From positions 256,001 through 320,000 of the forward strand of contig CAVOXA010000022.1 in NCBI GenBank assembly GCA_963700285.1: DNA of 64,000 nt. Direction: 5' to 3'. Below are positions 1-64,000 of the stretch, piece by piece (position 1 is the first letter of the stretch; each line of letters opens with the position of its first letter). The notes beneath the pieces were generated by a model that was given only the letters and a program-made list of their open reading frames with translations, did no database searches and was not told the origin of the DNA. The stretch comes from an uncultured Chloroflexia bacterium (GTDB lineage Bacteria; Chloroflexota; Anaerolineae; JAAYZQ01). A program made the position numbers and the translations under genes.

Positions 1-972
1 CACCAGTTCGGAAGAGTTGATGTCGAGGTGATAGCGCGCAAAGGCGATGGCTGCCGCCTGGGGCGGAACAATCTCAAAGAGCCCTTCGTGGCTCTCCAGC
101 CAGCCGTCCAAGATGGGATAGCCCCGCCGTATATAGTCCCGGGTACGCTGGATCAGGCGTGGGCGTACCTCGGGCGACAGGGCGATGGCCGCCAGGTGGT
201 TGGCCAGCATGGTTGTGCCAATGGTCGTGTAGTCATGCCGGGCCCATGTCTCCTCAATGGTGTCGGTTGGACCTACCATCCAGCCAATGCGCAGTCCCGG
301 CAGGCCATATGCCTTGCTCAGGCTGTTGTTGGCCAGCACTTTGTCATACCGGCCCCAAAAGGAGGGAGTCTGGGTATCGGTAAGCCGTTCGGCCCCGCTG
401 TAGACCTCGTCGGCCACCAACCAGGCGCCTGCGTCCGCGGCCACAGCCACAATGGCATCCATCTCGGCCTCGGTGAGGATGTAGCCTGTGGGATTGTTTG
501 GGTTGCAGACGGCGATGAGCCTTGTGTTTTCCGAGACAACGTCCCTGAATTCATCCAGGTCGGGAGCCCAGCCCCTTTCCTCTCTCAGGTGAAATGCCTT
601 GACCTTCAGGCCCAGGTTGTGAGCGATGCCCCAGAGCTGCAGATAGTTGGGCATCATGATGACCACCTCGTCCCCGGGAGCGAGCAGGGTCTGAAGCGCA
701 AGATAGTTGGCCTCAGCGCAGCCGACGGTGACCAGGACATGGTCGACGGTCGCGCTGGGGTAGAGGGCCGCTATATGCTCCCGCAGTTCGATGATGCCAT
801 TGGTTTGCGCATAGTTCAGCTCGGTCGTCAGCAGTTGTTCAATCATTACGGGGTCGTCAATGAAATCGCGGATCGTAGCCGGATGAACACCGCTCTCTCC
901 GAGGTCGTAGGGCACGACGTTCTCCCACTTGGACATCATGCGTTCCTGCACGAAGGGCAAAAAGGTGGTCAT
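1..972 (-). CDS. PLP-dependent aminotransferase class I/II (3' end runs off window)
   Basis: Own translation of the minus strand from ATG at 972: MTTFLPFVQERMMSKWE...VCNPNNPTG...ADEVYSG...SLSKAYGLPGLRIGW. These are class I/II aminotransferase motifs. The + ORF 28..1233 is its antisense shadow. Confidence 0.9.
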   Translation of the reverse strand, partial: MTTFLPFVQERMMSKWENVVPYDLGESGVHPATIRDFIDDPVMIEQLLTTELNYAQTNGIIELREHIAALYPSATVDHVLVTVGCAEANYLALQTLLAPGDEVVIMMPNYLQLWGIAHNLGLKVKAFHLREERGWAPDLDEFRDVVSENTRLIAVCNPNNPTGYILTEAEMDAIVAVAADAGAWLVADEVYSGAERLTDTQTPSFWGRYDKVLANNSLSKAYGLPGLRIGWMVGPTDTIEETWARHDYTTIGTTMLANHLAAIALSPEVRPRLIQRTRDYIRRGYPILDGWLESHEGLFEIVPPQAAAIAFARYHLDINSSELV

Positions 973-1236
973 GTGATGACGAGTGCGCCAGGGTCCAGGG
1001 GGCAGGACGATCGGTGCACTCCCTCCTTTCCTGTTGTTTTTCGGTCCAAGACCGATTGCGTACCTGCAGATCCATTGTGGCACGTTTTTCTGGTTTTGTC
1101 AAGGAGGCGCCGGAGCGCTTTTGGGGAGCGACGCCCGCCATGCAGCGACTGTGGTGGCGCAGATTTGCCGAAAACATCGGTCATAGAATACAATAGGGCG
1201 CCGGCTACGAATGGGTCCGTGCTGGAGGGATAGATT

Positions 1237-1914
1237 ATGAGAAGAGCGACGCGGACGACGGCCACGGTGCTGGGCCTGATCGCCGGCGGGGCCGGCATCG
1301 AGCACGGCTGTTTTGAGATCCTGCAGGGCAGTACGCGGCCGGAGGGCCTCATGATCGCCTCCATCGGCCCTCCCTGCGTCCCGGAACTGACCTGGAACGC
1401 CTGCGAGCCGGCCATGACGGTCTTGCCCAGCTTCCTGCTCACCGGTATCCTGGCCCTCCTGCTGGGCGCGGCGGTCATGGTCTGGTCGGCCTTTTTCCTG
1501 CAGAGAAGATATGGCGGCCTCGTGCTAATCCTTCTGTCCGTGCTGCTGCTTCTTTTCGGAGGAGGCATCTTTCCGCCCATCATCGGCATCGTCGCTGGTG
1601 CGCTCGCGACGAGGATCCAGAAGCCGCTGACTCCGGAGGCGAGCCGCCTATCGGGCGGGCTCCTGCGCTTCCTGGCCGCGCTGTGGCCGTGGGCGCTGGT
1701 CCTGTTTGTGGCCTGGGTCCTGGGCCAGTGGGTCATAGGCTATCTGTTCAACGACTGGCTGCTGGCAAACGGATACCTCATCATTCTCATGGTCCTGGGA
1801 ACCCTATTGCTTTCCGTTGTTTCGTGCTATACTTGGGACCTGCAGAGAGCGAGTCTTGATCCATCTCTGGAAAGTGGAGATTCTTCGCCTCCGCTGCGCT
1901 ACGGATCAGAATGA
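1237..1914 (+). CDS. Hypothetical multi-pass membrane protein
   Basis: GGAGG RBS; several hydrophobic helices; GIEHG and CVPELTWNACEPAMT segments. Confidence 0.75.
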   Translation: MRRATRTTATVLGLIAGGAGIEHGCFEILQGSTRPEGLMIASIGPPCVPELTWNACEPAMTVLPSFLLTGILALLLGAAVMVWSAFFLQRRYGGLVLILLSVLLLLFGGGIFPPIIGIVAGALATRIQKPLTPEASRLSGGLLRFLAALWPWALVLFVAWVLGQWVIGYLFNDWLLANGYLIILMVLGTLLLSVVSCYTWDLQRASLDPSLESGDSSPPLRYGSE

Positions 1915-1998
1915 CGTGCGGGCGACTTTCCATAGCCGCCAAACCCAGAAGCAGTGGGACAGTTCAGCATACTGAGAAGAACGGGAGGAGATTGAGCA

Positions 1999-2478
1999 AT
2001 GAAAGCAATGGTCGTTTACGATTCAGCCTATGGCAACACAGAGAAGGTCGCCCTGGCAATCGGCGAGTCGCTCGCTGCCGCGGCGGAGGTGGAGACGAGC
2101 CGGGCGGCCGAGGTGCGCCCGGAACAGTTGGCGGGGGTCGACCTGCTCGTCGTCGGCTCTCCCACCCAAAGGTTCCGGCCCCTGCCGGCCACGACGACAT
2201 TCCTGAAAGCTATCCCCGCAAAGGGCCTCCAGGGCGTCAAGGTCGCGGCCTTTGATACCCGCATTACCGAGGCTGCCATAAACAGGGTCCGCGTCCTTGC
2301 TTTTTTCGTCCGTGTCTTTGGTTACGCCGCCTCGCCCATCGCCGATCGACTGGAGAAAAAAGGCGGGACGTTGGCGGCTCCTCCGGAAGGGTTCTACGTG
2401 GCCGACACCGAAGGCCCTTTGCTGGAAGGCGAGCTGGAGAGAGCGGCGGAATGGGCGGCCAAGCTCATCCAGGGCTGA
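1999..2478 (+). CDS. Flavodoxin-like protein
   Basis: VVYDSAYGNTEKVA, VGSPT and AAFDTR flavodoxin motifs; GGAGG RBS. Confidence 0.9.
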   Translation: MKAMVVYDSAYGNTEKVALAIGESLAAAAEVETSRAAEVRPEQLAGVDLLVVGSPTQRFRPLPATTTFLKAIPAKGLQGVKVAAFDTRITEAAINRVRVLAFFVRVFGYAASPIADRLEKKGGTLAAPPEGFYVADTEGPLLEGELERAAEWAAKLIQG

Positions 2479-2563
2479 ACCGGCAGCCGAGGCCGGTCCG
2501 TGTCCGCTACGCCCTGCTCATGGCGTGGGTGGTGTTTCGGCGGATTGAGGGGTGAGGGGAGCC

Positions 2564-3346
2564 ATGGCCGAAAAGGGTCTCTACAGAACCGGCGCGGCGG
2601 CCGCGCTGGCCGCCGTCCTCTACTTCGGGTGGAAGATCTACAACCGCCGCTCGCGGGAGCGTGTGGTCAGCCAGGAGGGCCTGGACGATCCGCCGGTTGC
2701 CCAAGCCTTTGGCTTGGTCTCGACCCTGCCTCCGATGCGCCTCCTGCGCAGGTACGTGACCCGCCGCGCGGTGGCCCTAACGCCCTCCGGTCAGGCCGCC
2801 GACCTGGGTTGCGGCCCGGGCCACCTGGCCATCGAACTGGCCCAAGCGGCCCCCGGCTTGGAGGTGACGGGCGTCGACCTCTCGGACGAGATGCTGGCCC
2901 AGGCCCGGGGCTACGCCCAGCTCGCCGGCCTGGGAGAGCGCGTTGCGTTCAAACGGGGCGACGCGGCGCGGATCCCCTTCGCCGATGCCTCCCTGGACCT
3001 GGTCGTCAGCACCCTGTCGCTGCACCACTGGAGCGACCCGGCTGCCGTTCTGGACGAGATCGCCCGGGTGCTGCGGCCCGGCGGCTCCTTCCTGGTCTTT
3101 GACCTGCGGCGGGATATGGCCGCGCCTTTCTACCTGCTGCTGTGGTTCGTCACCCGCTGCGTGGTGCCTGGCGCCCTGCGCCGGGTCAACGAGCCGCTGG
3201 GCAGCCGCAACGCTGCCTTCACGCCCGAGGAAGCCGCGGACCTGGCGGGGCGCTCGCGCCTGGCAAGGCCAGCTCGCCTGGCCCGCTGGCAGGTGACCCA
3301 TGGCCCACTGTGGCTGACCATTGAGGGTATCCGGGCTCAGGGGTAG
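2564..3346 (+). CDS. Class I SAM-dependent methyltransferase
   Basis: ADLGCGPG, GVDLS, GDAARIPF, LHHW...RVLRPGG motifs. Confidence 0.9.
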   Translation: MAEKGLYRTGAAAALAAVLYFGWKIYNRRSRERVVSQEGLDDPPVAQAFGLVSTLPPMRLLRRYVTRRAVALTPSGQAADLGCGPGHLAIELAQAAPGLEVTGVDLSDEMLAQARGYAQLAGLGERVAFKRGDAARIPFADASLDLVVSTLSLHHWSDPAAVLDEIARVLRPGGSFLVFDLRRDMAAPFYLLLWFVTRCVVPGALRRVNEPLGSRNAAFTPEEAADLAGRSRLARPARLARWQVTHGPLWLTIEGIRAQG

Positions 3347-3358
3347 CTCCCCATATCT

Positions 3359-3433
3359 CACCGCAGAGGCGCAGAGAGCCCGGAGAAAGCCCAAATACCG
3401 TCCCAACTCCGTGTGCTTCGCGTCTCTTCGGTG
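3359..3433. repeat. Imperfect intergenic inverted repeat (CACCGCAGAGGCGCAGAG...GCGTCTCTTCGGTG)
   Basis: Arms are near reverse complements; resembles a dispersed REP-like hairpin family. Confidence 0.55.
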
Positions 3434-3446
3434 CAAGAGGATTGAG

Positions 3447-3845
3447 ATGAACGACCTGCCCTTCAAGATCACGACCCTGCTGACCGGTGCGCTCGTGGCC
3501 GGCGAGGCGCTGGCCCTCCTGGTAGGCATGCACCTCCTGAACGAGGGCGATCATGCCTGGGTATCGGTCAAGAACGATCTCTTTCTGGTGTTCGACATTG
3601 TGATCGGCCTGAGCCTGGTCTACCTGGCGCTGGCCCAGCGGGGAGCGGCGTGGCCCTATGCCTTCTACATCGTGGCTGGGCTCGCGCTGCTGACCCATGG
3701 CTACCGTGAGTGGGAGTACCTGGCTGGCGCCGCCAACCCGTTCTGCGCCAACGTACCGCTTTTCGTTGCCAACCGCCTCAAGCTCGCCGGGCCGCTGGCC
3801 GCGGCCATCCTGGGCGCGCCGCTGGCCCTGGCGGCAAGTCTGTGA
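3447..3845 (+). CDS. Hypothetical membrane protein
   Basis: ATG after GAGG; about 4 hydrophobic segments. Confidence 0.7.
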   Translation: MNDLPFKITTLLTGALVAGEALALLVGMHLLNEGDHAWVSVKNDLFLVFDIVIGLSLVYLALAQRGAAWPYAFYIVAGLALLTHGYREWEYLAGAANPFCANVPLFVANRLKLAGPLAAAILGAPLALAASL

Positions 3846-3962
3846 GCCAGCGCGAAGGCCGGATGTGAGCGCGCTATCTATTCGTTTGTTTCTGAATTCG
3901 TTGTTGTGTCCCGCCGCACCTGCGGCACAGGCCCCGAACAAGGGCCCAGGCAAGGAGCTAGC

Positions 3963-4334
3963 ATGAGCACCGCAGCAGTCGCCATCATCGTGGGCTTGTT
4001 TTTCTCCCTTGTACTTCTGTCCGGCCTGTGGCTGAGCCGGTCCGGCCGGCCGCTCAAAGCAGGCATTTCGGCCATGCACAAGCTGATCTCGCTGGGGGCC
4101 GGGATCTATCTCCTGGTGGTCATCTATCAGCAGAATCGGTCCGCGGCCCTGGGTCCTACAGAGTGGATCGCCGTCGCCGCTACGGGGATCTGCTTCCTGG
4201 CCACCGTCGCTTCGGGCGGCCTGCTCTCCTCTGAGCAGCCGCGACCCGCCGCCGTCCTGCGGGTCCACCAGATCGTGCCGGTGCTGACTGTACTCTCATC
4301 CGCCCTGACCCTGTTCCTGGTGCTGGGCCTCTGA
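3963..4334 (+). CDS. Hypothetical membrane protein
   Basis: AAGGAG RBS; 4 TM segments with HKL and HQI histidines. Confidence 0.75.
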   Translation: MSTAAVAIIVGLFFSLVLLSGLWLSRSGRPLKAGISAMHKLISLGAGIYLLVVIYQQNRSAALGPTEWIAVAATGICFLATVASGGLLSSEQPRPAAVLRVHQIVPVLTVLSSALTLFLVLGL

Positions 4335-4898
4335 TGGACGCGTTGACCATTCTCAAGCTTGCCACTTTCGTTCTGGGCACCATCTGCCTGGCCTACGTGT
4401 CCCGCGCTTCGCTGGCAGCGCCCGGTTCCCATGGCTTCTACCGGTTTTTCGCCTGGGTAGCCATTTGGGGACTGGCCTTGCTCAACGCTGGGGTCTGGTT
4501 CCGCGATCCCTTCTCCTGGCACCAACTCATCTCCTGGCTGCTGCTGGTGATCTCGGCCGTTCTGGTTATCGTTGGCGTGCGCCTGCTCCGGCAGCGCGGC
4601 GAGCCCGATGCTTCGGCGCGACGACGTGCCCCTGGTCGCCTTTGAAAAGACCACGACCCTGGTTACCACGGGCGCCTACCGCACCATCCGCCATCCCTTG
4701 TACAGTTCGCTGCTCTTTCTGGCCTGGGGCATCTTTTTCAAGGCGCCCTCCTGGTTCGGCAGCCTGCTGGCCCTGGCCGCGACCCTGTTCCTGGTGGCCA
4801 CGGCCCGCGTCGAAGAGGCCGAGAACCTGCGCTACTTTGGCCCGCCCTACCGCGATTATATGCGGCGGACCAAGATGTTTGTACCTTTTCTGTTCTAA
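4334..4898 (+). CDS. Isoprenylcysteine carboxyl methyltransferase (ICMT/PEMT) family membrane protein, frameshifted near 4620
   Basis: N-terminal half in ORF 4334..4645; C-terminal half TTLVTTGAYRTIRHPLY...EEAENLRYFGPPYRDY in ORF 4572..4898. Confidence 0.8.
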
Positions 4899-5021
4899 AA
4901 GCCGTCCACCTCGTGGCGCGTGCATCCCGAAATGCGACCGGACCACGCAACACGCAATACGCATCGCCCAAGCTCGCCGCCAGCGGCACCGCGGGTCAAA
5001 AACATCACACACGGAGGCAAC

Positions 5022-5567
5022 ATGAACAAAATACTGGTCGTATACGCAACCTGGACGGGAGCCACGCGGGGCGTGGCCGAGGCCGTCGCCGAGGAACTGC
5101 GCGGCGACAACACGGAAGTCGATGTGCGCCGTGCCAAAGAGGTCCGCGACCTCAAGCCCTACCAGGCCGTCGTCGTCGGCGCGTCGGTGCACATGGGCCG
5201 GCTGATGGGCGAGATCCCCAGCTTTTTCAAACGGCACCGAGAGGCTCTGAGCCGCCTGCCGGTCGCTTGTTTCATCGTCTGTCTGTCGCCCACCGAGGAC
5301 AGTGAGAAAAACCGCCAGGAGGTGCTCAAGTACGTCGAAAGCATGCGTCAGGCTGCCTCCGGGGCGGACCCGGTGGACATCAAGGTCTTTGCCGGCGCCG
5401 TGCTGACCGATACGGAAGAGTTTGAGAAGCTGTTCTTTGGCATCCGGATCTTTGCCAACGCCATGGCCAAGTCCGGCGATCTGGAGGACCACCGCGACTG
5501 GGACGAGATCCGAGCCTGGGCGCGGAACGTGCGTCCCGCGCTGTTGGGGGAGTCCGAGAGGGTTTGA
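5022..5567 (+). CDS. Flavodoxin-domain protein (HemG-like)
   Basis: [41 protein letters not shown]; GGAGG RBS. Confidence 0.85.
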
Positions 5568-5856
5568 CCCAAATGATGACCCTGCACGATGGTAGTCCAA
5601 AAATGGATATCCACACCCAGTATGGGTTTCAGGCGGACCAATCGGCCAGCTCAAGCACCCCGGGCGATCATCTGGCCAAGGCTGGTTTCCGGAATGGTGC
5701 CTGGTATGCGGGAGTGCATGTGCGGAACGAGGGCGATGGCAGAGAAATCGCCAGCTTGCCTTTTTCGTCGTCATCCTCATCGCCATCGGCGTCCCGGTCG
5801 CAGTATGTCACCCTGGTCTCTCCGGTCTTTCGCTCCAGTTTGTCAACGCGGTGCCC

Positions 5857-5885
5857 TTGACCTCTGCTTGTGGACATGGTACAAT
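5857..5885 (+). promoter_or_regulatory. Sigma70-type promoter
   Basis: TTGACC-17 nt-TACAAT with extended -10 TG; conserved in the duplicate at 16791-16819. Confidence 0.65.
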
Positions 5886-5941
5886 AGCCGGGCCGCATAC
5901 ACTGTGCAGAGCCTTGATGATTCCTTGAGCGAGGCGCAGAA

Positions 5942-6316
5942 ATGTCTCTTACCCAAACCAAAGGCCAGTTGGAGGCCAAGATCGCCACGGCCATCACACA
6001 GTTTGACCGGGAGCACCTGGGGCGTGGCCCTCACAAGGTCCGCGCCTGGATCATCCAGGACATGATCCTGCTCCGTCTCCAGGGCGTCCTAACCCCTGCC
6101 GAAGAGACACTGGCCCGGGATCCGGAGGGGCACCGCTTAATCAAGGAGGTTCGTCGGCGGTTGGTCGAGGGTTCTCGTCCCCTGCTCGGTGATATGATCG
6201 AGGGCCTTTCCGGGGTTGAAGTGGTCAGCTTGCACAGCGACATGAGCATCAAGAAGGGCGAACGGATCATTGTCTTTACCCTGGCCGAAGATCTGGAGGC
6301 CAAGTTCAAACGGTAG
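5942..6316 (+). CDS. DUF2294 / MpsC-family (Na+-translocation associated) protein
   Basis: TKGQLEAKI...EHLGRGP...LTPAE...VVSLHSDMSIKKGERIIVFTL is typical of DUF2294. Confidence 0.85.
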   Translation: MSLTQTKGQLEAKIATAITQFDREHLGRGPHKVRAWIIQDMILLRLQGVLTPAEETLARDPEGHRLIKEVRRRLVEGSRPLLGDMIEGLSGVEVVSLHSDMSIKKGERIIVFTLAEDLEAKFKR

Positions 6317-6374
6317 CGCCGACAATGCCGCCACCCTTGCATTCTGGTCTCCTCTCTGCAATCGAATGCGTGGC

Positions 6375-6490
6375 GGATGCGCTGCCGGCCAGATCGGTCA
6401 TTGCCAGGCGCGCCGTTTGCGCCGATGCACCGCCACGGCCGCTACGCGTTCTCGCGGCTGACGCACGCGATGACAGCCTTGCAACAGCTC
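6375..6490 (-). mobile_element. MITE/RPE-like dispersed element (GCTGTTGCAA...GTCATCGCG...GCAATGAC family)
   Basis: Shares both ends with 21920-22078; absent from the paralogous intergenic region at 17251-17336. Confidence 0.6.
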
Positions 6491-6511
6491 CGGTATCTGG
6501 ATGATTTGCGT

Positions 6512-6540
6512 TTGACAAGCAAAGATTCCTGTGCTAGACT
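6512..6540 (+). promoter_or_regulatory. Sigma70-type promoter upstream of riboswitch-like leader
   Basis: TTGACA-17 nt-TAGACT; same boxes at 17337-17365. Confidence 0.7.
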
Positions 6541-6562
6541 CCGGCCAGTCACATAGGATACA

Positions 6563-6665
6563 GTTTGGCAGGTAGGGTGGAAGGTAAGCTCGTGGCATAC
6601 GAGCAGACCAGCCACTGGGTAGGCCAACACCGCACCCTGAAAGGGTAGCTGGCGTTGGCCTTTTA
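6563..6665 (+). ncRNA. Putative Na+-I (DUF1646-motif-like) riboswitch with intrinsic terminator, unit 1
   Basis: TTGGC/GCCAA closing stem, GGTGG/CCACT, GGT/ACC and GCTCGT/ACGAGC stems. The closing-stem 3' strand overlaps terminator GGCCAAC...GTTGGCC-TTTT. Lies upstream of cation transport genes. Family assignment is from recollection of the motif, not a search. Confidence 0.65.
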
Positions 6666-6687
6666 AGTTTCACGTTGACCCGAGATG

Positions 6688-6790
6688 GACCGGCAGACGC
6701 GGCGGTAGTTAGGCCCTTCGCACAAGGGCGGAGCAGCCGTAGCGTGGGCCAACGCCGAACCTCAAGGGCGTACCAGCTGTTGCCCCTTTA
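6688..6790 (+). ncRNA. Second, degenerate riboswitch-like unit in tandem
   Basis: GGCAG...GCCCTT/AAGGGC...GGGCCAAC followed by weak hairpin and T-run; homologous to unit 1 and to 17515-17620. Confidence 0.45.
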
Positions 6791-6823
6791 TCTATACCAC
6801 CCAGGTGGTGGGAGGAAACCATC

Positions 6824-7168
6824 GTGCCGAATGCTGATAGCCAAGACATACATACAGACCTGGCACATGCCCTCCAGGAGTACTGGGGCGAGTATACAGG
6901 TATCCGCCCCACCCGTGTCCGGGTGGTTTCCGGTGAAGGGGCCATTGTGGTGTGGTTGGAAAATGTCCTGTCCCCGGCCGAACGACAGATGTCCAGTACC
7001 CCGGCGGGTCGCAAGGTGCTGCGGGATCTTGAGGAGCGCATCGTGGAGCAGGCAAGGCCCCAGATGCAGCGCCTGGTGGAAGCCGCCGTGGGGCAGGAAA
7101 GCGCTCCGGCCAGAGTCCTTCTCGATGTCGAGAATGGAAGCGTTCTGGGGTTCTTCCAACTGGCCTGA
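6824..7168 (+). CDS. DUF2294 / MpsC-like protein (divergent paralog)
   Basis: EYTGIRPTRVRV...LENVLSPAERQM...GRKVL...VLGFFQL aligns with the DUF2294 pattern; GGAGG RBS. Confidence 0.7.
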   Translation: MPNADSQDIHTDLAHALQEYWGEYTGIRPTRVRVVSGEGAIVVWLENVLSPAERQMSSTPAGRKVLRDLEERIVEQARPQMQRLVEAAVGQESAPARVLLDVENGSVLGFFQLA

Positions 7169-7222
7169 TCGGATGGGGGATGGGGCCCGGAAAGTCGTCA
7201 AGATTGTGAAATCTGAAAGGGG

Positions 7223-8113
7223 TTGAGGAAAGCGATGTTCTACCTGTTGATTGTCATTCTGGATGATTTGAGGCTCATGCCTGAGCTGCTTCGGGTCTGG
7301 AAATCGATCGGCGTTCCGGGAGCAACCATCCTGGCAAGCGCTGGGGCCCACCGCACGAGTACCTGGCTCAGTCGCGTGGGTCTGGGGGCCATCGATCGCC
7401 TCTTTGAGGCTGAAGAAGTACGCCGGCGCACACTCCTGGTCGCAATTGAGGGCGACGACCTGCTGGCTCAGGCTATAGCCGAGGCCGAGCGAGTGGTGGG
7501 CGGGTTTGACCGGCCCGACAGTGGCCTGCTGCTGGTCTTGCCCATGGCCCAGGTCAGAGGATTGCACAAAGTCCAGCCCAAGCCTCGCCAGGACAAACTG
7601 CCTCCCGCGGTACGCCCGGACTGGGTGGTCCAGCGAGATACACCGATACAGGTCGTCGTTGACACCCTGAATCTGGAGCCGACGCTTGTTCGCCTCGACA
7701 CGCCCTTGGACGAGGTAGTTCAGGCCATGCTTGCCCACCCCAGGGTACACACGGCTTGCGTGCTGAACGACGACGGGCGATTGGTGGGGGTGCTCGATCT
7801 GCGCACGCTGGCCGACGACTTCTTTTTTCATCTCATGCCCGAAGAGTTCCTGAGCGAGATTACCGACCTGGAGCATGCGATGGCCTTTGCCGCGAGAAGC
7901 GGCATGCGCACCGCCGCCGACGCCATGCAGGCGCCGGTGTGGGTAAAGAACGGGCGGACGGTAAAGGATGCTTTCAAGCGCATGCACGAGCACAATCTGC
8001 AGGGATTGCCCGTGGTGGACGATCGCTACCATGTCACAGGCTATATCAACCTGTTGGAACTGATGGCCTGCTGCCTGGAGCCTTTGGCAGGCAACGCGGA
8101 GGTGAAGTCGTGA
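7223..8113 (+). CDS. PII-like domain fused to tandem CBS domains
   Basis: N-terminus (LLIVILDD...GVPGATIL...SGLLLVLP) is homologous to 18974..19336; C-terminus has CBS motifs (VLNDDGRLVGVL, LPVVDDRYHVTGYI). Confidence 0.8.
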   Translation: MRKAMFYLLIVILDDLRLMPELLRVWKSIGVPGATILASAGAHRTSTWLSRVGLGAIDRLFEAEEVRRRTLLVAIEGDDLLAQAIAEAERVVGGFDRPDSGLLLVLPMAQVRGLHKVQPKPRQDKLPPAVRPDWVVQRDTPIQVVVDTLNLEPTLVRLDTPLDEVVQAMLAHPRVHTACVLNDDGRLVGVLDLRTLADDFFFHLMPEEFLSEITDLEHAMAFAARSGMRTAADAMQAPVWVKNGRTVKDAFKRMHEHNLQGLPVVDDRYHVTGYINLLELMACCLEPLAGNAEVKS

Positions 8114-9372
8114 ACCCCGTGTGGCTGGCTGGCGGCGTCTTTTTGATTACCTACGCCCTGATCGTTACCGAACGGGTGCACCGCACCGTGTCGGCTCTGC
8201 TGGGCGGCGTGGCCGTGATTCTCCTGGGCGTGCTCTCCCAGGATGAGGCGTTTCACGCCATAGACTGGAACGTGATTTTTCTGCTGCTGGGCATGATGGT
8301 CATCGCCAGCGTGCTGCAGCAAACCGGCCTCTTTCAATGGGTCGCTATCCAAGCTGTCAAGTCGGGGCAAGGCGATCCCTTCCGCATCCTGGTCATTCTC
8401 TCCGCAGTGACCGCTGCCTCTTCGGCGCTCCTGGACAACGTGACCATCGTTATCTTGGCTGCCCCGGTGGCCTTGTTCGTGGCGGCCAGTCTCAGGGTGA
8501 ACCCACTGCCCTTTCTCATTGCCACGATCCTGGCGTCCAATATCGGTGGTACTGCGACCCTCGTCGGCGATCCGCCCAACATCCTCATCGGCAGTGCGGC
8601 CGGAATAGACTTTCTGACCTTCGCTGCTAATCTGACCCCGATCAGTCTGCTGATCTTGTTCCTCTTTCTCGGGCTGTGTTGGTTTCTGTTCAGGAGCGAT
8701 CTGCGAACTGCGCAGAGTGGCGCGTTGGATATCGACGCCCTGGAGACAGAGGCGCTGATCACAGACAGATCGCTGCTACGCAAAGCGTTGGTCGTCATGG
8801 CCGGCGTGATCGTGGGCTTTCTCATGCACGGGACGCTTCATCTGGAACCGGCGACCATCGCTCTGGCCGGCGCCACGATCCTACTCCTGTGGGGGCGGAG
8901 CGATCCGCATCACGTCCTGCGAGAGGTCGAGTGGACGACCCTCATCTTCTTTATCGGTCTGTTCATCATTGTGGAAGCCGTGGTACAGGTGGGGATCATC
9001 GAGGCCGTGGCCGAGGCATTGCTGCGCCTGACCGGTGGTAACCTCCAAGTGACCTCGATGCTGCTCCTGTGGTTCTCGGCTTTTGCTTCGGGCATCGTGG
9101 ACAATATCCCCTATACGGCAACCATGATTCCCATCGTGGAGAACCTGGGGCAGAGCATGCCGGTAATGCCCCTATGGTGGTCGCTGGCATTGGGGGCTTG
9201 CCTGGGAGGCAACGCCACCCTGGTGGGCGCCGCAGCGAACGTGGTGGTGGCGAACCTGGCCGAGAAGAGTGGCCATCCCATCAGTTTCAGACGCTTCCTG
9301 GGCTACGGCCTGGCGACCACCGCGATGTCGCTGTTGCTGGCGACGGGGTACGTGTGGCTGCGCTATCTGTGA
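8110..9372 (+). CDS. ArsB/NhaD (SLC13/CitMHS-like) ion transporter
   Basis: SALLDNVT, SNIGGTATLVGDPPN, SGIVDNIP and LGGNATLVGAAAN motifs; about 11 TM segments. Confidence 0.9.
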   Translation: MNPVWLAGGVFLITYALIVTERVHRTVSALLGGVAVILLGVLSQDEAFHAIDWNVIFLLLGMMVIASVLQQTGLFQWVAIQAVKSGQGDPFRILVILSAVTAASSALLDNVTIVILAAPVALFVAASLRVNPLPFLIATILASNIGGTATLVGDPPNILIGSAAGIDFLTFAANLTPISLLILFLFLGLCWFLFRSDLRTAQSGALDIDALETEALITDRSLLRKALVVMAGVIVGFLMHGTLHLEPATIALAGATILLLWGRSDPHHVLREVEWTTLIFFIGLFIIVEAVVQVGIIEAVAEALLRLTGGNLQVTSMLLLWFSAFASGIVDNIPYTATMIPIVENLGQSMPVMPLWWSLALGACLGGNATLVGAAANVVVANLAEKSGHPISFRRFLGYGLATTAMSLLLATGYVWLRYL

Positions 9373-9479
9373 ACAGGAGAGCAAGTCTAGATCTGCAGCA
9401 CTAGCCCAAGGCTGGTGCCGCAATGGCCATCCCGCCGATGGCCGCAGAGCCCTGCGCGGGCGGAAAGGAGGCTCGAGCT

Positions 9480-9923
9480 ATGTACAAGCGTGTTCTTTTG
9501 CCCCTGGACGGATCACCTCTGGCCGAACAAGCGCTGCCCCATGCCATCGCCCAGGCCAGAAACTCTCAAGCAGAGTTGGTCCTGCTGAGAGTCGTAGAAC
9601 CATTTGACCGCGGCACAGGCTTATCGCTGGCGGCCCATGAGCGGCTAAACGAACAGGCGGCGATCTGGGCTCGCGAGTACCTGGAACCCATCGCTGCTGA
9701 CGTTCAACAGCAAGGTATTCGGGTTCAGGTGGTCATCGTCGAGGGGCGCCCTCATGTACAGATCGCTGAATTCGCGGAGGGCAATCAGGTGGATCTGATT
9801 GTAATCTCTGCACGCGGGAAATCTGGACTCAGCCGCTGGCTGATGGGCAGCGTCGCCGATCGCATTGTGCGTGGAGCCACGGTGCCGGTGCTGTTGGTGC
9901 GCGCCCTGAAGGAAGAGGCTTAA
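9480..9923 (+). CDS. Universal stress protein
   Basis: MYKRVLLPLDGS...DLIVISARGKSGLSRWLMGSVADRIV. Confidence 0.92.
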   Translation: MYKRVLLPLDGSPLAEQALPHAIAQARNSQAELVLLRVVEPFDRGTGLSLAAHERLNEQAAIWAREYLEPIAADVQQQGIRVQVVIVEGRPHVQIAEFAEGNQVDLIVISARGKSGLSRWLMGSVADRIVRGATVPVLLVRALKEEA

Positions 9924-9934
9924 AGAGTGAGGAG

Positions 9935-11008
9935 GTGGTTGTGCAACGATTCAAGAACATTCTTGTGGTCGTTGATGAGAAAACTGAAAACAGGGTAGTC
10001 GTCGAACGGGCCGTGACCCTGGCTCAGCGAAACCAGGCTCGCCTGACGGTCGTCGACACCGTCAGAGACCTGCCCCGCCTGGTGCCCGTTCCAAAAGGCC
10101 CTGAGCCACTCGTCGACATCGACATTGTCGAGGAATGGCCCCCCGATGCGGACCGACCAGCCGCGCTGGAGCCGCCGGTGACTCTCAGCGAACAGCCCTA
10201 CGAAGCTCAGGCAGCGGCTGCAGAGGTGGCTGTGGTGATTCGGGAGCGTATCGTCGAGGAAGAGAGCCAGCGTCTGGAGCAGTGGCTAGACTTCATCCGA
10301 CGGAGAGGAGTTCCGGCTGACGGCAAGATGTTGTATGGAACGGCGTTTCTCGAGATCATCCGCGAGGTGTTGCGCAACGGGCATGACCTGGTGATGACCG
10401 CCGCCGAGGGCCGCGCCGCCGTGAAAGACAGGCTTTTTGGCAGCACAACCATGCACCTGATGCGCAAGTGCCCGTGTCCGGTGTGGGTAGTCAAGCCCGC
10501 CCAGCCCGAATGGCATACCCGCATCCTGGCCGCAGTGGATCCGTACTCTGCGGACGAGGAAAGGCACGCCCTCAATATCAAGATCATGGACCTGGCGACA
10601 GCGCTGGCCCGTCGGCAGCAGTGCGAACTGCTTGTCGTCCACACCTGGGCCTTTCCGGCTGAGTATTCCCTGAGAAGCGGGCATCTCGTGGCGTCAAGCG
10701 AGCTGGACAGGTGGGTCGGTGCGGACCGAGATTTGCGCAGGATCAGGCTTTCCGAGCTTGTGCAGCCGTACGCTTCGCAGGACCTAAAGTCTCAAGTGTA
10801 CATGTTGAAGGGCGAGCCGGGATACTTGATTCCCGAGGTAGCAGCAAAGATGGAGGCAGAACTGATCGTCATGGGTACGGTGAGCCGCACCGGGGTGGCC
10901 GGATTACTCATTGGCAACACCGCCGAAAGGATCCTCCGCCAAGTGGACTGTTCCGTGCTGGCGGTCAAACCTGATGGCTTCGTTACCCCAGTCACGTTGG
11001 ATGAATAG
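9935..11008 (+). CDS. Two-domain universal stress protein (UspE-like)
   Basis: FGSTTMHLMRKCPCPVWVVK; LIVMGTVSRTGVAGLLIGNTAERIL. Confidence 0.9.
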   Translation: MVVQRFKNILVVVDEKTENRVVVERAVTLAQRNQARLTVVDTVRDLPRLVPVPKGPEPLVDIDIVEEWPPDADRPAALEPPVTLSEQPYEAQAAAAEVAVVIRERIVEEESQRLEQWLDFIRRRGVPADGKMLYGTAFLEIIREVLRNGHDLVMTAAEGRAAVKDRLFGSTTMHLMRKCPCPVWVVKPAQPEWHTRILAAVDPYSADEERHALNIKIMDLATALARRQQCELLVVHTWAFPAEYSLRSGHLVASSELDRWVGADRDLRRIRLSELVQPYASQDLKSQVYMLKGEPGYLIPEVAAKMEAELIVMGTVSRTGVAGLLIGNTAERILRQVDCSVLAVKPDGFVTPVTLDE

Positions 11009-11093
11009 CCAAGACCTGTCAGGGTGGGAGCGTGGAACTATCACCGTGCCGTGAGGCTGCAACTCGACAATGAACCGTGGGAGATGCATCAAC

Positions 11094-13852
11094 ATGAAAC
11101 ATGGGCGACAACCGTGGACCTTGACAGCAAGCCAGGTCCTGGAGCTGCTCGACACCCCGCCCGAGACGGGGTTGAGTCAGGCCGAGGCCGCCCGCCGTCT
11201 GGTCGAGCATGGCCACAACGAGCTGGTCGGGAGTGGATTGAGAAACCCGTGGCGTATCCTGGCCACCCAGTTCATCGAGGTGATGGTCGTCGTCCTCATG
11301 GTGGCGGCCGCCATCTCACTCCTCGTCGGCGACTTCAAGGACGCCGTGGTCATCCTGATCATCGTCGTCCTCAACGCCGCGCTGGGCTTCACCCAGGAGT
11401 ACCGCGCCGAGCGGGCCATGGCTGCCCTGAAACAGATGGTCGTGCCCCAGATCAAGGGTGCGACGCGATGGACAGGTGTACGAGATATCGGCTCGCGGTC
11501 TGGTGCCGGGCGACTTGTTCCTGCTCGAAACCGGGGGCGCGGTGCCGGCCGACGGCCGCTTGCTGGAGAGTGTCAACCTGCGCCTGCAAGAGGCAGCCCT
11601 CACCGGCGAATCGGTGCCGGTCGAAAAAACGACTGAGGCCCTGGCCGGCGAGCATGCAGGCGTAGGCGACCGGCGCAACATGGTGTTCATGGGCACGGCT
11701 GTCACCTACGGGCGCGGGTTGGGCATCGTCACCGCCACCGGCATGGAGACCGAGCTGGGCCACATCGCCACCATGATCCAGGATGTAGAGGCCGAGCCAA
11801 CCCCCTTGCAGCGGCGCATGGCCCAATTGGGCAAGGGCCTGGCCGTGGCCGCCCTGGCCCTGGTGGGTCTCATCTTTGCCATTGGCCTGCTGCAAGGGAC
11901 GGACCTTACGACGATGTTCATGGTAGCCATCAGCCTGGCCGTGGCCGCCGTACCGGAGGGCCTGCCGGCCGTGGTTACCATCGCCCTGGCCTTGGGCGCC
12001 CAGCGAATGCTCAAGCGGCGCGCTCTCATCCGCAAGCTGCCGGCGGTGGAAACCCTGGGATCGGTCACGGTTATCTGCTCGGACAAGACCGGCACGCTGA
12101 CCGAGAACCGCATGACGGTGACCATTCTGGATGTGGCCGGGCATACGGTGGACCTGGTGGAGAAACTGCGCAAGTCCGGCCCCCTGCTCAGTCCCGACGA
12201 CACCCCGCTGGATACGCCCGAAGCGCCCCTGTCGCTGCTGCTGACGGCGACCGCTTTGTGCAATGACGCCATCCTGGAACCGGACGCAGAGCCCGGCGGC
12301 TACCGGGCCATCGGCGACCCTACCGAGGGGGCATTGGTGGTCGCCGCGGCGCGCATGGGCCTGTGGAAGGCAGACCTGGAGGCAGACCTGCCCCGCGTGG
12401 CCGAAGCGCCGTTCACCTCGGAGCGAAAACGCATGACGACGGTGCATCGGGGATTGCTAGATGGGAATGGTGCCCTATCTACCCGCCCACAGGGCATACC
12501 ACCATACCAGTATACCGCTTTCACCAAGGGCGCGGTGGATAGCCTGCTGGCGGTGAGCGATCGGGTGTGGGCCGACGGCCGGATCGAACCGCTGGACGGC
12601 GAGTGGCACCGTCGCATCGAGGCCGCCAACGACCGCCTGGCCCAGGAGGGGATGCGGGTACTGGGCGCCGCCTTCCGCCCGTTGGACGAACTGCCGGCCC
12701 CGGGCCACGAGGCAGAGCCTGGAGCAGGAGATGATCTTTGTCGGGCTGACCGGCATGATCGACCCGCCGCGGCCCGAGGTGCGCCAGGCCATCGACACCT
12801 GCCACACGGCCGGGATCCGCACGATGATGATCACCGGCGACCATCCCCTCACAGCGGCCAGCATCGCTCGCGAGTTGCGCATCGCCGACCCGGAGACGGG
12901 CAAGAACGGCACGCGCGTCGTCAGCGGCATGGAACTGGACCAGATGTCCGCGGCTGACCTGGAGGCGGTGGTGGATGAGGCGACGGTCTATGCCCGTGTC
13001 TCGCCGGAGCACAAGCTAAAGATCGTGGAGGCGCTGCAAGCCCACGGCCACATCGTGGCCATGACCGGCGATGGCGTGAACGACGCCCCGGCGCTCAAGC
13101 AGGCCGACATCGGCGTGGCCATGGGCATCACCGGCACCGACGTCAGCAAAGAGGCGGCCGACATGGTGCTGACCGACGACAACTTTGCCACCATCGTATC
13201 GGCCGTGGAGGAGGGCCGCACCATCTATGACAACATCCGCAAGTTCATCAAGTACACCCTCTCCAGCAACGTGGGCGAGATCGCGGCCATGCTCCTGGCC
13301 CTGCTCGCGGGTCTGCCCCTGCCCCTGACGGCGCTGCAGATCCTGTGGATCAACCTGGTGACTGACGGGCTGCCCGGACTGGCCCTGGGAGTGGAGCCCT
13401 CAGACCCGGATGTCATGGATCGCCCGCCCCACCATCCCCAGGAGAGCATCTTTGCCCGGGGCATGTGGCAGTATGTGCTCTGGGTGGGTGTCCTGATGGG
13501 CGTCATCGTCCTGGGCATCCAGTACGTGTTCTACCATGCCGGCAACCCAGCCTGGCAGACGATGGTCTTTACCACCCTCTGCCTGTCCCAGATGGGCAAC
13601 GCCCTGGCTATCCGTTCGGACAAGTACTCGCTCTTGGCCATCGGCCTCTTTTCCAACCCGGCGTTGGTGGGCGCGGTGCTGCTCACCTTTGGCCTGCAAA
13701 TGGCGGTGGTCTATGTGCCCTTCCTGCAGAACATCTTCAAGACGGTGGCCCTCAGCCCGCTGGAGCTGGCCATCTGCCTGGGTGCCAGTGCACTGGTCTT
13801 TTTGGCCGTCGAGGGGGTCAAGTGGATCAGGCGGCAGAGGGCCGGTCACTGA
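11094..13852 (+). CDS. P-type II cation (Ca2+-like) transporting ATPase, frameshifts near 11455 and 12715
   Basis: TGES, PEGL, DKTGTLT, KGA, MITGD and TGDGVNDAP motifs spread over three consecutive ORFs. Confidence 0.9.
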
Positions 13853-13891
13853 CGGGGCGATTCAGCCCGTACATTCTTGAGGAGATAACCT

Positions 13892-14545
13892 ATGGATATC
13901 TTGCATGACCTGATCGCGTGGACCACAAGTTGGGCCGATAGTCCCTACGGCGGGCTAGCACTGTTTGTCATCGCCTTTGCCGAATCATCGTTTTTTCCGG
14001 TGCCGCCGGATGCATTGTTGATCCCTCTGGCACTGGCCAAGACCTCCTGGGCACTGCTATTCGCTGTCGTAGCTACGGTCGGCTCGACGGTTGGTGGTAT
14101 CCTGGGCTTTTGCATCGGCGACAAGGGGGGACGCCCGTTTCTTCAACGCTTCTTCAAGCCGGAAAAAGTCGCCCTGGTGCAAGGCTATTACCGGCGCTAC
14201 GACGTATGGGCAGTGGGTATGGCCGGCTTCACTCCCATTCCCTACAAGCTCTTTTCCATCTCGGCGGGAGCGTTCGGGTTGGACCTCAAGCGATTCGTTC
14301 TGGCCTCAATCGTGGGGCGGGGAGGGCGTTTCTTCCTCGTAGGATTGGCGATCCTGTTCTTTGGCGAGTCGGTGAAGGCATTTCTCGACGAGTACTTTGA
14401 CCTGGCGCTGGTGGCCTTTGCTGTGCTGTTCATCGGCGGCTTCTATGCCATCAACCTACTTGCCCGGCGAGGAGCGCGCCAGGAAGAGCAGGTTTCTCCA
14501 CCACCGGCCAGCGGCCCTCCCTTTTCCTCAGCGAGGGAAGACTAG
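13892..14545 (+). CDS. YqaA/DedA family membrane protein
   Basis: AFAESSFFPVPPD and AGFTPIPYKLF motifs. Confidence 0.9.
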   Translation: MDILHDLIAWTTSWADSPYGGLALFVIAFAESSFFPVPPDALLIPLALAKTSWALLFAVVATVGSTVGGILGFCIGDKGGRPFLQRFFKPEKVALVQGYYRRYDVWAVGMAGFTPIPYKLFSISAGAFGLDLKRFVLASIVGRGGRFFLVGLAILFFGESVKAFLDEYFDLALVAFAVLFIGGFYAINLLARRGARQEEQVSPPPASGPPFSSARED

Positions 14546-14581
14546 ACCCGCCGTTGCACCGCCACAAAGAGGGGAATCGAT

Positions 14582-15844
14582 TTGGAAAGCTGGCTGAGCA
14601 ATCTATCACTGGAATTGTGGCAAAAGTTCGCTCTGGCCGCACTCATTGGACTCATGGTGGGCCTGGAACGAGAACACTCGCAGCAGGAGGAGACAGCCCA
14701 CTTTGCCGGCATCCGAACCTTTCCGCTGATCGCCCTGCTCGGCTGTACCGCCGCGCTGCTATCCGCGGAAGGACAATCCTGGCTTTTTGCCGTCGGCTTT
14801 GCCGGGTTGGCGGCTCTCGTCGTGACCGTGTACGCTTTTTCTGTCCAGCACGGCAACCTGGGGGTTACGACCGAGGCTGTCGTGCTTTTGGTCTATCTGA
14901 TTGGCGGGATGATCTATTGGGATCAGATCTGGCTCGCTATCGCGCTGGGCATAGTAGTCACGGTCTTGCTGGTCTTGCGCCCTACCCTGCACAAGCTGGT
15001 GGATCGCATCGATCGAGAGGATATCTATGCGGCCCTCAAGCTGGCGGTGGTCAGCGCTGTTGTTTTGCCACTTCTTCCCAACGAGGCCTACGGCCCTCTA
15101 AACGTACTCAATCCCTTTCGCATCTGGCTGATGGTCGTGTTTGTATCAGCGGTCAGCTTCTCGGGCTATATCGGCATCAAACTACTGGGCCCGCGAAAGG
15201 GTGTAGGGTTCGCGGGTTTGCTGGGAGGGTTGATCTCCAGTACAGCGGTGACCTTGGGTTTTTCCCAACGCAGCAGGGAAACGCCATCTCTGGGGCCGTA
15301 TCTTGCCTTGGGTATTACGTTGGCCTCCACCACCATGTACCCCATCATTGTTCTCCAGGTCCTGGCCTTCAACTCAACTCTGGCAGAACGGGTATGGCCG
15401 CCCATGGCTCTGCTCGCCGGTCTGGGCGCGGGAAGCTGTATCATCCTCTGGCGGATTGCAGGCTCGGGAGAAACAGAAAGCACGGACTTTGCCAACCCTT
15501 TTCGCCTCTGGCCAGCGATCCAATTCGGGCTGCTTTTTGGGGTTGTGCTATTGGTGACAAAAGCGGCACAGGTTGCCTTGGGCGACGTCGGTGTCTACGT
15601 AGCCAGTTTCCTGGCTGGCCTGACCGGCCTGGATGCGATCACACTCTCGATGGCCCAACTGGCGGGCAGCGAGGTCTCCTACCAGGTGGCGACTCAGGCG
15701 CTTCTTCTGGCAACTGTGGCCAATACTCTGGCCAAAGGTGGCCTGGTCCTCGCCCTCGGTGCGCCAGCGTTGCGCCGCAGCACGCTTCCGGTGTTCGGCC
15801 TTTTGTCCTTGGCTGGCCTGGGCCTGGCCGTTTGGCTGTCCTGA
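14582..15844 (+). CDS. MgtC/SapB family protein with DUF4010
   Basis: GLMVGLERE, AGIRTFPLI, GVTTE, GGLISSTAVT, GLTGLDAI. Confidence 0.88.
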   Translation: MESWLSNLSLELWQKFALAALIGLMVGLEREHSQQEETAHFAGIRTFPLIALLGCTAALLSAEGQSWLFAVGFAGLAALVVTVYAFSVQHGNLGVTTEAVVLLVYLIGGMIYWDQIWLAIALGIVVTVLLVLRPTLHKLVDRIDREDIYAALKLAVVSAVVLPLLPNEAYGPLNVLNPFRIWLMVVFVSAVSFSGYIGIKLLGPRKGVGFAGLLGGLISSTAVTLGFSQRSRETPSLGPYLALGITLASTTMYPIIVLQVLAFNSTLAERVWPPMALLAGLGAGSCIILWRIAGSGETESTDFANPFRLWPAIQFGLLFGVVLLVTKAAQVALGDVGVYVASFLAGLTGLDAITLSMAQLAGSEVSYQVATQALLLATVANTLAKGGLVLALGAPALRRSTLPVFGLLSLAGLGLAVWLS

Positions 15845-16460
15845 AGGCTGTCAGAGCAGCCATGCGAACCACGGGAGCTAGTCCAGAAGTGCGCCAAGCG
15901 GGTCAACCTTTTAGGGGAGTTCAATGACTGGGATACCATGTCAACACCTATGACTCGCAAGCGGGCCGATGCCAATTGGAAAGCGATCGTCGAACCGGAA
16001 ACCGGCTGGCTGTCCTGGCCGAATATTCTCATCCGTTCTAGAAAAACGACCCATACCGTCGTTCCGTGGTAGAGAAGTAGGCTGCGATGGTGACTCGTGC
16101 TTTATATCACACGACAAGGCCACGGTCAAGACTCTTGGGCATCTCGCAGTGTGTCCATTTCGGTGGAAACTCCTGTGGCACGGATCGCCCCGGGCCAAAG
16201 TCGCAGAGCCACGGAGCGGTGCCGGTTCAAACCGGCTGAAATGCAGCAACCGACCTCGCCGGTATCGTCTCGCGCCCTGGGCTTTTAGACGACATAGATA
16301 AGGTTAGGTTGGGTTCTGCACCACCTAGAGCTGCGCGTGAGGCGGTTCTGTGGTAGACTATGTACCAGTGTTCCACTGGCGGGTCCGCGGTCCACAAGCT
16401 GGGCAAAGAAGAGCTTGCTATCAAAGAGTCGACCGGGCATACCAGCGAGAGGAGAGGAAG

Positions 16461-16765
16461 ATGGCGGAACAACCGAAGGGGCCGTACAACATCCTATTCG
16501 TACTCACGGACTAGGAACGGCATTTCGACGAGTACCCCGAGGGCGTGGAGCGCCCTGCCCTCCAGCGCTTGCAGGCCATGGGCACCACCTTCACCAACCA
16601 CCAGATCTGCAGCGCCGTGTGCACGTCATCTCGGTCGAATATCTTTGCCGGTCAGCACATCGTGCACTCGGGCATGTTCGACAACACCAACTTTGCCTGG
16701 CAGGGCAACCTGTCGACCGAGGTCCCGACCATGGGCCACCGCATGCGCCAGGCGGGCTACTATCA
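16461..16765 (+). pseudogene. Truncated sulfatase N-terminus
   Basis: MAEQPKGPYNILFVLTD*ER (TAG at 16512 where homologues usually have Q)...SAVCTSSRSNIFAGQH...TMGHRMRQAGYY, then similarity is lost where the duplicated segment begins. Confidence 0.7.
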
Positions 16766-16875
16766 GCGCCGGTTAGTGGTCGCGGTTTCTTTGACCTCTG
16801 CGTGTGGGCATGGTACAATGACCGGGCCGCATATCCGTAGCAGACTTCTTACGATCCCTTGAGCGAGGCGCAGAT

Positions 16876-17250
16876 ATGTCTCCTACCCAAACCAAAGGCC
16901 AGTTGGAGTCCAAGATCGCCACGGCCATCACCCAGTTTGACCGAGAGCACCTGGGGCGCGGCCCTCATAAGGTGCGCGCCTGGATCATCCAGGACATGAT
17001 CCTGCTCCGTCTCCAGGGAGTCCTTACCCCAGCCGAATAGACACTGGCCCGGGACCCGGAGGGGCATCGCCTGATCAAGGAGGTTCGCAAGCAGTTGATC
17101 GAGGGTTCTCGCCCCCTGTTCGATGATATGATCGAGTGCCTTTCCGGGGTTCGCGTGGTCAGCTTGCACAGCGACATGAGCATCAAGCAGGGCGAACGGA
17201 TCATCGTCTTCACGCTGGCCGAAGACCTGGAGTCCCAGTTCACGCCCTAA
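16876..17250 (+). pseudogene. Duplicate DUF2294/MpsC gene with in-frame TAG at 17038
   Basis: Close nucleotide copy of 5942..6316; GAG codon changed to TAG. Confidence 0.8.
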
Positions 17251-17387
17251 TGCAGGCGACGCCGCCATCTTTCCATTCTGGTATCCGTCGCCCAGTCTGC
17301 TGGGCGATCCTCCCGTAGGTTCTGGATGACTTGCCTTTGACAAGCGGCGATTCTTGTGCTAGACTACGATTAGTCAGATAGGACACA

Positions 17388-17492
17388 GCTTGGCAGGCAG
17401 GGTGGAAGGTAAGCTCTAGGAACAAGAGCAGACCAGCCGCTGGGTAGGCCAACACCGCAGCCTGAAAGGGTAGCTGGGAGTTGGCCTTTTTT
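17388..17492 (+). ncRNA. Putative Na+-I (DUF1646-like) riboswitch with terminator, unit 1 of second leader
   Basis: TTGGCAGGCAGGGTGGAAGGTAAGCTCT...AGAGCAGACCAGCCGCTGGGTAGGCCAAC then GTTGGCC-TTTTTT; compensatory stem changes relative to 6563-6665. Confidence 0.65.
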
Positions 17493-17514
17493 AGTCTCGC
17501 GTTGACCAGATACT

Positions 17515-17620
17515 GACCGGCAGATAAGGTGGAAGCTAGGCCCTTGCCACAAAGGCAGACCAGCTGTAGCGTAGGCCAGCACCGCACCCTCTTGAGGGTG
17601 CCGGCTGTTGGCCTTTTTTT
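17515..17620 (+). ncRNA. Second tandem riboswitch-like unit with terminator
   Basis: GGCAGATAAGGTGGAAG...GCAGACCAGCTGTAGCGTAGGCCAGC; terminator GGCCAGCA...TGTTGGCC-T7. Confidence 0.55.
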
Positions 17621-17738
17621 CTATACCCGGGTGATGAGTTGTGTGGGAGCCCAGAAAGTCGTAAAGCATGCTTCCTGTTGGGTGCTGGTGGTACGGTGAG
17701 AGAAAGGCCGGTTCACAAATGAGAAGGATCCAGGCCTG

Positions 17739-18956
17739 ATGCTTCCATTCTTGCAGTTTATCTTTGCCATCGCCATCATCATCGCTGCCGCAAAGGCGGG
17801 CGGCTACCTGAGTCACCGATTGAGGCAACCCGCGGTTGTAGGTGAAGTGCTCGCCGGCCTGATACTGGGGCCTTCGGTACTGAATTTCCTGCAGTGGTCC
17901 ATATTTACCAACCCACACCTGGGCGAGAGTATCGTCTATCTCGCGGAGCTGGGTGTCTTGTTGCTGATGTTCATTGCCGGTCTTAACCTCCATCTCTCCG
18001 ATCTGGCAGAATCGGGCAAAGTTGCTCTACTGGCCGGTAGTCTGGGGTTCGCATTTACCCTGGGATTGGGGTTCCTCCTGGCAATGGCCTTCTCTTTTGA
18101 TCCCCGGCAGGCCCTGTTTCTGGGCTTGCTCCTGGCTCCAACCAGCATTGGCATTTCAGCCCAAACCCTGATAGAACTCAAGGTGTTGCGCACCAGAGTG
18201 GGAGTCAGCCTCCTGGGTGCAGCAGTAGTTGATGATTCCTTGGCAGTGTTGGGCGTGTCCGTGTTTCTTGCTCTATTGGGAAGCGGAGCCACGGATGGCC
18301 TGGCAAGTGGAATCTTGGTTCTGGTGAGAATGACGCTGTACCTGGTCGTTGCTTCCGCCCTGGGCATCTGGCTGGTTCCGAAATTGAGCCGTATCGCAGA
18401 GAAGCTGCCGGTCAGCCAGGGGCTCATCGCCTTTGTGTTTGTCACGGTGTTGCTGTACGCCTGGGCGGCCCAAGTACTGGGCGGGATGGCGGCGATCATC
18501 GGTGCGTTCATGGCCGGCCTCTTCCTGGCGCGCTGCCCGCTCAGGCAGCGCATCGAAGTCGGATTCGCACCTCTGGTCTATGGCATATTTGTGCCCATCT
18601 TTTTCGTCAGTGTTGGCCTCTCGGCCAATCTTCGCCAGATCACTGCTAGCGGTATTGTGCTCGTTGTTGCCTTGTGCCTTGTGGTCATCCTGACCAAACT
18701 GCTCGGGGCCGGTCTTTCTGGTCTTATCGGAGGAATGAGAGGTCAGGAAATCCTGCAACTGGGCTTCGGAATGATACCCCGTGGGGAGGTGACGCTGATT
18801 GTCGCCACCGTGGGAGTCACGGAAGGCTTGATCGGGGTGGAGATCTTTTCGGTCGTGGTTGGGATAGTAATCGTATCCGTGTTGCTGACGCCTCTGTTGT
18901 TGCGGCGCGCGTTCGCCCGGCCCGCGGCACCCAACCTGCACCTGCAGGGTTCCTAA
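17739..18956 (+). CDS. Cation:proton antiporter (CPA2/NapA/KefB-like)
   Basis: QPAVVGEVLAGLILGP, TSIGIS, AAVVDD, GAFMAG, GMIPRGEV. Confidence 0.92.
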   Translation: MLPFLQFIFAIAIIIAAAKAGGYLSHRLRQPAVVGEVLAGLILGPSVLNFLQWSIFTNPHLGESIVYLAELGVLLLMFIAGLNLHLSDLAESGKVALLAGSLGFAFTLGLGFLLAMAFSFDPRQALFLGLLLAPTSIGISAQTLIELKVLRTRVGVSLLGAAVVDDSLAVLGVSVFLALLGSGATDGLASGILVLVRMTLYLVVASALGIWLVPKLSRIAEKLPVSQGLIAFVFVTVLLYAWAAQVLGGMAAIIGAFMAGLFLARCPLRQRIEVGFAPLVYGIFVPIFFVSVGLSANLRQITASGIVLVVALCLVVILTKLLGAGLSGLIGGMRGQEILQLGFGMIPRGEVTLIVATVGVTEGLIGVEIFSVVVGIVIVSVLLTPLLLRRAFARPAAPNLHLQGS

Positions 18957-18973
18957 TAAACAAGGAGATGTGC

Positions 18974-19336
18974 ATGGCTCATTTGGTCGTGTTGGTACTA
19001 GATGATCCGGACCGATGTCGAGACGTGTTGGATGCCTGGGAGGCGGCAGGCGCGCCAGGGGTCACGATTCTGGATAGCTCAGGCTTGGGCCGGGTGCGCC
19101 AGGCGGGCATACGAGATGATATGCCGCTCTTGCCCAGCTTGAGCGATCTGTTCCGACGTCAAGAGGATTGTCACCGGACCCTGTTCTCTGTAGTCAAGGA
19201 ACAGTCTCAGGTAGAGGCCATCGCCCAGGCAACCCAAGCAATCATCGGTGAACTCGACCGTGGACACACAGGCCTGCTGTTCGTCGTCCCGGTCGGCCAG
19301 GTCTACGGACTGAACAAGAAAAGGGAGAGCGATTGA
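18974..19336 (+). CDS. PII-like protein
   Basis: LVVLVLDD...GVTILDSSGLG...TGLLFVVPVGQVYG; AAGGAG RBS. Confidence 0.75.
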   Translation: MAHLVVLVLDDPDRCRDVLDAWEAAGAPGVTILDSSGLGRVRQAGIRDDMPLLPSLSDLFRRQEDCHRTLFSVVKEQSQVEAIAQATQAIIGELDRGHTGLLFVVPVGQVYGLNKKRESD

Positions 19337-19339
19337 TCT

Positions 19340-19472
19340 ACACGCGTGTTCGGGCGCCCTCGCGCGAGTATGACCCGGTCTGCAGAAGCAAACGAGGTAG
19401 CGCTGATCGTTTTGTCCACTCGCGGGCGATCTGGCTCCAGCCACTGGCTGATGGGCAGCGTGGCCGATCGTA
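19340..19472 (+). pseudogene. Remnant of single-domain USP
   Basis: EANEVALIVLSTRGRSGSSHWLMGSVADR matches the C-terminal part of 9480..9923. Confidence 0.6.
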
Positions 19473-19537
19473 AGGAGTGCTGCACTACATTCGGTTGCCG
19501 ACCAGGCAGGGAGGGTGATCATAAAGAGGAGGACATT

Positions 19538-20605
19538 GTGCAACGCTTCAAAGATATTCTTGTAGTCGTTGATGAGAAAACTGAGAACAGGCCGGTCGTC
19601 GAACGGGCCGTGACCCTGGCTCAGCGAAACCAGGCTCGCCTGACGGTCGTCGACACCGTCAGAGAACTGCCCCGCCTGGCGCCCGTGCCGGATGTCCCTG
19701 AGCCACTCGTCGACATCGACATTGTCGAGAAATGGCCCCCCGATGCGGACAGACCAGCCGCGGTGGAGCCGCCGGTGATGCTCAGCGACCAGCCCTACGA
19801 AGCGCAGGTACCGGCTGTAGAGGTGGGTGTGGTGATTCGGGAGCGTATTGTCGAGGAAGAGAGCCAGCGTCTGGAGCAGTGGCTAGACTTTATCCGGCAA
19901 AGAGGAGTCCCGGCTGGCGGCAAGATGTTGTACGGCACGGCGTTTCTCGAGATCATCCGCGAGGTGTTGCGCAACGGACATGACCTGGTGATGACCGCTG
20001 CGGAGGCCCGCGCCGCCGTGAAAGACAGGCTTTTTGGCAGCACAGCCATGCACCTGATGCGCAAGTGCCCGTGTCCGGTGTGGGTAGTCAAGCCCACCCA
20101 GCCCGAAACGCATACCCGCATCCTGGCCGCAGTCGATCCGTACCCTGCGGACGAGGAAAGGCACGCCCTCAATATCAAGATCATGGACCTGGCGACAGTG
20201 CTGGCCCGCCGGCAGCAGTACGAACTGCTCGTTGTACACACCTGGACCTTTCCCGCTGAGCATTCCTTGGGAAGCGGGTATCTCGTGGCGTCAAGCGAGC
20301 TGGACAGGTGGGTCCGTATGGACCGAGATTTGCGCAAGATCAGGCTTGCCGAGCTTGTGCGGCCCTACGTTTCGCAGGACCTAAAGTCTCAAGTGTACAT
20401 GTTGAAGGGCGAGCCGGGATACTTGATTCCCGAGGTAGCAGCAAAGATGGAGGTAGGACTGATCGTCATGGGTACGGTGAGCCGCACCGGGGTGGCCGGA
20501 TTGCTCATTGGCAACACCGCCGAGAGGATCCTCCGCCAGGTGGACTGTTCCGTGCTGGCGGTCAAGCCTGATGGCTTCGTTAGCCCTGTGATGTTGGACG
20601 AATAG
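19538..20605 (+). CDS. Two-domain universal stress protein, duplicate of 9935..11008
   Basis: Near-identical protein and DNA; GAGGAGG RBS. Confidence 0.9.
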   Translation: MQRFKDILVVVDEKTENRPVVERAVTLAQRNQARLTVVDTVRELPRLAPVPDVPEPLVDIDIVEKWPPDADRPAAVEPPVMLSDQPYEAQVPAVEVGVVIRERIVEEESQRLEQWLDFIRQRGVPAGGKMLYGTAFLEIIREVLRNGHDLVMTAAEARAAVKDRLFGSTAMHLMRKCPCPVWVVKPTQPETHTRILAAVDPYPADEERHALNIKIMDLATVLARRQQYELLVVHTWTFPAEHSLGSGYLVASSELDRWVRMDRDLRKIRLAELVRPYVSQDLKSQVYMLKGEPGYLIPEVAAKMEVGLIVMGTVSRTGVAGLLIGNTAERILRQVDCSVLAVKPDGFVSPVMLDE

Positions 20606-20662
20606 ACAAGACCTATGGCGTAGTCGATCTCCGTCATTATTCACTATTTACGTAATCTTAAC

Positions 20663-20691
20663 TTGACAAATACCCTCCTTCAGCATAGAAT
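20663..20691 (+). promoter_or_regulatory. Sigma70-type promoter
   Basis: TTGACA-17 nt-TAGAAT. Confidence 0.65.
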
Positions 20692-20759
20692 AAAGATGAA
20701 GCGGGACGCGGCCCGGCGCTCTTCTGAGCAGATTGAAAACCAACGACAGGGAGAAAAGC

Positions 20760-21043
20760 ATGAAAAAGTTCGTCCTGGCACACTATGGCTATGAGACACC
20801 GACACCGGAGATCATGGATGCCTGGGGCAACTGGTTTTCATCCCGGGGATCGTCGAAAACGTCGGCCCGTTTGGGACTGGGGTTGAGATCAGCGACACCG
20901 GCACCAGGGAGCTGCCGCTGAACGAGGAAGCAGCGACCGGCTACTCTATCATCGAAGCGGAAAGTCTTGATGTCGCGGTGGCCATCGCACAAGAGTGTCC
21001 GTTCATCACAAGCATCAGGGTCTACGAGGTTATGGCGATGTAG
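20760..21043 (+). CDS. YciI-like small protein, frameshifted near 20845
   Basis: MKKFVLAHYGYETPTPEIMDAWGNWF / ...ELPLNEEAATGYSIIEAESLDVAVAIAQECPFITSIRVYEV. Confidence 0.7.
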
Positions 21044-21066
21044 CGTTGCTGGGCGGTTCAGCCCCT

Positions 21067-21837
21067 CTAGCCCGGGCGGCTATGGGAGGGCGGTTTCGCC
21101 AGTTCAGTCCAGGGCGCCGGTCTGGTGCCGCTGTCTGGGCCTCGCCCTCCACGCCCGGGCGCCCGGGCCAAAAAAAAGGCCAGGATGGCGATACTGGCGG
21201 CTACGCCTGCCAGGGTCGCCAGCAGCGGCTGGCCCACCGCAAAGCCAACCCCGTAGGCCGTGGCAATCACGATGGTCACCGGCGCCGACGCCTGCAGCAG
21301 GGGTACCCTCCACTGCTCGAACTCGGGCGTTCCGGTCTCCGAATCAGGCGCAGTCTGAGCCCGTCGAGATGCCGCCAGGAAACCAATCAGCAGCGCAGGC
21401 CTGAGCAGATTCGTCGCGTTCTGCAGCGTGTTGCCGGGGGCCAGGTTGCCTGTCGCCGCGATGTCCATCAGGTGGACGATGGTTGCTCCCAGGGCAAAGA
21501 CCGTCACGGCGATGACCGTGGCCTCGCGAAAGCCGTCGCGGCGGCCTACTGCCACCATGCCCAGGACACCCAAGGCCAGGTTGGCAAAGGCCACCTCGAG
21601 CTGGAAGGGGCTGCCCGCCTCCCAGCCGATCGATTCGGCCACGATATCGGAGAGAAAAAAGTGGGCCAAAAAGTTCGATATCCCCGACCCGGCCACGGCA
21701 ATCGCAAAGAGAAAGATCAAAACGGTCTCCAATCTCTTTTCTCTGGACGAGGTGGATCTGTCGAAAAGCATGACCACACCGGCGAGCAGCAGGGGCAAAA
21801 GGGCAAAGACAAAGACACGAACTCCGACAGCCTCCAT
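21067..21837 (-). CDS. DUF6790-like membrane protein
   Basis: IGWEAGSPFQLEVAFAN...HLMDIAATGNLAPGN; AAGGAGG RBS. Confidence 0.7.
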   Translation of the reverse strand: MEAVGVRVFVFALLPLLLAGVVMLFDRSTSSREKRLETVLIFLFAIAVAGSGISNFLAHFFLSDIVAESIGWEAGSPFQLEVAFANLALGVLGMVAVGRRDGFREATVIAVTVFALGATIVHLMDIAATGNLAPGNTLQNATNLLRPALLIGFLAASRRAQTAPDSETGTPEFEQWRVPLLQASAPVTIVIATAYGVGFAVGQPLLATLAGVAASIAILAFFLARAPGRGGRGPDSGTRPAPWTELAKPPSHSRPG

Positions 21838-21919
21838 TGTGCATCCTCCTTGGGCGGAATATACTGCAATAATATCATATTAATGATTTCTTGTCAAGTT
21901 GGGCCAATCATCTGCTACG

Positions 21920-22078
21920 GCTGTTGCAAAGTCGTCATCGCGAGCGTCAGCGCATGTCCCGAGCATGTCCTGAGTCCGCGAAGGGCCTGCCGAGGGAAAG
22001 CGATCTCCACTTGTGCCCTGGGGATTGCCACGGCGCAAACAGCGCGCCTCGCAATGACAGATCTGACTGGCAGTGCAT
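21920..22078 (+). mobile_element. MITE/RPE-like dispersed element
   Basis: GGCTGTTGCAAA-GTCATCGCGAG...GGGATTGCCAC...CTCGCAATGACA; related to 6375-6490, 34283-34403 and 55130-55230. Confidence 0.6.
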
Positions 22079-22213
22079 GTCAAGGGACAATGCAGCAGCC
22101 GTCAGGGGCGAGGCATTCCAGGCGAGCAGTGGCTCAACGTGCGGACATCCCTCAACGAAGGGGCTTTGGCATAGCAGGGGGATGCTGGGATTGCCTCGCC
22201 CCTACTCCGACCT

Positions 22214-22243
22214 TTGCTTAAAATGCAGATTTCGTGGTATAAT
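22214..22243 (+). promoter_or_regulatory. Sigma70-type promoter of the small TGA-containing gene pair
   Basis: TTGCTT-18 nt-TATAAT with extended -10 TG. Confidence 0.55.
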
Positions 22244-22355
22244 CGCACGACTCCGCCCAAGAGATCGTCGATCTGGGCCGGATCAGTGGCGAGTCTGGGG
22301 CGCGTCCGGCGCAACGCCCGCAACGCTCGCCAAAACACAAGGAGGTGTAGGAACA

Positions 22356-22541
22356 ATGTGGTGGTGGATCGGTGCTTTTGTGGCCTGGCTCATTGGCTTG
22401 GTCTGAATCCTGTACCTGATGGCGGACGTGTTCCGCGGAAGAACAAAGGGGTTCAGCTTCAGCCTGCTGCCAGGGTATCTGTTTCACGGCCTGTTTGCGG
22501 TTCTAGCCCTGTGGTTCGTATTCAAGGCCATCGGGGCCTAG
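22356..22541 (+). CDS. Small 2-TM membrane protein, 61 aa if the in-frame TGA (22404-22406) is read through; putative selenoprotein A
   Basis: AAGGAGG RBS; MWWWIGAFVAWLIGLV-U-ILYLMADVFRGRTKGFSFSLLPGYLFHGLFAVLALWFVFKAIGA; SECIS-like hairpin GCGGA-CGTGT-TCCGC at 22422-22436. Confidence 0.65.
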
Positions 22542-22566
22542 GGTTCCAGGAGAAAGGGGGATAGCC

Positions 22567-22791
22567 ATGAGGATCGTTGCCGGAATCGTCGGGACCCTGC
22601 TGCTGCTTGCGGGTCTGATATGACTTGTCTACATCTTGAGAGGCGTGTTCTCTCAGGCTGAAGGATTCACCGCGTTGGGCGCCTTGTGGGGGCCTCTGGC
22701 CTTTCATGCCGTCACCACGGGGCTGGGCACCGCGCTGCTGGCCAGGGCGGTGGCCCCCCAGGACGCTATCCAAGCTCAGCCGGCTGAGTGA
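22567..22791 (+). CDS. Small 2-TM membrane protein, 74 aa if the in-frame TGA (22621-22623) is read through; putative selenoprotein B, paralog of the upstream gene
   Basis: Purine-rich RBS; MRIVAGIVGTLLLLAGLI-U-LVYILRGVFSQAEGFTALGALWGPLAFHAVTTGLGTALLARAVAPQDAIQAQPAE; hairpin CTTGAGAGG-CGTGT-TCTCTCAGG at 22635-22657. Confidence 0.65.
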
Positions 22792-22974
22792 TCGACAGGA
22801 ATTCGGATGCGCGTAACCTGGATCTGGTGAAAGCGTTCTATCATTGCGATCTGACGCAGACCTGACAGGTTCTTTGGTATCTGCATCATCCAAGCCCTGG
22901 CGGGCTGGCGGAAAGACACCATACTTTGCGATCTGGCATGAACCTGTCAGATCCTAACTCAAAAGGGGGTACCG

Positions 22975-23616
22975 ATGAAAGAAGTCGTTTTCGGCGCAAA
23001 AGTTGAATGTACAGACGGAGAGGCCGGTGAGGTTGTGAATCTCCTCGTCGATCCTGTGAGCCGGGATGTGGCGCACTATGTCGTCAAGGAAAAGGCGCGT
23101 CCCCATACGGAGCGCCTGGTTCCTGCCTATCTGGAGATTGAGAGCACCCCGGAACTCATCAAGCTGAAATGCACGCTGGCAGAGCTCGCCGACATGACTG
23201 CGTACCGTTTCAATGTGGCTTACCAAACCAACCCATCAGCTTCCATGGGAGCGGATCCCTACGGGGGGGGTCTCGCGAACCGGACCTATGTCATTGAGAG
23301 GACTGTGGTGCCCCAGGGCGAGCAGGCTTTTTCCATGCATTCCAAGGTGGAGGCAAAGGATGGTACTGTGGGCCGGGTGGATGGGGTCCTGACCGATGAG
23401 GAGACGGGCGAGATCACGCACATGCTCATGCGCAAGGGGCACGCCTGGGGCGAGAAAGAGGTCGTAATTCCGGTGTCGCTCATCGACCACTCGCATGAGG
23501 GTACGGTCTATCTCAAGGTCAACAAGGATGAGGCGTTGGACCAACTCACCCTGTCGGCCGCGTGGGGGCACGGGCCCTCCGAGGACGAGCTGGAGGACCT
23601 GCTGGACGGCGAGTAA
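22975..23616 (+). CDS. Tandem PRC-barrel domain protein
   Basis: GAKVECTDGEAGEV..LLVDP and SKVEAKDGTVGRVDGVLTD...ITHMLMRKGHAWGEKEVVIPVS. Confidence 0.8.
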   Translation: MKEVVFGAKVECTDGEAGEVVNLLVDPVSRDVAHYVVKEKARPHTERLVPAYLEIESTPELIKLKCTLAELADMTAYRFNVAYQTNPSASMGADPYGGGLANRTYVIERTVVPQGEQAFSMHSKVEAKDGTVGRVDGVLTDEETGEITHMLMRKGHAWGEKEVVIPVSLIDHSHEGTVYLKVNKDEALDQLTLSAAWGHGPSEDELEDLLDGE

Positions 23617-23619
23617 GCG

Positions 23620-24556
23620 TTCGTAGTCGGCGATTCAGCGCCGTAAGTAAGTGCGATGAATCGCGCACTACGAACGGGGCGATACCAGGCGAGCAACCGT
23701 TCGTAGTCGGCGATTCATCGCCGTAAGAAAGCGCGATGAATCGCGCACTACGAACGGTACTGTGGCGGGCGCGAAACTGTTCGTAGTCGGCGATTCATCG
23801 CCGTAAGAAGGCGCGATGAATCGCGCACTACGAACGGGGCGATACCAGGTGAGCAACCGTTCGTAGTCGGCGATTCATCGCCGTAAGAAAGCGCGATGAA
23901 TCGCGCACTACGAACGGGGCGATACCAGGTGAGCAACTGTTCGTAGTCGGCGATTCATCGCCGCAAGAAAGCGCGATGAATCGCGCACTACGAACGGTAC
24001 TGTGCCGGGCGCGAAACTGTTCGTAGTCGGCGATTCATCGCCGTAAGAAAGCGCGATGAATCGCGCACTACGAACGGGGCGATACCAGGTGAGCAACCGT
24101 TCGTAGTCGGCGATTCATCGCCGTAAGAAAGCGCGATGAATCGCGCACTACGAACGGGGCGATATCAGGTGAGCAACTGTTCGTAGTCGGCGATTCATCG
24201 CCGTAGGAAAGCGCGATGAATCGCGCACTACGAACGGGGCGATACCTGGCGAGCAACCGTTCGTAGTCGGCGATTCATCGCCGCAAGAAAGCGCGATGAA
24301 TCGCGCACTACGAACGGGGTGATACCAGGTGAGCAACCGTTCGTAGTCGGCGATTCATCGACGTAGGAAAGCGCGATGAATCGCGCACTACGAACGGGGC
24401 GATACCAGGTGAGCAACCGTTCGTAGTCGGCGATTCATCGCCGTAGGAAAGCGCGATGAATCGCGCACTACGAACGGTACTGTGGCGGGCGCGAAACTGT
24501 TCGTAGTCGGCGATTCATCGCCGCAAGAAAGCGCGATGAATCGCGCACTACGAACG
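23620..24556. repeat. GTAG-REP/BIME-like tandem array, 12 units of exactly 80 bp
   Basis: TCGTAGTCGGCGATTCATCGCCG starts at 23621, 23701 ... 24501. Each is followed by an inverted partner GCGCGATGAATCGCGCACTACGAA and one of two linker types. Confidence 0.95.
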
Positions 24557-24605
24557 GGGGCGTCGCGTGCCCGAAGGCGAGCAACCGGCGAAGGAGAAAC
24601 GTGCC

Positions 24606-25991
24606 GTGCCCAAGATCACACTGATTGGAGCGGGGAGCGCGGTATTCGCCCGGAATCTGATGGGCGACATCCTCAGCTTCCCGGATCTGTCAGACAGCAC
24701 GCTTACCCTCCACGACATCGACGAGGAACGACTGCGAACCTCAGAGATCGTGGCCCACAAGCTGGCCGCCAAGCTGGGGGCCCGGCCCCGGATCGAGGCC
24801 ACCACCGACAGGCGGGCGGCCCTGGACGGCGCCGACTATGCCATCACCATGTTCCAGGTGGGCGGCTACGAGCCCAGCACGGTGATTGACTTTGAGATCC
24901 CCAAAAAGTACGGCCTGCGCCAGACCATCGGTGACACGCTGGGCGTGGGCGGCATCATGCGCGGCCTGCGCACCATCCCGGTACTGCTGGATATGTGCCA
25001 GGACATGGAAGAACTGTGCCCCGACGTGCTGCTCCTGAACTATGTGAATCCCATGGCCATGCTCTGTTGGGCGCTCAACGAGGCGACGGCCATCAACACC
25101 GTGGGGCTGTGCCACAGCGTTTTTCTCACGGCCAAAGAACTCTCGCGCGACATCGGCCTGCCCCTGGCAGAGATCAACTATCTCTGTGCCGGCATCAACC
25201 ACATGGCCTTCTTCCTGACCTTTGAACGCGACGGCCAGGACCTCTACCCTCTGATCCGCCAGGTGATCGAGGAGGGCCGGGTGCCCGATTCCAACCGGGT
25301 GCGCTACGAGGTCTGCAAGAGGCTCGGCTATTTTGTCACCGAGTCCAGTGAGCATTTCAGCGAGTACGTGCCCTGGTTCATCAAGCGCGACCGTCCCGAC
25401 CTCATCGAGCGCTTCAATATCCCCCTGGACGAGTACCCCAACCGCTGCCTTCTGCAGATCAGGGCCTGGGAGCTGATCAAGGACAGCCTGGAAAAGGACG
25501 TCACTCCCTCGGAGGAGGATCTGCGTCGCGTGTTGGAGGGCGTGACGGTCATGCCCTTCATCGCCGCTGCAGCGGAGCGCAGACTGGCGGCCGTGGAAGG
25601 CTACGAGTTCAGCAACGAGTACGGCTCCGAGATCATCCACAGCATCGAGGCGGGCACGCCTCGCGTCATCTATGGCAACGTGCCCAACCAGGGCCTCATC
25701 GACAACCTACCCCAGGACTGCATCGTCGAGGTGCCCTGCCTGGTGGACAAGAACGGCGTCCAGCCGGTGCGCATCGGCAGCCTGCCGCCGCACCTGGCGG
25801 CGCTGATGCAGACCAACGTCAACGTGCAGGCTCTGACGGTGGAAGCCGCCCTGACCCGCAAGCGGGAGCACATCTACCACGCGGCCATGCTCGATCCCCA
25901 TACCGCGGCCGAGTTGGACCTGGACCAGATCTGGAACCTGGTCGATGACCTCATCGAGGCGCACGGCGACTGGCTGCCGGCCTATCACTGA
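24606..25991 (+). CDS. melA: GH4 alpha-galactosidase/alpha-glucosidase
   Basis: [46 protein letters not shown]. Confidence 0.9.
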
Positions 25992-26141
25992 TGGCAATCG
26001 GGCGAGATAGTGCGTCCGTAGAACTGGGCCGCATCGAGAAGTGGGGAGACTCCTTGCTGATATCCTGCACGAGTCGGTTTCGCTGCAGCGTTTTCTACTG
26101 GACAGGGGTGGCGGGAAGCGCAAGTCTCGCGGCCAGAGGGC

Positions 26142-27254
26142 ATGAGTTCGATGGAGACGAGTCGCACGAAAGTCGGCACAGCTATCATCGGCACGGGCAA
26201 GGTGGCCCACGCCCACGCCGCGGCCCTGGCCGCGAACCCCCTTTCCAGATTCGAAGCCGTCTGCAACCCGGACCCGGAGCTTGCCAGCTCCTTTGCCCGG
26301 CGCTACGGCGTGCGCGCCTTTACCGACGCCGGCGAGATGCTCCAGGACCCCGCGGTTGACGCGGTCTGCATCTGCACGCCCCATCCCAGCCACGCCGATC
26401 TGGCCGTCATGGCCGCCACGCAGGGGGTGCACATCCTGGTCGAAAAACCCATGGCCCTCACCCTGGGCGATTGCGACCGCATGATCGAGGCCGCTGCTCA
26501 GGCCGGCGTCAAGCTGGGCGTCATCAGCCAGCGCCGCCTCTACGAGCCGGTCCAGCGCTTGAAACGGGCCATCGACGAGGGCAGGATCGGCCGGCCCATC
26601 CTGGGGACGGCCACCGTCCTGAGCTGGCGCGGCCCCGAGTATTACGCCCTGGATGATTGGCGCGGCACCTGGGCCGGGGAGGGCGGCGGCGTCCTGGTCA
26701 CCCAGGTCGTCCACCATCTCGATCTCCTCCAGTGGTTCATGGGGCCCATCGCCGAGGTCTCGGCCTACTGGTCCAACCTGAACCATCCTTTTATCGAGGT
26801 CGAGGATACCGCCGTCGCCTCGCTGCGCTTCACCAGCGGCGCCCTGGGCAGCATCGTCGTCAGCAACTCGCAGAACCCGGGGCTCTATGCCCGCATCCAC
26901 GTCCACGGCTACTCGGGCGCCACCGTCGGCGTGCAGACCGACGGCGGCACGCAGTTCATCACAGGCGTGAGTGAAGAGGCCGAGCCGCCCTACAACGATT
27001 TCTGGACCGTCCCGGGCGAGCAGGATCTCCTACCCGGCTGGCAGGCCGCCGACCGGGCCCGGGCAGGGGAGATCGATATCATGAGCCACTACCACGGCCT
27101 GCAGATCGCCGATTTTCTGGAGGCCATCGTGCAGGACCGTGAGCCCATGGTTCCAGGCCGGGAGGGGCGCAAGATGGTCGAGCTGGTGCAGGCCATCTAT
27201 CGCTCTGGCTCCCAGCAGCGCCCGGTCCGCTTCCCGGTTCCGGGCGACGATTGA
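26142..27254 (+). CDS. Gfo/Idh/MocA oxidoreductase
   Basis: IIGTG, CTPHPSH, VEKPMA, WRGTW..EGGGVL, VEDTA. Confidence 0.92.
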   Translation: MSSMETSRTKVGTAIIGTGKVAHAHAAALAANPLSRFEAVCNPDPELASSFARRYGVRAFTDAGEMLQDPAVDAVCICTPHPSHADLAVMAATQGVHILVEKPMALTLGDCDRMIEAAAQAGVKLGVISQRRLYEPVQRLKRAIDEGRIGRPILGTATVLSWRGPEYYALDDWRGTWAGEGGGVLVTQVVHHLDLLQWFMGPIAEVSAYWSNLNHPFIEVEDTAVASLRFTSGALGSIVVSNSQNPGLYARIHVHGYSGATVGVQTDGGTQFITGVSEEAEPPYNDFWTVPGEQDLLPGWQAADRARAGEIDIMSHYHGLQIADFLEAIVQDREPMVPGREGRKMVELVQAIYRSGSQQRPVRFPVPGDD

Positions 27255-27279
27255 ACGCATCTTGGAAGGAACGGATACT

Positions 27280-28311
27280 GTGAAAGCTCTCGTGTTGGAA
27301 CAGCCCAACCAATTGACCTACAAGGATGTACCCCTGCCCTCTCCCGGCCCGGCCGAGGTTCTGGTCCAGGTGCGGGCCTGCGGCATCTGCGGCAGCGACG
27401 TCCATGGCCTGGACGGCAGCACCGGCCGGCGCATCCCGCCCCTGATCATGGGCCACGAGGCGGCCGGAGTTGTCGAGGCCGTGGGGCCCGAAGTAAAGGG
27501 CTGGCAGCCCGGCGACAGGGTGACCTTTGATTCGACCATCTACTGCGGGGAGTGCTACTACTGCCTGCGGGGTATGATCAATCTGTGCGACAATCGCCGG
27601 GTGATGGGCGTTGCCTGCGCCGACTATGTGCAGGACGGAGCTTTTGCCGAGTACGTTGCCGTCCCTCAGCATCTGCTCTACCGGCTGCCCGACGCCCTCT
27701 CCTTTGAGCGAGCGGCGGTGGTCGAGGCCCTGTCCATCGCATACCATGCCCTGCAGCGCTCCCGCGTCTCGTTGGGGGATACAACCTGCGTGATCGGAAA
27801 CGGCATGATCGGCGTTCTCATCACCCAGTTGCTGTCCCTGGCAGGCTGCCGTCACGTAATCGCGGTGGACGTGGATGAGAGCCGCCTGGCCATCGCCCGG
27901 CGTTTTGGGGCCGACCGGGTGCTGGTGCCCGGTCGCGACGACGTCGTGGCCGAGGCGCTGGCAGCCACCGCTGGTCGAGGCGTCGACGTCGCCTTTGAGG
28001 TGGTGGGCATCAGCGACACGTTGGACCTGGCCGTACGGTGCGTCCGCAAGGGCGGTCAGGTAGTCCTGGTGGGCAACGTGGCAGCCGAGGCACGCTTGCC
28101 CCTGCAGTACACGGTGACGCGAGAGCTGGACCTGCGAGCCTCTTGCGCGTCACGGCTAGAGTATCCGGCCTGCCTTGACCTGCTGGCGCGAGGGGCCGTG
28201 GACGTCGATCCCATCATCAGCGCTGTGGCTCCCCTGAGCGAGGGTGCGGCCTGGTTCGCCAGGCTGCAAAAGGGCGAGCCGGGCCTCATGAAGGTCATTC
28301 TGGTCCCCTGA
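27280..28311 (+). CDS. Zn-dependent sugar alcohol dehydrogenase (galactitol-1-P/sorbitol DH-like)
   Basis: CGICGSD, GHEAAG, CGECYYC..NLC. Confidence 0.9.
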   Translation: MKALVLEQPNQLTYKDVPLPSPGPAEVLVQVRACGICGSDVHGLDGSTGRRIPPLIMGHEAAGVVEAVGPEVKGWQPGDRVTFDSTIYCGECYYCLRGMINLCDNRRVMGVACADYVQDGAFAEYVAVPQHLLYRLPDALSFERAAVVEALSIAYHALQRSRVSLGDTTCVIGNGMIGVLITQLLSLAGCRHVIAVDVDESRLAIARRFGADRVLVPGRDDVVAEALAATAGRGVDVAFEVVGISDTLDLAVRCVRKGGQVVLVGNVAAEARLPLQYTVTRELDLRASCASRLEYPACLDLLARGAVDVDPIISAVAPLSEGAAWFARLQKGEPGLMKVILVP

Positions 28312-28324
28312 GGGAGAACCGTCG

Positions 28325-29443
28325 ATGAAGACGAAGCAAGAGAGAATTGGTACGGCCATCATTGGTACAGGCCTGGTGGCGCACACCCACGCCGCGGCAT
28401 TGGTGGCGGATCCTCGCTCGAGACTCGTTGCCGTCTGCAGCCGCGACTTGGAGAAGGTCCGCGCTTTTGCCCGGCGCTATGGCGTGCGCGCTTATTCGGA
28501 TGCGAGCGAGTTGCTCCGGGATCCGGCGGTTGGCGCGGTGTGCATCTGCACGCCCCATCCCAGCCATGCGGACCTGACCGTCATGGCCGCCCGGCAGGGA
28601 GTACACGTGCTCGTTGAAAAGCCGATGGCCATCACGGTGGCCGATTGCGACCGCATGATCGAAGCCGCGGATCAGGCTGGCGTCAAGCTAGGCGTCATCA
28701 GCCAGCGCCGCCTCTACGAGCCGGTCCGGCGCGTAAAACGGGCCATCGACGAGGGCAGGATCGGCCAGCCCATCCTGGGGACAGTCACCGTCCTCGGCTG
28801 GAGGGGCCCCGAGTACTATGCCATGGATGCTTGGCGGGGTACCTGGGATGAGGAGGGCGGCGGGATCCTGGTCAACCAGGTGGTCCACCAACTGGATCTC
28901 TTCCAATGGTTCATGGGACCCATCGCCGAGCTCTCGGCCTACTGGTCCAATCTGAACCATCCCTTTATCGAGGTCGAGGATACCGCCGTCGCCTCGCTGC
29001 GTTTCGCCAACGGCGCCCTGGGCAGCATCGTCGTCAGCAACTCGCAAAACCCAGGGCTTTACGCCAAGATCCACGTCCATGGCTACTCTGGCGCCACCGT
29101 TGGCGTGCAGACCGACGGCGGCTCGACCTTTGTGGCGGGCGTGACCGAAGAAGTGGATCCGCCCCACAATGACGTCTGGACGGTGGCCGGTGAAGAGGAA
29201 CATCTGGCCAAGTGGCAGGCCGCTGACCGGGCCCGGGCTGGTGAAGTGGACATCATGAGCCACTACCATGTCCTGCAGATCGCCGATTTCCTGGAGGCCA
29301 TCGCTCAGGACAGGGAGCCCATGGTCACCGGACGGGAGGGGCGCAAGTTGGTCGAGCTGGTCCAGGCCATCTATCGCTCCGGCGCCCAGCAGAGCCCGGT
29401 CCGCTTTCCGGTACCGGCCGAAGGCCCCGAATGCCCTTCGTAG
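28325..29443 (+). CDS. Gfo/Idh/MocA oxidoreductase, close paralog of 26142..27254
   Basis: Long identical protein and DNA stretches with the first copy. Confidence 0.92.
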   Translation: MKTKQERIGTAIIGTGLVAHTHAAALVADPRSRLVAVCSRDLEKVRAFARRYGVRAYSDASELLRDPAVGAVCICTPHPSHADLTVMAARQGVHVLVEKPMAITVADCDRMIEAADQAGVKLGVISQRRLYEPVRRVKRAIDEGRIGQPILGTVTVLGWRGPEYYAMDAWRGTWDEEGGGILVNQVVHQLDLFQWFMGPIAELSAYWSNLNHPFIEVEDTAVASLRFANGALGSIVVSNSQNPGLYAKIHVHGYSGATVGVQTDGGSTFVAGVTEEVDPPHNDVWTVAGEEEHLAKWQAADRARAGEVDIMSHYHVLQIADFLEAIAQDREPMVTGREGRKLVELVQAIYRSGAQQSPVRFPVPAEGPECPS

Positions 29444-29479
29444 GTTTCTGGCCGGGTTGCCGGGCCCGGCACCCATGCC

Positions 29480-29527
29480 TGTCATTCCCGTCACCCACCT
29501 TGTCATTCCCGCGCAGGCGGGAATCCA
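29480..29527. repeat. GTCATTCCCGCGCAGGCGGGAATCCA-type REP palindrome with a partial duplicate
   Basis: ATTCCCGC-GCAG-GCGGGAAT hairpin preceded by a second TGTCATTCCCG. Confidence 0.65.
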
Positions 29528-29756
29528 CTGCCCGCGAGCCACAACGCCCAAGGTCATCTGTCGCAAGCGCAAGGCCAGACTTCGGGGGTTCAAGAAAACC
29601 CCGAGGTTGATGAGCCGGGGGGCCTGGCCCCGTAGGGCCAGACTGATGCTTCCTTGCCCCCCTTTTGCCCCAGGCCAGGATCCGTGATAGAATGCCCCGA
29701 AGCGGAGGCAATCACTGGGACCGTGCCGTGCGACGGTGCGCCATGAGGGAGACAGG

Positions 29757-30317
29757 ATGTCCGAACTGGGCAAGACAAACGAGATCGCGGATGAATTGGT
29801 CATGGAATCGGTCAAGGAGGAGAGGCCCGGGCAGAAAACCCTCGATTGGCACAATTGGGTTGGCCTGACTACCCTGCTGCTGGCGCTGCTGGCCGCCATC
29901 GGCGCCCTGCTGGCCGGCCTCACCGCCAACGAGGCGGTCCTGGACAGGACCATGGAGGCCATCGAAGCCTCGAAGCTGGCGGGGGCTCAGGTTAGGGTTG
30001 AGGTGTTGAAGGCCAAGCAGGAGATCCTGCTCAACGCGGGCCATGCGCCCGACGCGGGCGAGGAAGCAGAACTCCGGGCCTACCAACATCAGGTGTCGCA
30101 GCTCTTGGCAGACGCGGCTGGCGACGAGGCAACTGTGGCCGCCACCCGCTACGCCCACCTGGTCCTGGCGGTTGCGGTAACGATCCTTTCCGTCGGCATT
30201 GCGCTGTGCGGCATGGCCGTCGTCATAGAGCGAAAGTGGTTGTGGGCCGCCGGCCTCGTTGTCGGCGTCGCCGGCACCATCGGCCTGGGCATCGGCATTG
30301 CCACGATGCTGAGCTAG
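29757..30317 (+). CDS. DUF4337-like membrane protein
   Basis: WVGLTTLLLALLAAIG TM segment, coiled region, two C-terminal TM segments. Confidence 0.6.
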   Translation: MSELGKTNEIADELVMESVKEERPGQKTLDWHNWVGLTTLLLALLAAIGALLAGLTANEAVLDRTMEAIEASKLAGAQVRVEVLKAKQEILLNAGHAPDAGEEAELRAYQHQVSQLLADAAGDEATVAATRYAHLVLAVAVTILSVGIALCGMAVVIERKWLWAAGLVVGVAGTIGLGIGIATMLS

Positions 30318-30514
30318 CCTGACTCAATATGACAACGGATCCGGTCTCGGCCGATTCGCTGAATCCCTTGAACCGCTGTCATGTTGGCCGGCGACCCCGG
30401 AAGCCCCAAGCGCCTTCAGGCCGCGTACCCATTTGCCGCATGTCCAGGACTGTGGTATACTCACGCCTAATGAAACCGCCACGACTCCGCCACCAACCCT
30501 GAAAGGCGATACCC

Positions 30515-32227
30515 ATGATAGATCTCTTGCTCAGGAACGCTCGCATCGTGGATGGGACCGGAAATCCCTGGTACAGGGGCGATCTAGCCGTCGAGGGCGG
30601 CAGGATCGCGGCCATCGGCCGCCTGGGCCCGGCCAAAGCCCGGCGCGTCCTCGACGTGGAGGGCAACTTTGTCGCCCCGGGCTTTATTGACATTCACGGC
30701 CACTCCGATTACCTGGTGCTGGCCAATCCCCAGGCCGAGAACAAGATCATGCAGGGCGTCACGACCGACATAGCCGGCAACTGCGGTTTCTCCGCGGCCC
30801 CCATTGGCGACGTCTGGCTGCAAGAGTGGTGGGTTGAAGACCCCAACGAGCGTTTTACCGTGGTCTCTCGCGAAGCGGGGCGACAGGTTCTGGGCCGCCA
30901 CGGCATCGAGCTGGACTGGTCCACTCTGGGCGAGTACTATGACCGCATCGGCCAGCGGGGTACGGCCGTCAACTATGGCAGTTTCGTGGGCCAGGCCGCC
31001 CTTCGCCTGGCCGTGACCGGCGACTATGCCCGCATTCCCAGCCCGGAAGAGCTGGAACAGATGCAGGGCTTGCTGGCGCAGGCCATGGAGCAGGGCGCCC
31101 TGGGTTTCTCCACCGAGAGCGGAACCCACAAGGGGATGGATTTTGCCATCGAGGAACTGATTGAGTTGTGCCGTGTCGCGGCTGGCTACGGCGGCCGCTA
31201 TGCCTGTCACATCCGCGACTATGGGGACAAACTGATCGCCGCGGTCAAAGAGGCCCTTTTCGTGGCCGAAGAGGCGGGCATTGAGCTTATCCTCAGCCAC
31301 ATGATGGTCTATGGCCTGGAGAATACCGGCAAGGCGGCCCACGCCCTGCAACTGGTCGAACAGGCGCGGGCGCGGGGGCTGCCCGCTGTGGCCGACATGT
31401 TCCCCTATTGGTTCAACGAGGCGCTGCATTTCTCGCCCTTGCTCACCTCGCTCCTGCCCGCCTGGTTTGTCCAGGGCGGCGACGGCGCCATACTGGAGCG
31501 ATTGCGCGATCCGGAACAACGGGCCAGGCTGAAAGGGGAACTTGAGGCGGGCGAATCCTCCACCTGGTACGTCGTGCCGGGGCGGACCAAGGACGAGGCC
31601 TACGGCCAGAGCCCCCTGGCCCGCGCCCACTGGGAGGACGAACTTGTCCTGCTTTCCTGCCGGAACGGAGAGCAATATCAAGACCAGACCATGGGCGCCA
31701 TTGCCCGGTCCATGGGGGCCGATCCCTTTGAGGCGATCTTGAATTTGCTGGCGCTGGACCCGCAGGCGCGCAAGGTCTTTGTATCGCCCAACGAGGACGA
31801 TCTGCGAACCTTCATGCGCTATCCGGGCATGGCTTTTGGCACCGATGGCGGCCTGATCAAGGCCATCCTCCGGCCCGGCGTGCCCAACCCGGTGCTCTAT
31901 GCTTCCTTCCCCCACGTGCTGGGCAAGTATGTGCGCGAGGAAGGGCTGCTGACCCTGGAAGACGCGGTGCGCAAGATGACTTCCCTGCCGGCTCGAGCCC
32001 TGGGTCTGACAGACCGGGGCCTCTTGCTGCCAGGGATGCAGGCGGACCTCGTTGTCTTCGATCCGGACGAGGTCGACGGAGTTCCCATCTACGATCCCGC
32101 CGCCGACCGGCACACGGCCTACCTGAACAAGGGCATTGAGCTTGTCCTGGTAAACGGCGAGATTGTGCTGGACGGCGATGCGCCCACCGGTGCGTTGCCC
32201 GGCCAGATCCTGCGCGGGGCGGGCTAG
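30515..32227 (+). CDS. N-acyl-D-amino-acid deacylase (D-aminoacylase) family amidohydrolase
   Basis: IVDGTG, APGFIDIHGHSD, GNCGFS, CHIRD, AVRKMTSLPA. Confidence 0.92.
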   Translation: MIDLLLRNARIVDGTGNPWYRGDLAVEGGRIAAIGRLGPAKARRVLDVEGNFVAPGFIDIHGHSDYLVLANPQAENKIMQGVTTDIAGNCGFSAAPIGDVWLQEWWVEDPNERFTVVSREAGRQVLGRHGIELDWSTLGEYYDRIGQRGTAVNYGSFVGQAALRLAVTGDYARIPSPEELEQMQGLLAQAMEQGALGFSTESGTHKGMDFAIEELIELCRVAAGYGGRYACHIRDYGDKLIAAVKEALFVAEEAGIELILSHMMVYGLENTGKAAHALQLVEQARARGLPAVADMFPYWFNEALHFSPLLTSLLPAWFVQGGDGAILERLRDPEQRARLKGELEAGESSTWYVVPGRTKDEAYGQSPLARAHWEDELVLLSCRNGEQYQDQTMGAIARSMGADPFEAILNLLALDPQARKVFVSPNEDDLRTFMRYPGMAFGTDGGLIKAILRPGVPNPVLYASFPHVLGKYVREEGLLTLEDAVRKMTSLPARALGLTDRGLLLPGMQADLVVFDPDEVDGVPIYDPAADRHTAYLNKGIELVLVNGEIVLDGDAPTGALPGQILRGAG

Positions 32228-32348
32228 GCGTTTCTTGCCCAGTGCTTTAGGAAAGGAGGCGCGACTGAGAAGAATCGATCTTGCTGGCGAAAGTACAGAA
32301 ATTCAAGCCCTGGAAGTGGATGGTTCCCCAAAAAAGGAGGGAAGAAAA

Positions 32349-34145
32349 ATGATGGCGAACAAAAAGCTGGTGAGTTCCTTCGTTCTGCTGGCGGTAGTGG
32401 CCCTACTGCTGGCCTCCTGCGGTGCTGCCGCCACGCCGGAAGTGGTCGAGCAAGTCGTGACCCAGGTCGTAAAAGAGACGGTAATCGTCGAGGGCACGCC
32501 GCAGGTCGTCGAGAAAGTCGTGACCCAGGTCGTCGAGAAAGAGGTGACCCAGGTCGTGGTCGAGACCGTAGAGGTCGAAAAAGAAGTTGAAAAGGTCGTC
32601 GAGGTCACCGCCGTTCCCGAGAAGGGCCAGATCCTGCGGGTTGGCATGTGGAGTGGCCCCCAGAGCTTTAACCCTTACATCACCACCGACGACTATAGCG
32701 CCACGCTTTTCGAGAATGTCTATGGCCAGTTGATCCGCCTGGACAAGGAAGGCGCCCCCGTTCCCTACCTGGCCGAGAGTTTTGAGGTGTCAGAGGACGG
32801 GTCGGAATATACCTTCCACCTGCGCGAGAACGCCGTCTGGCACGATGGCACGCCGGTCACCGCCCAGGACGTGGAAATGACGTACCGGCTGCACGGCCAC
32901 CCCGACGTGGCCTCCATCATCGCCGGTAACTTTAAGGCCATCAAGGGCATGGAAGCCTACACGGCCGGCGAAGCCGACAGTGTAGAGGGCCTGCAGATCA
33001 TCGATGACAAGACCATCAAGTTCGTGCTGGAGGAGCCCAACGCGCCCTTTGTCAACAACTTGAACTACTTTGTCCTGCCCGCCCACATCCTGGGCGATGT
33101 CCCGCCGGCGGAGCTGGAGACCCACCCCTATTTCGACGCGCCGACGGTCGGAGCGGGCATGTACAAGTTCGTGGGCTATGAGCCGGATCAGTACATGGAG
33201 TTCGAGGCATTTGAGGATTTCTACCTCGGAGCGCCCAAGATCAAGCGCCTGATCTACCGCATCGGCACCCAGGACGTGCTGCTGGCCCAGTTGCAGAAGG
33301 ACGAGCTGGACTTTGTCTTGGTACCCCCCGCGGAGGTCGAGCGCGTCAAGGCCCTGTATGACATCTCGTTCACGTCGCTCCCCGGGTCTGGCGCGCAGGT
33401 GATGCACTTTAACCTGGGCAAGGATTACTTCCAGGATGTGCGGGTCCGCCAGGCCTTCGCCTACGCCCTCCCGCGCCAGGATATCATCCAGCCGCTCTAC
33501 TTTGGTGAAGCGACGGTGGTCAACTCGCCCAACTCTATCGCCTGGGCCGTTCCCGATGACTTGAACCCCTACGAATACAACCCAGAGAAGGCCAAGGAAC
33601 TGCTGGCCGAAGCTGGCTGGGACCCGGCCCAGAAGCTGGTACTGCGCTACCCCACCGGCAACAAGCCGCGCGAGATGTCCGCGCCGCTCATCCAATCCGC
33701 CCTGAAGGACGTGGGCGTTGAGGTTGAACTGCAGATCACCGACTTTGCCACCCTGCTGGACGATCTCAAGGAAGGCAATTATGACCTGGGCCTGCTGGGC
33801 TGGACAGGCGCCTCGGATCCCGATCTGATCGCCACCATCCTCTACGCCTCGGACAATGTACCGCCGGCCGGCTGGAACATCATGCTCTATCAGAATGAAA
33901 AGGTGGACGAGCTGATGCGAGCGGGCCGCCTGGCCTTTGACCAGGACGAGCGGGCAGAGATCTATCAGGAGATGTACCGCGTCCTCAATGAAGATCTGCC
34001 CGTCGTCTTTCTCTGGTCCGAGAATACCCTGTACGCCTACAATGACCGGCTCCAGGGCTTTGACCCCAGCCGCTTTGGCAGTTGGGCCATCCTGGTTAGC
34101 GGTGCGTTCCCCAACCAGCAGGACCTTACGCTGGCTGGCGAATAG
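32349..34145 (+). CDS. Peptide/nickel-type ABC transporter substrate-binding lipoprotein (SBP_bac_5)
   Basis: LLLASC lipobox; V/E/T-rich repetitive linker; YLAESFEVS, WHDGTPVTAQDV, VRQAFAYA. Confidence 0.92.
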   Translation: MMANKKLVSSFVLLAVVALLLASCGAAATPEVVEQVVTQVVKETVIVEGTPQVVEKVVTQVVEKEVTQVVVETVEVEKEVEKVVEVTAVPEKGQILRVGMWSGPQSFNPYITTDDYSATLFENVYGQLIRLDKEGAPVPYLAESFEVSEDGSEYTFHLRENAVWHDGTPVTAQDVEMTYRLHGHPDVASIIAGNFKAIKGMEAYTAGEADSVEGLQIIDDKTIKFVLEEPNAPFVNNLNYFVLPAHILGDVPPAELETHPYFDAPTVGAGMYKFVGYEPDQYMEFEAFEDFYLGAPKIKRLIYRIGTQDVLLAQLQKDELDFVLVPPAEVERVKALYDISFTSLPGSGAQVMHFNLGKDYFQDVRVRQAFAYALPRQDIIQPLYFGEATVVNSPNSIAWAVPDDLNPYEYNPEKAKELLAEAGWDPAQKLVLRYPTGNKPREMSAPLIQSALKDVGVEVELQITDFATLLDDLKEGNYDLGLLGWTGASDPDLIATILYASDNVPPAGWNIMLYQNEKVDELMRAGRLAFDQDERAEIYQEMYRVLNEDLPVVFLWSENTLYAYNDRLQGFDPSRFGSWAILVSGAFPNQQDLTLAGE

Positions 34146-34158
34146 TCGTCTGGATAGC

Positions 34159-34192
34159 AGATGGGACCATCCATCATCGGGTGGTCCCATCT
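34159..34192 (+). terminator. Stem-loop after the SBP gene
   Basis: AGATGGGACCA...TGGTCCCATCT inverted repeat; no strong U-tract, so it may be an mRNA stabiliser. Confidence 0.5.
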
Positions 34193-34282
34193 CTGCGGGT
34201 ACAAAACTCACCTTTGGGTGATCGTCATCCTGAGTCTATCTGTGGCGTGTGCCACTACTCGTTGAGCAATGACACCCAACCT

Positions 34283-34403
34283 CGTCATCGCGAGGAGCGT
34301 CAGCGACGAAGCGATCCCCAACCTACCCAGTGGGGACTGCTTTCCTGTCGATGCGCTCAGGATAGGCTGTCGCTCGCAAACAGCGCTCGCTCCTCGCAGT
34401 GAC
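34283..34403 (+). mobile_element. MITE/RPE-like element (with degenerate neighbours up to about 34555)
   Basis: GTCATCGCGAGGAGC...GAAGCGATCCC...GCTCCTCGCAGTGAC terminal inverted repeats. Confidence 0.6.
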
Positions 34404-34622
34404 AGGATCGGTGTCATTAGTGGCCGCGCCCTTTGCGGCAGCCTGTCCCGAGTCATGTGAGGGAAAGCAATCCCCACCTGCGCCCGAGTCGGGGACTGCC
34501 GCCGCGTGACCTCGCGGCGGGCGTGGAGGTGCTTCGCTGGCGCCGCAGTGACAAGAACGAGGTCACCAGTAGCGCAGTCCGTGATTATGAATGGACCGCC
34601 TGGAGCTGGCTTGGAGTAATCA

Positions 34623-35579
34623 ATGCATCGCTACATCATACAGCGCCTGCTGACTTCGATCCCCATCGTGCTGGGGATCACCTTTGTCACCTTTCTGATC
34701 ATCAATGCCGCGCCGGGCGATCCGGTGGACCTGATGGTCAACCCCATGGCCGGCGTGTCTCCCGAGGCCGTCGAAGCCAGGCGGGAGGCCCTGGGTCTCA
34801 ACGAGCCCCTGCTGGTGCGCTATGCGCTCTGGCTCAAGGAGGTTGCCAGCGGCAACCTGGGCTATTCGTTGGTCAACCGCGAGCCGGTGTTGGACCGTAT
34901 CGGCCGCCGGCTGTGGCCGACGATCCAGCTCATGGGCACGGCCCTGCTCTTGGGAGTCGTCATTGGCATTCCCCTGGGGGTACTCTCGGCCATCCGCCGC
35001 TATTCCTTCCTGGACCATTTCTCCACGGTCATGGCCTTCCTGGGGGTCTCGAGCCCGAGCTTTTTTCTGGGACTCGGCGCCATCTATTTCCTGTCCCTCA
35101 AGCTCGATCTGCTGCCGACCGCCGGCATGCAGACCCTGGGCGCGCCCTATTCACTCCTCGACCGGCTCCACCATCTCATCCTGCCGGCTCTGGTCCTTTC
35201 GGTGGGCACCACGGCCTCGCTGATGCGCTACACGCGCTCCAGCATGCTCGAGGTCATTGCCCAGGACTATATCACCACCGCCCGCGGCAAGGGCCTGAGG
35301 GAGCGCAGCATCGTCATCGGCCATGCCCTGCGCAACGCCCTGCTGCCGGTGATCACCATCCTGGGCCTCAGCCTGGCGACGATCTTTGGCGGCGCGGTGA
35401 TCACCGAGCAGATCTTTCAGTGGCCGGGCATTGGCATGCTGACCATCCAATCGGTCACCGCGCGGGATTACCCGGTTCTCATGGGCCTGACCTTTTTCAC
35501 CGCCATCCTGGTCTTTCTCGGCAACCTGCTGGCGGATATCGCCTACTCCTTTGCCGACCCACGCATCGTGTACAAATAG
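34623..35579 (+). CDS. ABC peptide transporter permease (OppB/DppB-like)
   Basis: APGDP, DYITTARGKGL...HALRNALLP EAA loop. Confidence 0.92.
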   Translation: MHRYIIQRLLTSIPIVLGITFVTFLIINAAPGDPVDLMVNPMAGVSPEAVEARREALGLNEPLLVRYALWLKEVASGNLGYSLVNREPVLDRIGRRLWPTIQLMGTALLLGVVIGIPLGVLSAIRRYSFLDHFSTVMAFLGVSSPSFFLGLGAIYFLSLKLDLLPTAGMQTLGAPYSLLDRLHHLILPALVLSVGTTASLMRYTRSSMLEVIAQDYITTARGKGLRERSIVIGHALRNALLPVITILGLSLATIFGGAVITEQIFQWPGIGMLTIQSVTARDYPVLMGLTFFTAILVFLGNLLADIAYSFADPRIVYK

Positions 35580-35586
35580 GACGGGT

Positions 35587-36546
35587 ATGCCGCCGACAGA
35601 AGGTCAGCCCTCAGAAGAAGAAAAGGTCCCGGCGAGCCAACCGGCAGTCCTGTCCGTCCGCGGCCCGGACGTGGCGGCTGTATCGTCCAAGCCGCTGACC
35701 ATGCGCGCCCTGGTCTGGCGCCGCTACAAGCGCCACGTCCCGGCCATGATCAGCAGCGCCGTCTTGCTGATCCTGATCCTCATGGCCATCTTTGCTCCCC
35801 AGGTGACCGGGCACTGCGACCCCTATGCCAACAACCTCAAGCACTTTCGGGCACCACCCGGTGAGGGCTATCCCCTGGGAACCGACACGCTGGGGCGCGA
35901 TGTGTACTGCCGCCTGGTCTATGCCAGCCGGGTGTCCCTCTCTGTCGGCCTGGTCGCCGTCTCCATCTCACTCCTGATCGGCACCATCCTGGGCGTCATC
36001 GCCGGCTATACCGGTGGGCCTGTCGATGCCTTTGTGATGAGGTTGTCCGACGTGGTCCTTTCCTTCCCCCTGCTGATGATCATCATTGTGATCGTCAGCG
36101 TCGTGGGACCCAGCGTCTACAACGTCATGGTGGTCATCGGCCTGCTGAGCTGGCCGGCCGTGGCCCGCCTGGTCCGCGGCAACGTCCTATCGCTGCGCGA
36201 GCAGGACTTTATTATCGCTGCCCGGGCCTCAGGCGTGCCCGACCGGCGCATCGCCCTGCGCCACATCCTGCCCAACACCATCGCCGAGGTCGTGGTCGCC
36301 GGAACCTTTGGCGTGGCCGCGGCCATCCTCATCGAGGCCGGCCTGAGTTTTCTCGGCATGGGCGTCCAGCCGCCCATGGCCAGTTGGGGCAACATGCTCA
36401 TCGACGCCCAGTCCCTGACCATCCTGGAGTCGATGCCCTGGCTCTGGATCCCGCCCGGGCTCATGATCGCCCTGGCTGTCCTCAGCATCAATTTCGTAGG
36501 CGACGGCCTCCGCGATGCCCTCGATCCCCGCAGCCTGGTCGACTAA
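35587..36546 (+). CDS. ABC peptide transporter permease (OppC/DppC-like)
   Basis: LGTDTLGRD, AARASG...RHILPN, GDGLRDALDPR. Confidence 0.92.
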   Translation: MPPTEGQPSEEEKVPASQPAVLSVRGPDVAAVSSKPLTMRALVWRRYKRHVPAMISSAVLLILILMAIFAPQVTGHCDPYANNLKHFRAPPGEGYPLGTDTLGRDVYCRLVYASRVSLSVGLVAVSISLLIGTILGVIAGYTGGPVDAFVMRLSDVVLSFPLLMIIIVIVSVVGPSVYNVMVVIGLLSWPAVARLVRGNVLSLREQDFIIAARASGVPDRRIALRHILPNTIAEVVVAGTFGVAAAILIEAGLSFLGMGVQPPMASWGNMLIDAQSLTILESMPWLWIPPGLMIALAVLSINFVGDGLRDALDPRSLVD

Positions 36547-36569
36547 CTCTTTCTACCCAAAACAGAAAA

Positions 36570-37556
36570 CGGCGATAAATCGCCGACTACAAACGGTTGC
36601 GCGCAAGGCGGAGCCCGTTCGTAGTGCGCGATTCATCGCGCTGTCCTGGGTGCAAGTCAAGGTGCAGGCACAGAAAACGGCGATAAATCGCCGACTACGA
36701 ACGGTTGCGCGCAAGGCGGAGCCCGTTCGTAGTGCGCGATTCATCGCGCTGTCCGGTGCAGTCGAGGTGAGGAACGGCGATAAATCGCCGACTACAAACG
36801 GTTGCAGCGCTCAGAACACCGCGCAGCAGGCGATAAATCGCCGACTACAAACGGTTGCGCGCAAGGCGGAGCCCGTTCGTAGTGCGCGATTCATCGCGCT
36901 GGTCTTGGCGGGAGTCAAGGTACAGGCACAGAAAACGGCGATAAATCGCCGACTACAAACGGTTGCGCGCAAGGCGGAGCCCGTTCGTAGTGCGCGATTC
37001 ATCGCGCTGGTCTTGGCGGGCAGCGAGTCGAAGGTAGTCAGGCACAGAAAACGGCGATAAATCGCCGACTACAAACGGTTGCGCGCAAGGCGGAGCCCGT
37101 TCGTAGTGCGCGATTCATCGCGCTGGTCTTGGCGGGAGTCAAGGTACAGGCACAGAAAACGGCGATAAATCGCCGACTACAAACGGTTGCGCGCAAGGCG
37201 GAGCCCGTTCGTAGTGCGCGATTCATCGCGCTGTCCTTGGTGCAAGTCGAGGTGTAGGCACAGAACACGGCGATAAATCGCCGACTACAAACGGTTGCGC
37301 GCAAGGCGGAGCCCGTTCGTAGTGCGCGATTCATCGCGCTGGTCTTGGCGGGAGTCAAGGTAGCAGGCACAGAAAACGGCGATAAATCGCCGACTACGAA
37401 CGGTTGCGCGCAAGGCGGAGCCCGTTCGTAGTGCGCGATTCATCGCGCTGGTCTTGGCGGGGGACAAGGAGTAGGCGCCGAAAACGGCGATGAATCGCCG
37501 ACTACAAACGGTTGCGTGCAAGGCGGAGCCCGTTCGTAGTGCGCGATTCATCGCGC
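36570..37556. repeat. Second GTAG-REP/BIME-like array, about 108 bp period, 10 plus 9 palindromes
   Basis: CGGCGATAAATCGCCGACTAC alternates with GTAGTGCGCGATTCATCGCGC. Same REP pair as 23620-24556 but different linkers. Lies between convergent genes. Confidence 0.93.
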
Positions 37557-37581
37557 TCTCTTCTCCTCTGTCCTCTCTCCC

Positions 37582-38571
37582 TCAGCCCAGCGCCACCCTC
37601 CGGCCCGTCCGCCACGACCGCAGCGCCGCGTCAATGATCTCCATCGACACGATCGCCTCTGCCGCGGGGCTTTCGGGCGCCCGTTTGCCCTCCACGGCAT
37701 CCAGAAAGGCCTGGTGTTCCAGCTCGTACAGCCTGTCCGTCTCGACGGGGATCCGCTCCTCGCGCTCCGAGCGCGCCTCTTTGTTGCCAATGCGGACCGT
37801 CCCCCGATCCATGTCACACAGCGCCCACCCCTCGTCGCCTACCACCTCGCAGGCGTGCCGCTGCGGCATCTGCACATAGTTCAGCTCGATGGTGGTCACC
37901 AGGGGCGCCTCATAATCGCAGACCAGCGACAAAAAGTTGGGATTGGCGCTGAATTCCATGTCGCCGCCCTGGCTGGCGACCATGTAGACGCCCTTTGGTT
38001 TGGCTCCCAGCAGCCAGAACAGCACGTCCGGCTGGTGGGCATAGTCCATCAGCAGCGCGCCCTCCATCTCGGCCTGGTACCGCGAGCCCGAGTTCACCAG
38101 CGTGATGTAGGAACCGACCTGGTAGTGGACCTGCAGGACCGTCCCCAACGCCCCGGCCTCGATCAGCGCCTTCAGCCGCCTGATCACCGGATGAAAGTGC
38201 AGGGAAAAGCCGATGTTCAGGATGGCCCTGGACGTCCCGGCAGCGGCCTGCATCTTGAAGGCGTCCGCCAGGTTGTCGCTCATTGGCTTCTCGCACAGGA
38301 CGTGCACGTCTTGCGCCAGCGCTTGCACGGTCTGCTCGCAGTGCAGGTGATGGGGAGTGGCGATGAGCACCATGTCCGGCCCCGTGGCCAGGGCCTCGTC
38401 GTAGGAGGTATAGAGCGGCATCTCGCCGAACTGCTCAAAGGCCAGCCTGGCCGTCGCCGCGTCCGGTTCGCAGGCGCGGACCTCCAGGTCGCCCCTGGCC
38501 TTGAGCAAACGCGCGTGGCGCCGCCCGATGGAGCCCAGGCCAACGACGACAATGCTCCGCCTCAGTGCCAT
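37582..38571 (-). CDS. Gfo/Idh/MocA oxidoreductase
   Basis: VVGLGSIG, ATPHHLH, CEKPM. Confidence 0.9.
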   Translation of the reverse strand: MALRRSIVVVGLGSIGRRHARLLKARGDLEVRACEPDAATARLAFEQFGEMPLYTSYDEALATGPDMVLIATPHHLHCEQTVQALAQDVHVLCEKPMSDNLADAFKMQAAAGTSRAILNIGFSLHFHPVIRRLKALIEAGALGTVLQVHYQVGSYITLVNSGSRYQAEMEGALLMDYAHQPDVLFWLLGAKPKGVYMVASQGGDMEFSANPNFLSLVCDYEAPLVTTIELNYVQMPQRHACEVVGDEGWALCDMDRGTVRIGNKEARSEREERIPVETDRLYELEHQAFLDAVEGKRAPESPAAEAIVSMEIIDAALRSWRTGRRVALG

Positions 38572-39362
38572 ATGCTGAATCCTCCGTCGACCACCAGGTT
38601 GTCGCCCGTCACATAGTCCGACGCGGCTGAGGCCAGGAACAGCGCCGCCGCCTTGAGGTCGACGCCGTCGCGCCCCATGCGGCCCAGGGCGGTGCGCTCG
38701 CTGTAGGCGTCGATGAAGGCCTGCGGCTGGCCCCGTTCAAAGCCCCCCGGCGAGATGGCGTTTACGTACACGCCATGGGGCGCCAGGTAGGCGGCCAGGT
38801 CCTTGGTCATGCCGATGACGCCGGACTTGGCCGCGGCATAGTCCACCGGCTGTTGGGCCAGCCCCGTGCGCACGTACATGCCCCGGTCCCGGCCTACCAG
38901 GCCGGCGATGGAGGCGATGTTGATGATCTTGCCGCTGCCCTGCGCCGCCATCCGCTTGCCGACCTCCTTGCAGCAATAGAGCGCCCCGGTCAGGTTGGTG
39001 GCGATCAGGTTGCTGATGTCCTGGGGCGAGCGTTCGAACAGGTCCGTGGAGCCCTGCCCCCCGCCTCCCCCGGCGTTGTTGATCAGGACGTCGACGCGCC
39101 CCTTCCAGTCATAGGCCGCCCGCGCCATCTCCGCCACCTGCTCATAGTCGCGCACGTCCAGTTGCAGCGGCAATACCTCTACCCCGTGGGCCGCCCGTAG
39201 CTGCGCCGCCGCCTGCTCGGCGCTGGCCAGGCTCCGGGAAGTGATGACCAGGTCCGAGCCCGCCTCGGCCAGCGCCCCGGCCATATCGAAGCCCAGCGTT
39301 CGGGCGCCGCCCGTGACAATGGCCACCTGGCCCTTCAGGCTAAAAGAATCGATCACGCTCAT
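38562..39362 (-). CDS. SDR family oxidoreductase (gluconate 5-dehydrogenase-like)
   Basis: VTGGARTLG, INNAG, YAAAK, VNAISPG, LVVDGG. Confidence 0.92.
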   Translation of the reverse strand: MSVIDSFSLKGQVAIVTGGARTLGFDMAGALAEAGSDLVITSRSLASAEQAAAQLRAAHGVEVLPLQLDVRDYEQVAEMARAAYDWKGRVDVLINNAGGGGGQGSTDLFERSPQDISNLIATNLTGALYCCKEVGKRMAAQGSGKIINIASIAGLVGRDRGMYVRTGLAQQPVDYAAAKSGVIGMTKDLAAYLAPHGVYVNAISPGGFERGQPQAFIDAYSERTALGRMGRDGVDLKAAALFLASAASDYVTGDNLVVDGGFSIWH

Positions 39363-39624
39363 GTTTTGAGATCCTCCTCAATGTGTGGTTTCGGGTCCCT
39401 GGAAATCCTATTCTATGCCAGATCCTTCTGCTTTGCAAGTTCCGCGCCAGGCCTTTGGTGGCATTCTCGTCAGGGGGCGTGGGTGCGATTCTGGCACCGC
39501 CGTAAACAGGCGGTGCTGGGCAGGCTTCTGGCGATTTCAGTGCCTAGCACCGGCCCTTTTAGGATACTGTTGGCTTATTACACCAGAGATCTGGTCAACT
39601 CCCGGCTTCAAGGACGTCTGGCTG

Positions 39625-39716
39625 CTCCGCGGCCTCACCCACGACGGCCAGGCGGTCACCGCCATCCCCTACGCCTACTGGGCCAACCGCGGCCGGTCAA
39701 AGATGACGGTGCTGGT
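39625..39716 (+). pseudogene. C-terminal remnant of a GH127-like glycoside hydrolase
   Basis: AVTAIPYAYWANRGRSKMTV resembles the GH127 C-terminal IPYxxWxNRG..M.VW motif; no upstream part present. Confidence 0.45.
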
Positions 39717-39830
39717 TCTGGTATCGGGATCTTTTGTACTGGGAAACTCTATGAGGGAGAAGCCAGGCCTGGCAGGCTATGCGCACCGCGTACACGCTGC
39801 CAGGCCTTTGAGGGGGGAGGGCACTAGAAC

Positions 39831-40079
39831 TCAAGCGGTCCGCCCAAGCTTTCCATCTAGGGGCAACTCGCTGGTCGTACTCTCCTGCTCCAGCCAGGCA
39901 CCTACCACCGAGAGCAGGTGCCCTGCCTCGCCCATCAGGCGCCGGCCCAGGCGGGATACCCGTTCCAGGGACTTGGTGCCCGACGTGCGGGAGAGACGCC
40001 AGCTCGCTGCTTCGTCCTCTGATTCTTTTCGGTACTGGTCTACGATCATCATTCCCAGGTATGGATCCATCGGCAACAT
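39831..40079 (-). CDS. Small hypothetical protein (paralog 3)
   Basis: AGGAGG RBS; shares the SRLGRRLMGEAGHLLSVVGAWLE amphipathic motif with its neighbours. Confidence 0.7.
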   Translation of the reverse strand: MLPMDPYLGMMIVDQYRKESEDEAASWRLSRTSGTKSLERVSRLGRRLMGEAGHLLSVVGAWLEQESTTSELPLDGKLGRTA

Positions 40080-40218
40080 GTTGCACCTCCTCAGGCTAGT
40101 ACTACCGTTGTTTACCCCTTGAGCGGAACTGCGCTCGTTTTCCCGGCAGGGTGATGAAAAGAGGCCCAGGTCATCCATCTTCTGCGGCTTTCTGCCAGGC
40201 CTGGGCCGGGCTGCCAGG

Positions 40219-40467
40219 TCACGACGTCGCTCTCATCTGGTCGGCTCGTGCTGCCTTGCCTGGTACGCCTTGTAGTTCGAGCCAGGTGCCCAGTCTTTGC
40301 AGGCTATGGCCCGACTGGCGGAACAGGCGGCTCACCATGCCTGCCAACCAGCCCTGGGCCCCAGCTTTGCTTTCCTGCCCGAGGCGGGAAGCTTCTGCCT
40401 CCTGCTGCGCTTGGCGTACGCTGTCGTTCATCAATCGTTCGGCCCAATACAGGTCCTCGCCCAGCAT
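40219..40467 (-). CDS. Small hypothetical protein (paralog 2)
   Basis: AGGAGG RBS; GWLAGMVSRLFRQSGHSLQRLGTWLE. Confidence 0.7.
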   Translation of the reverse strand: MLGEDLYWAERLMNDSVRQAQQEAEASRLGQESKAGAQGWLAGMVSRLFRQSGHSLQRLGTWLELQGVPGKAARADQMRATS

Positions 40468-40519
40468 CTGTCACCTCCTACCATCATCTGTCTCTCCAGG
40501 TTCTGTTGAGAGCCCACCC

Positions 40520-40762
40520 CTAGCCGCTCCAGCTCATCCGTGTGTCCAAGGATGACCCGGGCCATGCGCCATTCCGGTCCAGCCACGCCTCTGCGCATGA
40601 GAGCAGATACCCAGATCTATCGAGGAGGCGGCGGCCCCGGCGCGACAGCCACCCCCGCGGGCTGAGGGCGTCCCGATCCAGATATATCGCATTCGCTCCC
40701 TGCGCCTTGGCGCGGCGCGATGCCACAAAAATGCCTGCCGACCGTTCGTTTGTACCGTTCAT
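40520..40762 (-). CDS. Small hypothetical protein (paralog 1)
   Basis: GAGGAG RBS; GWLSRRGRRLLDRSGYLLSCAEAWLD. Confidence 0.6.
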   Translation of the reverse strand: MNGTNERSAGIFVASRRAKAQGANAIYLDRDALSPRGWLSRRGRRLLDRSGYLLSCAEAWLDRNGAWPGSSLDTRMSWSG

Positions 40763-40803
40763 CAGGGCTCCTCTTCGTCAGGGGTTCGAGCCTGACTATA
40801 CAC

Positions 40804-40833
40804 ATGAACGAGGGCTGGGCCCGATTTCCGGCA
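40804..40833 (-). promoter_or_regulatory. Putative ECF promoter TGCCGGAAA-N14-CGTTCAT
   Basis: Same boxes and spacing at 43141-43170; variants at 40119-40148 and 46875-46905. Confidence 0.6.
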
Positions 40834-40841
40834 GGCCAAGC

Positions 40842-40874
40842 AAAAAAGAGCCCCTGGTAACAAACCAGGGGCTC
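40842..40874 (-). terminator. Intrinsic terminator after the S8 gene
   Basis: Minus strand GAGCCCCTGGT-loop-ACCAGGGGCTC-TTTTTT. Confidence 0.8.
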
Positions 40875-40904
40875 GCTGGCTCCGTGCCAGCCTGGCCAGG
40901 CTGG

Positions 40905-43043
40905 CTAGGGCACAGGCATACAGCGGTAGAGGCTGGCCAGGACGTCGATCACGCCATCGCCGGTGGGCGCGCCGCAGCGGACCGCCGTAAAGACGTCCGA
41001 GGGCGGCACCCAGGTTTCCGTGCCAGGGGTGCCGGTGGTCGCCTTGTCTTGGATCAGGGCGGCCAGCCCGCTGACCAGCGGCGCGGCAAACGAGGTGCCG
41101 CTCCAGTGGGCGTAGCCGATCTTGCCCTCAAAGATGTGTTGCGCAAAGCTGGTGAGACCCACGTCGCACTCGCCCTTGCATTTGTTGACGACCGACATGC
41201 ACGTGGTCTCTGTCGCCTGATCGCAATACTCCCCGTTCAGGTTCGCTAATAGGTCTGTGTTCACTCCGCCATCCCCTGCCGGGGCAGAGACATCGCCCCA
41301 GTTGGAGAAACAGGACCGTTGGCGGCTGATGTTGCTACCGGCAACGCCGATTACCGAGGGATAGGCCGCCGGCAGGTGGGGTGCTCGCGGGATAGAGTCT
41401 ACCCCGGAGTCGTTGCCTGCGGCTGCCACGACGACCGCGCCATAGTCATGAGCCACTCGTATGGCTTCCTGAAGCGATTCGACCTTGTCCTCCACAAACA
41501 CAGTCAGCGTCTCGTCGATGTACACATCCGCGCTCTTGGGCGGCCCCTCGGTGTCTTCTTCAGGAACCTTTTTGCCGGTTCCCCCGTTCTCGTCCTGTAG
41601 GGTGCATTCCCCGCCGCCTTCTCCAGTCTGCTCCTCATCTTCTTTCAGCACGATCTCGGTATCCGTCGAGGGCTTTTGCAGGCCCAGGCTGAGGTTGATG
41701 ACGGCACCGTCCAGGGAATCCCGTCTAGTCTCGAATTCGGCGACAAAGTTGAGCAGCGCCTCGTTCAGGGCGAACAGTTGGCCGCAACCAGTATCGTCCA
41801 GCACTTGCACCAGCATGATGTCAGCGTCTGGTGCCATGCCGTGGATCAGGCCGGACACGAACAAGCCGTGGTCGCGGACGTCCGCAACCGGCACGGTGAA
41901 GCTGGGCAACGTGGCGGGCGTCGACGGAGACATCAGCTCAAGTACCCAGGCCGGGCTCACTCCGTCCTCGGCGGTCAGCGAGACCGTTGTCGTCCCCTTG
42001 TCCCAAGCAGAACCGGGGGTCCCGGGCTCGGGGACGGGGAAAGGCGAGGTATCGAACACGCCCGCCAGTACGCCGGCGCCGGTCGGCAGTTCTGTCAGCG
42101 GCATGGTGGCCGTGGGCCACGGGCTCAGGCCGATGTGTTTGAAAGCCCACTGGTCCCGGAACTGCTTGGTCGTCGCCTTGCTGGCGGTACCAAGGGGACT
42201 GGGCCCGATGCTGTGCTTGAGAATCTCTACGGTGTCCTTGCCCTGTTCCAGGGGGTCCGGCTGGTACCACTCAACGCTCTCAAAAGGGCTGGGCCCGTAC
42301 GAGTAGGGGCTGGGTCCAATGCTGTGCTTGCTACCGCAGGAACTCAGCCCCAGGAGCCCGGTCCAGTAGTTGGCGTCGGCATAGACGGGCTCGCGACCTC
42401 TGGCCTCCTCGAAGGCCTTGAGCGTTTCCGCCACCATCCCTCTGGTCTCAATGGTGTACAGCCTGGTTTGAAGCACCTCTCGGCCAGGATCGCTGCTCAG
42501 GCTGACCCGGCAAGTGCGGTGCTGGCTTAGTGTGATTGTCTCGGACACCTGATCGGCAACGAGGTTCATCACCTCCTCGTTCGGACCGGTGACGATGATC
42601 TGATCCTCGAGAAAGTAGGGCTGGGGCTCTGTCGTCCGTGGCTCGGGGTACTCTCCTTCGCAGGTGACAATGATCTGGGGCTCCTGCGGTGGCGCCTGTG
42701 TCGCCTGCGCTGGCTCTCTCGCCTCTTCTGGCTGCGCCAGCTTTTCCCATACGCTTGGGCCCAGGGTCATTGCCGCCAGCAGACACACTATGACGAACGC
42801 CACAACCAGTCCAGCGGCAAGGATTTTTAGGATGCGCCAGTGTTTCGCGGCGACGTCTTTTCCCCCGTTTTCGTCTTCTCTTCTGTTTTCGTGGCTGCTG
42901 GGTGCTATGCTGCTACTTTCCTCTTGCACCCCCCCACCTTTTCCGGATCCGGCCTCCCCTCGGGGCGCCGTGGCCCCCTCTGGAGCCTCGCTCCCTTCAG
43001 GCGCCGCGCTGTCGTTGGTTCCCATCTTCTTCTTGTCTGCCAT
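40905..43043 (-). CDS. Membrane-anchored S8 (subtilase) serine peptidase
   Basis: One TM helix near the N-terminus; GVFDTS, DHGLFVSG, INLSLG, AAAGND, SGTSFAAP. Confidence 0.9.
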   Translation of the reverse strand: MADKKKMGTNDSAAPEGSEAPEGATAPRGEAGSGKGGGVQEESSSIAPSSHENRREDENGGKDVAAKHWRILKILAAGLVVAFVIVCLLAAMTLGPSVWEKLAQPEEAREPAQATQAPPQEPQIIVTCEGEYPEPRTTEPQPYFLEDQIIVTGPNEEVMNLVADQVSETITLSQHRTCRVSLSSDPGREVLQTRLYTIETRGMVAETLKAFEEARGREPVYADANYWTGLLGLSSCGSKHSIGPSPYSYGPSPFESVEWYQPDPLEQGKDTVEILKHSIGPSPLGTASKATTKQFRDQWAFKHIGLSPWPTATMPLTELPTGAGVLAGVFDTSPFPVPEPGTPGSAWDKGTTTVSLTAEDGVSPAWVLELMSPSTPATLPSFTVPVADVRDHGLFVSGLIHGMAPDADIMLVQVLDDTGCGQLFALNEALLNFVAEFETRRDSLDGAVINLSLGLQKPSTDTEIVLKEDEEQTGEGGGECTLQDENGGTGKKVPEEDTEGPPKSADVYIDETLTVFVEDKVESLQEAIRVAHDYGAVVVAAAGNDSGVDSIPRAPHLPAAYPSVIGVAGSNISRQRSCFSNWGDVSAPAGDGGVNTDLLANLNGEYCDQATETTCMSVVNKCKGECDVGLTSFAQHIFEGKIGYAHWSGTSFAAPLVSGLAALIQDKATTGTPGTETWVPPSDVFTAVRCGAPTGDGVIDVLASLYRCMPVP

Positions 43044-43140
43044 CGACTTTTCTCCCTTCTCTGCTGACCCAGCGGACGCGTCGTCCTCCTGGGTATCCGG
43101 CGAGGTCTCCGCTCCTCAGGACCGCATGTACTTCCAGACT

Positions 43141-43170
43141 ATGAACGCCGAGCCTGCGGCTTTTCCGGCA
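43141..43170 (-). promoter_or_regulatory. Putative ECF promoter upstream of S8
   Basis: TGCCGGAAA-agccgcaggctcgg-CGTTCAT. Confidence 0.6.
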
Positions 43171-43216
43171 CTGGGATCCACTCTGGTATACTCCCCGGTC
43201 GGATTCGGCGGAGCTG

Positions 43217-46093
43217 CTACAGGGGTCCAGCCGCACCAACAAGGAAGAACGGGGCCCAGTAGTAGGGATGCGCGCCAACAGCAGGCCCACCGCCATCTCC
43301 CTCCTGCAGGAACTGCAACTGGGCGTGGCGCAGCGCTGCCCCCTTGGTCCATCCTTCCGACAGCTTTTCGTAAAAGGCGACCATCAGTTCGGCTGTGGAA
43401 CGGTCCTCGACCGCCCACAGGCTGAGTACCAGCGAGGCCGCCCCGGCGCAGAGAAAGGCCCTCATCAGGCCCAAGAGTTCGTCTCCTCCGCCGACGACGT
43501 TGCGCCCCGTCTGGCAGGCGCTGAGCGTGACCAGCGAGGCCTGAAGGCGCAGACCAAAGATGTCGAGGGTGGTCAGCCAGCCGTCGGATAGGGATAGGCC
43601 AGAGAAGAGAGGGTTATCCGCCCGGAAATCTCCGTGGGCGGCCAGGTGTACGGTGCGAACCTGGCCCATCATCTCCCCGATTTCCTCCGGCCTGGCCTGG
43701 TCCTCCAGCAGGACCTGGCCCCCCAGGAGCGCGGCCACCGCTTGGGCCTCGTGTACAACGTGGGGCAGGTGACCGCTGAGGGAATGCCCAACCGCCAGCA
43801 AGCCCGAATGGGCCAGTGGGGCCTCCTGGCAGTAGCGCAGGAAGCTTGCGCCGGGCAGGTAGCTGACCTCGTACTGCTCCAGAAGGTACGACGTCCCATC
43901 GTGCAGGGCATGAAAGGGCAGGTAGTGCAGCAGGCCGTGGGGCACAACGACCAGCTTCTGGTATCCCCCCAGGTAACTGGCCAGCGGCGCCAAAAGCAAC
44001 TGGTAGAGCTTGTGCAGGAGACCCCGGGCGTTGGCCGCTAGCCTGGTCACCTGTTCCTCTCCGCTCCGGGGCACGGCCTCCAGATTGAGCCACAGACGCT
44101 TCACAATCGGTTGGATGTCGGCCAGTTTACAGCCCAAGCGGTGGGCCTGCACCTCGCGGTCCGAGACCAAGAACGCGATCAGTTCTCCGTGCAGGCAAAA
44201 GTACTCGATCAGCAGGGTATCCGGCGGCAAATAGGGTTGGACCGGCTCGGTGCGGATGGTCCACAGGCTGGCCTCGCGCGCATAGTCGGCGTTTCGGATC
44301 AGAAGCCGGTGCCACAGATCCGTGATCTCTTGCTCTAGACCCAGCACCTCCTGCTGGGCCTGGCGGCGATCCGCGTCCGCCGAAGACCAGCCCCGTTCGG
44401 CGGATTCGTCGTCGCCTTCCCAGCGGCGGTACAGTCGATCTCGCTTGGCACGCAGCCGGAGGAGCTCGTCGACCAGGGGGCGGTCGGCTTCGCTGTGGGC
44501 CTGGATCCCCAGGCTGAGGCGATGGGTCACCAGGTCGAGCAGGCTGCGGCTCTTGGCCTGCTCTGCAACCTGCAGTCCGCGCGCTGGATTGCCCAGTTCC
44601 AGGCAGGCAGCTACGGCGTCCTCGTAGAGGGTCTCCTTGTCTTCCACGAAACCGACCCGGAACTCGACCATCAGGCGGCCTCGCAGACGCTCCACTCTTT
44701 CGATGGCCCGGTCGTAGGCTGCCAGGGCAGCCGGCAGATCCCCCGCTCCGGCTGCCACGGCGCCCAAAATGTGCTGGCCCTGGTACTCAAGCGCCGGGAC
44801 ATTGTGCTCCTGGGCGGCGCTCAGTGCCTGCTCGGCCAGCGCGCGGGCCAGGTCACCACTTTCCAGCGCCGCCGCGGCCCGGGCGGCTACTAGGCGAGCC
44901 TGTGCGCCTTCGATGGGCAGGTCGTGAGCGCCAAAGACCGCAGCGCAGTCCTGGGCCAGGGCCAGGCTTTCCTGGTAGCGCCCCTGCCGCTGGAGTACGG
45001 CCGCGATCTCGACGTCGGTGGAGGCCGCCAGGGCGCGGTTGCCCTCCGCCTCGAAGGCTTTGCGTGCTTCGGCCAGAGAGGCCAGGGCGTCTTCATAGCG
45101 GCCCAATTCTGCGTAGGCGACCGCCTCGTTGACGACGGCATGGCCTACCCAGTCTCGCATGCCGAGGCTGGCTAAAAGAGTGCGCGCCCGTTGGCATGTC
45201 TTCAGGACGTCGCCAAACCGCCGGAGCTGCAAGAGGCAATCGCTGGTGAGAAGCTCCACCACCATGGCGTCGCGCTGGCGACCATCGGCCAAAAAGATCT
45301 CACGCACCTGTTCAAGGTGGGCCAGGGCCTCGTTGTAGCGCCCCAGGACAAAGTAGGTGAGGGCCAGGCACTGGCGTGCTCGAGCCGCTTCGACCGTCTG
45401 TCCCTGGCGCTCCATCCCGGACATGGCCGTCCGGCTGGCCTCGATCGATTCCTCGAAACGTCCCAGCGTGCAGAGGGCGACGGCCCGATTCTGTTGGGCC
45501 AACAGCCACATAGACTGACCATCGGCGCCAATCTCCTCGTATAGTTCGGCCGCCCGGTCAAAGCTCGCCAACGAGCGTAGTTCATCTCCGGCGCGGCTGT
45601 GGACGATGCCCAGGTTCATGGTTAGCGTGGCCAGGATCTGCCATTCGCCTTCCTCCTCCAGCACGCCGCTGGCCCACCGCCCGGCTTCGAGGGCTTTTTC
45701 GTAGCGGCCCAGATTGGCCAGTGCGCCGATCTTGCCTACCTGGGAGCGGGCCTGCTCCGTGGCACGCCCGTGGCTGCCATAGATCTCGGCCGCCTGATCG
45801 TACAAAGCGATAGACTTTTCGTACTCGGCCAGGCCGATGCAAAGGGCATTGGCCTGGGCCAAAAGGCCTTGGGCGTGGTGCAGGCGGTCGCCCGATAGCT
45901 CGGCCAGGACAAAGAGAAGCTGGGCGGTCTCTTGCGAGCGATGGATGTCCGACCAGAGGTACTGGTCGGCCTGGCCTTTGAGCGCAGTTGCGACCTGGCC
46001 GTCCAGCAGGGCGGCGTTGGCCCGCAGGAACCTTTCCTGGGCCCTCACGTCGGGGAGTGCCAGCAGTCTCTCGATCAGTTCCTCAGTGGACAT
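43217..46093 (-). CDS. TPR-repeat CHAT (caspase-like) domain protein
   Basis: TPR array; VVPHGLLHYLPFHAL, HLAAHG, LSACQTG (intact His/Cys dyad), SLWAVED, HPYYWAPF. Confidence 0.93.
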   Translation of the reverse strand: MSTEELIERLLALPDVRAQERFLRANAALLDGQVATALKGQADQYLWSDIHRSQETAQLLFVLAELSGDRLHHAQGLLAQANALCIGLAEYEKSIALYDQAAEIYGSHGRATEQARSQVGKIGALANLGRYEKALEAGRWASGVLEEEGEWQILATLTMNLGIVHSRAGDELRSLASFDRAAELYEEIGADGQSMWLLAQQNRAVALCTLGRFEESIEASRTAMSGMERQGQTVEAARARQCLALTYFVLGRYNEALAHLEQVREIFLADGRQRDAMVVELLTSDCLLQLRRFGDVLKTCQRARTLLASLGMRDWVGHAVVNEAVAYAELGRYEDALASLAEARKAFEAEGNRALAASTDVEIAAVLQRQGRYQESLALAQDCAAVFGAHDLPIEGAQARLVAARAAAALESGDLARALAEQALSAAQEHNVPALEYQGQHILGAVAAGAGDLPAALAAYDRAIERVERLRGRLMVEFRVGFVEDKETLYEDAVAACLELGNPARGLQVAEQAKSRSLLDLVTHRLSLGIQAHSEADRPLVDELLRLRAKRDRLYRRWEGDDESAERGWSSADADRRQAQQEVLGLEQEITDLWHRLLIRNADYAREASLWTIRTEPVQPYLPPDTLLIEYFCLHGELIAFLVSDREVQAHRLGCKLADIQPIVKRLWLNLEAVPRSGEEQVTRLAANARGLLHKLYQLLLAPLASYLGGYQKLVVVPHGLLHYLPFHALHDGTSYLLEQYEVSYLPGASFLRYCQEAPLAHSGLLAVGHSLSGHLPHVVHEAQAVAALLGGQVLLEDQARPEEIGEMMGQVRTVHLAAHGDFRADNPLFSGLSLSDGWLTTLDIFGLRLQASLVTLSACQTGRNVVGGGDELLGLMRAFLCAGAASLVLSLWAVEDRSTAELMVAFYEKLSEGWTKGAALRHAQLQFLQEGDGGGPAVGAHPYYWAPFFLVGAAGPL

Positions 46094-46115
46094 GATCCTC
46101 TTTGGCGTCAGGCGC

Positions 46116-46853
46116 CTATGGATCGCCTATCTTCAGCTCCGGGATCTGGATCTCCACCTCGCGCCCGCTGAGCATCAGTTGGTAGTCTCCCGGGGCCAGG
46201 TTGGAGATGGTAAAGTTGCCCAATTCATCCACGGCAACCTCCGCGACCAGCCGGTCATCCTGCCAAAGCCGGGCCTCCAGGCCGCTGGGTTCTCCACCAG
46301 CGACCAAGCCCAGCAGGCCAAGGAACTCCTGCCGCTCGTCGTCGTGCTCGATCTCGACGACCAGTTGGTACTCTTCAGCCTGGTAGACCAGAGGTCCCCC
46401 CTCCTCGTCACCACGCAGCCCGGCAAAGGCCGGAGCGGGTGCCAGTGTGGGCAACTGGCCCGGCCCCGGTACCCTCCGTACCAACTCGGCGATCACGATC
46501 TTGACTTGCTCCAGCGCGCCCAGTGCAACGTCTGGCGCCAGCTCAGCCAGGTAGGTCTGTAACTGCGCGACTTCGCGGCTGCAGTGAGGACATTCCGCCA
46601 GGTGTAGGGCTACCGCCCCGGCCTGTTCCTGGCCCAGCAGGCCCAAATGGTATTCTCCCAGGTCTGTCGAGGAAGGGCAGGCAAGGCGGTACAGCCTGGA
46701 GGCCAGGCGTCCTTGCAGCAGGGCCAATTGGCTGGCTCTCTCCCTGCACTGCGCGCACTGCCCCACGTGCTCGACCACCTCGCTGTCTGCCTCGCCATCA
46801 AGGTAGGCCAAGAGCTGCGCATCCCCCAACTCTGGCCTGTGTTCACTTGTCAT
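46116..46853 (-). CDS. Putative soluble anti-sigma factor with two zf-HC2 motifs and a C-terminal beta-sandwich
   Basis: LLAYLDG..EHVGQCAQC and EYHLG..HLAECPHC; AGLRG; VDELGNFTISNLAPGDYQL; no TM segment. Confidence 0.75.
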   Translation of the reverse strand: MTSEHRPELGDAQLLAYLDGEADSEVVEHVGQCAQCRERASQLALLQGRLASRLYRLACPSSTDLGEYHLGLLGQEQAGAVALHLAECPHCSREVAQLQTYLAELAPDVALGALEQVKIVIAELVRRVPGPGQLPTLAPAPAFAGLRGDEEGGPLVYQAEEYQLVVEIEHDDERQEFLGLLGLVAGGEPSGLEARLWQDDRLVAEVAVDELGNFTISNLAPGDYQLMLSGREVEIQIPELKIGDP

Positions 46854-46898
46854 GGGTTCCTCTCCTTCGCGATACTAAACGCAGCAACCCGCCCTTTT

Positions 46899-47603
46899 TC
46901 ATGCATCGCCCCGCAAGATCTTTTGCAGTTCGGTATCGCGGCCCAGCCGGGCGAGTACGTTCTCCTTGATGCGGTAGACCTCTTTTACATCGCGAAAGCT
47001 CTCCTCGAACTGGGCGTAAAGCTCGCGGGGCTTGAGGGCCAGAACGAAGGAGCCATAGACGATGATCCGCTCTCGATCATCGTTGAGGCGCGCGGTCACC
47101 TGCTGCCAGAGCTCCTCGCGGCGAAAGCGATCCCATTCCTGTTCACCGCCTGGGGCCCCGTCTGTCGCGGCCTGGCCGGAATGGCCCTCCGGCTCAAGGT
47201 CGACGAGCTGGAGTTGGGCCCGCCGGGAATCGTCGATGATGGCGCTGTGCGCGCACATCTGCAGGTAGCGCAGCAGTGACTTGAGATCAGGAAAGCGCTG
47301 GAACCTCTCGGGTGGCAGGGCGACCCACATCTTTTCAAAGGCGCGATTGACAAAGTACTGGACCTCCTCGCCGCTGGCCGGAAAGGAGGAATGGCGCCGG
47401 ATCCAGCCGATCACAAGGGGGCGGTACTGGGTGTAGACCAGGTCCCAGGCGTCCTGGTCTCGTTCGACGATGGCGCGGCGGAACATTTCGAAGCAGAACC
47501 GGGGGTTGTGTCGCTTCTTTTGGAAAAAGAGGGTCGTTTCCTGAGCGCAGCGGCGCGCGATGCCAACAAGAGGTACTTGCTTCAAGTCATTCTGTTGGGC
47601 CAT
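46899..47603 (-). CDS. ECF-type sigma-70 factor
   Basis: DQDAWDLVYTQYRPLV..W, VNRAFEKMW, YLQMCAHSAIIDDSRR (region 2); region-4-like C-terminus. Confidence 0.8.
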   Translation of the reverse strand: MAQQNDLKQVPLVGIARRCAQETTLFFQKKRHNPRFCFEMFRRAIVERDQDAWDLVYTQYRPLVIGWIRRHSSFPASGEEVQYFVNRAFEKMWVALPPERFQRFPDLKSLLRYLQMCAHSAIIDDSRRAQLQLVDLEPEGHSGQAATDGAPGGEQEWDRFRREELWQQVTARLNDDRERIIVYGSFVLALKPRELYAQFEESFRDVKEVYRIKENVLARLGRDTELQKILRGDA

Positions 47604-48004
47604 GTGCTCCACACCCAGTCGCTCGGGGCATCGGCTGTCCTGCCGGATCATGGAAACCGCCAGCCGGCACAGTTGCTGGCACCGCCGCTTTCCCACACCT
47701 GCTGCGGTTGGCCAGGTTACCGTGAGCTTGCGGTACAGGTTGGATGGGCTGAATGTCCGCCCCATTTCCCCCAAATTATACCATAACGAGGGCGCTTTTG
47801 CAAGGGGCAAAAGTAGGGACAGTATGCCTGGCTGTCCCGTTCGATGTTTTGCCGTCCCATCTAAAAGATAGTATAATGTGGCCCGCGGCCCTGACGCCAA
47901 TCAGTTTCCATCATGTCGGATGGAGTCACAAACACAGGCTCCTCGGCGCCGCCAACGCGGGCGGGGAGCCGAGCCGGTCAGCACAAGAACCGTGGGGAGA
48001 GGGC

Positions 48005-48646
48005 ATGATCCGCCTGTTGATCGTCACCGAGATTGAACTCATTGGCAATGTCCTTGCTGCCTCGATGGAGGAAGCGCCGGACATAGAGGTTATCGGCTGC
48101 GCCACCTCTGCGGAAGAGGCGATGAGTAGGGTAGCGGAAGCCGACGTGATCCTGGTGAGCCCCAGGCTGCCCGAAGAAGGCGCCCTGAGGCTCACCACAA
48201 CCATCGCCGAAAACCATGCTTCGGTCAAAATCCTGGCCTTTGGTTTGGCCGAATCCCAAGCCCAGGTCCTCAAGTACATCGAGGCCGGCGCCGACGGATA
48301 TGTGGCCAGTGACGACTCGGTCGAGGATCTGCTGACACGTATCCGCCTTGCTCACCAGGACAAGGCTGTGGTCTCTCCCGCAATCGCTGCCGCCTTGATG
48401 TCGAGGGTGAAAATGTACGCCCAGTTGCTCTCCGACGTCGAATTGGGGCTGTACGAAGACGCGGACCTGACTCCCCGCGAGCGCGAGGTCCTCGATCTGA
48501 TCGCCCTCGGGCTCAGCAATCAAGAGATTGCCGACCGGTTGGTTATCGAAGTGGGCACGGTCAAGAACCACGTCCACAGCATTCTGCAAAAGTTGAACGT
48601 GGGCAGCCGGGAGGACGCCGCGGCCTATCTGGCCCTTGTGGAATAG
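48005..48646 (+). CDS. NarL/LuxR family response regulator with atypical receiver domain
   Basis: LTPREREVLDLIALGLSNQEIADRL..TVKNHVHSILQKL; receiver has DVILVS where the phospho-Asp is expected. Confidence 0.9.
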   Translation: MIRLLIVTEIELIGNVLAASMEEAPDIEVIGCATSAEEAMSRVAEADVILVSPRLPEEGALRLTTTIAENHASVKILAFGLAESQAQVLKYIEAGADGYVASDDSVEDLLTRIRLAHQDKAVVSPAIAAALMSRVKMYAQLLSDVELGLYEDADLTPREREVLDLIALGLSNQEIADRLVIEVGTVKNHVHSILQKLNVGSREDAAAYLALVE

Positions 48647-48964
48647 GACACAGCCGGCCAAGGAACAGCCCCAACCATCTTTTCAGCAGCCTCGGCGTCG
48701 TTCCCCAGTGACGCCTCGCTCGACACCAAATCTCATCAAGGTTTGACCGGAGAGAGACCCTGGCGTGGGTCTCGTCGCCCTCCTTCTTGCCTGGATATAT
48801 CCACATTTATATCCTTGGCCTATACCTCGATACATGGACACGGGCCCTCTTTTCGGTTATCCTAAAGATGGGACTATGGTCGCGCAAATGATTCGCCAGT
48901 GGCCCTGGTCTGTGTGGCACAGGTCGGCCCCTGGCCTGCGAAAGCACCGGAGGTAAGGTCAACC

Positions 48965-49360
48965 ATGCAAAGGAGCCGAGTCATATTGGCCAATGAGCCA
49001 AGACTGCTGCGGGGGATGCTTCGGCGCGCGATTTCCAGAGCGCCTGGGTTGCAGGTGGCGGGCGAGACGACGGATCCGGGGGAGCTGTCATCCCTGGTTC
49101 GCGAGAGCGGCGCCCAGTGGGTCATCACATCGCTCTGGCCCGAGGGGTTGGCGCCCAGCATTGTCCAGGCCCTGTTGATAGAGCAACCGGCCCTGTCCAT
49201 CCTGGGCATGGCCGCCGACGGCAGCCGGGCCAAGATCGCACGCCTGATTGCGGAAGAAGAAACGCGCCAAGACCTATCTTGGGAAGATTTGTTGACGATT
49301 CTCAGTCGCCCAGAATCTGCTGCCCAAAGGCTTGCCACGGGCGGCGATCCCGACTCATAG
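48965..49360 (+). CDS. Degenerate stand-alone receiver-like protein
   Basis: GGAGG RBS; RVILANEPRLLRGML...GLQVAGE resembles a NarL receiver N-terminus. Confidence 0.6.
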   Translation: MQRSRVILANEPRLLRGMLRRAISRAPGLQVAGETTDPGELSSLVRESGAQWVITSLWPEGLAPSIVQALLIEQPALSILGMAADGSRAKIARLIAEEETRQDLSWEDLLTILSRPESAAQRLATGGDPDS

Positions 49361-49448
49361 CGTGACATGCGGATCGCATTGGCTGCAGGCCAATTTAGAC
49401 CGAGCGAAGCCGAGGGACAGCAGGCAAAGTGTAGGAAAGGATGGCATT

Positions 49449-49652
49449 ATGCCGAAACTGAAAACTCATAAGGCAACTGCAAAACGGTTCAAGATCACAG
49501 GCAAGGGCAGGCTGCGCCGGCTAAAGGCGCGACGCAGTCACCTGCGCCGTACAAAGTCAAAGCGAGTCCGCCGCTCCTTCGATAAGGACCAGCCCGTGGC
49601 CAGAGTCGATCGCAAGCGCGTCAGGCGGCTTCTGGGGCTGGGAAGGCCATAG
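49449..49652 (+). CDS. rpmI: 50S ribosomal protein bL35
   Basis: MPKLKTHKATAKRFKITGKG...SHLRRTKS. Confidence 0.92.
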   Translation: MPKLKTHKATAKRFKITGKGRLRRLKARRSHLRRTKSKRVRRSFDKDQPVARVDRKRVRRLLGLGRP

Positions 49653-49776
49653 GAGGCTGATCATGGTTGCGCGTCACAGGCTCACCCTACTCCGGCCGGC
49701 TGCCCTGCGGGTACGCGAGACACTCTCTGCGCCGCCATGCCCCTTGCCGTCTGAGCCGCAAAAACGATCGAGGCTC

Positions 49777-50004
49777 ATGGAGCGGAAACTGAGAACCGTC
49801 AAGCCAACGAGGTTGGCTGAGGTTCTGCGCGACCTTGCCTGGCGCCAAAGGACAGGGCAAGCCAGTGAACAGGACGTGCGCCTTTTGCGCCGCGCTGATC
49901 GAGAACTGGCTCGTTGGCTGGCCACGCAAACGGGCGAAGAGACGAAATGGGTCCGGCGACGGATGTGGGGCCTCGTCGACAGGGCCATCTCCCGTTTCGC
50001 CTGA
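49777..50004 (+). CDS. Small basic hypothetical protein
   Basis: ATG after GAGG; fits the operon spacing. Confidence 0.5.
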   Translation: MERKLRTVKPTRLAEVLRDLAWRQRTGQASEQDVRLLRRADRELARWLATQTGEETKWVRRRMWGLVDRAISRFA

Positions 50005-50029
50005 CGGGACAACAACCATGGGGGGCAAC

Positions 50030-50392
50030 ATGAAAGCTACAAAGCAATATCTTGAAAGACGATTGGCCGAAACACGCCAGGAACTGGCCCGGCTGGATAA
50101 GCGCCTGAAGGCAAAAGGCGATTATGGTCCGGGTAGAGGAGATCCGCTTATCGTGCGTTGGGAACTCAACCTGGCGATCCGAGAAAGGACCCAGGAAAGG
50201 CTTGAACAACTGGAAGAGGCTCTGGCGCGCCTGGACGAAGGGGACTATGGCAGTTGCGAGTCCTGCGGGCTGCCCATCCATCCGGAACGACTGGAAGCCT
50301 TGCCGGGCGCCACGCTCTGCATCAAGTGCGCGCGCGACATGGAGCAGGATGGCAGGCTGTCGGCCCTTGCCCTGGCTCAGGCTGCCCAGTGA
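50030..50392 (+). CDS. TraR/DksA C4-type zinc finger protein
   Basis: ALARLDEGDYGSCESCGLPIHPERLEALPGATLCIKC. Confidence 0.9.
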   Translation: MKATKQYLERRLAETRQELARLDKRLKAKGDYGPGRGDPLIVRWELNLAIRERTQERLEQLEEALARLDEGDYGSCESCGLPIHPERLEALPGATLCIKCARDMEQDGRLSALALAQAAQ

Positions 50393-50438
50393 GCGGGCGA
50401 TAGACTCCAAGTCATGAAGAAGGAAAGGTGGGATTGCC

Positions 50439-50537
50439 GTGGGTAGCGTCAAGAAATGGCGCAAGAAAAAGATTGCGAAGCACAAACATAGGAAAAAGCT
50501 GAAAAAGACCCGCTGGATCCGTCGCAGCAGAGGATAA
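50439..50537 (+). CDS. bS22 / AURKAIP1-COX24 (DUF1713) small ribosomal protein; not in ORF track
   Basis: GTG start; MGSVKKWRKKKIAKHKHRKKLKKTRWIRRSRG. Confidence 0.85.
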   Translation: MGSVKKWRKKKIAKHKHRKKLKKTRWIRRSRG

Positions 50538-50586
50538 GGATAGCGGGTTGCATAGCCTCGCGTCGGGCAGGGTCGAACGATGGCCA

Positions 50587-50888
50587 ATGGTACACCAAAT
50601 CACCGATAGGGGTATTCTTGTCAAGGCCACTAGTGAGGAGTTGGTCCAGCTTCCCGAGCACAGGCCCCGGGACCAGGCAGAAGTACTGGCCGAGTTGAGG
50701 GCACAACTGGATGCGGCGCCATCGAAACAGATGCTGATCTCCTTGTTCTGGGGCGCCCGAGGCCTGACTCGGACCACAGTGTGTTCGAGATCGATGAATT
50801 CCATCAGTTCATGGCCGAGCTGGACTTTGGCGGCGACCTGCGTACGATTGAGGTCAGGCCGCCGCCAGACGTTGGAACAATTCCGTAA
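50587..50888 (+). CDS. Hypothetical protein, probable frameshift near 50760
   Basis: MVHQITDRGILVKA...ISLFWG continues as DSDHSVFEIDEFHQFMAELDFGGDLRTIEV in another frame. Confidence 0.4.
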
Positions 50889-51055
50889 GCTCGCTGTCGC
50901 AGTTGTCATTCACTGTGGGGCCTGGTTCAAGCCCTGGCGACAGTCTGGCCAGAGGCCAAGCCGGATCTTTTTCTACGGTAGAAACGGCCATCCGGTCGCA
51001 GCCCTGGGCGCTTTGAGATCGAAATCAGACCACGATAGAAAGGAGGTGAGTTCAA

Positions 51056-51271
51056 TTGGCAACCGTCGCATTAAGATCGGGAGAGTCCCAAGAGCAATTG
51101 CTCAAACGCTTTCGCAAAGTAGTTCAGCGCGAGCGCGTCTTGAGTGAGGTCAGAAAGAGGCGATTTTTCTTATCGGATAGTGAAAAGAGGCGCAACGCTC
51201 TTCGCAAGGCGCAGCGTCGTGAACGCAAACGCCAATCGAAGCGGCAGAGATGGCAACATGGGTATTCGTGA
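51056..51271 (+). CDS. rpsU: 30S ribosomal protein bS21
   Basis: AAAGGAGGTGA RBS; LRSGESQEQLLKRFRKVVQRERVLSEVRKRRFFLSDSEKRR. Confidence 0.88.
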   Translation: MATVALRSGESQEQLLKRFRKVVQRERVLSEVRKRRFFLSDSEKRRNALRKAQRRERKRQSKRQRWQHGYS

Positions 51272-51580
51272 GAAACTGCTCTGAGGCTGCCACAAAACGC
51301 CAGCGCGCCTGGAGAACCCGGCACAACGCCCGAGCTGCCTGCACAAGAGGGCGCGGAGAATCTATAGTTTCTCTCTGTTGTTGGTGGTTCACCAAGGTTT
51401 GAATTGGTGCTTTTGGCGGCCCGCGAGCTGCCCAGCCGGCCTTCGATCCCCACCTCAGCCTGCCGCCGGCCCTCCACGGCGGCGTTTGACAGAGCGCGGC
51501 CTGTATGATAGGATGTCTCTGACGCAGCCGCCCTGAAACCCTGCAAGCGGGGCGCTACGCCCATCGGCGAGGGGACAAGG

Positions 51581-53479
51581 ATGATCAAGGCCACAGGAAA
51601 ATGGCTCAAAGATGAACATGGCCGTACGGTCCTCCTCCGTGGCGTGAATCTGGGCGGCAGCAGCAAGGTGCCCCGCACCCCCGATGGGGCGACGCACAAC
51701 CGCCAGGGCTTCTTTGACCACCGCGACGTCTCCTTTGTCGGCCGGCCCTTTCCCCTGGAAGATGCGGACGAACACCTGCGGCGGCTTCTTGCCTGGGGTT
51801 TCAGTACCGTGCGCTTGCTGGTCACCTGGGAGGCCGTCGAGCATGCCGGCCCAGGTATTTACGACCGCGCCTACCTGGATTACCTCTACCAGCTCATCGA
51901 ACGGGCCGAGGCGATGGGCATCGGAGTGATCGTCGACCCCCATCAGGATGTGTGGAGCCGCTTTTCCGGGGGCGATGGCGCGCCCGGTTGGACGCTGGAA
52001 CTGGCGGGCATGGATATGCGCAGGTTCGGCGAGACCGGGGCGGCGTTGGTCCACCAGATCGAGGGCGATCCCCTGCCGCGCATGATCTGGCCCTCCAATG
52101 CCAACCGCTTTGCCTGCGCCACCATGTTCACCCTCTTTTTCGGCGGCAACGACTTTGCGCCGGATCTCAAGGTGGACGGCACTCCCATCCAAGAGTACCT
52201 GCAGGCCCACTTTGTCGGGGCCATGCGTCAGGTTGCCCACCGCCTGCGGCGTTTGACCAACGTGGTGGGCTATGAAACGATGAACGAACCACTGTGCGGC
52301 TACATCGGCGCCACGGATCTCGACGGCTTTGTGGCCCCCGTCGTGGCCTATGGCAAGTGCCCCACGATTTTGGAGGGCATGCTGCTGGCCGCCGGCCACC
52401 CCCAGGACGTGGAGGAGCGCGGTATGCTGCCCCATCCCCTGGCCCGCTCCAGGGTGATCGTGGTCAATAGCGACTGCGTGTCCCTCTGGCTGGACGGTCA
52501 CGAGCCCATCTGGCAGCGGCACGGCGTCTGGGACTTGGAACCAAATGGGGAGCCGGTCATTCTGCGCCCTGATTACTTTGCCCGGGTCGGCGGCCGGTCC
52601 GTCGTCTTTGACCGGGACTATTTCTACCCCTTTGTCGAGCGCTACGTCCGCGAGCTGCGGCAGATAGCTCCCGACTCGGTCTTTTTCCTGAGCCCTCCGC
52701 CTGCCCTCCTTTCGGGGCACGGCGAGGACCGCTGCCCGCTCATCTGCAAGCACAACCTGGTGCACGCGCCCCACTGGTACGACCATCTGACCCTGGGTTT
52801 TCAGCGCTACATCCCCTGGTTGGGCCTCGACGTCCGCGAGGGGCGGCCCCAGTGGCGGCTGGGACGGGAGCGGATCCGGCGCGACTTTGCGCGGCAGGTC
52901 GGGCGCCTGGTGCAGCGTTCCGCCGAACTGGCCGAGGGCGTGCCCACCTGGGTGGGCGAGACCGGCATCCCCTTCAACCTCAACGGCGGAGAGGCGTACC
53001 ACAGCGGCGATTTTGACCCACAGGTGGAGGCCATGGACGACACGCTGCAAGCGCTGGAAGCCAATCTGGTGGGCTATGCCCTGTGGAACTATACCGCCGA
53101 CAACAACAACCTGCGCGGCGACCAGTGGAACGGCGAAGACCTGTCCATCTACAGCCCGGCCCAGGAAACCGGCACAAGAGAGTTGGACGATGGGGGGCGG
53201 GCGCTGGAAGCCGTGGTCCGGCCCCACGCCCTGAACGTGGCCGGCGAGCCGCTGCGGATGTCATTTGACATAAAAACCAAAGTCTTTCAGTTCCAGTTCC
53301 GACCCGATCGCGAGATCCTCGCCCCCACCGAGTTCTTTGTGCCCAAGCTCCAGTACCCCAACGGCTACCGGGTCCTGGCCACCGGCGGCTCCTGCGAGCC
53401 GGACGACGAGAGCCAGCGGCTGGTCTACGTCGTCCAGAGCGACGACGAGGAGCACTCCCTGCTCATCGAGCCGGCCTAG
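51581..53479 (+). CDS. GH5 endoglycoceramidase-like glycoside hydrolase
   Basis: LRGVNLGGSSK, TWEAVEH.GPG.YD, DPHQDVWSRFSGGDGAP, MNEP, GETG, WNY. Confidence 0.9.
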   Translation: MIKATGKWLKDEHGRTVLLRGVNLGGSSKVPRTPDGATHNRQGFFDHRDVSFVGRPFPLEDADEHLRRLLAWGFSTVRLLVTWEAVEHAGPGIYDRAYLDYLYQLIERAEAMGIGVIVDPHQDVWSRFSGGDGAPGWTLELAGMDMRRFGETGAALVHQIEGDPLPRMIWPSNANRFACATMFTLFFGGNDFAPDLKVDGTPIQEYLQAHFVGAMRQVAHRLRRLTNVVGYETMNEPLCGYIGATDLDGFVAPVVAYGKCPTILEGMLLAAGHPQDVEERGMLPHPLARSRVIVVNSDCVSLWLDGHEPIWQRHGVWDLEPNGEPVILRPDYFARVGGRSVVFDRDYFYPFVERYVRELRQIAPDSVFFLSPPPALLSGHGEDRCPLICKHNLVHAPHWYDHLTLGFQRYIPWLGLDVREGRPQWRLGRERIRRDFARQVGRLVQRSAELAEGVPTWVGETGIPFNLNGGEAYHSGDFDPQVEAMDDTLQALEANLVGYALWNYTADNNNLRGDQWNGEDLSIYSPAQETGTRELDDGGRALEAVVRPHALNVAGEPLRMSFDIKTKVFQFQFRPDREILAPTEFFVPKLQYPNGYRVLATGGSCEPDDESQRLVYVVQSDDEEHSLLIEPA

Positions 53480-53497
53480 ACCGCGCCCAAAAGAGCC

Positions 53498-53531
53498 AGA
53501 CTTCCGAATTCTTCCTAGAATTCGGAAGTCT
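53498..53531. repeat. Perfect 15-bp-arm inverted repeat between convergent genes
   Basis: AGACTTCCGAATTCT-TCCT-AGAATTCGGAAGTCT. Confidence 0.7.
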
Positions 53532-53596
53532 CAAGATGGGCGAAGGTCTCCCGACCGAGCCCCACGGCGTCCGTCACAGACCTCGCCGAACACTCC

Positions 53597-54241
53597 TCAT
53601 TCGCCCACCATCAACCGCCGGCACAGCTCCACGCCGGCCACGGCATCCGTGCTCCATGAATCGGCGCCCACGTACTGGCGCACCTGTTCGTCGATCTGCC
53701 CGCCGCCGATGATGATGTGGCCCTGGTGGCCCCCGGCGCGCAGCAGGCTGACGGTTTCGCGCATGGCCTCGTAAGAGTTGGTCAGCAGCCCCGACAGGCC
53801 CACGATGTGGGGTTCGATCTCCAGGACTTGCTGGACAAATCGAGGGGGAGGGACGTCCACGCCCAGGTCGTACACGGCAAATTGCTGGCAGGTCAACAGC
53901 ATGTTCACAATATTTTTGCCCAAGTCGTGGATGTCGCCCTGGACCGTGCCCAGTAGCACGCGGCCGCCTGAGGTTTTGCCTGACATCTGCTCCTCGACCA
54001 CAGGCTGAACCAGCTTTATGATCTGGCCAAAGATCTCGCCGCCCATGATCAAGCCTGACAAGAAATACTCCTGGCGCTCGTAGCGCTCGCCGACCTGGAT
54101 CATCCCCGCCCGGCAGTCGCTCATGATGTGCAGGGGGTCGTCCCCGTCCGCCACGCGCCGGCGGACCTGGGCCAGCGCTTCCTCTTCCCGCAGCTCGGCG
54201 ATGGCCCGGCTCAACCCGGCACCGCTGTCTGATCCCTCCAT
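53597..54241 (-). CDS. Corrinoid (B12-binding) protein
   Basis: GTVQGDIHDLGKNIV, DLGVDV, VGLSGLLT, IGGG. Confidence 0.92.
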   Translation of the reverse strand: MEGSDSGAGLSRAIAELREEEALAQVRRRVADGDDPLHIMSDCRAGMIQVGERYERQEYFLSGLIMGGEIFGQIIKLVQPVVEEQMSGKTSGGRVLLGTVQGDIHDLGKNIVNMLLTCQQFAVYDLGVDVPPPRFVQQVLEIEPHIVGLSGLLTNSYEAMRETVSLLRAGGHQGHIIIGGGQIDEQVRQYVGADSWSTDAVAGVELCRRLMVGE

Positions 54242-54244
54242 GCG

Positions 54245-55006
54245 CTACGCGGCTCCTTGTTCCTGAATACCCACCGTGGTCGTGAAACGCAACCGGTCGC
54301 CGGGGCAGATGAACCAACCCCAACTCACCGGTTGCTCATCAAAATCGTAAAAGAGATGCTCCAGGCGGAAGGCGGCGGCCGCCACCGGCGCTTTCAGCAG
54401 CCGGGCCTCGTCCTCGGTCAGCACGGTGGCCTCGATGGCAAACTCGCCCCGTTTCAGCGCGGATCCGCCTGTGCCCGCGAACAGGCCGCGCAGCGAAGTC
54501 ACTTCCATCTCTGCCTCGATCAGCGGCCGCCCCGGATCATAGATCAGGTGCTCGCGGTGGTAGAGGGCCGGCTCGCCCTGCCGGGAGATGAGCCGCCGCA
54601 GTAGGACCGTGTGCTGGCCGGGCTGGATGGCCAGCTTTTGCGCCGTGCGCTCCGTGGCCGACTCGATGCGCGCCTCCAGGATGTGGACCGCGGTCTGGGC
54701 CTCGTCGCGAAAGAGGCGCTGCAGGCCGTCCAGGTCGAAGGCAGCGGTGCCCAGTTCCAGCGACTTGACAAAGGTGCCCCGGCCCTGGGCTGTGCTGACC
54801 ACGCCCTGGTCGGCCAGAATATTGATAGAGCGGCGCACGGTCATGGGGCTGACCCCATAGCGCTGGCATAACTGCGCCTCGGAGGGCAGGCGGTCGCCAG
54901 GGCGGTAGGCGCCCGCGGCCACCTGCCCCCGCAGGATGGCCACCAGTTGGGCGTAGGCCGGTTCGTATGAGTCGCGGTCGATCTCGACGGATCCTGGTTC
55001 TGCCAA
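54245..55006 (-). CDS. GntR family regulator with UTRA domain
   Basis: PGDRLPSEAQLCQRYGVSPMTVRRSI...QGRGTFV. Confidence 0.92.
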   Translation of the reverse strand: MAEPGSVEIDRDSYEPAYAQLVAILRGQVAAGAYRPGDRLPSEAQLCQRYGVSPMTVRRSINILADQGVVSTAQGRGTFVKSLELGTAAFDLDGLQRLFRDEAQTAVHILEARIESATERTAQKLAIQPGQHTVLLRRLISRQGEPALYHREHLIYDPGRPLIEAEMEVTSLRGLFAGTGGSALKRGEFAIEATVLTEDEARLLKAPVAAAAFRLEHLFYDFDEQPVSWGWFICPGDRLRFTTTVGIQEQGAA

Positions 55007-55035
55007 GTCTGTCCTCGCTGGTTATTCCCTAGTTC

Positions 55036-55117
55036 ACTATAGAACCATTTGGCGAAACTGTCAAGTTTGGCACCGGGCGCCTCTCGATTTGACAACTTCC
55101 CTATATAACTATATAAT
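55036..55117. promoter_or_regulatory. Divergent sigma70 promoters with a candidate operator
   Basis: Plus strand TTGACA(55089)-17-TATAAT; minus strand TTGACA(55064)-17-TATAGT; quasi-palindrome TATATAACTATATA overlaps the plus -10 box. Confidence 0.7.
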
Positions 55118-55129
55118 TAGCCTCGACCA

Positions 55130-55230
55130 TTTGCCAGAGCTGCTGCGTGGTAGCAGTCTCCTTCTGACGAACAGGGGATCGCTTCAGTCGCTACGCTCCT
55201 TCGCGATGACCATGTTGCAGCAGCCCTGAC
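55130..55230 (-). mobile_element. MITE/RPE-like element in the 5' leader
   Basis: Reverse strand GGCTGCTGCAAC-GTCATCGCGAAGGAGC...GAAGCGATCCC; same family as 21920 and 34283. Confidence 0.55.
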
Positions 55231-55280
55231 CATTGGACGCAGTACAATCCGGGGTGCGTGCCCCAAATGAGGAGGAAGCC

Positions 55281-55914
55281 ATGTCACAGGAGTTGGTCGA
55301 GGCGTTTGTCGATCTGCGCGAAGAGGACGCGCTGCGGATCGCAACCGGGATGCTGGAGGACGGCAGCGATCCCATGGAGGTGCTGGACGCCTGTCAAGGA
55401 AGCGCTGCAGGTCATTGGCAAGCGCTTTGAGGAGGGCCAGGCATTTGTCCCCGAGCTGATCATGGCCGGCGAAATCATGGGCGACATCACCGCCGTCGTC
55501 AAGCCCAGGCTGGCCGACCAGGGCCCCGAGCAGAAGTTGGGCAAGGTGCTGGTCGGCACCGTGGCCGGCGACATCCACGACATCGGCAAGGATATCGTCG
55601 TTTTTATGCTGGATGTCAACGGCATCGATGTCCTGGACCTGGGCGTGGATGTGCCTCCCGAGACCTTTGTGGAAAAGATCAAAGAGTTCCAGCCCGCTGT
55701 CGTGGGCATGAGCGGTCTGCTGACGGTCTCGTTCGAAGGCATGAAAAAGACCGTGGACGCCATCGAGGAGGCCGGCCTGCGCGACAGCGTCAAGATCATG
55801 ATCGGTGGCGCGCCGGTGGATGACTTTGTACAGGCCTATGCCGGCGCCGATGCCTGGGGCAAGGACGCCATGACCGCCGTGTCCCTGGCCAAGAACTGGA
55901 TAGGAGCGAGCTGA
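55281..55914 (+). CDS. Methyltransferase cognate corrinoid protein, frameshift near 55395
   Basis: GAGGAGG RBS; MSQELVEAF...; GTVAGDIHDIGKDIV, VGMSGLLT, MIGGAP. Confidence 0.9.
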
Positions 55915-55915
55915 A

Positions 55916-57163
55916 ATGACCACACCGCAAGAGCAGTTGGAAGCCCGAAAAAAGCGCGTCGCCGACGCGGTGGCCCTCCAGGTCCCCGACCGGGTGCCGC
56001 TGTTCATGGAATACCACCAGTTCCCGGCGCCCTACGCCGGCATGACCCTGGAGGAGGCCTGGCACGACCTGGACAAGTGGCTGGCCGCCTATGGCCAGGC
56101 CATCAGGGACTTTGAGCCCGATATCTATATGCCACCAGACGCTGGCATTTTCACCAGCGGCAACGTCCATGCCATCCTGGGCAACCGCCAGATCAAATGG
56201 CCGGGCCACGGTGTTCCGGCCGACGTGACCTTCCAGTTCGTCGAGGGCGAGTACATGCTGCCCGAAGAGTACGACGAGTTCCTGGCCGACCCCACCGACT
56301 TTATCATCCGCAAGTACGTGCCCCGCATCTACGGCGCGCTCGAGGGCTTTGCCATGCTGCCGCCTTTGCAGAGTTTCGCCATGGGCTACGCCGGGGCCGG
56401 GCTGGCGGGCGTCTTTGCCGCTCCGCCCATTGCCGCCTCATTGGAGGCCCTGTCCAAGGCCGCCGCTGAGGCCGCGCAGTGGATGTACGGCTACGGCGCT
56501 TTCGGCCAGCAGATGCAGGCCGAGGGCTACCTGCCCTGGATCGGCGGCGTGGCCATCGTGCCCTTTGACCTGGTCTCGGACATGCTGCGCGGCATGCGCG
56601 GCGCCATGATCGACATGTACCGCCGCCCGGAGAAGCTGCTGGCCCTGGAGGAGCGGGTCCTGCCCATGCTCCTTGGCGGCGCCATCGGCGGGGCTAAGAT
56701 GAGCGGCATCGACCGCGTCTTTATCGCCCTGCATCGCGGCGCCGACGGTTTCATGTCCCTGGAGCAGTTCGAGACCTTCTACTGGCCCGGTCTCGAGGCC
56801 ATGATTCTGGCCCTCATCGACGCCGGCATCACCCCCTGTCCCTTCTTCGAAGGCGTCTACGACCAGCGCCTGGAGTACCTGAAGGGGTTGCCCAAGGGCA
56901 AGATCATGGGGCTCTTTGACCGCACCGATCTGGTCAGGGCCAAGCGGGAAATCGGCGACATGATGTGCATCGCCGGCGGCATGCCCTCCTCCCTGCTGCA
57001 GACCGGGACGCCCGACCAGGTCCGCGATTATACCAAAAAGACCATCGACGAGCTGGGCAAGGACGGCGGTTTCATCATGGCCACCAGCACCGTACTGGAC
57101 GATGCCAACCCCGAGTTGGTCAGAGTCTGGGCCGAAACCACCAAGGAATACGGCAAGTACTGA
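55916..57163 (+). CDS. Uroporphyrinogen decarboxylase-family (MtaA/CmuA-like) methyltransferase
   Basis: VPDRVP, MYRRPE, FMSLEQFETFYWP, IAGGMPSSLLQTGTPDQV, GGFIM. Confidence 0.85.
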   Translation: MTTPQEQLEARKKRVADAVALQVPDRVPLFMEYHQFPAPYAGMTLEEAWHDLDKWLAAYGQAIRDFEPDIYMPPDAGIFTSGNVHAILGNRQIKWPGHGVPADVTFQFVEGEYMLPEEYDEFLADPTDFIIRKYVPRIYGALEGFAMLPPLQSFAMGYAGAGLAGVFAAPPIAASLEALSKAAAEAAQWMYGYGAFGQQMQAEGYLPWIGGVAIVPFDLVSDMLRGMRGAMIDMYRRPEKLLALEERVLPMLLGGAIGGAKMSGIDRVFIALHRGADGFMSLEQFETFYWPGLEAMILALIDAGITPCPFFEGVYDQRLEYLKGLPKGKIMGLFDRTDLVRAKREIGDMMCIAGGMPSSLLQTGTPDQVRDYTKKTIDELGKDGGFIMATSTVLDDANPELVRVWAETTKEYGKY

Positions 57164-57496
57164 TCTCAACAACCAGACTGGTCCAGTCTTCCGAGGCTGG
57201 GCCAGTCCATCCTGACGCTCCACACGGATAGCAGTGGAGTGGAGCATCCCCGATGCGGAACGGGCTTACCATGGCATCAGCCGCTCGCTCGAGGCTGGTA
57301 GCAACCGATCGTGCGCATTACGCCTAGTTGAGCTGAGACAACCACTACGATTGTGGTGGCACCACGTTTGCTGGCATGGTCTTGTCTCGAATGCACTGTC
57401 AGGGTTGGTGTCACCGCGGGGCACTTGTCCCAGCGAGTGTTGCCCCCCTGTTTCTCTCGTGGTATAATGCCTCGTGCAAACGGGAGGACACACAGG

Positions 57497-60276
57497 ATGA
57501 ACTCAAGGAATCAATCTGGCGGTCCACCTACTGCCGCCAAGCGGGCGAACGGCGCTGACTCCCTGCCGCTCCTGGTCACCAAGCTCTACCGCCCACCGGT
57601 CACTCCCGACCTGGAACAGCGCACTCGTCTGATGGAACGCCTGGACCGCAACCGCCAGCGACCGTTGACCCTGATCTCGGCGCCGGCCGGATACGGCAAG
57701 ACCATGTTGGCCAGCATGTGGCTGGAAACCTGTGGCTGCTCCAGTGCCTGGCTCTCGCTGGACGAAGCGGACAACGATCTGGATACCTTTGTGCGCTATC
57801 TGCTGGCTGCGGTGCGCAGCGCCTTTCCAACCCTGGAGCTCAAGACCGAGTCTCTGCTGGACGCGCCTACCGTGGCCCCGGCACCCGTGCTGGCGCGCTA
57901 CCTGCTGAACGATCTGGCCCAGATCGAGGAGCGGTTCATCCTGGCCCTGGACGATATGCACCTGATCCAGGAGCAGGCCATCCATGAGCTCCTGGGCAAG
58001 CTGTTGCAGCACTCGCCCCCCTCCCTGCACTTGGTGCTCATCGGCCGCCACGATCCCGACCTGCCGATCCCCTCCTTGCGCGCCCGCAGCCAGGTCACCG
58101 AGATCCGCGCCCAGGACCTGCGTTTCACGCCTGAGGAAACGGCCGGACTGTTGCGGCAGATGCTCCAGCGCGAGGTCGACGATGGGGTGGCAGCGGAATG
58201 GACGCAGCGGACGGAGGGCTGGGTGACGGCCTTGCGCCTGGCGGCCCTGTCGATGCGCCACCGGGATGGTCGGACGATCTCGCCGTGAGCATCGAGGGAG
58301 ACAGCCGCTACCTCCGGGAGTACTTGCTGGCCGAAGTGCTGTCGCGCCTGCCGGTTTCTGAACAGGCTTTGCTGCTCAAGACGTCCATCCTGGACCGTTT
58401 CTGTGCACCGCTGATCGAGGCTGTGTGCCTGACAGATTCTGATGAGTCTGTGAGCTTGGCCAACGTGACAGGACAAGTCTTTATCTCCCGGCTGCAGCGT
58501 GAGAACCTGTTCCTCGTCCCCTTGGATGATCGCGGGGAGTGGTTCCGTTTCCACCACCTCTTTCAGCAGCACTTGCTGACAATGCTTCGGGGACAGGTGG
58601 GCGCCGCTGAGGTTGCAGCCTTGCGCCTGCGCGCCAGCCGCTGGTTTGCCGAACACGATCTGGTCGAAGACGCGATCCAGTACGCGCTGGCAGCCGCGGA
58701 TGCCGACGCCGCCGTGCATCTCGTCGAGCAGCAGTGCTACGACCTGATGAACACAGAACAGTGGAGTCGCCTGAAACGCTGGCTGACGTGGCTTTCGGAA
58801 GACGTAGTGGCGCAGCACGCATCCTTGTTGTCTGCACAGGCGTACCTAGCCCTGTATCGTGGTGAGGACCTGAAGATGGTTACTTCAGTGCAGCAGGCAG
58901 AGCGCCTGCTGGTCACACTGCCCCCACAGGCTGCAGAGCGTCAGATCGTCCAGGCTGAACTCGCAGTAATCCAGGGGGGGATGGGCATCATAGGAGATCA
59001 GCCAACCCGTGCCATCGCCACCGCCCGCAAAAGCCTGGAAGTGCTGCCGCCACAGGCGCAGCACATCCGATCGATAGCGATTGACATCATCGCGATTGGC
59101 CTGCAGATGCAGGGCGACCTGAGACAGTCTGTTTCCTTGATGAAAAACGTCCTGGCAGATCCTTCTTGGGCCGCTGGATTGCATGTCAAGATGGCGCATT
59201 CTCTGTGTATCGCTTGCTTCCAAGCGGGAGATCTCGGCGGCGTACTACGATTCGCTCGTGAGTACCTGCCGATTGCAGAACAGCGCTACCCTGGAGAGTC
59301 TCTGAGTTTTGTGAGGCATAACCTGGGCAGCGCCCACTATCTGCGCAACGAATTCGCGCAGGCAGAACCCTACCTGCTCGCCCTGTGGCAAGACCGCGCC
59401 ACGTCGGCCCCGCAATACTTGGCGATGGGTGTATTCGCGCTAGCACTCATCTATCTGTCCCAAGATCGCTTGGTGGAGGCTGAGCAGGTCGTCGATCGGC
59501 TGAGCGCATACCTCCGGGAAACAGGGGATACGCATGCCCTCGCCAACACGGAGGCATTCCGGGTGGAACTGGCACTCCGAAAAGGGGACCTGGCCGAGGC
59601 CCGCTACCTGAGCAGAAGCATCGACTTCGACTTGCGCCCCCCCATCTGGTTCTTTTACGTGCCCCAACTCACCGCGATCAGACTGCTGCTGGCTGAAGGG
59701 AGCGACCAGAGCCTGGATGAGGCACGGACGCGGCTGGATGCGTTGGATGAGCAGATGCGCAAGATCCATCGCAACAATGTGCGCATTGACGTGCTGGCGC
59801 TGCTGGCATTGGTCAACGACGCTCTGGGCGACGAGCTGGCGGCGATGGAGAAACTGGGGGCCGCCCTGACACTGGGCGAGCCTGGTGGCTTTATCCGCAC
59901 CTTTGTCGATCTAGGCCCGCCGATGGCTGGGCTGCTAGTCCGTTTGAAGGAGCAACAGACCGGCCGTGGGCTGGCAGCATACGTGGATCAGATCCTGGCT
60001 ACTTTTCCGGATGAGGCTCGCGAGACCGAGAAACCCGAGCCGGCGCCTGCCCGGATTCAGCCGCCAGTGATGCCCTTGACCAACCCCCTGACCCGCCGCG
60101 AAGTACAGGTCGTGAAGCTGTTGGCTACGGATCTCTCCCCACAGGAGATTGCCGCCAAGTTGGTCATTTCCCCTCATACCCTGAATAACCACACCAAAAA
60201 AATCTACCGCAAGCTGGACGCCCACAAACGCGCGGGAGCTGTCCAGCGGGCCAGGGAAATGGGCCTGGTCCACTAG
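57497..60276 (+). CDS. MalT-like (LAL) ATP-dependent LuxR regulator, frameshift near 58270
   Basis: TKLYRP, SAPAGYGKT, LDDMH, TEGW, WFRFHHLF; C-terminal LTRREVQV HTH. Confidence 0.9.
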
Positions 60277-60304
60277 ACGCCAGGGGATCCTCACCAGGTC
60301 TTGA

Positions 60305-60332
60305 GAGACGGCTGCCACGGCCGTCTCTTTTT
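60305..60332 (+). terminator. Intrinsic terminator
   Basis: GAGACGGC-loop-GCCGTCTC-TTTTT. Confidence 0.8.
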
Positions 60333-60572
60333 GATGTACAGAGCCCTCCCCAGAGAAATATGCCTAAAAAATGCCTAAAGTTAGTGTGAATTTCTCTAAT
60401 TTAGTTATTGAAAATCATCTAGGAATCTGCTATAGTTGGAGATTGGGACGTTCGAATACTCACCCAACCTGAGTACAGGACAGGAACAGCAGCTCCGGCA
60501 GGATTTTGGTGGTGCATAGATGGACGAACTGGATTCGCTGACCATGAGTATATCGAACAAAAGGAGACAAAA

Positions 60573-62138
60573 ATGAGTGCACAGTTTGATGTCGTTATCA
60601 ACAATGGCCGGGTTATGGATCCGGAAACGATGTACGACGCCGTGGCGAACGTCGGCATCAAGGACGGCCGCATCGCCGTCATCACGAGGGAAAAGATCAC
60701 CGGAAGAGAGACCGTCGACGCCACCGGGCACGTGGTGGCACCGGGTTTCATCGACACCCACAGCCACTGGCCCCGGCCCATGGGCTATAAACTTGGGCTG
60801 CGCGATGGCCGGACCAGCGTGATGGACCTCGAGATTGGTACCCTGGGGACTCATATGGACCAGTGGTACCAGGAACGGGAGGGAAGGGCCCAGGTGAACT
60901 ACGGAGCGGCCAGCGCCCACGAGTTCGCCCGTTCCCTGGTCCTCGACGGCATCACAGCTATTGACACCCCAGAAGCCGGCAAGTCCCGCGGCGGCGGGAA
61001 TGGGTGGTCCTCGAAGAAGGTCGACCTGGAAGAAGGGAACAAAATCCTCCAGGTTCTCGATGAAGGGTTGCGTGCCGGCGGCCTCGGCATCGGCTCCACC
61101 CTCGGCTATATGCGCGACGGCGTTTCCGCCCGTGAGGTCTTTGAACTGCAGAAGCTGGCCGGCCTATATGGCCGGCAGACAGGTTTCCACTTCCGCTACA
61201 CTCCGGGGACCGAGGTAACAGAGTCGAACGGCATCCAGGAGATGCTGGCCAATGCGGCGGCGCTCGGTGCGCCGGCCCTGGCTTGTCACTTTAACAACCC
61301 CGGTTACAATCTCGTCCATGAGCTGCTGGTCCGGATGCGGGCGCGCGGCATGAACGTATGGGGCGAGATCTACCCCTATGCCGCCGGCGGCACGGCCCTG
61401 AACGCCGTCTTCTTGGAACCGGAGATGTGGGTCGATACGCTCGGCTACAAATATGAGGAGACCTTGCAGGATGTGTTGACCGGCGAATGGTACACCCAGC
61501 AGTCGCGCGAAGAAATGCTCAAGCAGGAACCGACCCGGCTGGTGGTTGTCTACAAGATGCCCAAGTCGACGATCGTAGACTGGCTCAGGCTACCGGGCGT
61601 GGCCGTTGCCAGCGATACCTTGCCCATACTCGACAATTCCATCACCTGGGACACACCGTACGAGAGCCTACCCAACAGCCATCCGCGGGGGGCTGGTTGC
61701 TGTGCGAAGGCGCTCCGTATGGCCCGGGAAAACGATATCCCTCTGATGCAAACCCTCTCGCAGCTCAGCTACAACTCGGTCAAACCCCTTGGCGACATGG
61801 GGCTCAAGGCAATGCAGGAACGGGGTCGTATGCAGGAAGGAAAGGTGGCGGATGTCACCATTTTTGATCCGGAAACAGTGACTGACAATTCCACCTACGC
61901 GCAGGGGACGCTTCCCTCATCCGGCATTCCCTACGTCCTGGTGAACGGCACCATTGTGGTCAAGGACTCGAAGGTGCTCAAGGGCGTGAATCCCGGTCAG
62001 CCGATCCGGTTTGAGCCGGAGGCCAAAGGCCGCTATGAACCGCTAAGCGTCGAGGCCTGGAAGCACATCTACACGGTTTCACCTGTGGAGTTCGGCGGCT
62101 CGGAACCGTTTGGAGAGCACGGCCTGGCTTGCTGCTAG
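60573..62138 (+). CDS. Amidohydrolase (D-glutamate/D-aminoacylase-like)
   Basis: NGRVMDPET, APGFIDTHSH, VASD, HPRGAG, GKVADVTIFDP. Confidence 0.88.
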   Translation: MSAQFDVVINNGRVMDPETMYDAVANVGIKDGRIAVITREKITGRETVDATGHVVAPGFIDTHSHWPRPMGYKLGLRDGRTSVMDLEIGTLGTHMDQWYQEREGRAQVNYGAASAHEFARSLVLDGITAIDTPEAGKSRGGGNGWSSKKVDLEEGNKILQVLDEGLRAGGLGIGSTLGYMRDGVSAREVFELQKLAGLYGRQTGFHFRYTPGTEVTESNGIQEMLANAAALGAPALACHFNNPGYNLVHELLVRMRARGMNVWGEIYPYAAGGTALNAVFLEPEMWVDTLGYKYEETLQDVLTGEWYTQQSREEMLKQEPTRLVVVYKMPKSTIVDWLRLPGVAVASDTLPILDNSITWDTPYESLPNSHPRGAGCCAKALRMARENDIPLMQTLSQLSYNSVKPLGDMGLKAMQERGRMQEGKVADVTIFDPETVTDNSTYAQGTLPSSGIPYVLVNGTIVVKDSKVLKGVNPGQPIRFEPEAKGRYEPLSVEAWKHIYTVSPVEFGGSEPFGEHGLACC

Positions 62139-62251
62139 TCCATAGTCGAACTGTCAGTAATCCGTGCAGTCCGTTGTTACAAAAACCGCTGTGTAGCAGC
62201 GGGCTGCACTCGACGATAGGGATGGGTGAGCATCAATAAGGAGGTCCAGCA

Positions 62252-63790
62252 ATGACTGCATCAAAAACTGAGAAGCCGAAAGAAATCGGGCGAACGCCCT
62301 CGATGTTCGCCTCTCTGCTGGTGCTCGGGGTGATGATCGCCCTGATCCTGCTGTCAGTGGTCCTGTTTGGCAGCACAGTGGCAGACGGTCCGCTGCAGGT
62401 GAGTATGACCCTGGCCACGCTTTTCGCCTTGGGCGTCGCCATGCACTACGGCTTCCGCGGTTCTCTCATCAGCGAGGCCATCTCAAGCGGTGTCAATGGC
62501 GCGATTGGCACGGTTTTTGTCATCATCGCCATCGGCACCGTGATCGGGACCCTCTATCTATCTGGCTCCGTAGCCGCCTTTGTGTACTATGGCGTGGCCA
62601 TCGTCAGCCCCAAGCTCTTTTATCTCATCGTGTTCCTCATCGCTTCGGTGGTAAGCATCCTGCTGGGAAGCTCCCTGACCACGGTGGGGGCCATCGGCAT
62701 TGCCTTTGTCGGTTTGGCTTCCATCGTGGGTGTCAATCCGGCCATCGCCGCCGGCGCCGCCGTATCGGGCGCGATTCTGGGGAACAAGATCGCCAAAATC
62801 TCGGACACGGCCAATCTGACGGTCGCCACTGTCGGCGGCCTCACGATCGACGAGCATTCCCGCATGGTCACGCGCACAGCCATTCCCGCCGCGTTGATCA
62901 GCGGGCTGCTCTATCTCCTACTTGGATTCCTTGGCGGTTCGGTGGAAGGTGCGGTTGATGTTGCCCAAGTGCAAGGGACCCTCGCACAGTACTTTAACAT
63001 CTCTCTTCTGGCATTTGTGCCGGTCCTCTTGATCTTTTTGCTCTCGGCCCTCCGGTTTTCGGCCTACATGTCCCTGATGTTGTCAGCCATCTTTGCGGTC
63101 GTGCTGGCGGCCTTTACCCAACACGATCTGATCGTCTCCCTGGCCGGCGACCCCAGTCTCAGTTATTTCGACGCCGTCCTCAAAGTAGGCATTGATACCT
63201 TCACCAATGGCTTTCATCTTAACAGCGGTGTTGAGCAACTGGACACGCTGTTTGCCGGTGGCGGAGTAGCCGGCATGCTGACCACGGTCTGGCTGGTCCT
63301 GATGGCGGCGAGCTTTGGCGCCGTGGCCGGCTACACCGGGATGCTGCAGCGCATCATTACGCCGGTGATCAACCGGACGAAGGGGCCGGCGTCGCTGGTG
63401 TTGGTCACGATGCTGACCTCGATCGGCATGAATTTCGCGACGGCGGATCCCTATACGAGCGTCGTGCTGACGGGGCGTATGTTCCGGAAGGAATATATGC
63501 AGGAGCGCCTCAAACCGGTGCTTCTGTCAGCTTCGATGGCCGATTCGGGCACCATCTTCTCGCACATCATCCCCTGGAACGTCCACGGAGCGCTGTTCGC
63601 CGGGACCTTGGGGCTCGCCACACTGTCGTGGGCGCCGTATACGTTCCTTGCTTATCTGACGCCCATCGTGACCTTTGTGATGGTCTATGTTCACTACATG
63701 CGCAAAGAGCAGCTAGCCAGTGACGAGGATGCCGAGAAGGTCTATGGCGATGAACCCGACCAGATCCCCGCGCCGGCCGATTTGGCATAG
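62252..63790 (+). CDS. NhaC family Na+/H+ antiporter or amino acid transporter
   Basis: GSSLTTVGAIG, GAAVSGAILGNK...SDTANL, IPWN; about 12 TM segments. Confidence 0.85.
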   Translation: MTASKTEKPKEIGRTPSMFASLLVLGVMIALILLSVVLFGSTVADGPLQVSMTLATLFALGVAMHYGFRGSLISEAISSGVNGAIGTVFVIIAIGTVIGTLYLSGSVAAFVYYGVAIVSPKLFYLIVFLIASVVSILLGSSLTTVGAIGIAFVGLASIVGVNPAIAAGAAVSGAILGNKIAKISDTANLTVATVGGLTIDEHSRMVTRTAIPAALISGLLYLLLGFLGGSVEGAVDVAQVQGTLAQYFNISLLAFVPVLLIFLLSALRFSAYMSLMLSAIFAVVLAAFTQHDLIVSLAGDPSLSYFDAVLKVGIDTFTNGFHLNSGVEQLDTLFAGGGVAGMLTTVWLVLMAASFGAVAGYTGMLQRIITPVINRTKGPASLVLVTMLTSIGMNFATADPYTSVVLTGRMFRKEYMQERLKPVLLSASMADSGTIFSHIIPWNVHGALFAGTLGLATLSWAPYTFLAYLTPIVTFVMVYVHYMRKEQLASDEDAEKVYGDEPDQIPAPADLA

Positions 63791-64000
63791 AAGTCTCTGC
63801 CGGCAGGTCGGATGTGATGAAGATGCTTATTTGTCCTCGGCTACGGCGACGAGCAGGCGCTATCTCATCACATGGTTGCCGGGCCAGTCGCGCTGTGGTA
63901 GGGGCAGGACCGGAACGGTGGTGTCCCTCGAGATTGAAGACGAGCGTGGGGGACGCACCATCGTCACGCTGGCCTGAGCGCAGGGCTTTGGCTGGCTCCA

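Follow-up and report, generated by a model that had tools for sequence, protein, structure and literature searches.

An ECF-like sigma factor, a zinc-finger anti-sigma factor, a caspase-like TPR-CHAT protease, and an S8 subtilase are encoded side by side in a conserved Chloroflexota cassette that likely acts as a gene switch operated by proteolysis and may be driven by a repeat peptide carried within the subtilase itself. The cassette lies in a 64,000-nucleotide stretch of an uncultured Chloroflexia genome (here referred to as the window), where its seven genes occupy positions 39831 to 47603, all on the minus strand and in the same orientation. It is confirmed as a real module. The seven co-oriented genes are present as the initial annotation described them from the sequence, with two corrections concerning the length of the third small gene and the divergence of the sigma factor.

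Across Chloroflexota, the genes keep the order sigma, anti-sigma, TPR-CHAT, S8. A profile of the anti-sigma factor retrieved 54 loci, 48 of which encode a full-length relative, and a survey of their gene neighborhoods, one of the checks proposed with the initial annotation, found synteny conserved: sigma immediately precedes the anti-sigma gene in 44 of the 47 loci that could be assessed, CHAT immediately follows it in 33 of 41, and S8 comes after CHAT in 22 of 27. The comparison locus L001 is the nearest relative. In the source genome, sigma and anti-sigma are each single copy; six sampled genomes carry two to three complete sigma/anti-sigma/CHAT(-S8) units apiece, and wherever whole units are duplicated, every anti-sigma stays with its own CHAT. 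The spread of the cassette, found in 18/18 and 20/21 genomes of two families, is vertical and wide.

The sigma gene (46899..47603, minus strand) encodes 234 aa so divergent that the protein is identified solely by sub-threshold profile matches and predicted fold. It scores 31.8 bits against TIGR02937 (cutoff, 42.9; E 9.5e-8) and matches no Pfam family at E ≤ 0.01, including the region 2 and region 4 families PF04542 and PF08281; among PDB sequences, its profile recovers only FliA region 4, at E 0.23. The protein has 985 homologs, and no precomputed Pfam domain is assigned to any of the 120 listed. In the AF2 model (pLDDT, 84.8), two helical domains flank a low-confidence linker at residues 136 to 154, and the Foldseek matches listed are RNA polymerase sigma chains, including sigmaE, AlgU, SigK, SigW, and SigL, all with E > 1e-3 and TM-scores of 0.25 to 0.30. 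The sub-threshold profile and fold matches point toward the earlier label of an ECF-like sigma, but an above-cutoff match to a sigma-70 profile was not found. The locus has the features of an ECF system, with a two-block promoter at three sites and an adjacent ZAS-like gene at +1.

That +1 gene (46116..46853, minus strand) encodes a 245-aa anti-sigma factor in which two zinc-finger motifs are followed, across a low-confidence linker, by a C-terminal beta-sandwich. Its HxxxCxxC motifs comprise H29/C33/C36 and C59+H84/C88/C91, and none of these residues varies among 20 homologs; C59, H84, C88, and C91 are also invariant in 31 diverse members, and C59, about 25 residues upstream of the second motif, would supply the fourth Cys/His ligand typical of ZAS proteins. 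Both finger motifs noted at the outset are present in the window protein, but the double finger is not universal: short forms of about 195 to 215 aa lack finger 1 and keep finger 2. Finger 1 (H29, C33, C36) is invariant in the 20 long forms, but the window protein lacks the upstream ligand of this finger, which in most is Cys3. A KD19 scan of the anti-sigma factor found no hydrophobic stretch or transmembrane (TM) helix (maximum, 1.19), in agreement with its description as soluble. Against zf-HC2 (PF13490), a domain precomputed for most homologs, it scores 20.6 bits (cutoff, 22.2), and against NCBIfam anti-sigma models 23 to 34 bits, all under cutoffs. Its best PDB sequence matches are ZAS anti-sigmas, all weak (RsiW, E 0.024; DdvA, 0.048; RslA, 0.062; ChrR, 0.41), and Foldseek of its model returned generic Ig-like beta-sandwich matches only, none at E ≤ 1e-3. 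Its relatives number 222 homologs and 3874 cluster representatives at E ≤ 1e-3.

Within the linker lies A144-G-L-R147-G148 (46410..46424, minus strand), a candidate site for cleavage by CHAT or for docking to it. Alignment A2 of the anti-sigma homologs shows no variation at R147 and G148. The AF2 pLDDT falls below 50 at residues 120 to 139 and 145 to 150, and the linker is, on this model, likely disordered. The initial annotation had guessed AGLRG as the cleavage site; as a prediction, the guess fell on a near-invariant motif in a low-confidence linker, with [LIVMAF]RG in 248 of 265 family members and xR[GSD] kept in most of the others. The linker and beta-sandwich share homology with the +1 protein encoded at an ECF54-type locus of Actinobacteria (hhalign probability, 86.9%; E 4e-6), and the linker arginine is invariant in 17 actinobacterial +1 proteins too. 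We considered and dropped the idea that this arginine tracks CHAT linkage: hmmalign places it in 43/48 CHAT-adjacent versus 8/9 CHAT-less anti-sigmas. It is absent outright only in L040, and L039, L042, and L084 deviate at neighboring positions. By eye, the CHAT-less loci L039, L040, and L042 had seemed to be without the motif and the CHAT-linked paralogs of the same genomes (L063 to L065) to have it; after the hmmalign tally, what is left is a weak, post hoc deviation at neighboring linker positions in at most three lineages.

The TPR-CHAT gene (43217..46093, minus strand) encodes a 958-aa caspase-like, cytoplasmic protein in which no signal peptide or TM helix was found. It matches PF12770 at 236 bits (E 6e-70) as well as TPR families, and the His/Cys dyad, earlier read as intact, consists of H820 and C860, invariant in 22 orthologs. 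The S8 subtilase (40905..43043, minus strand; 712 aa, with a pro-domain) matches PF00082 at 68.6 bits (E 7e-19). Its description as a membrane-anchored enzyme with an intact triad is borne out by a TM helix at residues 74 to 92 (KD19, 2.99) and by D331, H392, and S651, which, with the oxyanion Asn N544, are invariant in 17 orthologs.

Three small paralogs complete the cassette on the minus strand, at 40520..40762 (80 aa), 40219..40467 (82 aa), and 39831..40079 (82 aa). Each follows a strong ribosome-binding site, and all three are kept in order in L001; the first two are further supported by the paralog alignment and by L001 orthologs. The third, which had been given as 115 aa from 40178, is 82 aa from the ATG at 40079, where its ribosome-binding site and the start of its L001 ortholog place it. 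An iterated HMM found six matches, three in the window and three in L001, and none in the other 53 loci, and searches of Pfam, NCBIfam, and PADLOC returned no family; an Atlas lead for the second paralog points to hypothetical clusters of 80 to 84 aa from Chloroflexota (score, 0.89). Because they are confined to the window and L001, the small proteins cannot be a general CHAT substrate.

An ECF-type promoter motif, TGCCGGAAAA-N13/14-CGTTYAT, precedes the anti-sigma/CHAT pair, S8, the small genes, and four unlinked genes. In the window, P1 (TGCATGAAAA-N14-CGTTTAGTA; 46873..46905, minus strand; two-block PWM score, 24.5) precedes the anti-sigma gene, overlaps the stop codon of sigma, and is identical in L001; P2 (TGCCGGAAAA-N13-CGTTCATAG; 43139..43170, minus strand; score, 30.5) lies upstream of S8 and P3 (40802..40833, minus strand; score, 25.6) upstream of the small genes, both kept in L001. 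The strict motif was observed twice in the window versus 0 expected, and with a flexible spacer the PWM matches exactly three times in these 64 kb, always in the module, and 0 times in five shuffles. Across the 54 loci and the window there are 82 matches (73 on the gene strand) versus 2.3 in shuffles; the motif recurs at equivalent positions in many orthologous loci, with a P1-equivalent site at the sigma/anti-sigma junction of most. Genome-wide, seven matches score ≥ 24.5, each 19 to 100 nt before an ORF, versus one in a reversed-genome control. From co-location only, we infer that this sigma reads the motif. The earlier prediction that sigma induces S8 and the small proteins is matched by motif sites before S8 and the first small gene; the site before the anti-sigma/CHAT pair was unforeseen. 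A weak promoter-like site (score, 10.4) occurs at 40148, ahead of the third small paralog.

Upstream of the sigma gene itself lies a promoter of the housekeeping type, TTGCAA-17-TATAAT with a TG extension (47775..47803, minus strand; consensus scan, 10/12), conserved base for base in L001 between diverged flanks. This sigmaA-type promoter stands where an ECF autoregulatory site was sought, and we rejected such a site after finding no two-block word above shuffles in 46 upstream regions (best, 6 versus 5 to 6). An intrinsic terminator with an 11-bp stem, eight GC pairs, and a T run follows S8 (40848..40874, minus strand), and its stem is conserved in L001. Rfam, searched over 39.0 to 48.2 kb, gave one sub-threshold MicL match only, on the terminator, which we take as chance.

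Just past the end of the S8 pro-domain (ADANY) begins a peptide-repeat region (42195..42329, minus strand) with KHSIGPSP at residues 239 to 246 and 276 to 283, plus YSYGPSP. The two KHSIGPSP copies are three synonymous bases apart in the window, and both are kept exactly in L001, where the spacer has diverged. Tandem heptapeptides in two to five copies, directly after the pro-domain, occur in 10 of 34 S8 orthologs and are lineage specific; in 9 of the 10 arrays the copies encode the same protein sequence with one to five synonymous base differences per 21. The heptapeptides are under purifying selection. They are candidates for the TPR ligand, which the initial annotation had left open.

Our preferred reading, to which we give somewhat less than an even chance, is that a cytoplasmic sigma/ZAS pair is switched by CHAT cutting the anti-sigma linker after Arg147, with the freed sigma driving a regulon. 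At rest, the cytoplasmic zinc-finger anti-sigma would hold sigma; the co-transcribed TPR-CHAT would cut it in the conserved linker, at a site predicted to follow Arg147; and the freed sigma would transcribe S8, the three small genes, anti-sigma/CHAT, and about four unlinked envelope genes. The directly observed gene order, catalytic residues, promoter motif and sites, linker arginine, homology of linker plus beta-sandwich to an actinobacterial +1 protein, and selected S8 heptapeptides are joined in this scheme to presumed steps, namely, that the anti-sigma binds this sigma, that this sigma reads the motif, and that CHAT cleaves the anti-sigma. There are precedents for such chemistry: as described in PMC10028731, the TPR-CHAT protein Csx29 recognizes Csx30, the inhibitor of an ECF-like sigma, via the Csx30 C-terminal domain and cuts it in a flexible loop, and separase is described as cutting after Arg (PMC11506125). 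On the other side, CHAT sits behind a sigma-type promoter and so could be an output, not the trigger; the sigma-binding half would survive a cut at Arg147, and the scheme must therefore assume additional degradation; and the linker arginine does not follow CHAT linkage cleanly (43/48 versus 8/9), which counts against cleavage by CHAT.

The trigger that we would guess for CHAT is an S8-derived peptide, liberated extracellularly and then reimported, so that the circuit would induce itself. RRNPPA systems of Bacillota offer a model, as their cytoplasmic TPR receptors bind short peptides that are exported, processed, and reimported through Opp; these receptors are transcription factors or phosphatases, not proteases, and the precursor is a small dedicated propeptide. 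The likeness is by analogy only, as the present candidates are tandem copies inside an exported protease. Heptapeptide signals such as PapRa7 have been described (PMC3519770). We nevertheless consider the full circuit unlikely: the sigma-dependent S8 would double as the precursor of a lineage-specific tandem heptapeptide at its pro-domain junction, the reimported heptapeptide would be bound by the TPR array of CHAT, and CHAT would then cut after the linker arginine and free sigma. Counting against it, the arrays occur in only 10 of 34 S8 orthologs, and the neighborhood shows no conserved peptide importer (SBP in 1 and OppC in 2 of 77 loci). Tandem heptapeptides are also missing from the S8 of the actinobacterial locus L066.

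Also counting against the cleavage scheme, ZAS motifs can sense thiols or redox state with no protease involved. A rather improbable but substantial alternative is that the zinc-finger anti-sigma itself does the sensing (of thiols, redox state, or metal), in the manner of RsrA-type ZAS proteins, with CHAT, S8, and the rest as its regulon; the proteases would be made in response, and CHAT would act on other substrates. The ECF-type promoter before anti-sigma/CHAT in the window and most loci predicts that CHAT is sigma dependent, the two complete Cys/His motifs are invariant, and the same promoter precedes genes for other exported proteins, such as a Peptidase_C25 in L002; the authors of the ECF classification, moreover, caution that context cannot separate regulators from targets (PMC7826278). 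These points must be set against the CHAT-linked locus L085, where the zinc ligands are lost and the ALRG linker and CHAT are kept, and against the actinobacterial +1 proteins, which are without HxxxCxxC yet keep the linker arginine, the beta-sandwich, and the CHAT neighbor. The absence of finger 1 from short forms and the pairing of each anti-sigma with its own CHAT after whole-unit duplication weigh against this alternative as well.

The conserved linker motif can be read in another way. The beta-sandwich and linker may dock on TPR-CHAT and keep the protease inactive or recruit it, and the true substrates would then be the sigma N-terminal extension, the small proteins, or yet others. A short conserved motif in a disordered linker suits docking or a pseudosubstrate as well as cleavage, separase is described as held by the pseudosubstrate inhibitor securin (PMC11506125), and the sigma N-terminal extension of about 40 residues is conserved, with an invariant Cys19. 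Nothing separates docking from cleavage, however, and the narrow distribution of the small proteins (six matches, in the window and L001) disqualifies them as a general substrate; we regard this reverse or structural role as distinctly unlikely. Least probable of all, and very doubtful in our judgment, is a role in phage defense or abortive infection, with the cassette as a CRISPR-free analog of type III-E craspase or DdvA/DdvS. Links to defense are known for the nearest systems that have been studied, Csx29/Csx30 and DdvA/DdvS, and Csx29 (NF041237) is the best NCBIfam match of CHAT, though at 63.3 bits versus a cutoff of 300. Against this, PADLOC returned no match to the cassette except a weak subtilase (E 1e-5), the genes within ~12 kb serve metabolism and regulation and include neither cas nor defense genes, the ORFs scanned from 27 to 60 kb of the window contain no cas gene, exported proteases and envelope repeat proteins are the predicted outputs, and the cassette is widespread by vertical descent.

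The pairing of an ECF sigma with TPR-CHAT and a subtilase has reportedly been catalogued since 2015, without a mechanism, and Huang et al. are said to have described the ECF54 genomic context of Actinobacteria in that year. The ECF54 context comprises an ECF sigma, a CarboxypepD_reg-like +1 protein, a subtilase, and TPR-CHAT (Casas-Pastor et al. 2021, PMC7826278; PMC8999054), and these accounts, in the portions available, propose control by proteolysis and go no further. The novelty claimed in the initial annotation was therefore overstated. Our literature search for a prior description returned the CRISPR, DdvA, and ECF54 systems only; later ECF groups in PMC7826278 may mention CHAT. The context here is the same (CarboxypepD_reg-like +1, subtilase, TPR-CHAT), but ECF54 is given in PMC7826278 as 100% actinobacterial, without an anti-sigma, and with a predicted promoter of GTATCAG/CTCC, whereas the present host is a member of Chloroflexota, its +1 protein carries a ZAS domain (one or two fingers), its gene order is sigma, +1, CHAT, S8, and its promoter is TGCCGGAAAA-N13/14-CGTTYAT. 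A Nonomuraea locus, assumed from its context to be ECF54, is laid out as S8, sigma, +1, TPR-CHAT; its +1 protein is homologous to the C-terminal half of our anti-sigma, linker plus beta-sandwich (probability, 86.9%), its sigma is not detectably like ours (hhalign probability, 2%), and GTATCAG...CTCC is absent from the locus.

Other systems share parts of the design. In the Csx29/Csx30/CASP-sigma system, as described in PMC10028731, a TPR-CHAT protease cuts a flexible loop in the inhibitor of an ECF-like sigma, as predicted for CHAT here; the N-terminal part of Csx30 binds sigma, its C-terminal domain is seen by the protease, and CASP-sigma has target promoters inside its own locus, as predicted for the present sigma. 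Cas7-11 and target RNA trigger that system, whereas the present cassette is CRISPR free; Csx30 is not a ZAS protein, and the likeness of Csx29 to our CHAT is at the domain level only. DdvA/DdvS of Myxococcus xanthus likewise couples a ZAS-type domain to TPR-CHAT in control of an ECF sigma (PMC11506125). According to that account, DdvA is one transmembrane protein whose periplasmic TPR-CHAT has an incomplete active site; CHAT cleavage of the anti-sigma is proposed, not demonstrated, with regulated intramembrane proteolysis through RseP as the route. Here, anti-sigma and CHAT are separate cytoplasmic proteins encoded by separate genes, neither with a TM helix, and the predicted outputs are proteases rather than the CBASS or CRISPR of DdvA/DdvS. 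ECF271, compared by description only, is 82% Chloroflexi plus Bryobacter with a soluble zinc-finger anti-sigma at +1 (PMC7826278), and one of our 54 loci, an N-terminal-only match, comes from a Bryobacteraceae genome. The ECF271 description in the available portion of PMC7826278 mentions no CHAT or subtilase context, and of its predicted promoter, GCTGCTG / GxTCA, only the -10 element (GTTCA) resembles the present motif.

New here are the ECF-type motif with its sites and the housekeeping-type promoter of the sigma gene; the lineage-specific tandem heptapeptides of S8, identical as protein and synonymously different; and, by alignment and prediction, a disordered linker with a near-invariant arginine that, together with the beta-sandwich, is homologous to the actinobacterial +1 protein. 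The Chloroflexota +1 protein joins a recognizable zinc anti-sigma domain to the arginine linker and beta-sandwich of its actinobacterial counterpart, and this shared architecture suggests that the +1 protein is the missing anti-sigma and the likely target of the protease. The motif gives a concrete predicted regulon and a ready reporter, and the selected heptapeptides are a concrete candidate signal; together, they make an old annotation puzzle bench-testable. The peptide reading, if true, would describe a quorum-sensing-like receptor with proteolysis, not DNA binding, as its output, common, with variations, to Chloroflexota, Actinomycetota (ECF54), and other phyla, and a new class of bacterial cell-cell signaling receptor and a CRISPR-free relative of craspase.

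As initially annotated, the module is co-oriented, with seven genes, all on the minus strand, occupying 39831-47603. The first (46899-47603, minus strand) encodes the 234-aa sigma, which had no match in Pfam and one to TIGR02937 that, at 31.8 bits (E 9.5e-8), falls short of the 42.9-bit cut-off. A structure model built on 26 orthologues (pLDDT 84.8) has two helical domains, and the matches that Foldseek listed for it are sigma chains of RNA polymerase (the ECF sigmas sigmaE, AlgU, SigK, and SigW among them), none at E ≤ 1e-3. From sequence and model together, we accept the protein as a putative, very divergent ECF-like sigma. Across the 26 orthologues, Cys19 and Cys117 are invariant and Cys37 is near-invariant; these residues may form a metal or redox site within the sigma itself.

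The catalytic residues reported for the two proteases are likewise intact. The third gene encodes a cytoplasmic TPR-CHAT protein of 958 aa (PF12770, E 6e-70) with invariant H820 and C860, and the fourth a 712-aa S8 subtilase with a pro-domain, a transmembrane helix at residues 74-92, and invariant D331, H392, N544, and S651. Three small paralogs of ∼80 aa each follow S8, every one preceded by a strong ribosome-binding site; the start of the third, first placed at 40178, is corrected to 40079. These paralogs are confined to the window and its nearest relative, locus L001. At L001 (10001-15898), tblastn recovers the anti-sigma, CHAT, and S8 genes each in overlapping fragments; the underlying frameshifts probably arose in the assembly of this long-read metagenome-assembled genome (MAG) rather than through decay.

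The second gene (46116-46853, minus strand) encodes the 245-aa anti-sigma, a soluble protein with two HxxxCxxC motifs, as had been claimed. Its profile matched ZAS anti-sigma factors in the PDB weakly (RsiW, 0.024; DdvA, 0.048; RslA, 0.062; ChrR, 0.41). Short forms of the family lack the first finger, leaving C59, H84, C88, and C91 as the universal core. Between the zinc domain and a C-terminal beta-sandwich (residues 155-242) lies a linker that is modeled with low confidence (pLDDT < 50 at residues 120-139 and 145-150) and carries the motif A-G-L-R147-G148. Neither R147 nor G148 varies among 20 homologues, and [LIVMAF]RG is present in 248 of 265 family proteins, with xR[GSD] in most others. 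That the motif tracks linkage to CHAT was not established: the Arg occurs in 43/48 CHAT-adjacent and 8/9 CHAT-less anti-sigmas, and the five CHAT-adjacent proteins scored without it reflect alignment shifts or frameshifted assembly. In one relative (L085, G260:C78), all zinc ligands have been lost, but the beta-sandwich and the ALRG linker remain and a CHAT gene still lies beside it. Other matches lie inside open frames of 507 to 521 aa (G236:C1:86029-86697, G203:C100:21480-22148, and G268:C1:4376911-4377579), which may be fusions to another domain. Two giant proteins, P0241 (6305 aa) and P0327 (3022 aa), contain 52 and 27 matches to the beta-sandwich, so this domain also occurs elsewhere as a long tandem array.

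A word-indexed search returned 222 matches to the anti-sigma family, and a search with one representative per 50% cluster returned 3874 at E ≤ 1e-3 and 535 at E ≤ 1e-30. Scanning one genome per species yielded 54 loci, almost exclusively in MAGs of Chloroflexota; 48 of these loci have a full-length anti-sigma relative. The initial annotation presupposed conserved synteny, and this neighborhood survey found it: sigma lies directly upstream of the anti-sigma at 44/47 assessable loci, CHAT directly downstream at 33/41, and S8 after CHAT at 22/27. At the eight loci where CHAT is not adjacent downstream, the arrangements vary. L013 and L037 have a CHAT-S8 pair elsewhere in the genome; the genomes of L039, L040, and L042 have a second sigma/anti-sigma pair, oriented divergently beside a CHAT-S8 pair; at L028 (5202-12571), the anti-sigma is separated from a shorter CHAT (591 aa) by genes for a trypsin-like protease, MoxR AAA ATPase, DUF58, and two BatA/VWA proteins; L051 has its adjacent CHAT on the opposite strand; and L033, on a short contig, has none adjacent. 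Among 301 sampled Chloroflexota genomes, 61 encode the anti-sigma, concentrated in two families (18/18 and 20/21 genomes), and six carry two or three complete units each. In some Chloroflexia (L063 to L065, in genomes G003 to G005), the cassette is split divergently, with anti-sigma and sigma on one strand and CHAT and S8 on the other; at L063, a promoter-like site faces CHAT.

A related arrangement is known from Actinobacteria. Two papers (PMC7826278, PMC8999054) associate the group ECF54 with a CarboxypepD_reg-like +1 protein, a subtilase, and TPR-CHAT; they describe no putative anti-sigma for it and raise proteolysis as a possible means of its regulation. By tblastn of plasmid records, we found such a locus on a Nonomuraea chromosome mislabelled as a plasmid, comprising S8, a sigma (Sigma70_r2), a +1 gene of 147 aa with an ATG that overlaps the stop codon of the sigma gene, and TPR-CHAT. 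In the +1 family, represented by 17 sequences, HxxxCxxC is absent, but the linker Arg is invariant and a beta-sandwich is present; the family aligns with the linker and beta-sandwich of the Chloroflexota anti-sigma over 91 columns (hhalign probability 86.9%, E 4e-6). ECF54 and the window cassette thus have the +1/CHAT/S8 module in common, whereas the Nonomuraea sigma has no detectable likeness to the window sigma and the promoters differ; for these reasons the window sigma is not an ECF54 member. Its formal home may be ECF271, a group from Chloroflexi in which PMC7826278 places a soluble anti-sigma with a zinc finger at +1.

The best-supported model is a putative protease-gated sigma switch, in which CHAT would cut the anti-sigma in its linker and free the sigma. 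In logic, this model is closest to Csx29/Csx30/CASP-sigma (PMC10028731) and to the DdvA proposal (PMC11506125). Under the main rival, the ZAS pair would sense redox state and CHAT and S8 would be no more than its outputs. PADLOC and the genes neighboring the module gave no sign of a defence island.

Promoter sequences place S8 and the small genes in a predicted regulon. The conserved intergenic islands were found by aligning the window with L001. A sigmaA-type promoter (TTGCAA-17-TGGTATAAT) precedes the sigma gene, whereas S8 and the first small gene are both preceded by TGCCGGAAA-N14-CGTTCAT, a motif with two occurrences in the window and an expectation of 0. At orthologous loci, the same motif precedes S8 and also the gene after it, e.g., a Peptidase_C25 gene (L002) or one for an NHL-like protein (L012), and it lies at the sigma/anti-sigma junction too, its -35 overlapping the sigma stop codon. 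Scanning the window together with the 54 loci, the motif PWM gave 82 matches, of which 73 are on the gene strand; shuffled sequences gave 2.3. A flexible-spacer scan of the 64-kb window returned exactly three matches (46905, 43170, and 40833), all inside the module, and 0 in five shuffles. On the simplest reading, the module's sigma would read the motif, judging from their co-location. A strong terminator lies downstream of S8. In the sigma 5′ leader, ∼40 nt (47618-47657, minus strand; TTTCCATGATCCGGCAGGACAGCCGATGCCCCGAGCGAC) are almost identical in L001, with diverged flanks. This stretch had no Rfam match and is probably non-coding, since the L001 copy has no ATG, and would be a regulatory site or RNA element. 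At 47753-48646 and 49663-50392 (both plus strand), a divergently transcribed gene for a LuxR-type response regulator adjoins the sigma promoter, and after it come open reading frames matching the CarD C-terminal and DksA/TraR zinc-finger domains. CarD and DksA/TraR are RNA-polymerase-binding regulators.

Ten of 34 S8 orthologues carry two to five tandem heptapeptides directly after the pro-domain end (ADPNY): PWTVAGS (five copies, L017), PWEVGGS (four, L026), PFIIGGS (four, L011), PFEVGGS (three, L014; two, L007), PWVATGS (three, L016), PWEPTGS (three, L018), PWEPAGS (three, L020), PFSIGGS (two, L015), and PNSVGGS (two, L006). The arrays of L011 and L026 were found in alignments and the other eight by script count; many other orthologues have a single GSP[WF]-like unit. 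Copies within an array are identical in protein throughout yet differ, in nine of the ten arrays, by 1 to 5 synonymous bases per 21, a pattern better explained by selection on the peptide than by recent slippage. The window S8 has two copies of KHSIGPSP plus YSYGPSP; the two copies are 3 synonymous bases apart, and both are exact in L001, where the spacer has diverged. The actinobacterial S8 has no tandem heptapeptide array, and no peptide importer is conserved near the cassette loci.

Across the 7.05-Mb genome, which has a single copy each of sigma and anti-sigma, the motif has 7 matches at a score of ≥24.5, against 1 in a reversed-genome control. The four outside the module (G000 C10:1437189, L058; C9:58769, L057; C1:1071890, L055; and C5:243953, L056) precede genes for three membrane-anchored short-tandem-repeat proteins (RYKALANYYAS..., GNGYGPYG..., and ANPELMAA...) and one 110-aa Cys-rich protein. 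The products of these four unlinked genes are possible substrates of S8 or additional precursors of peptides.
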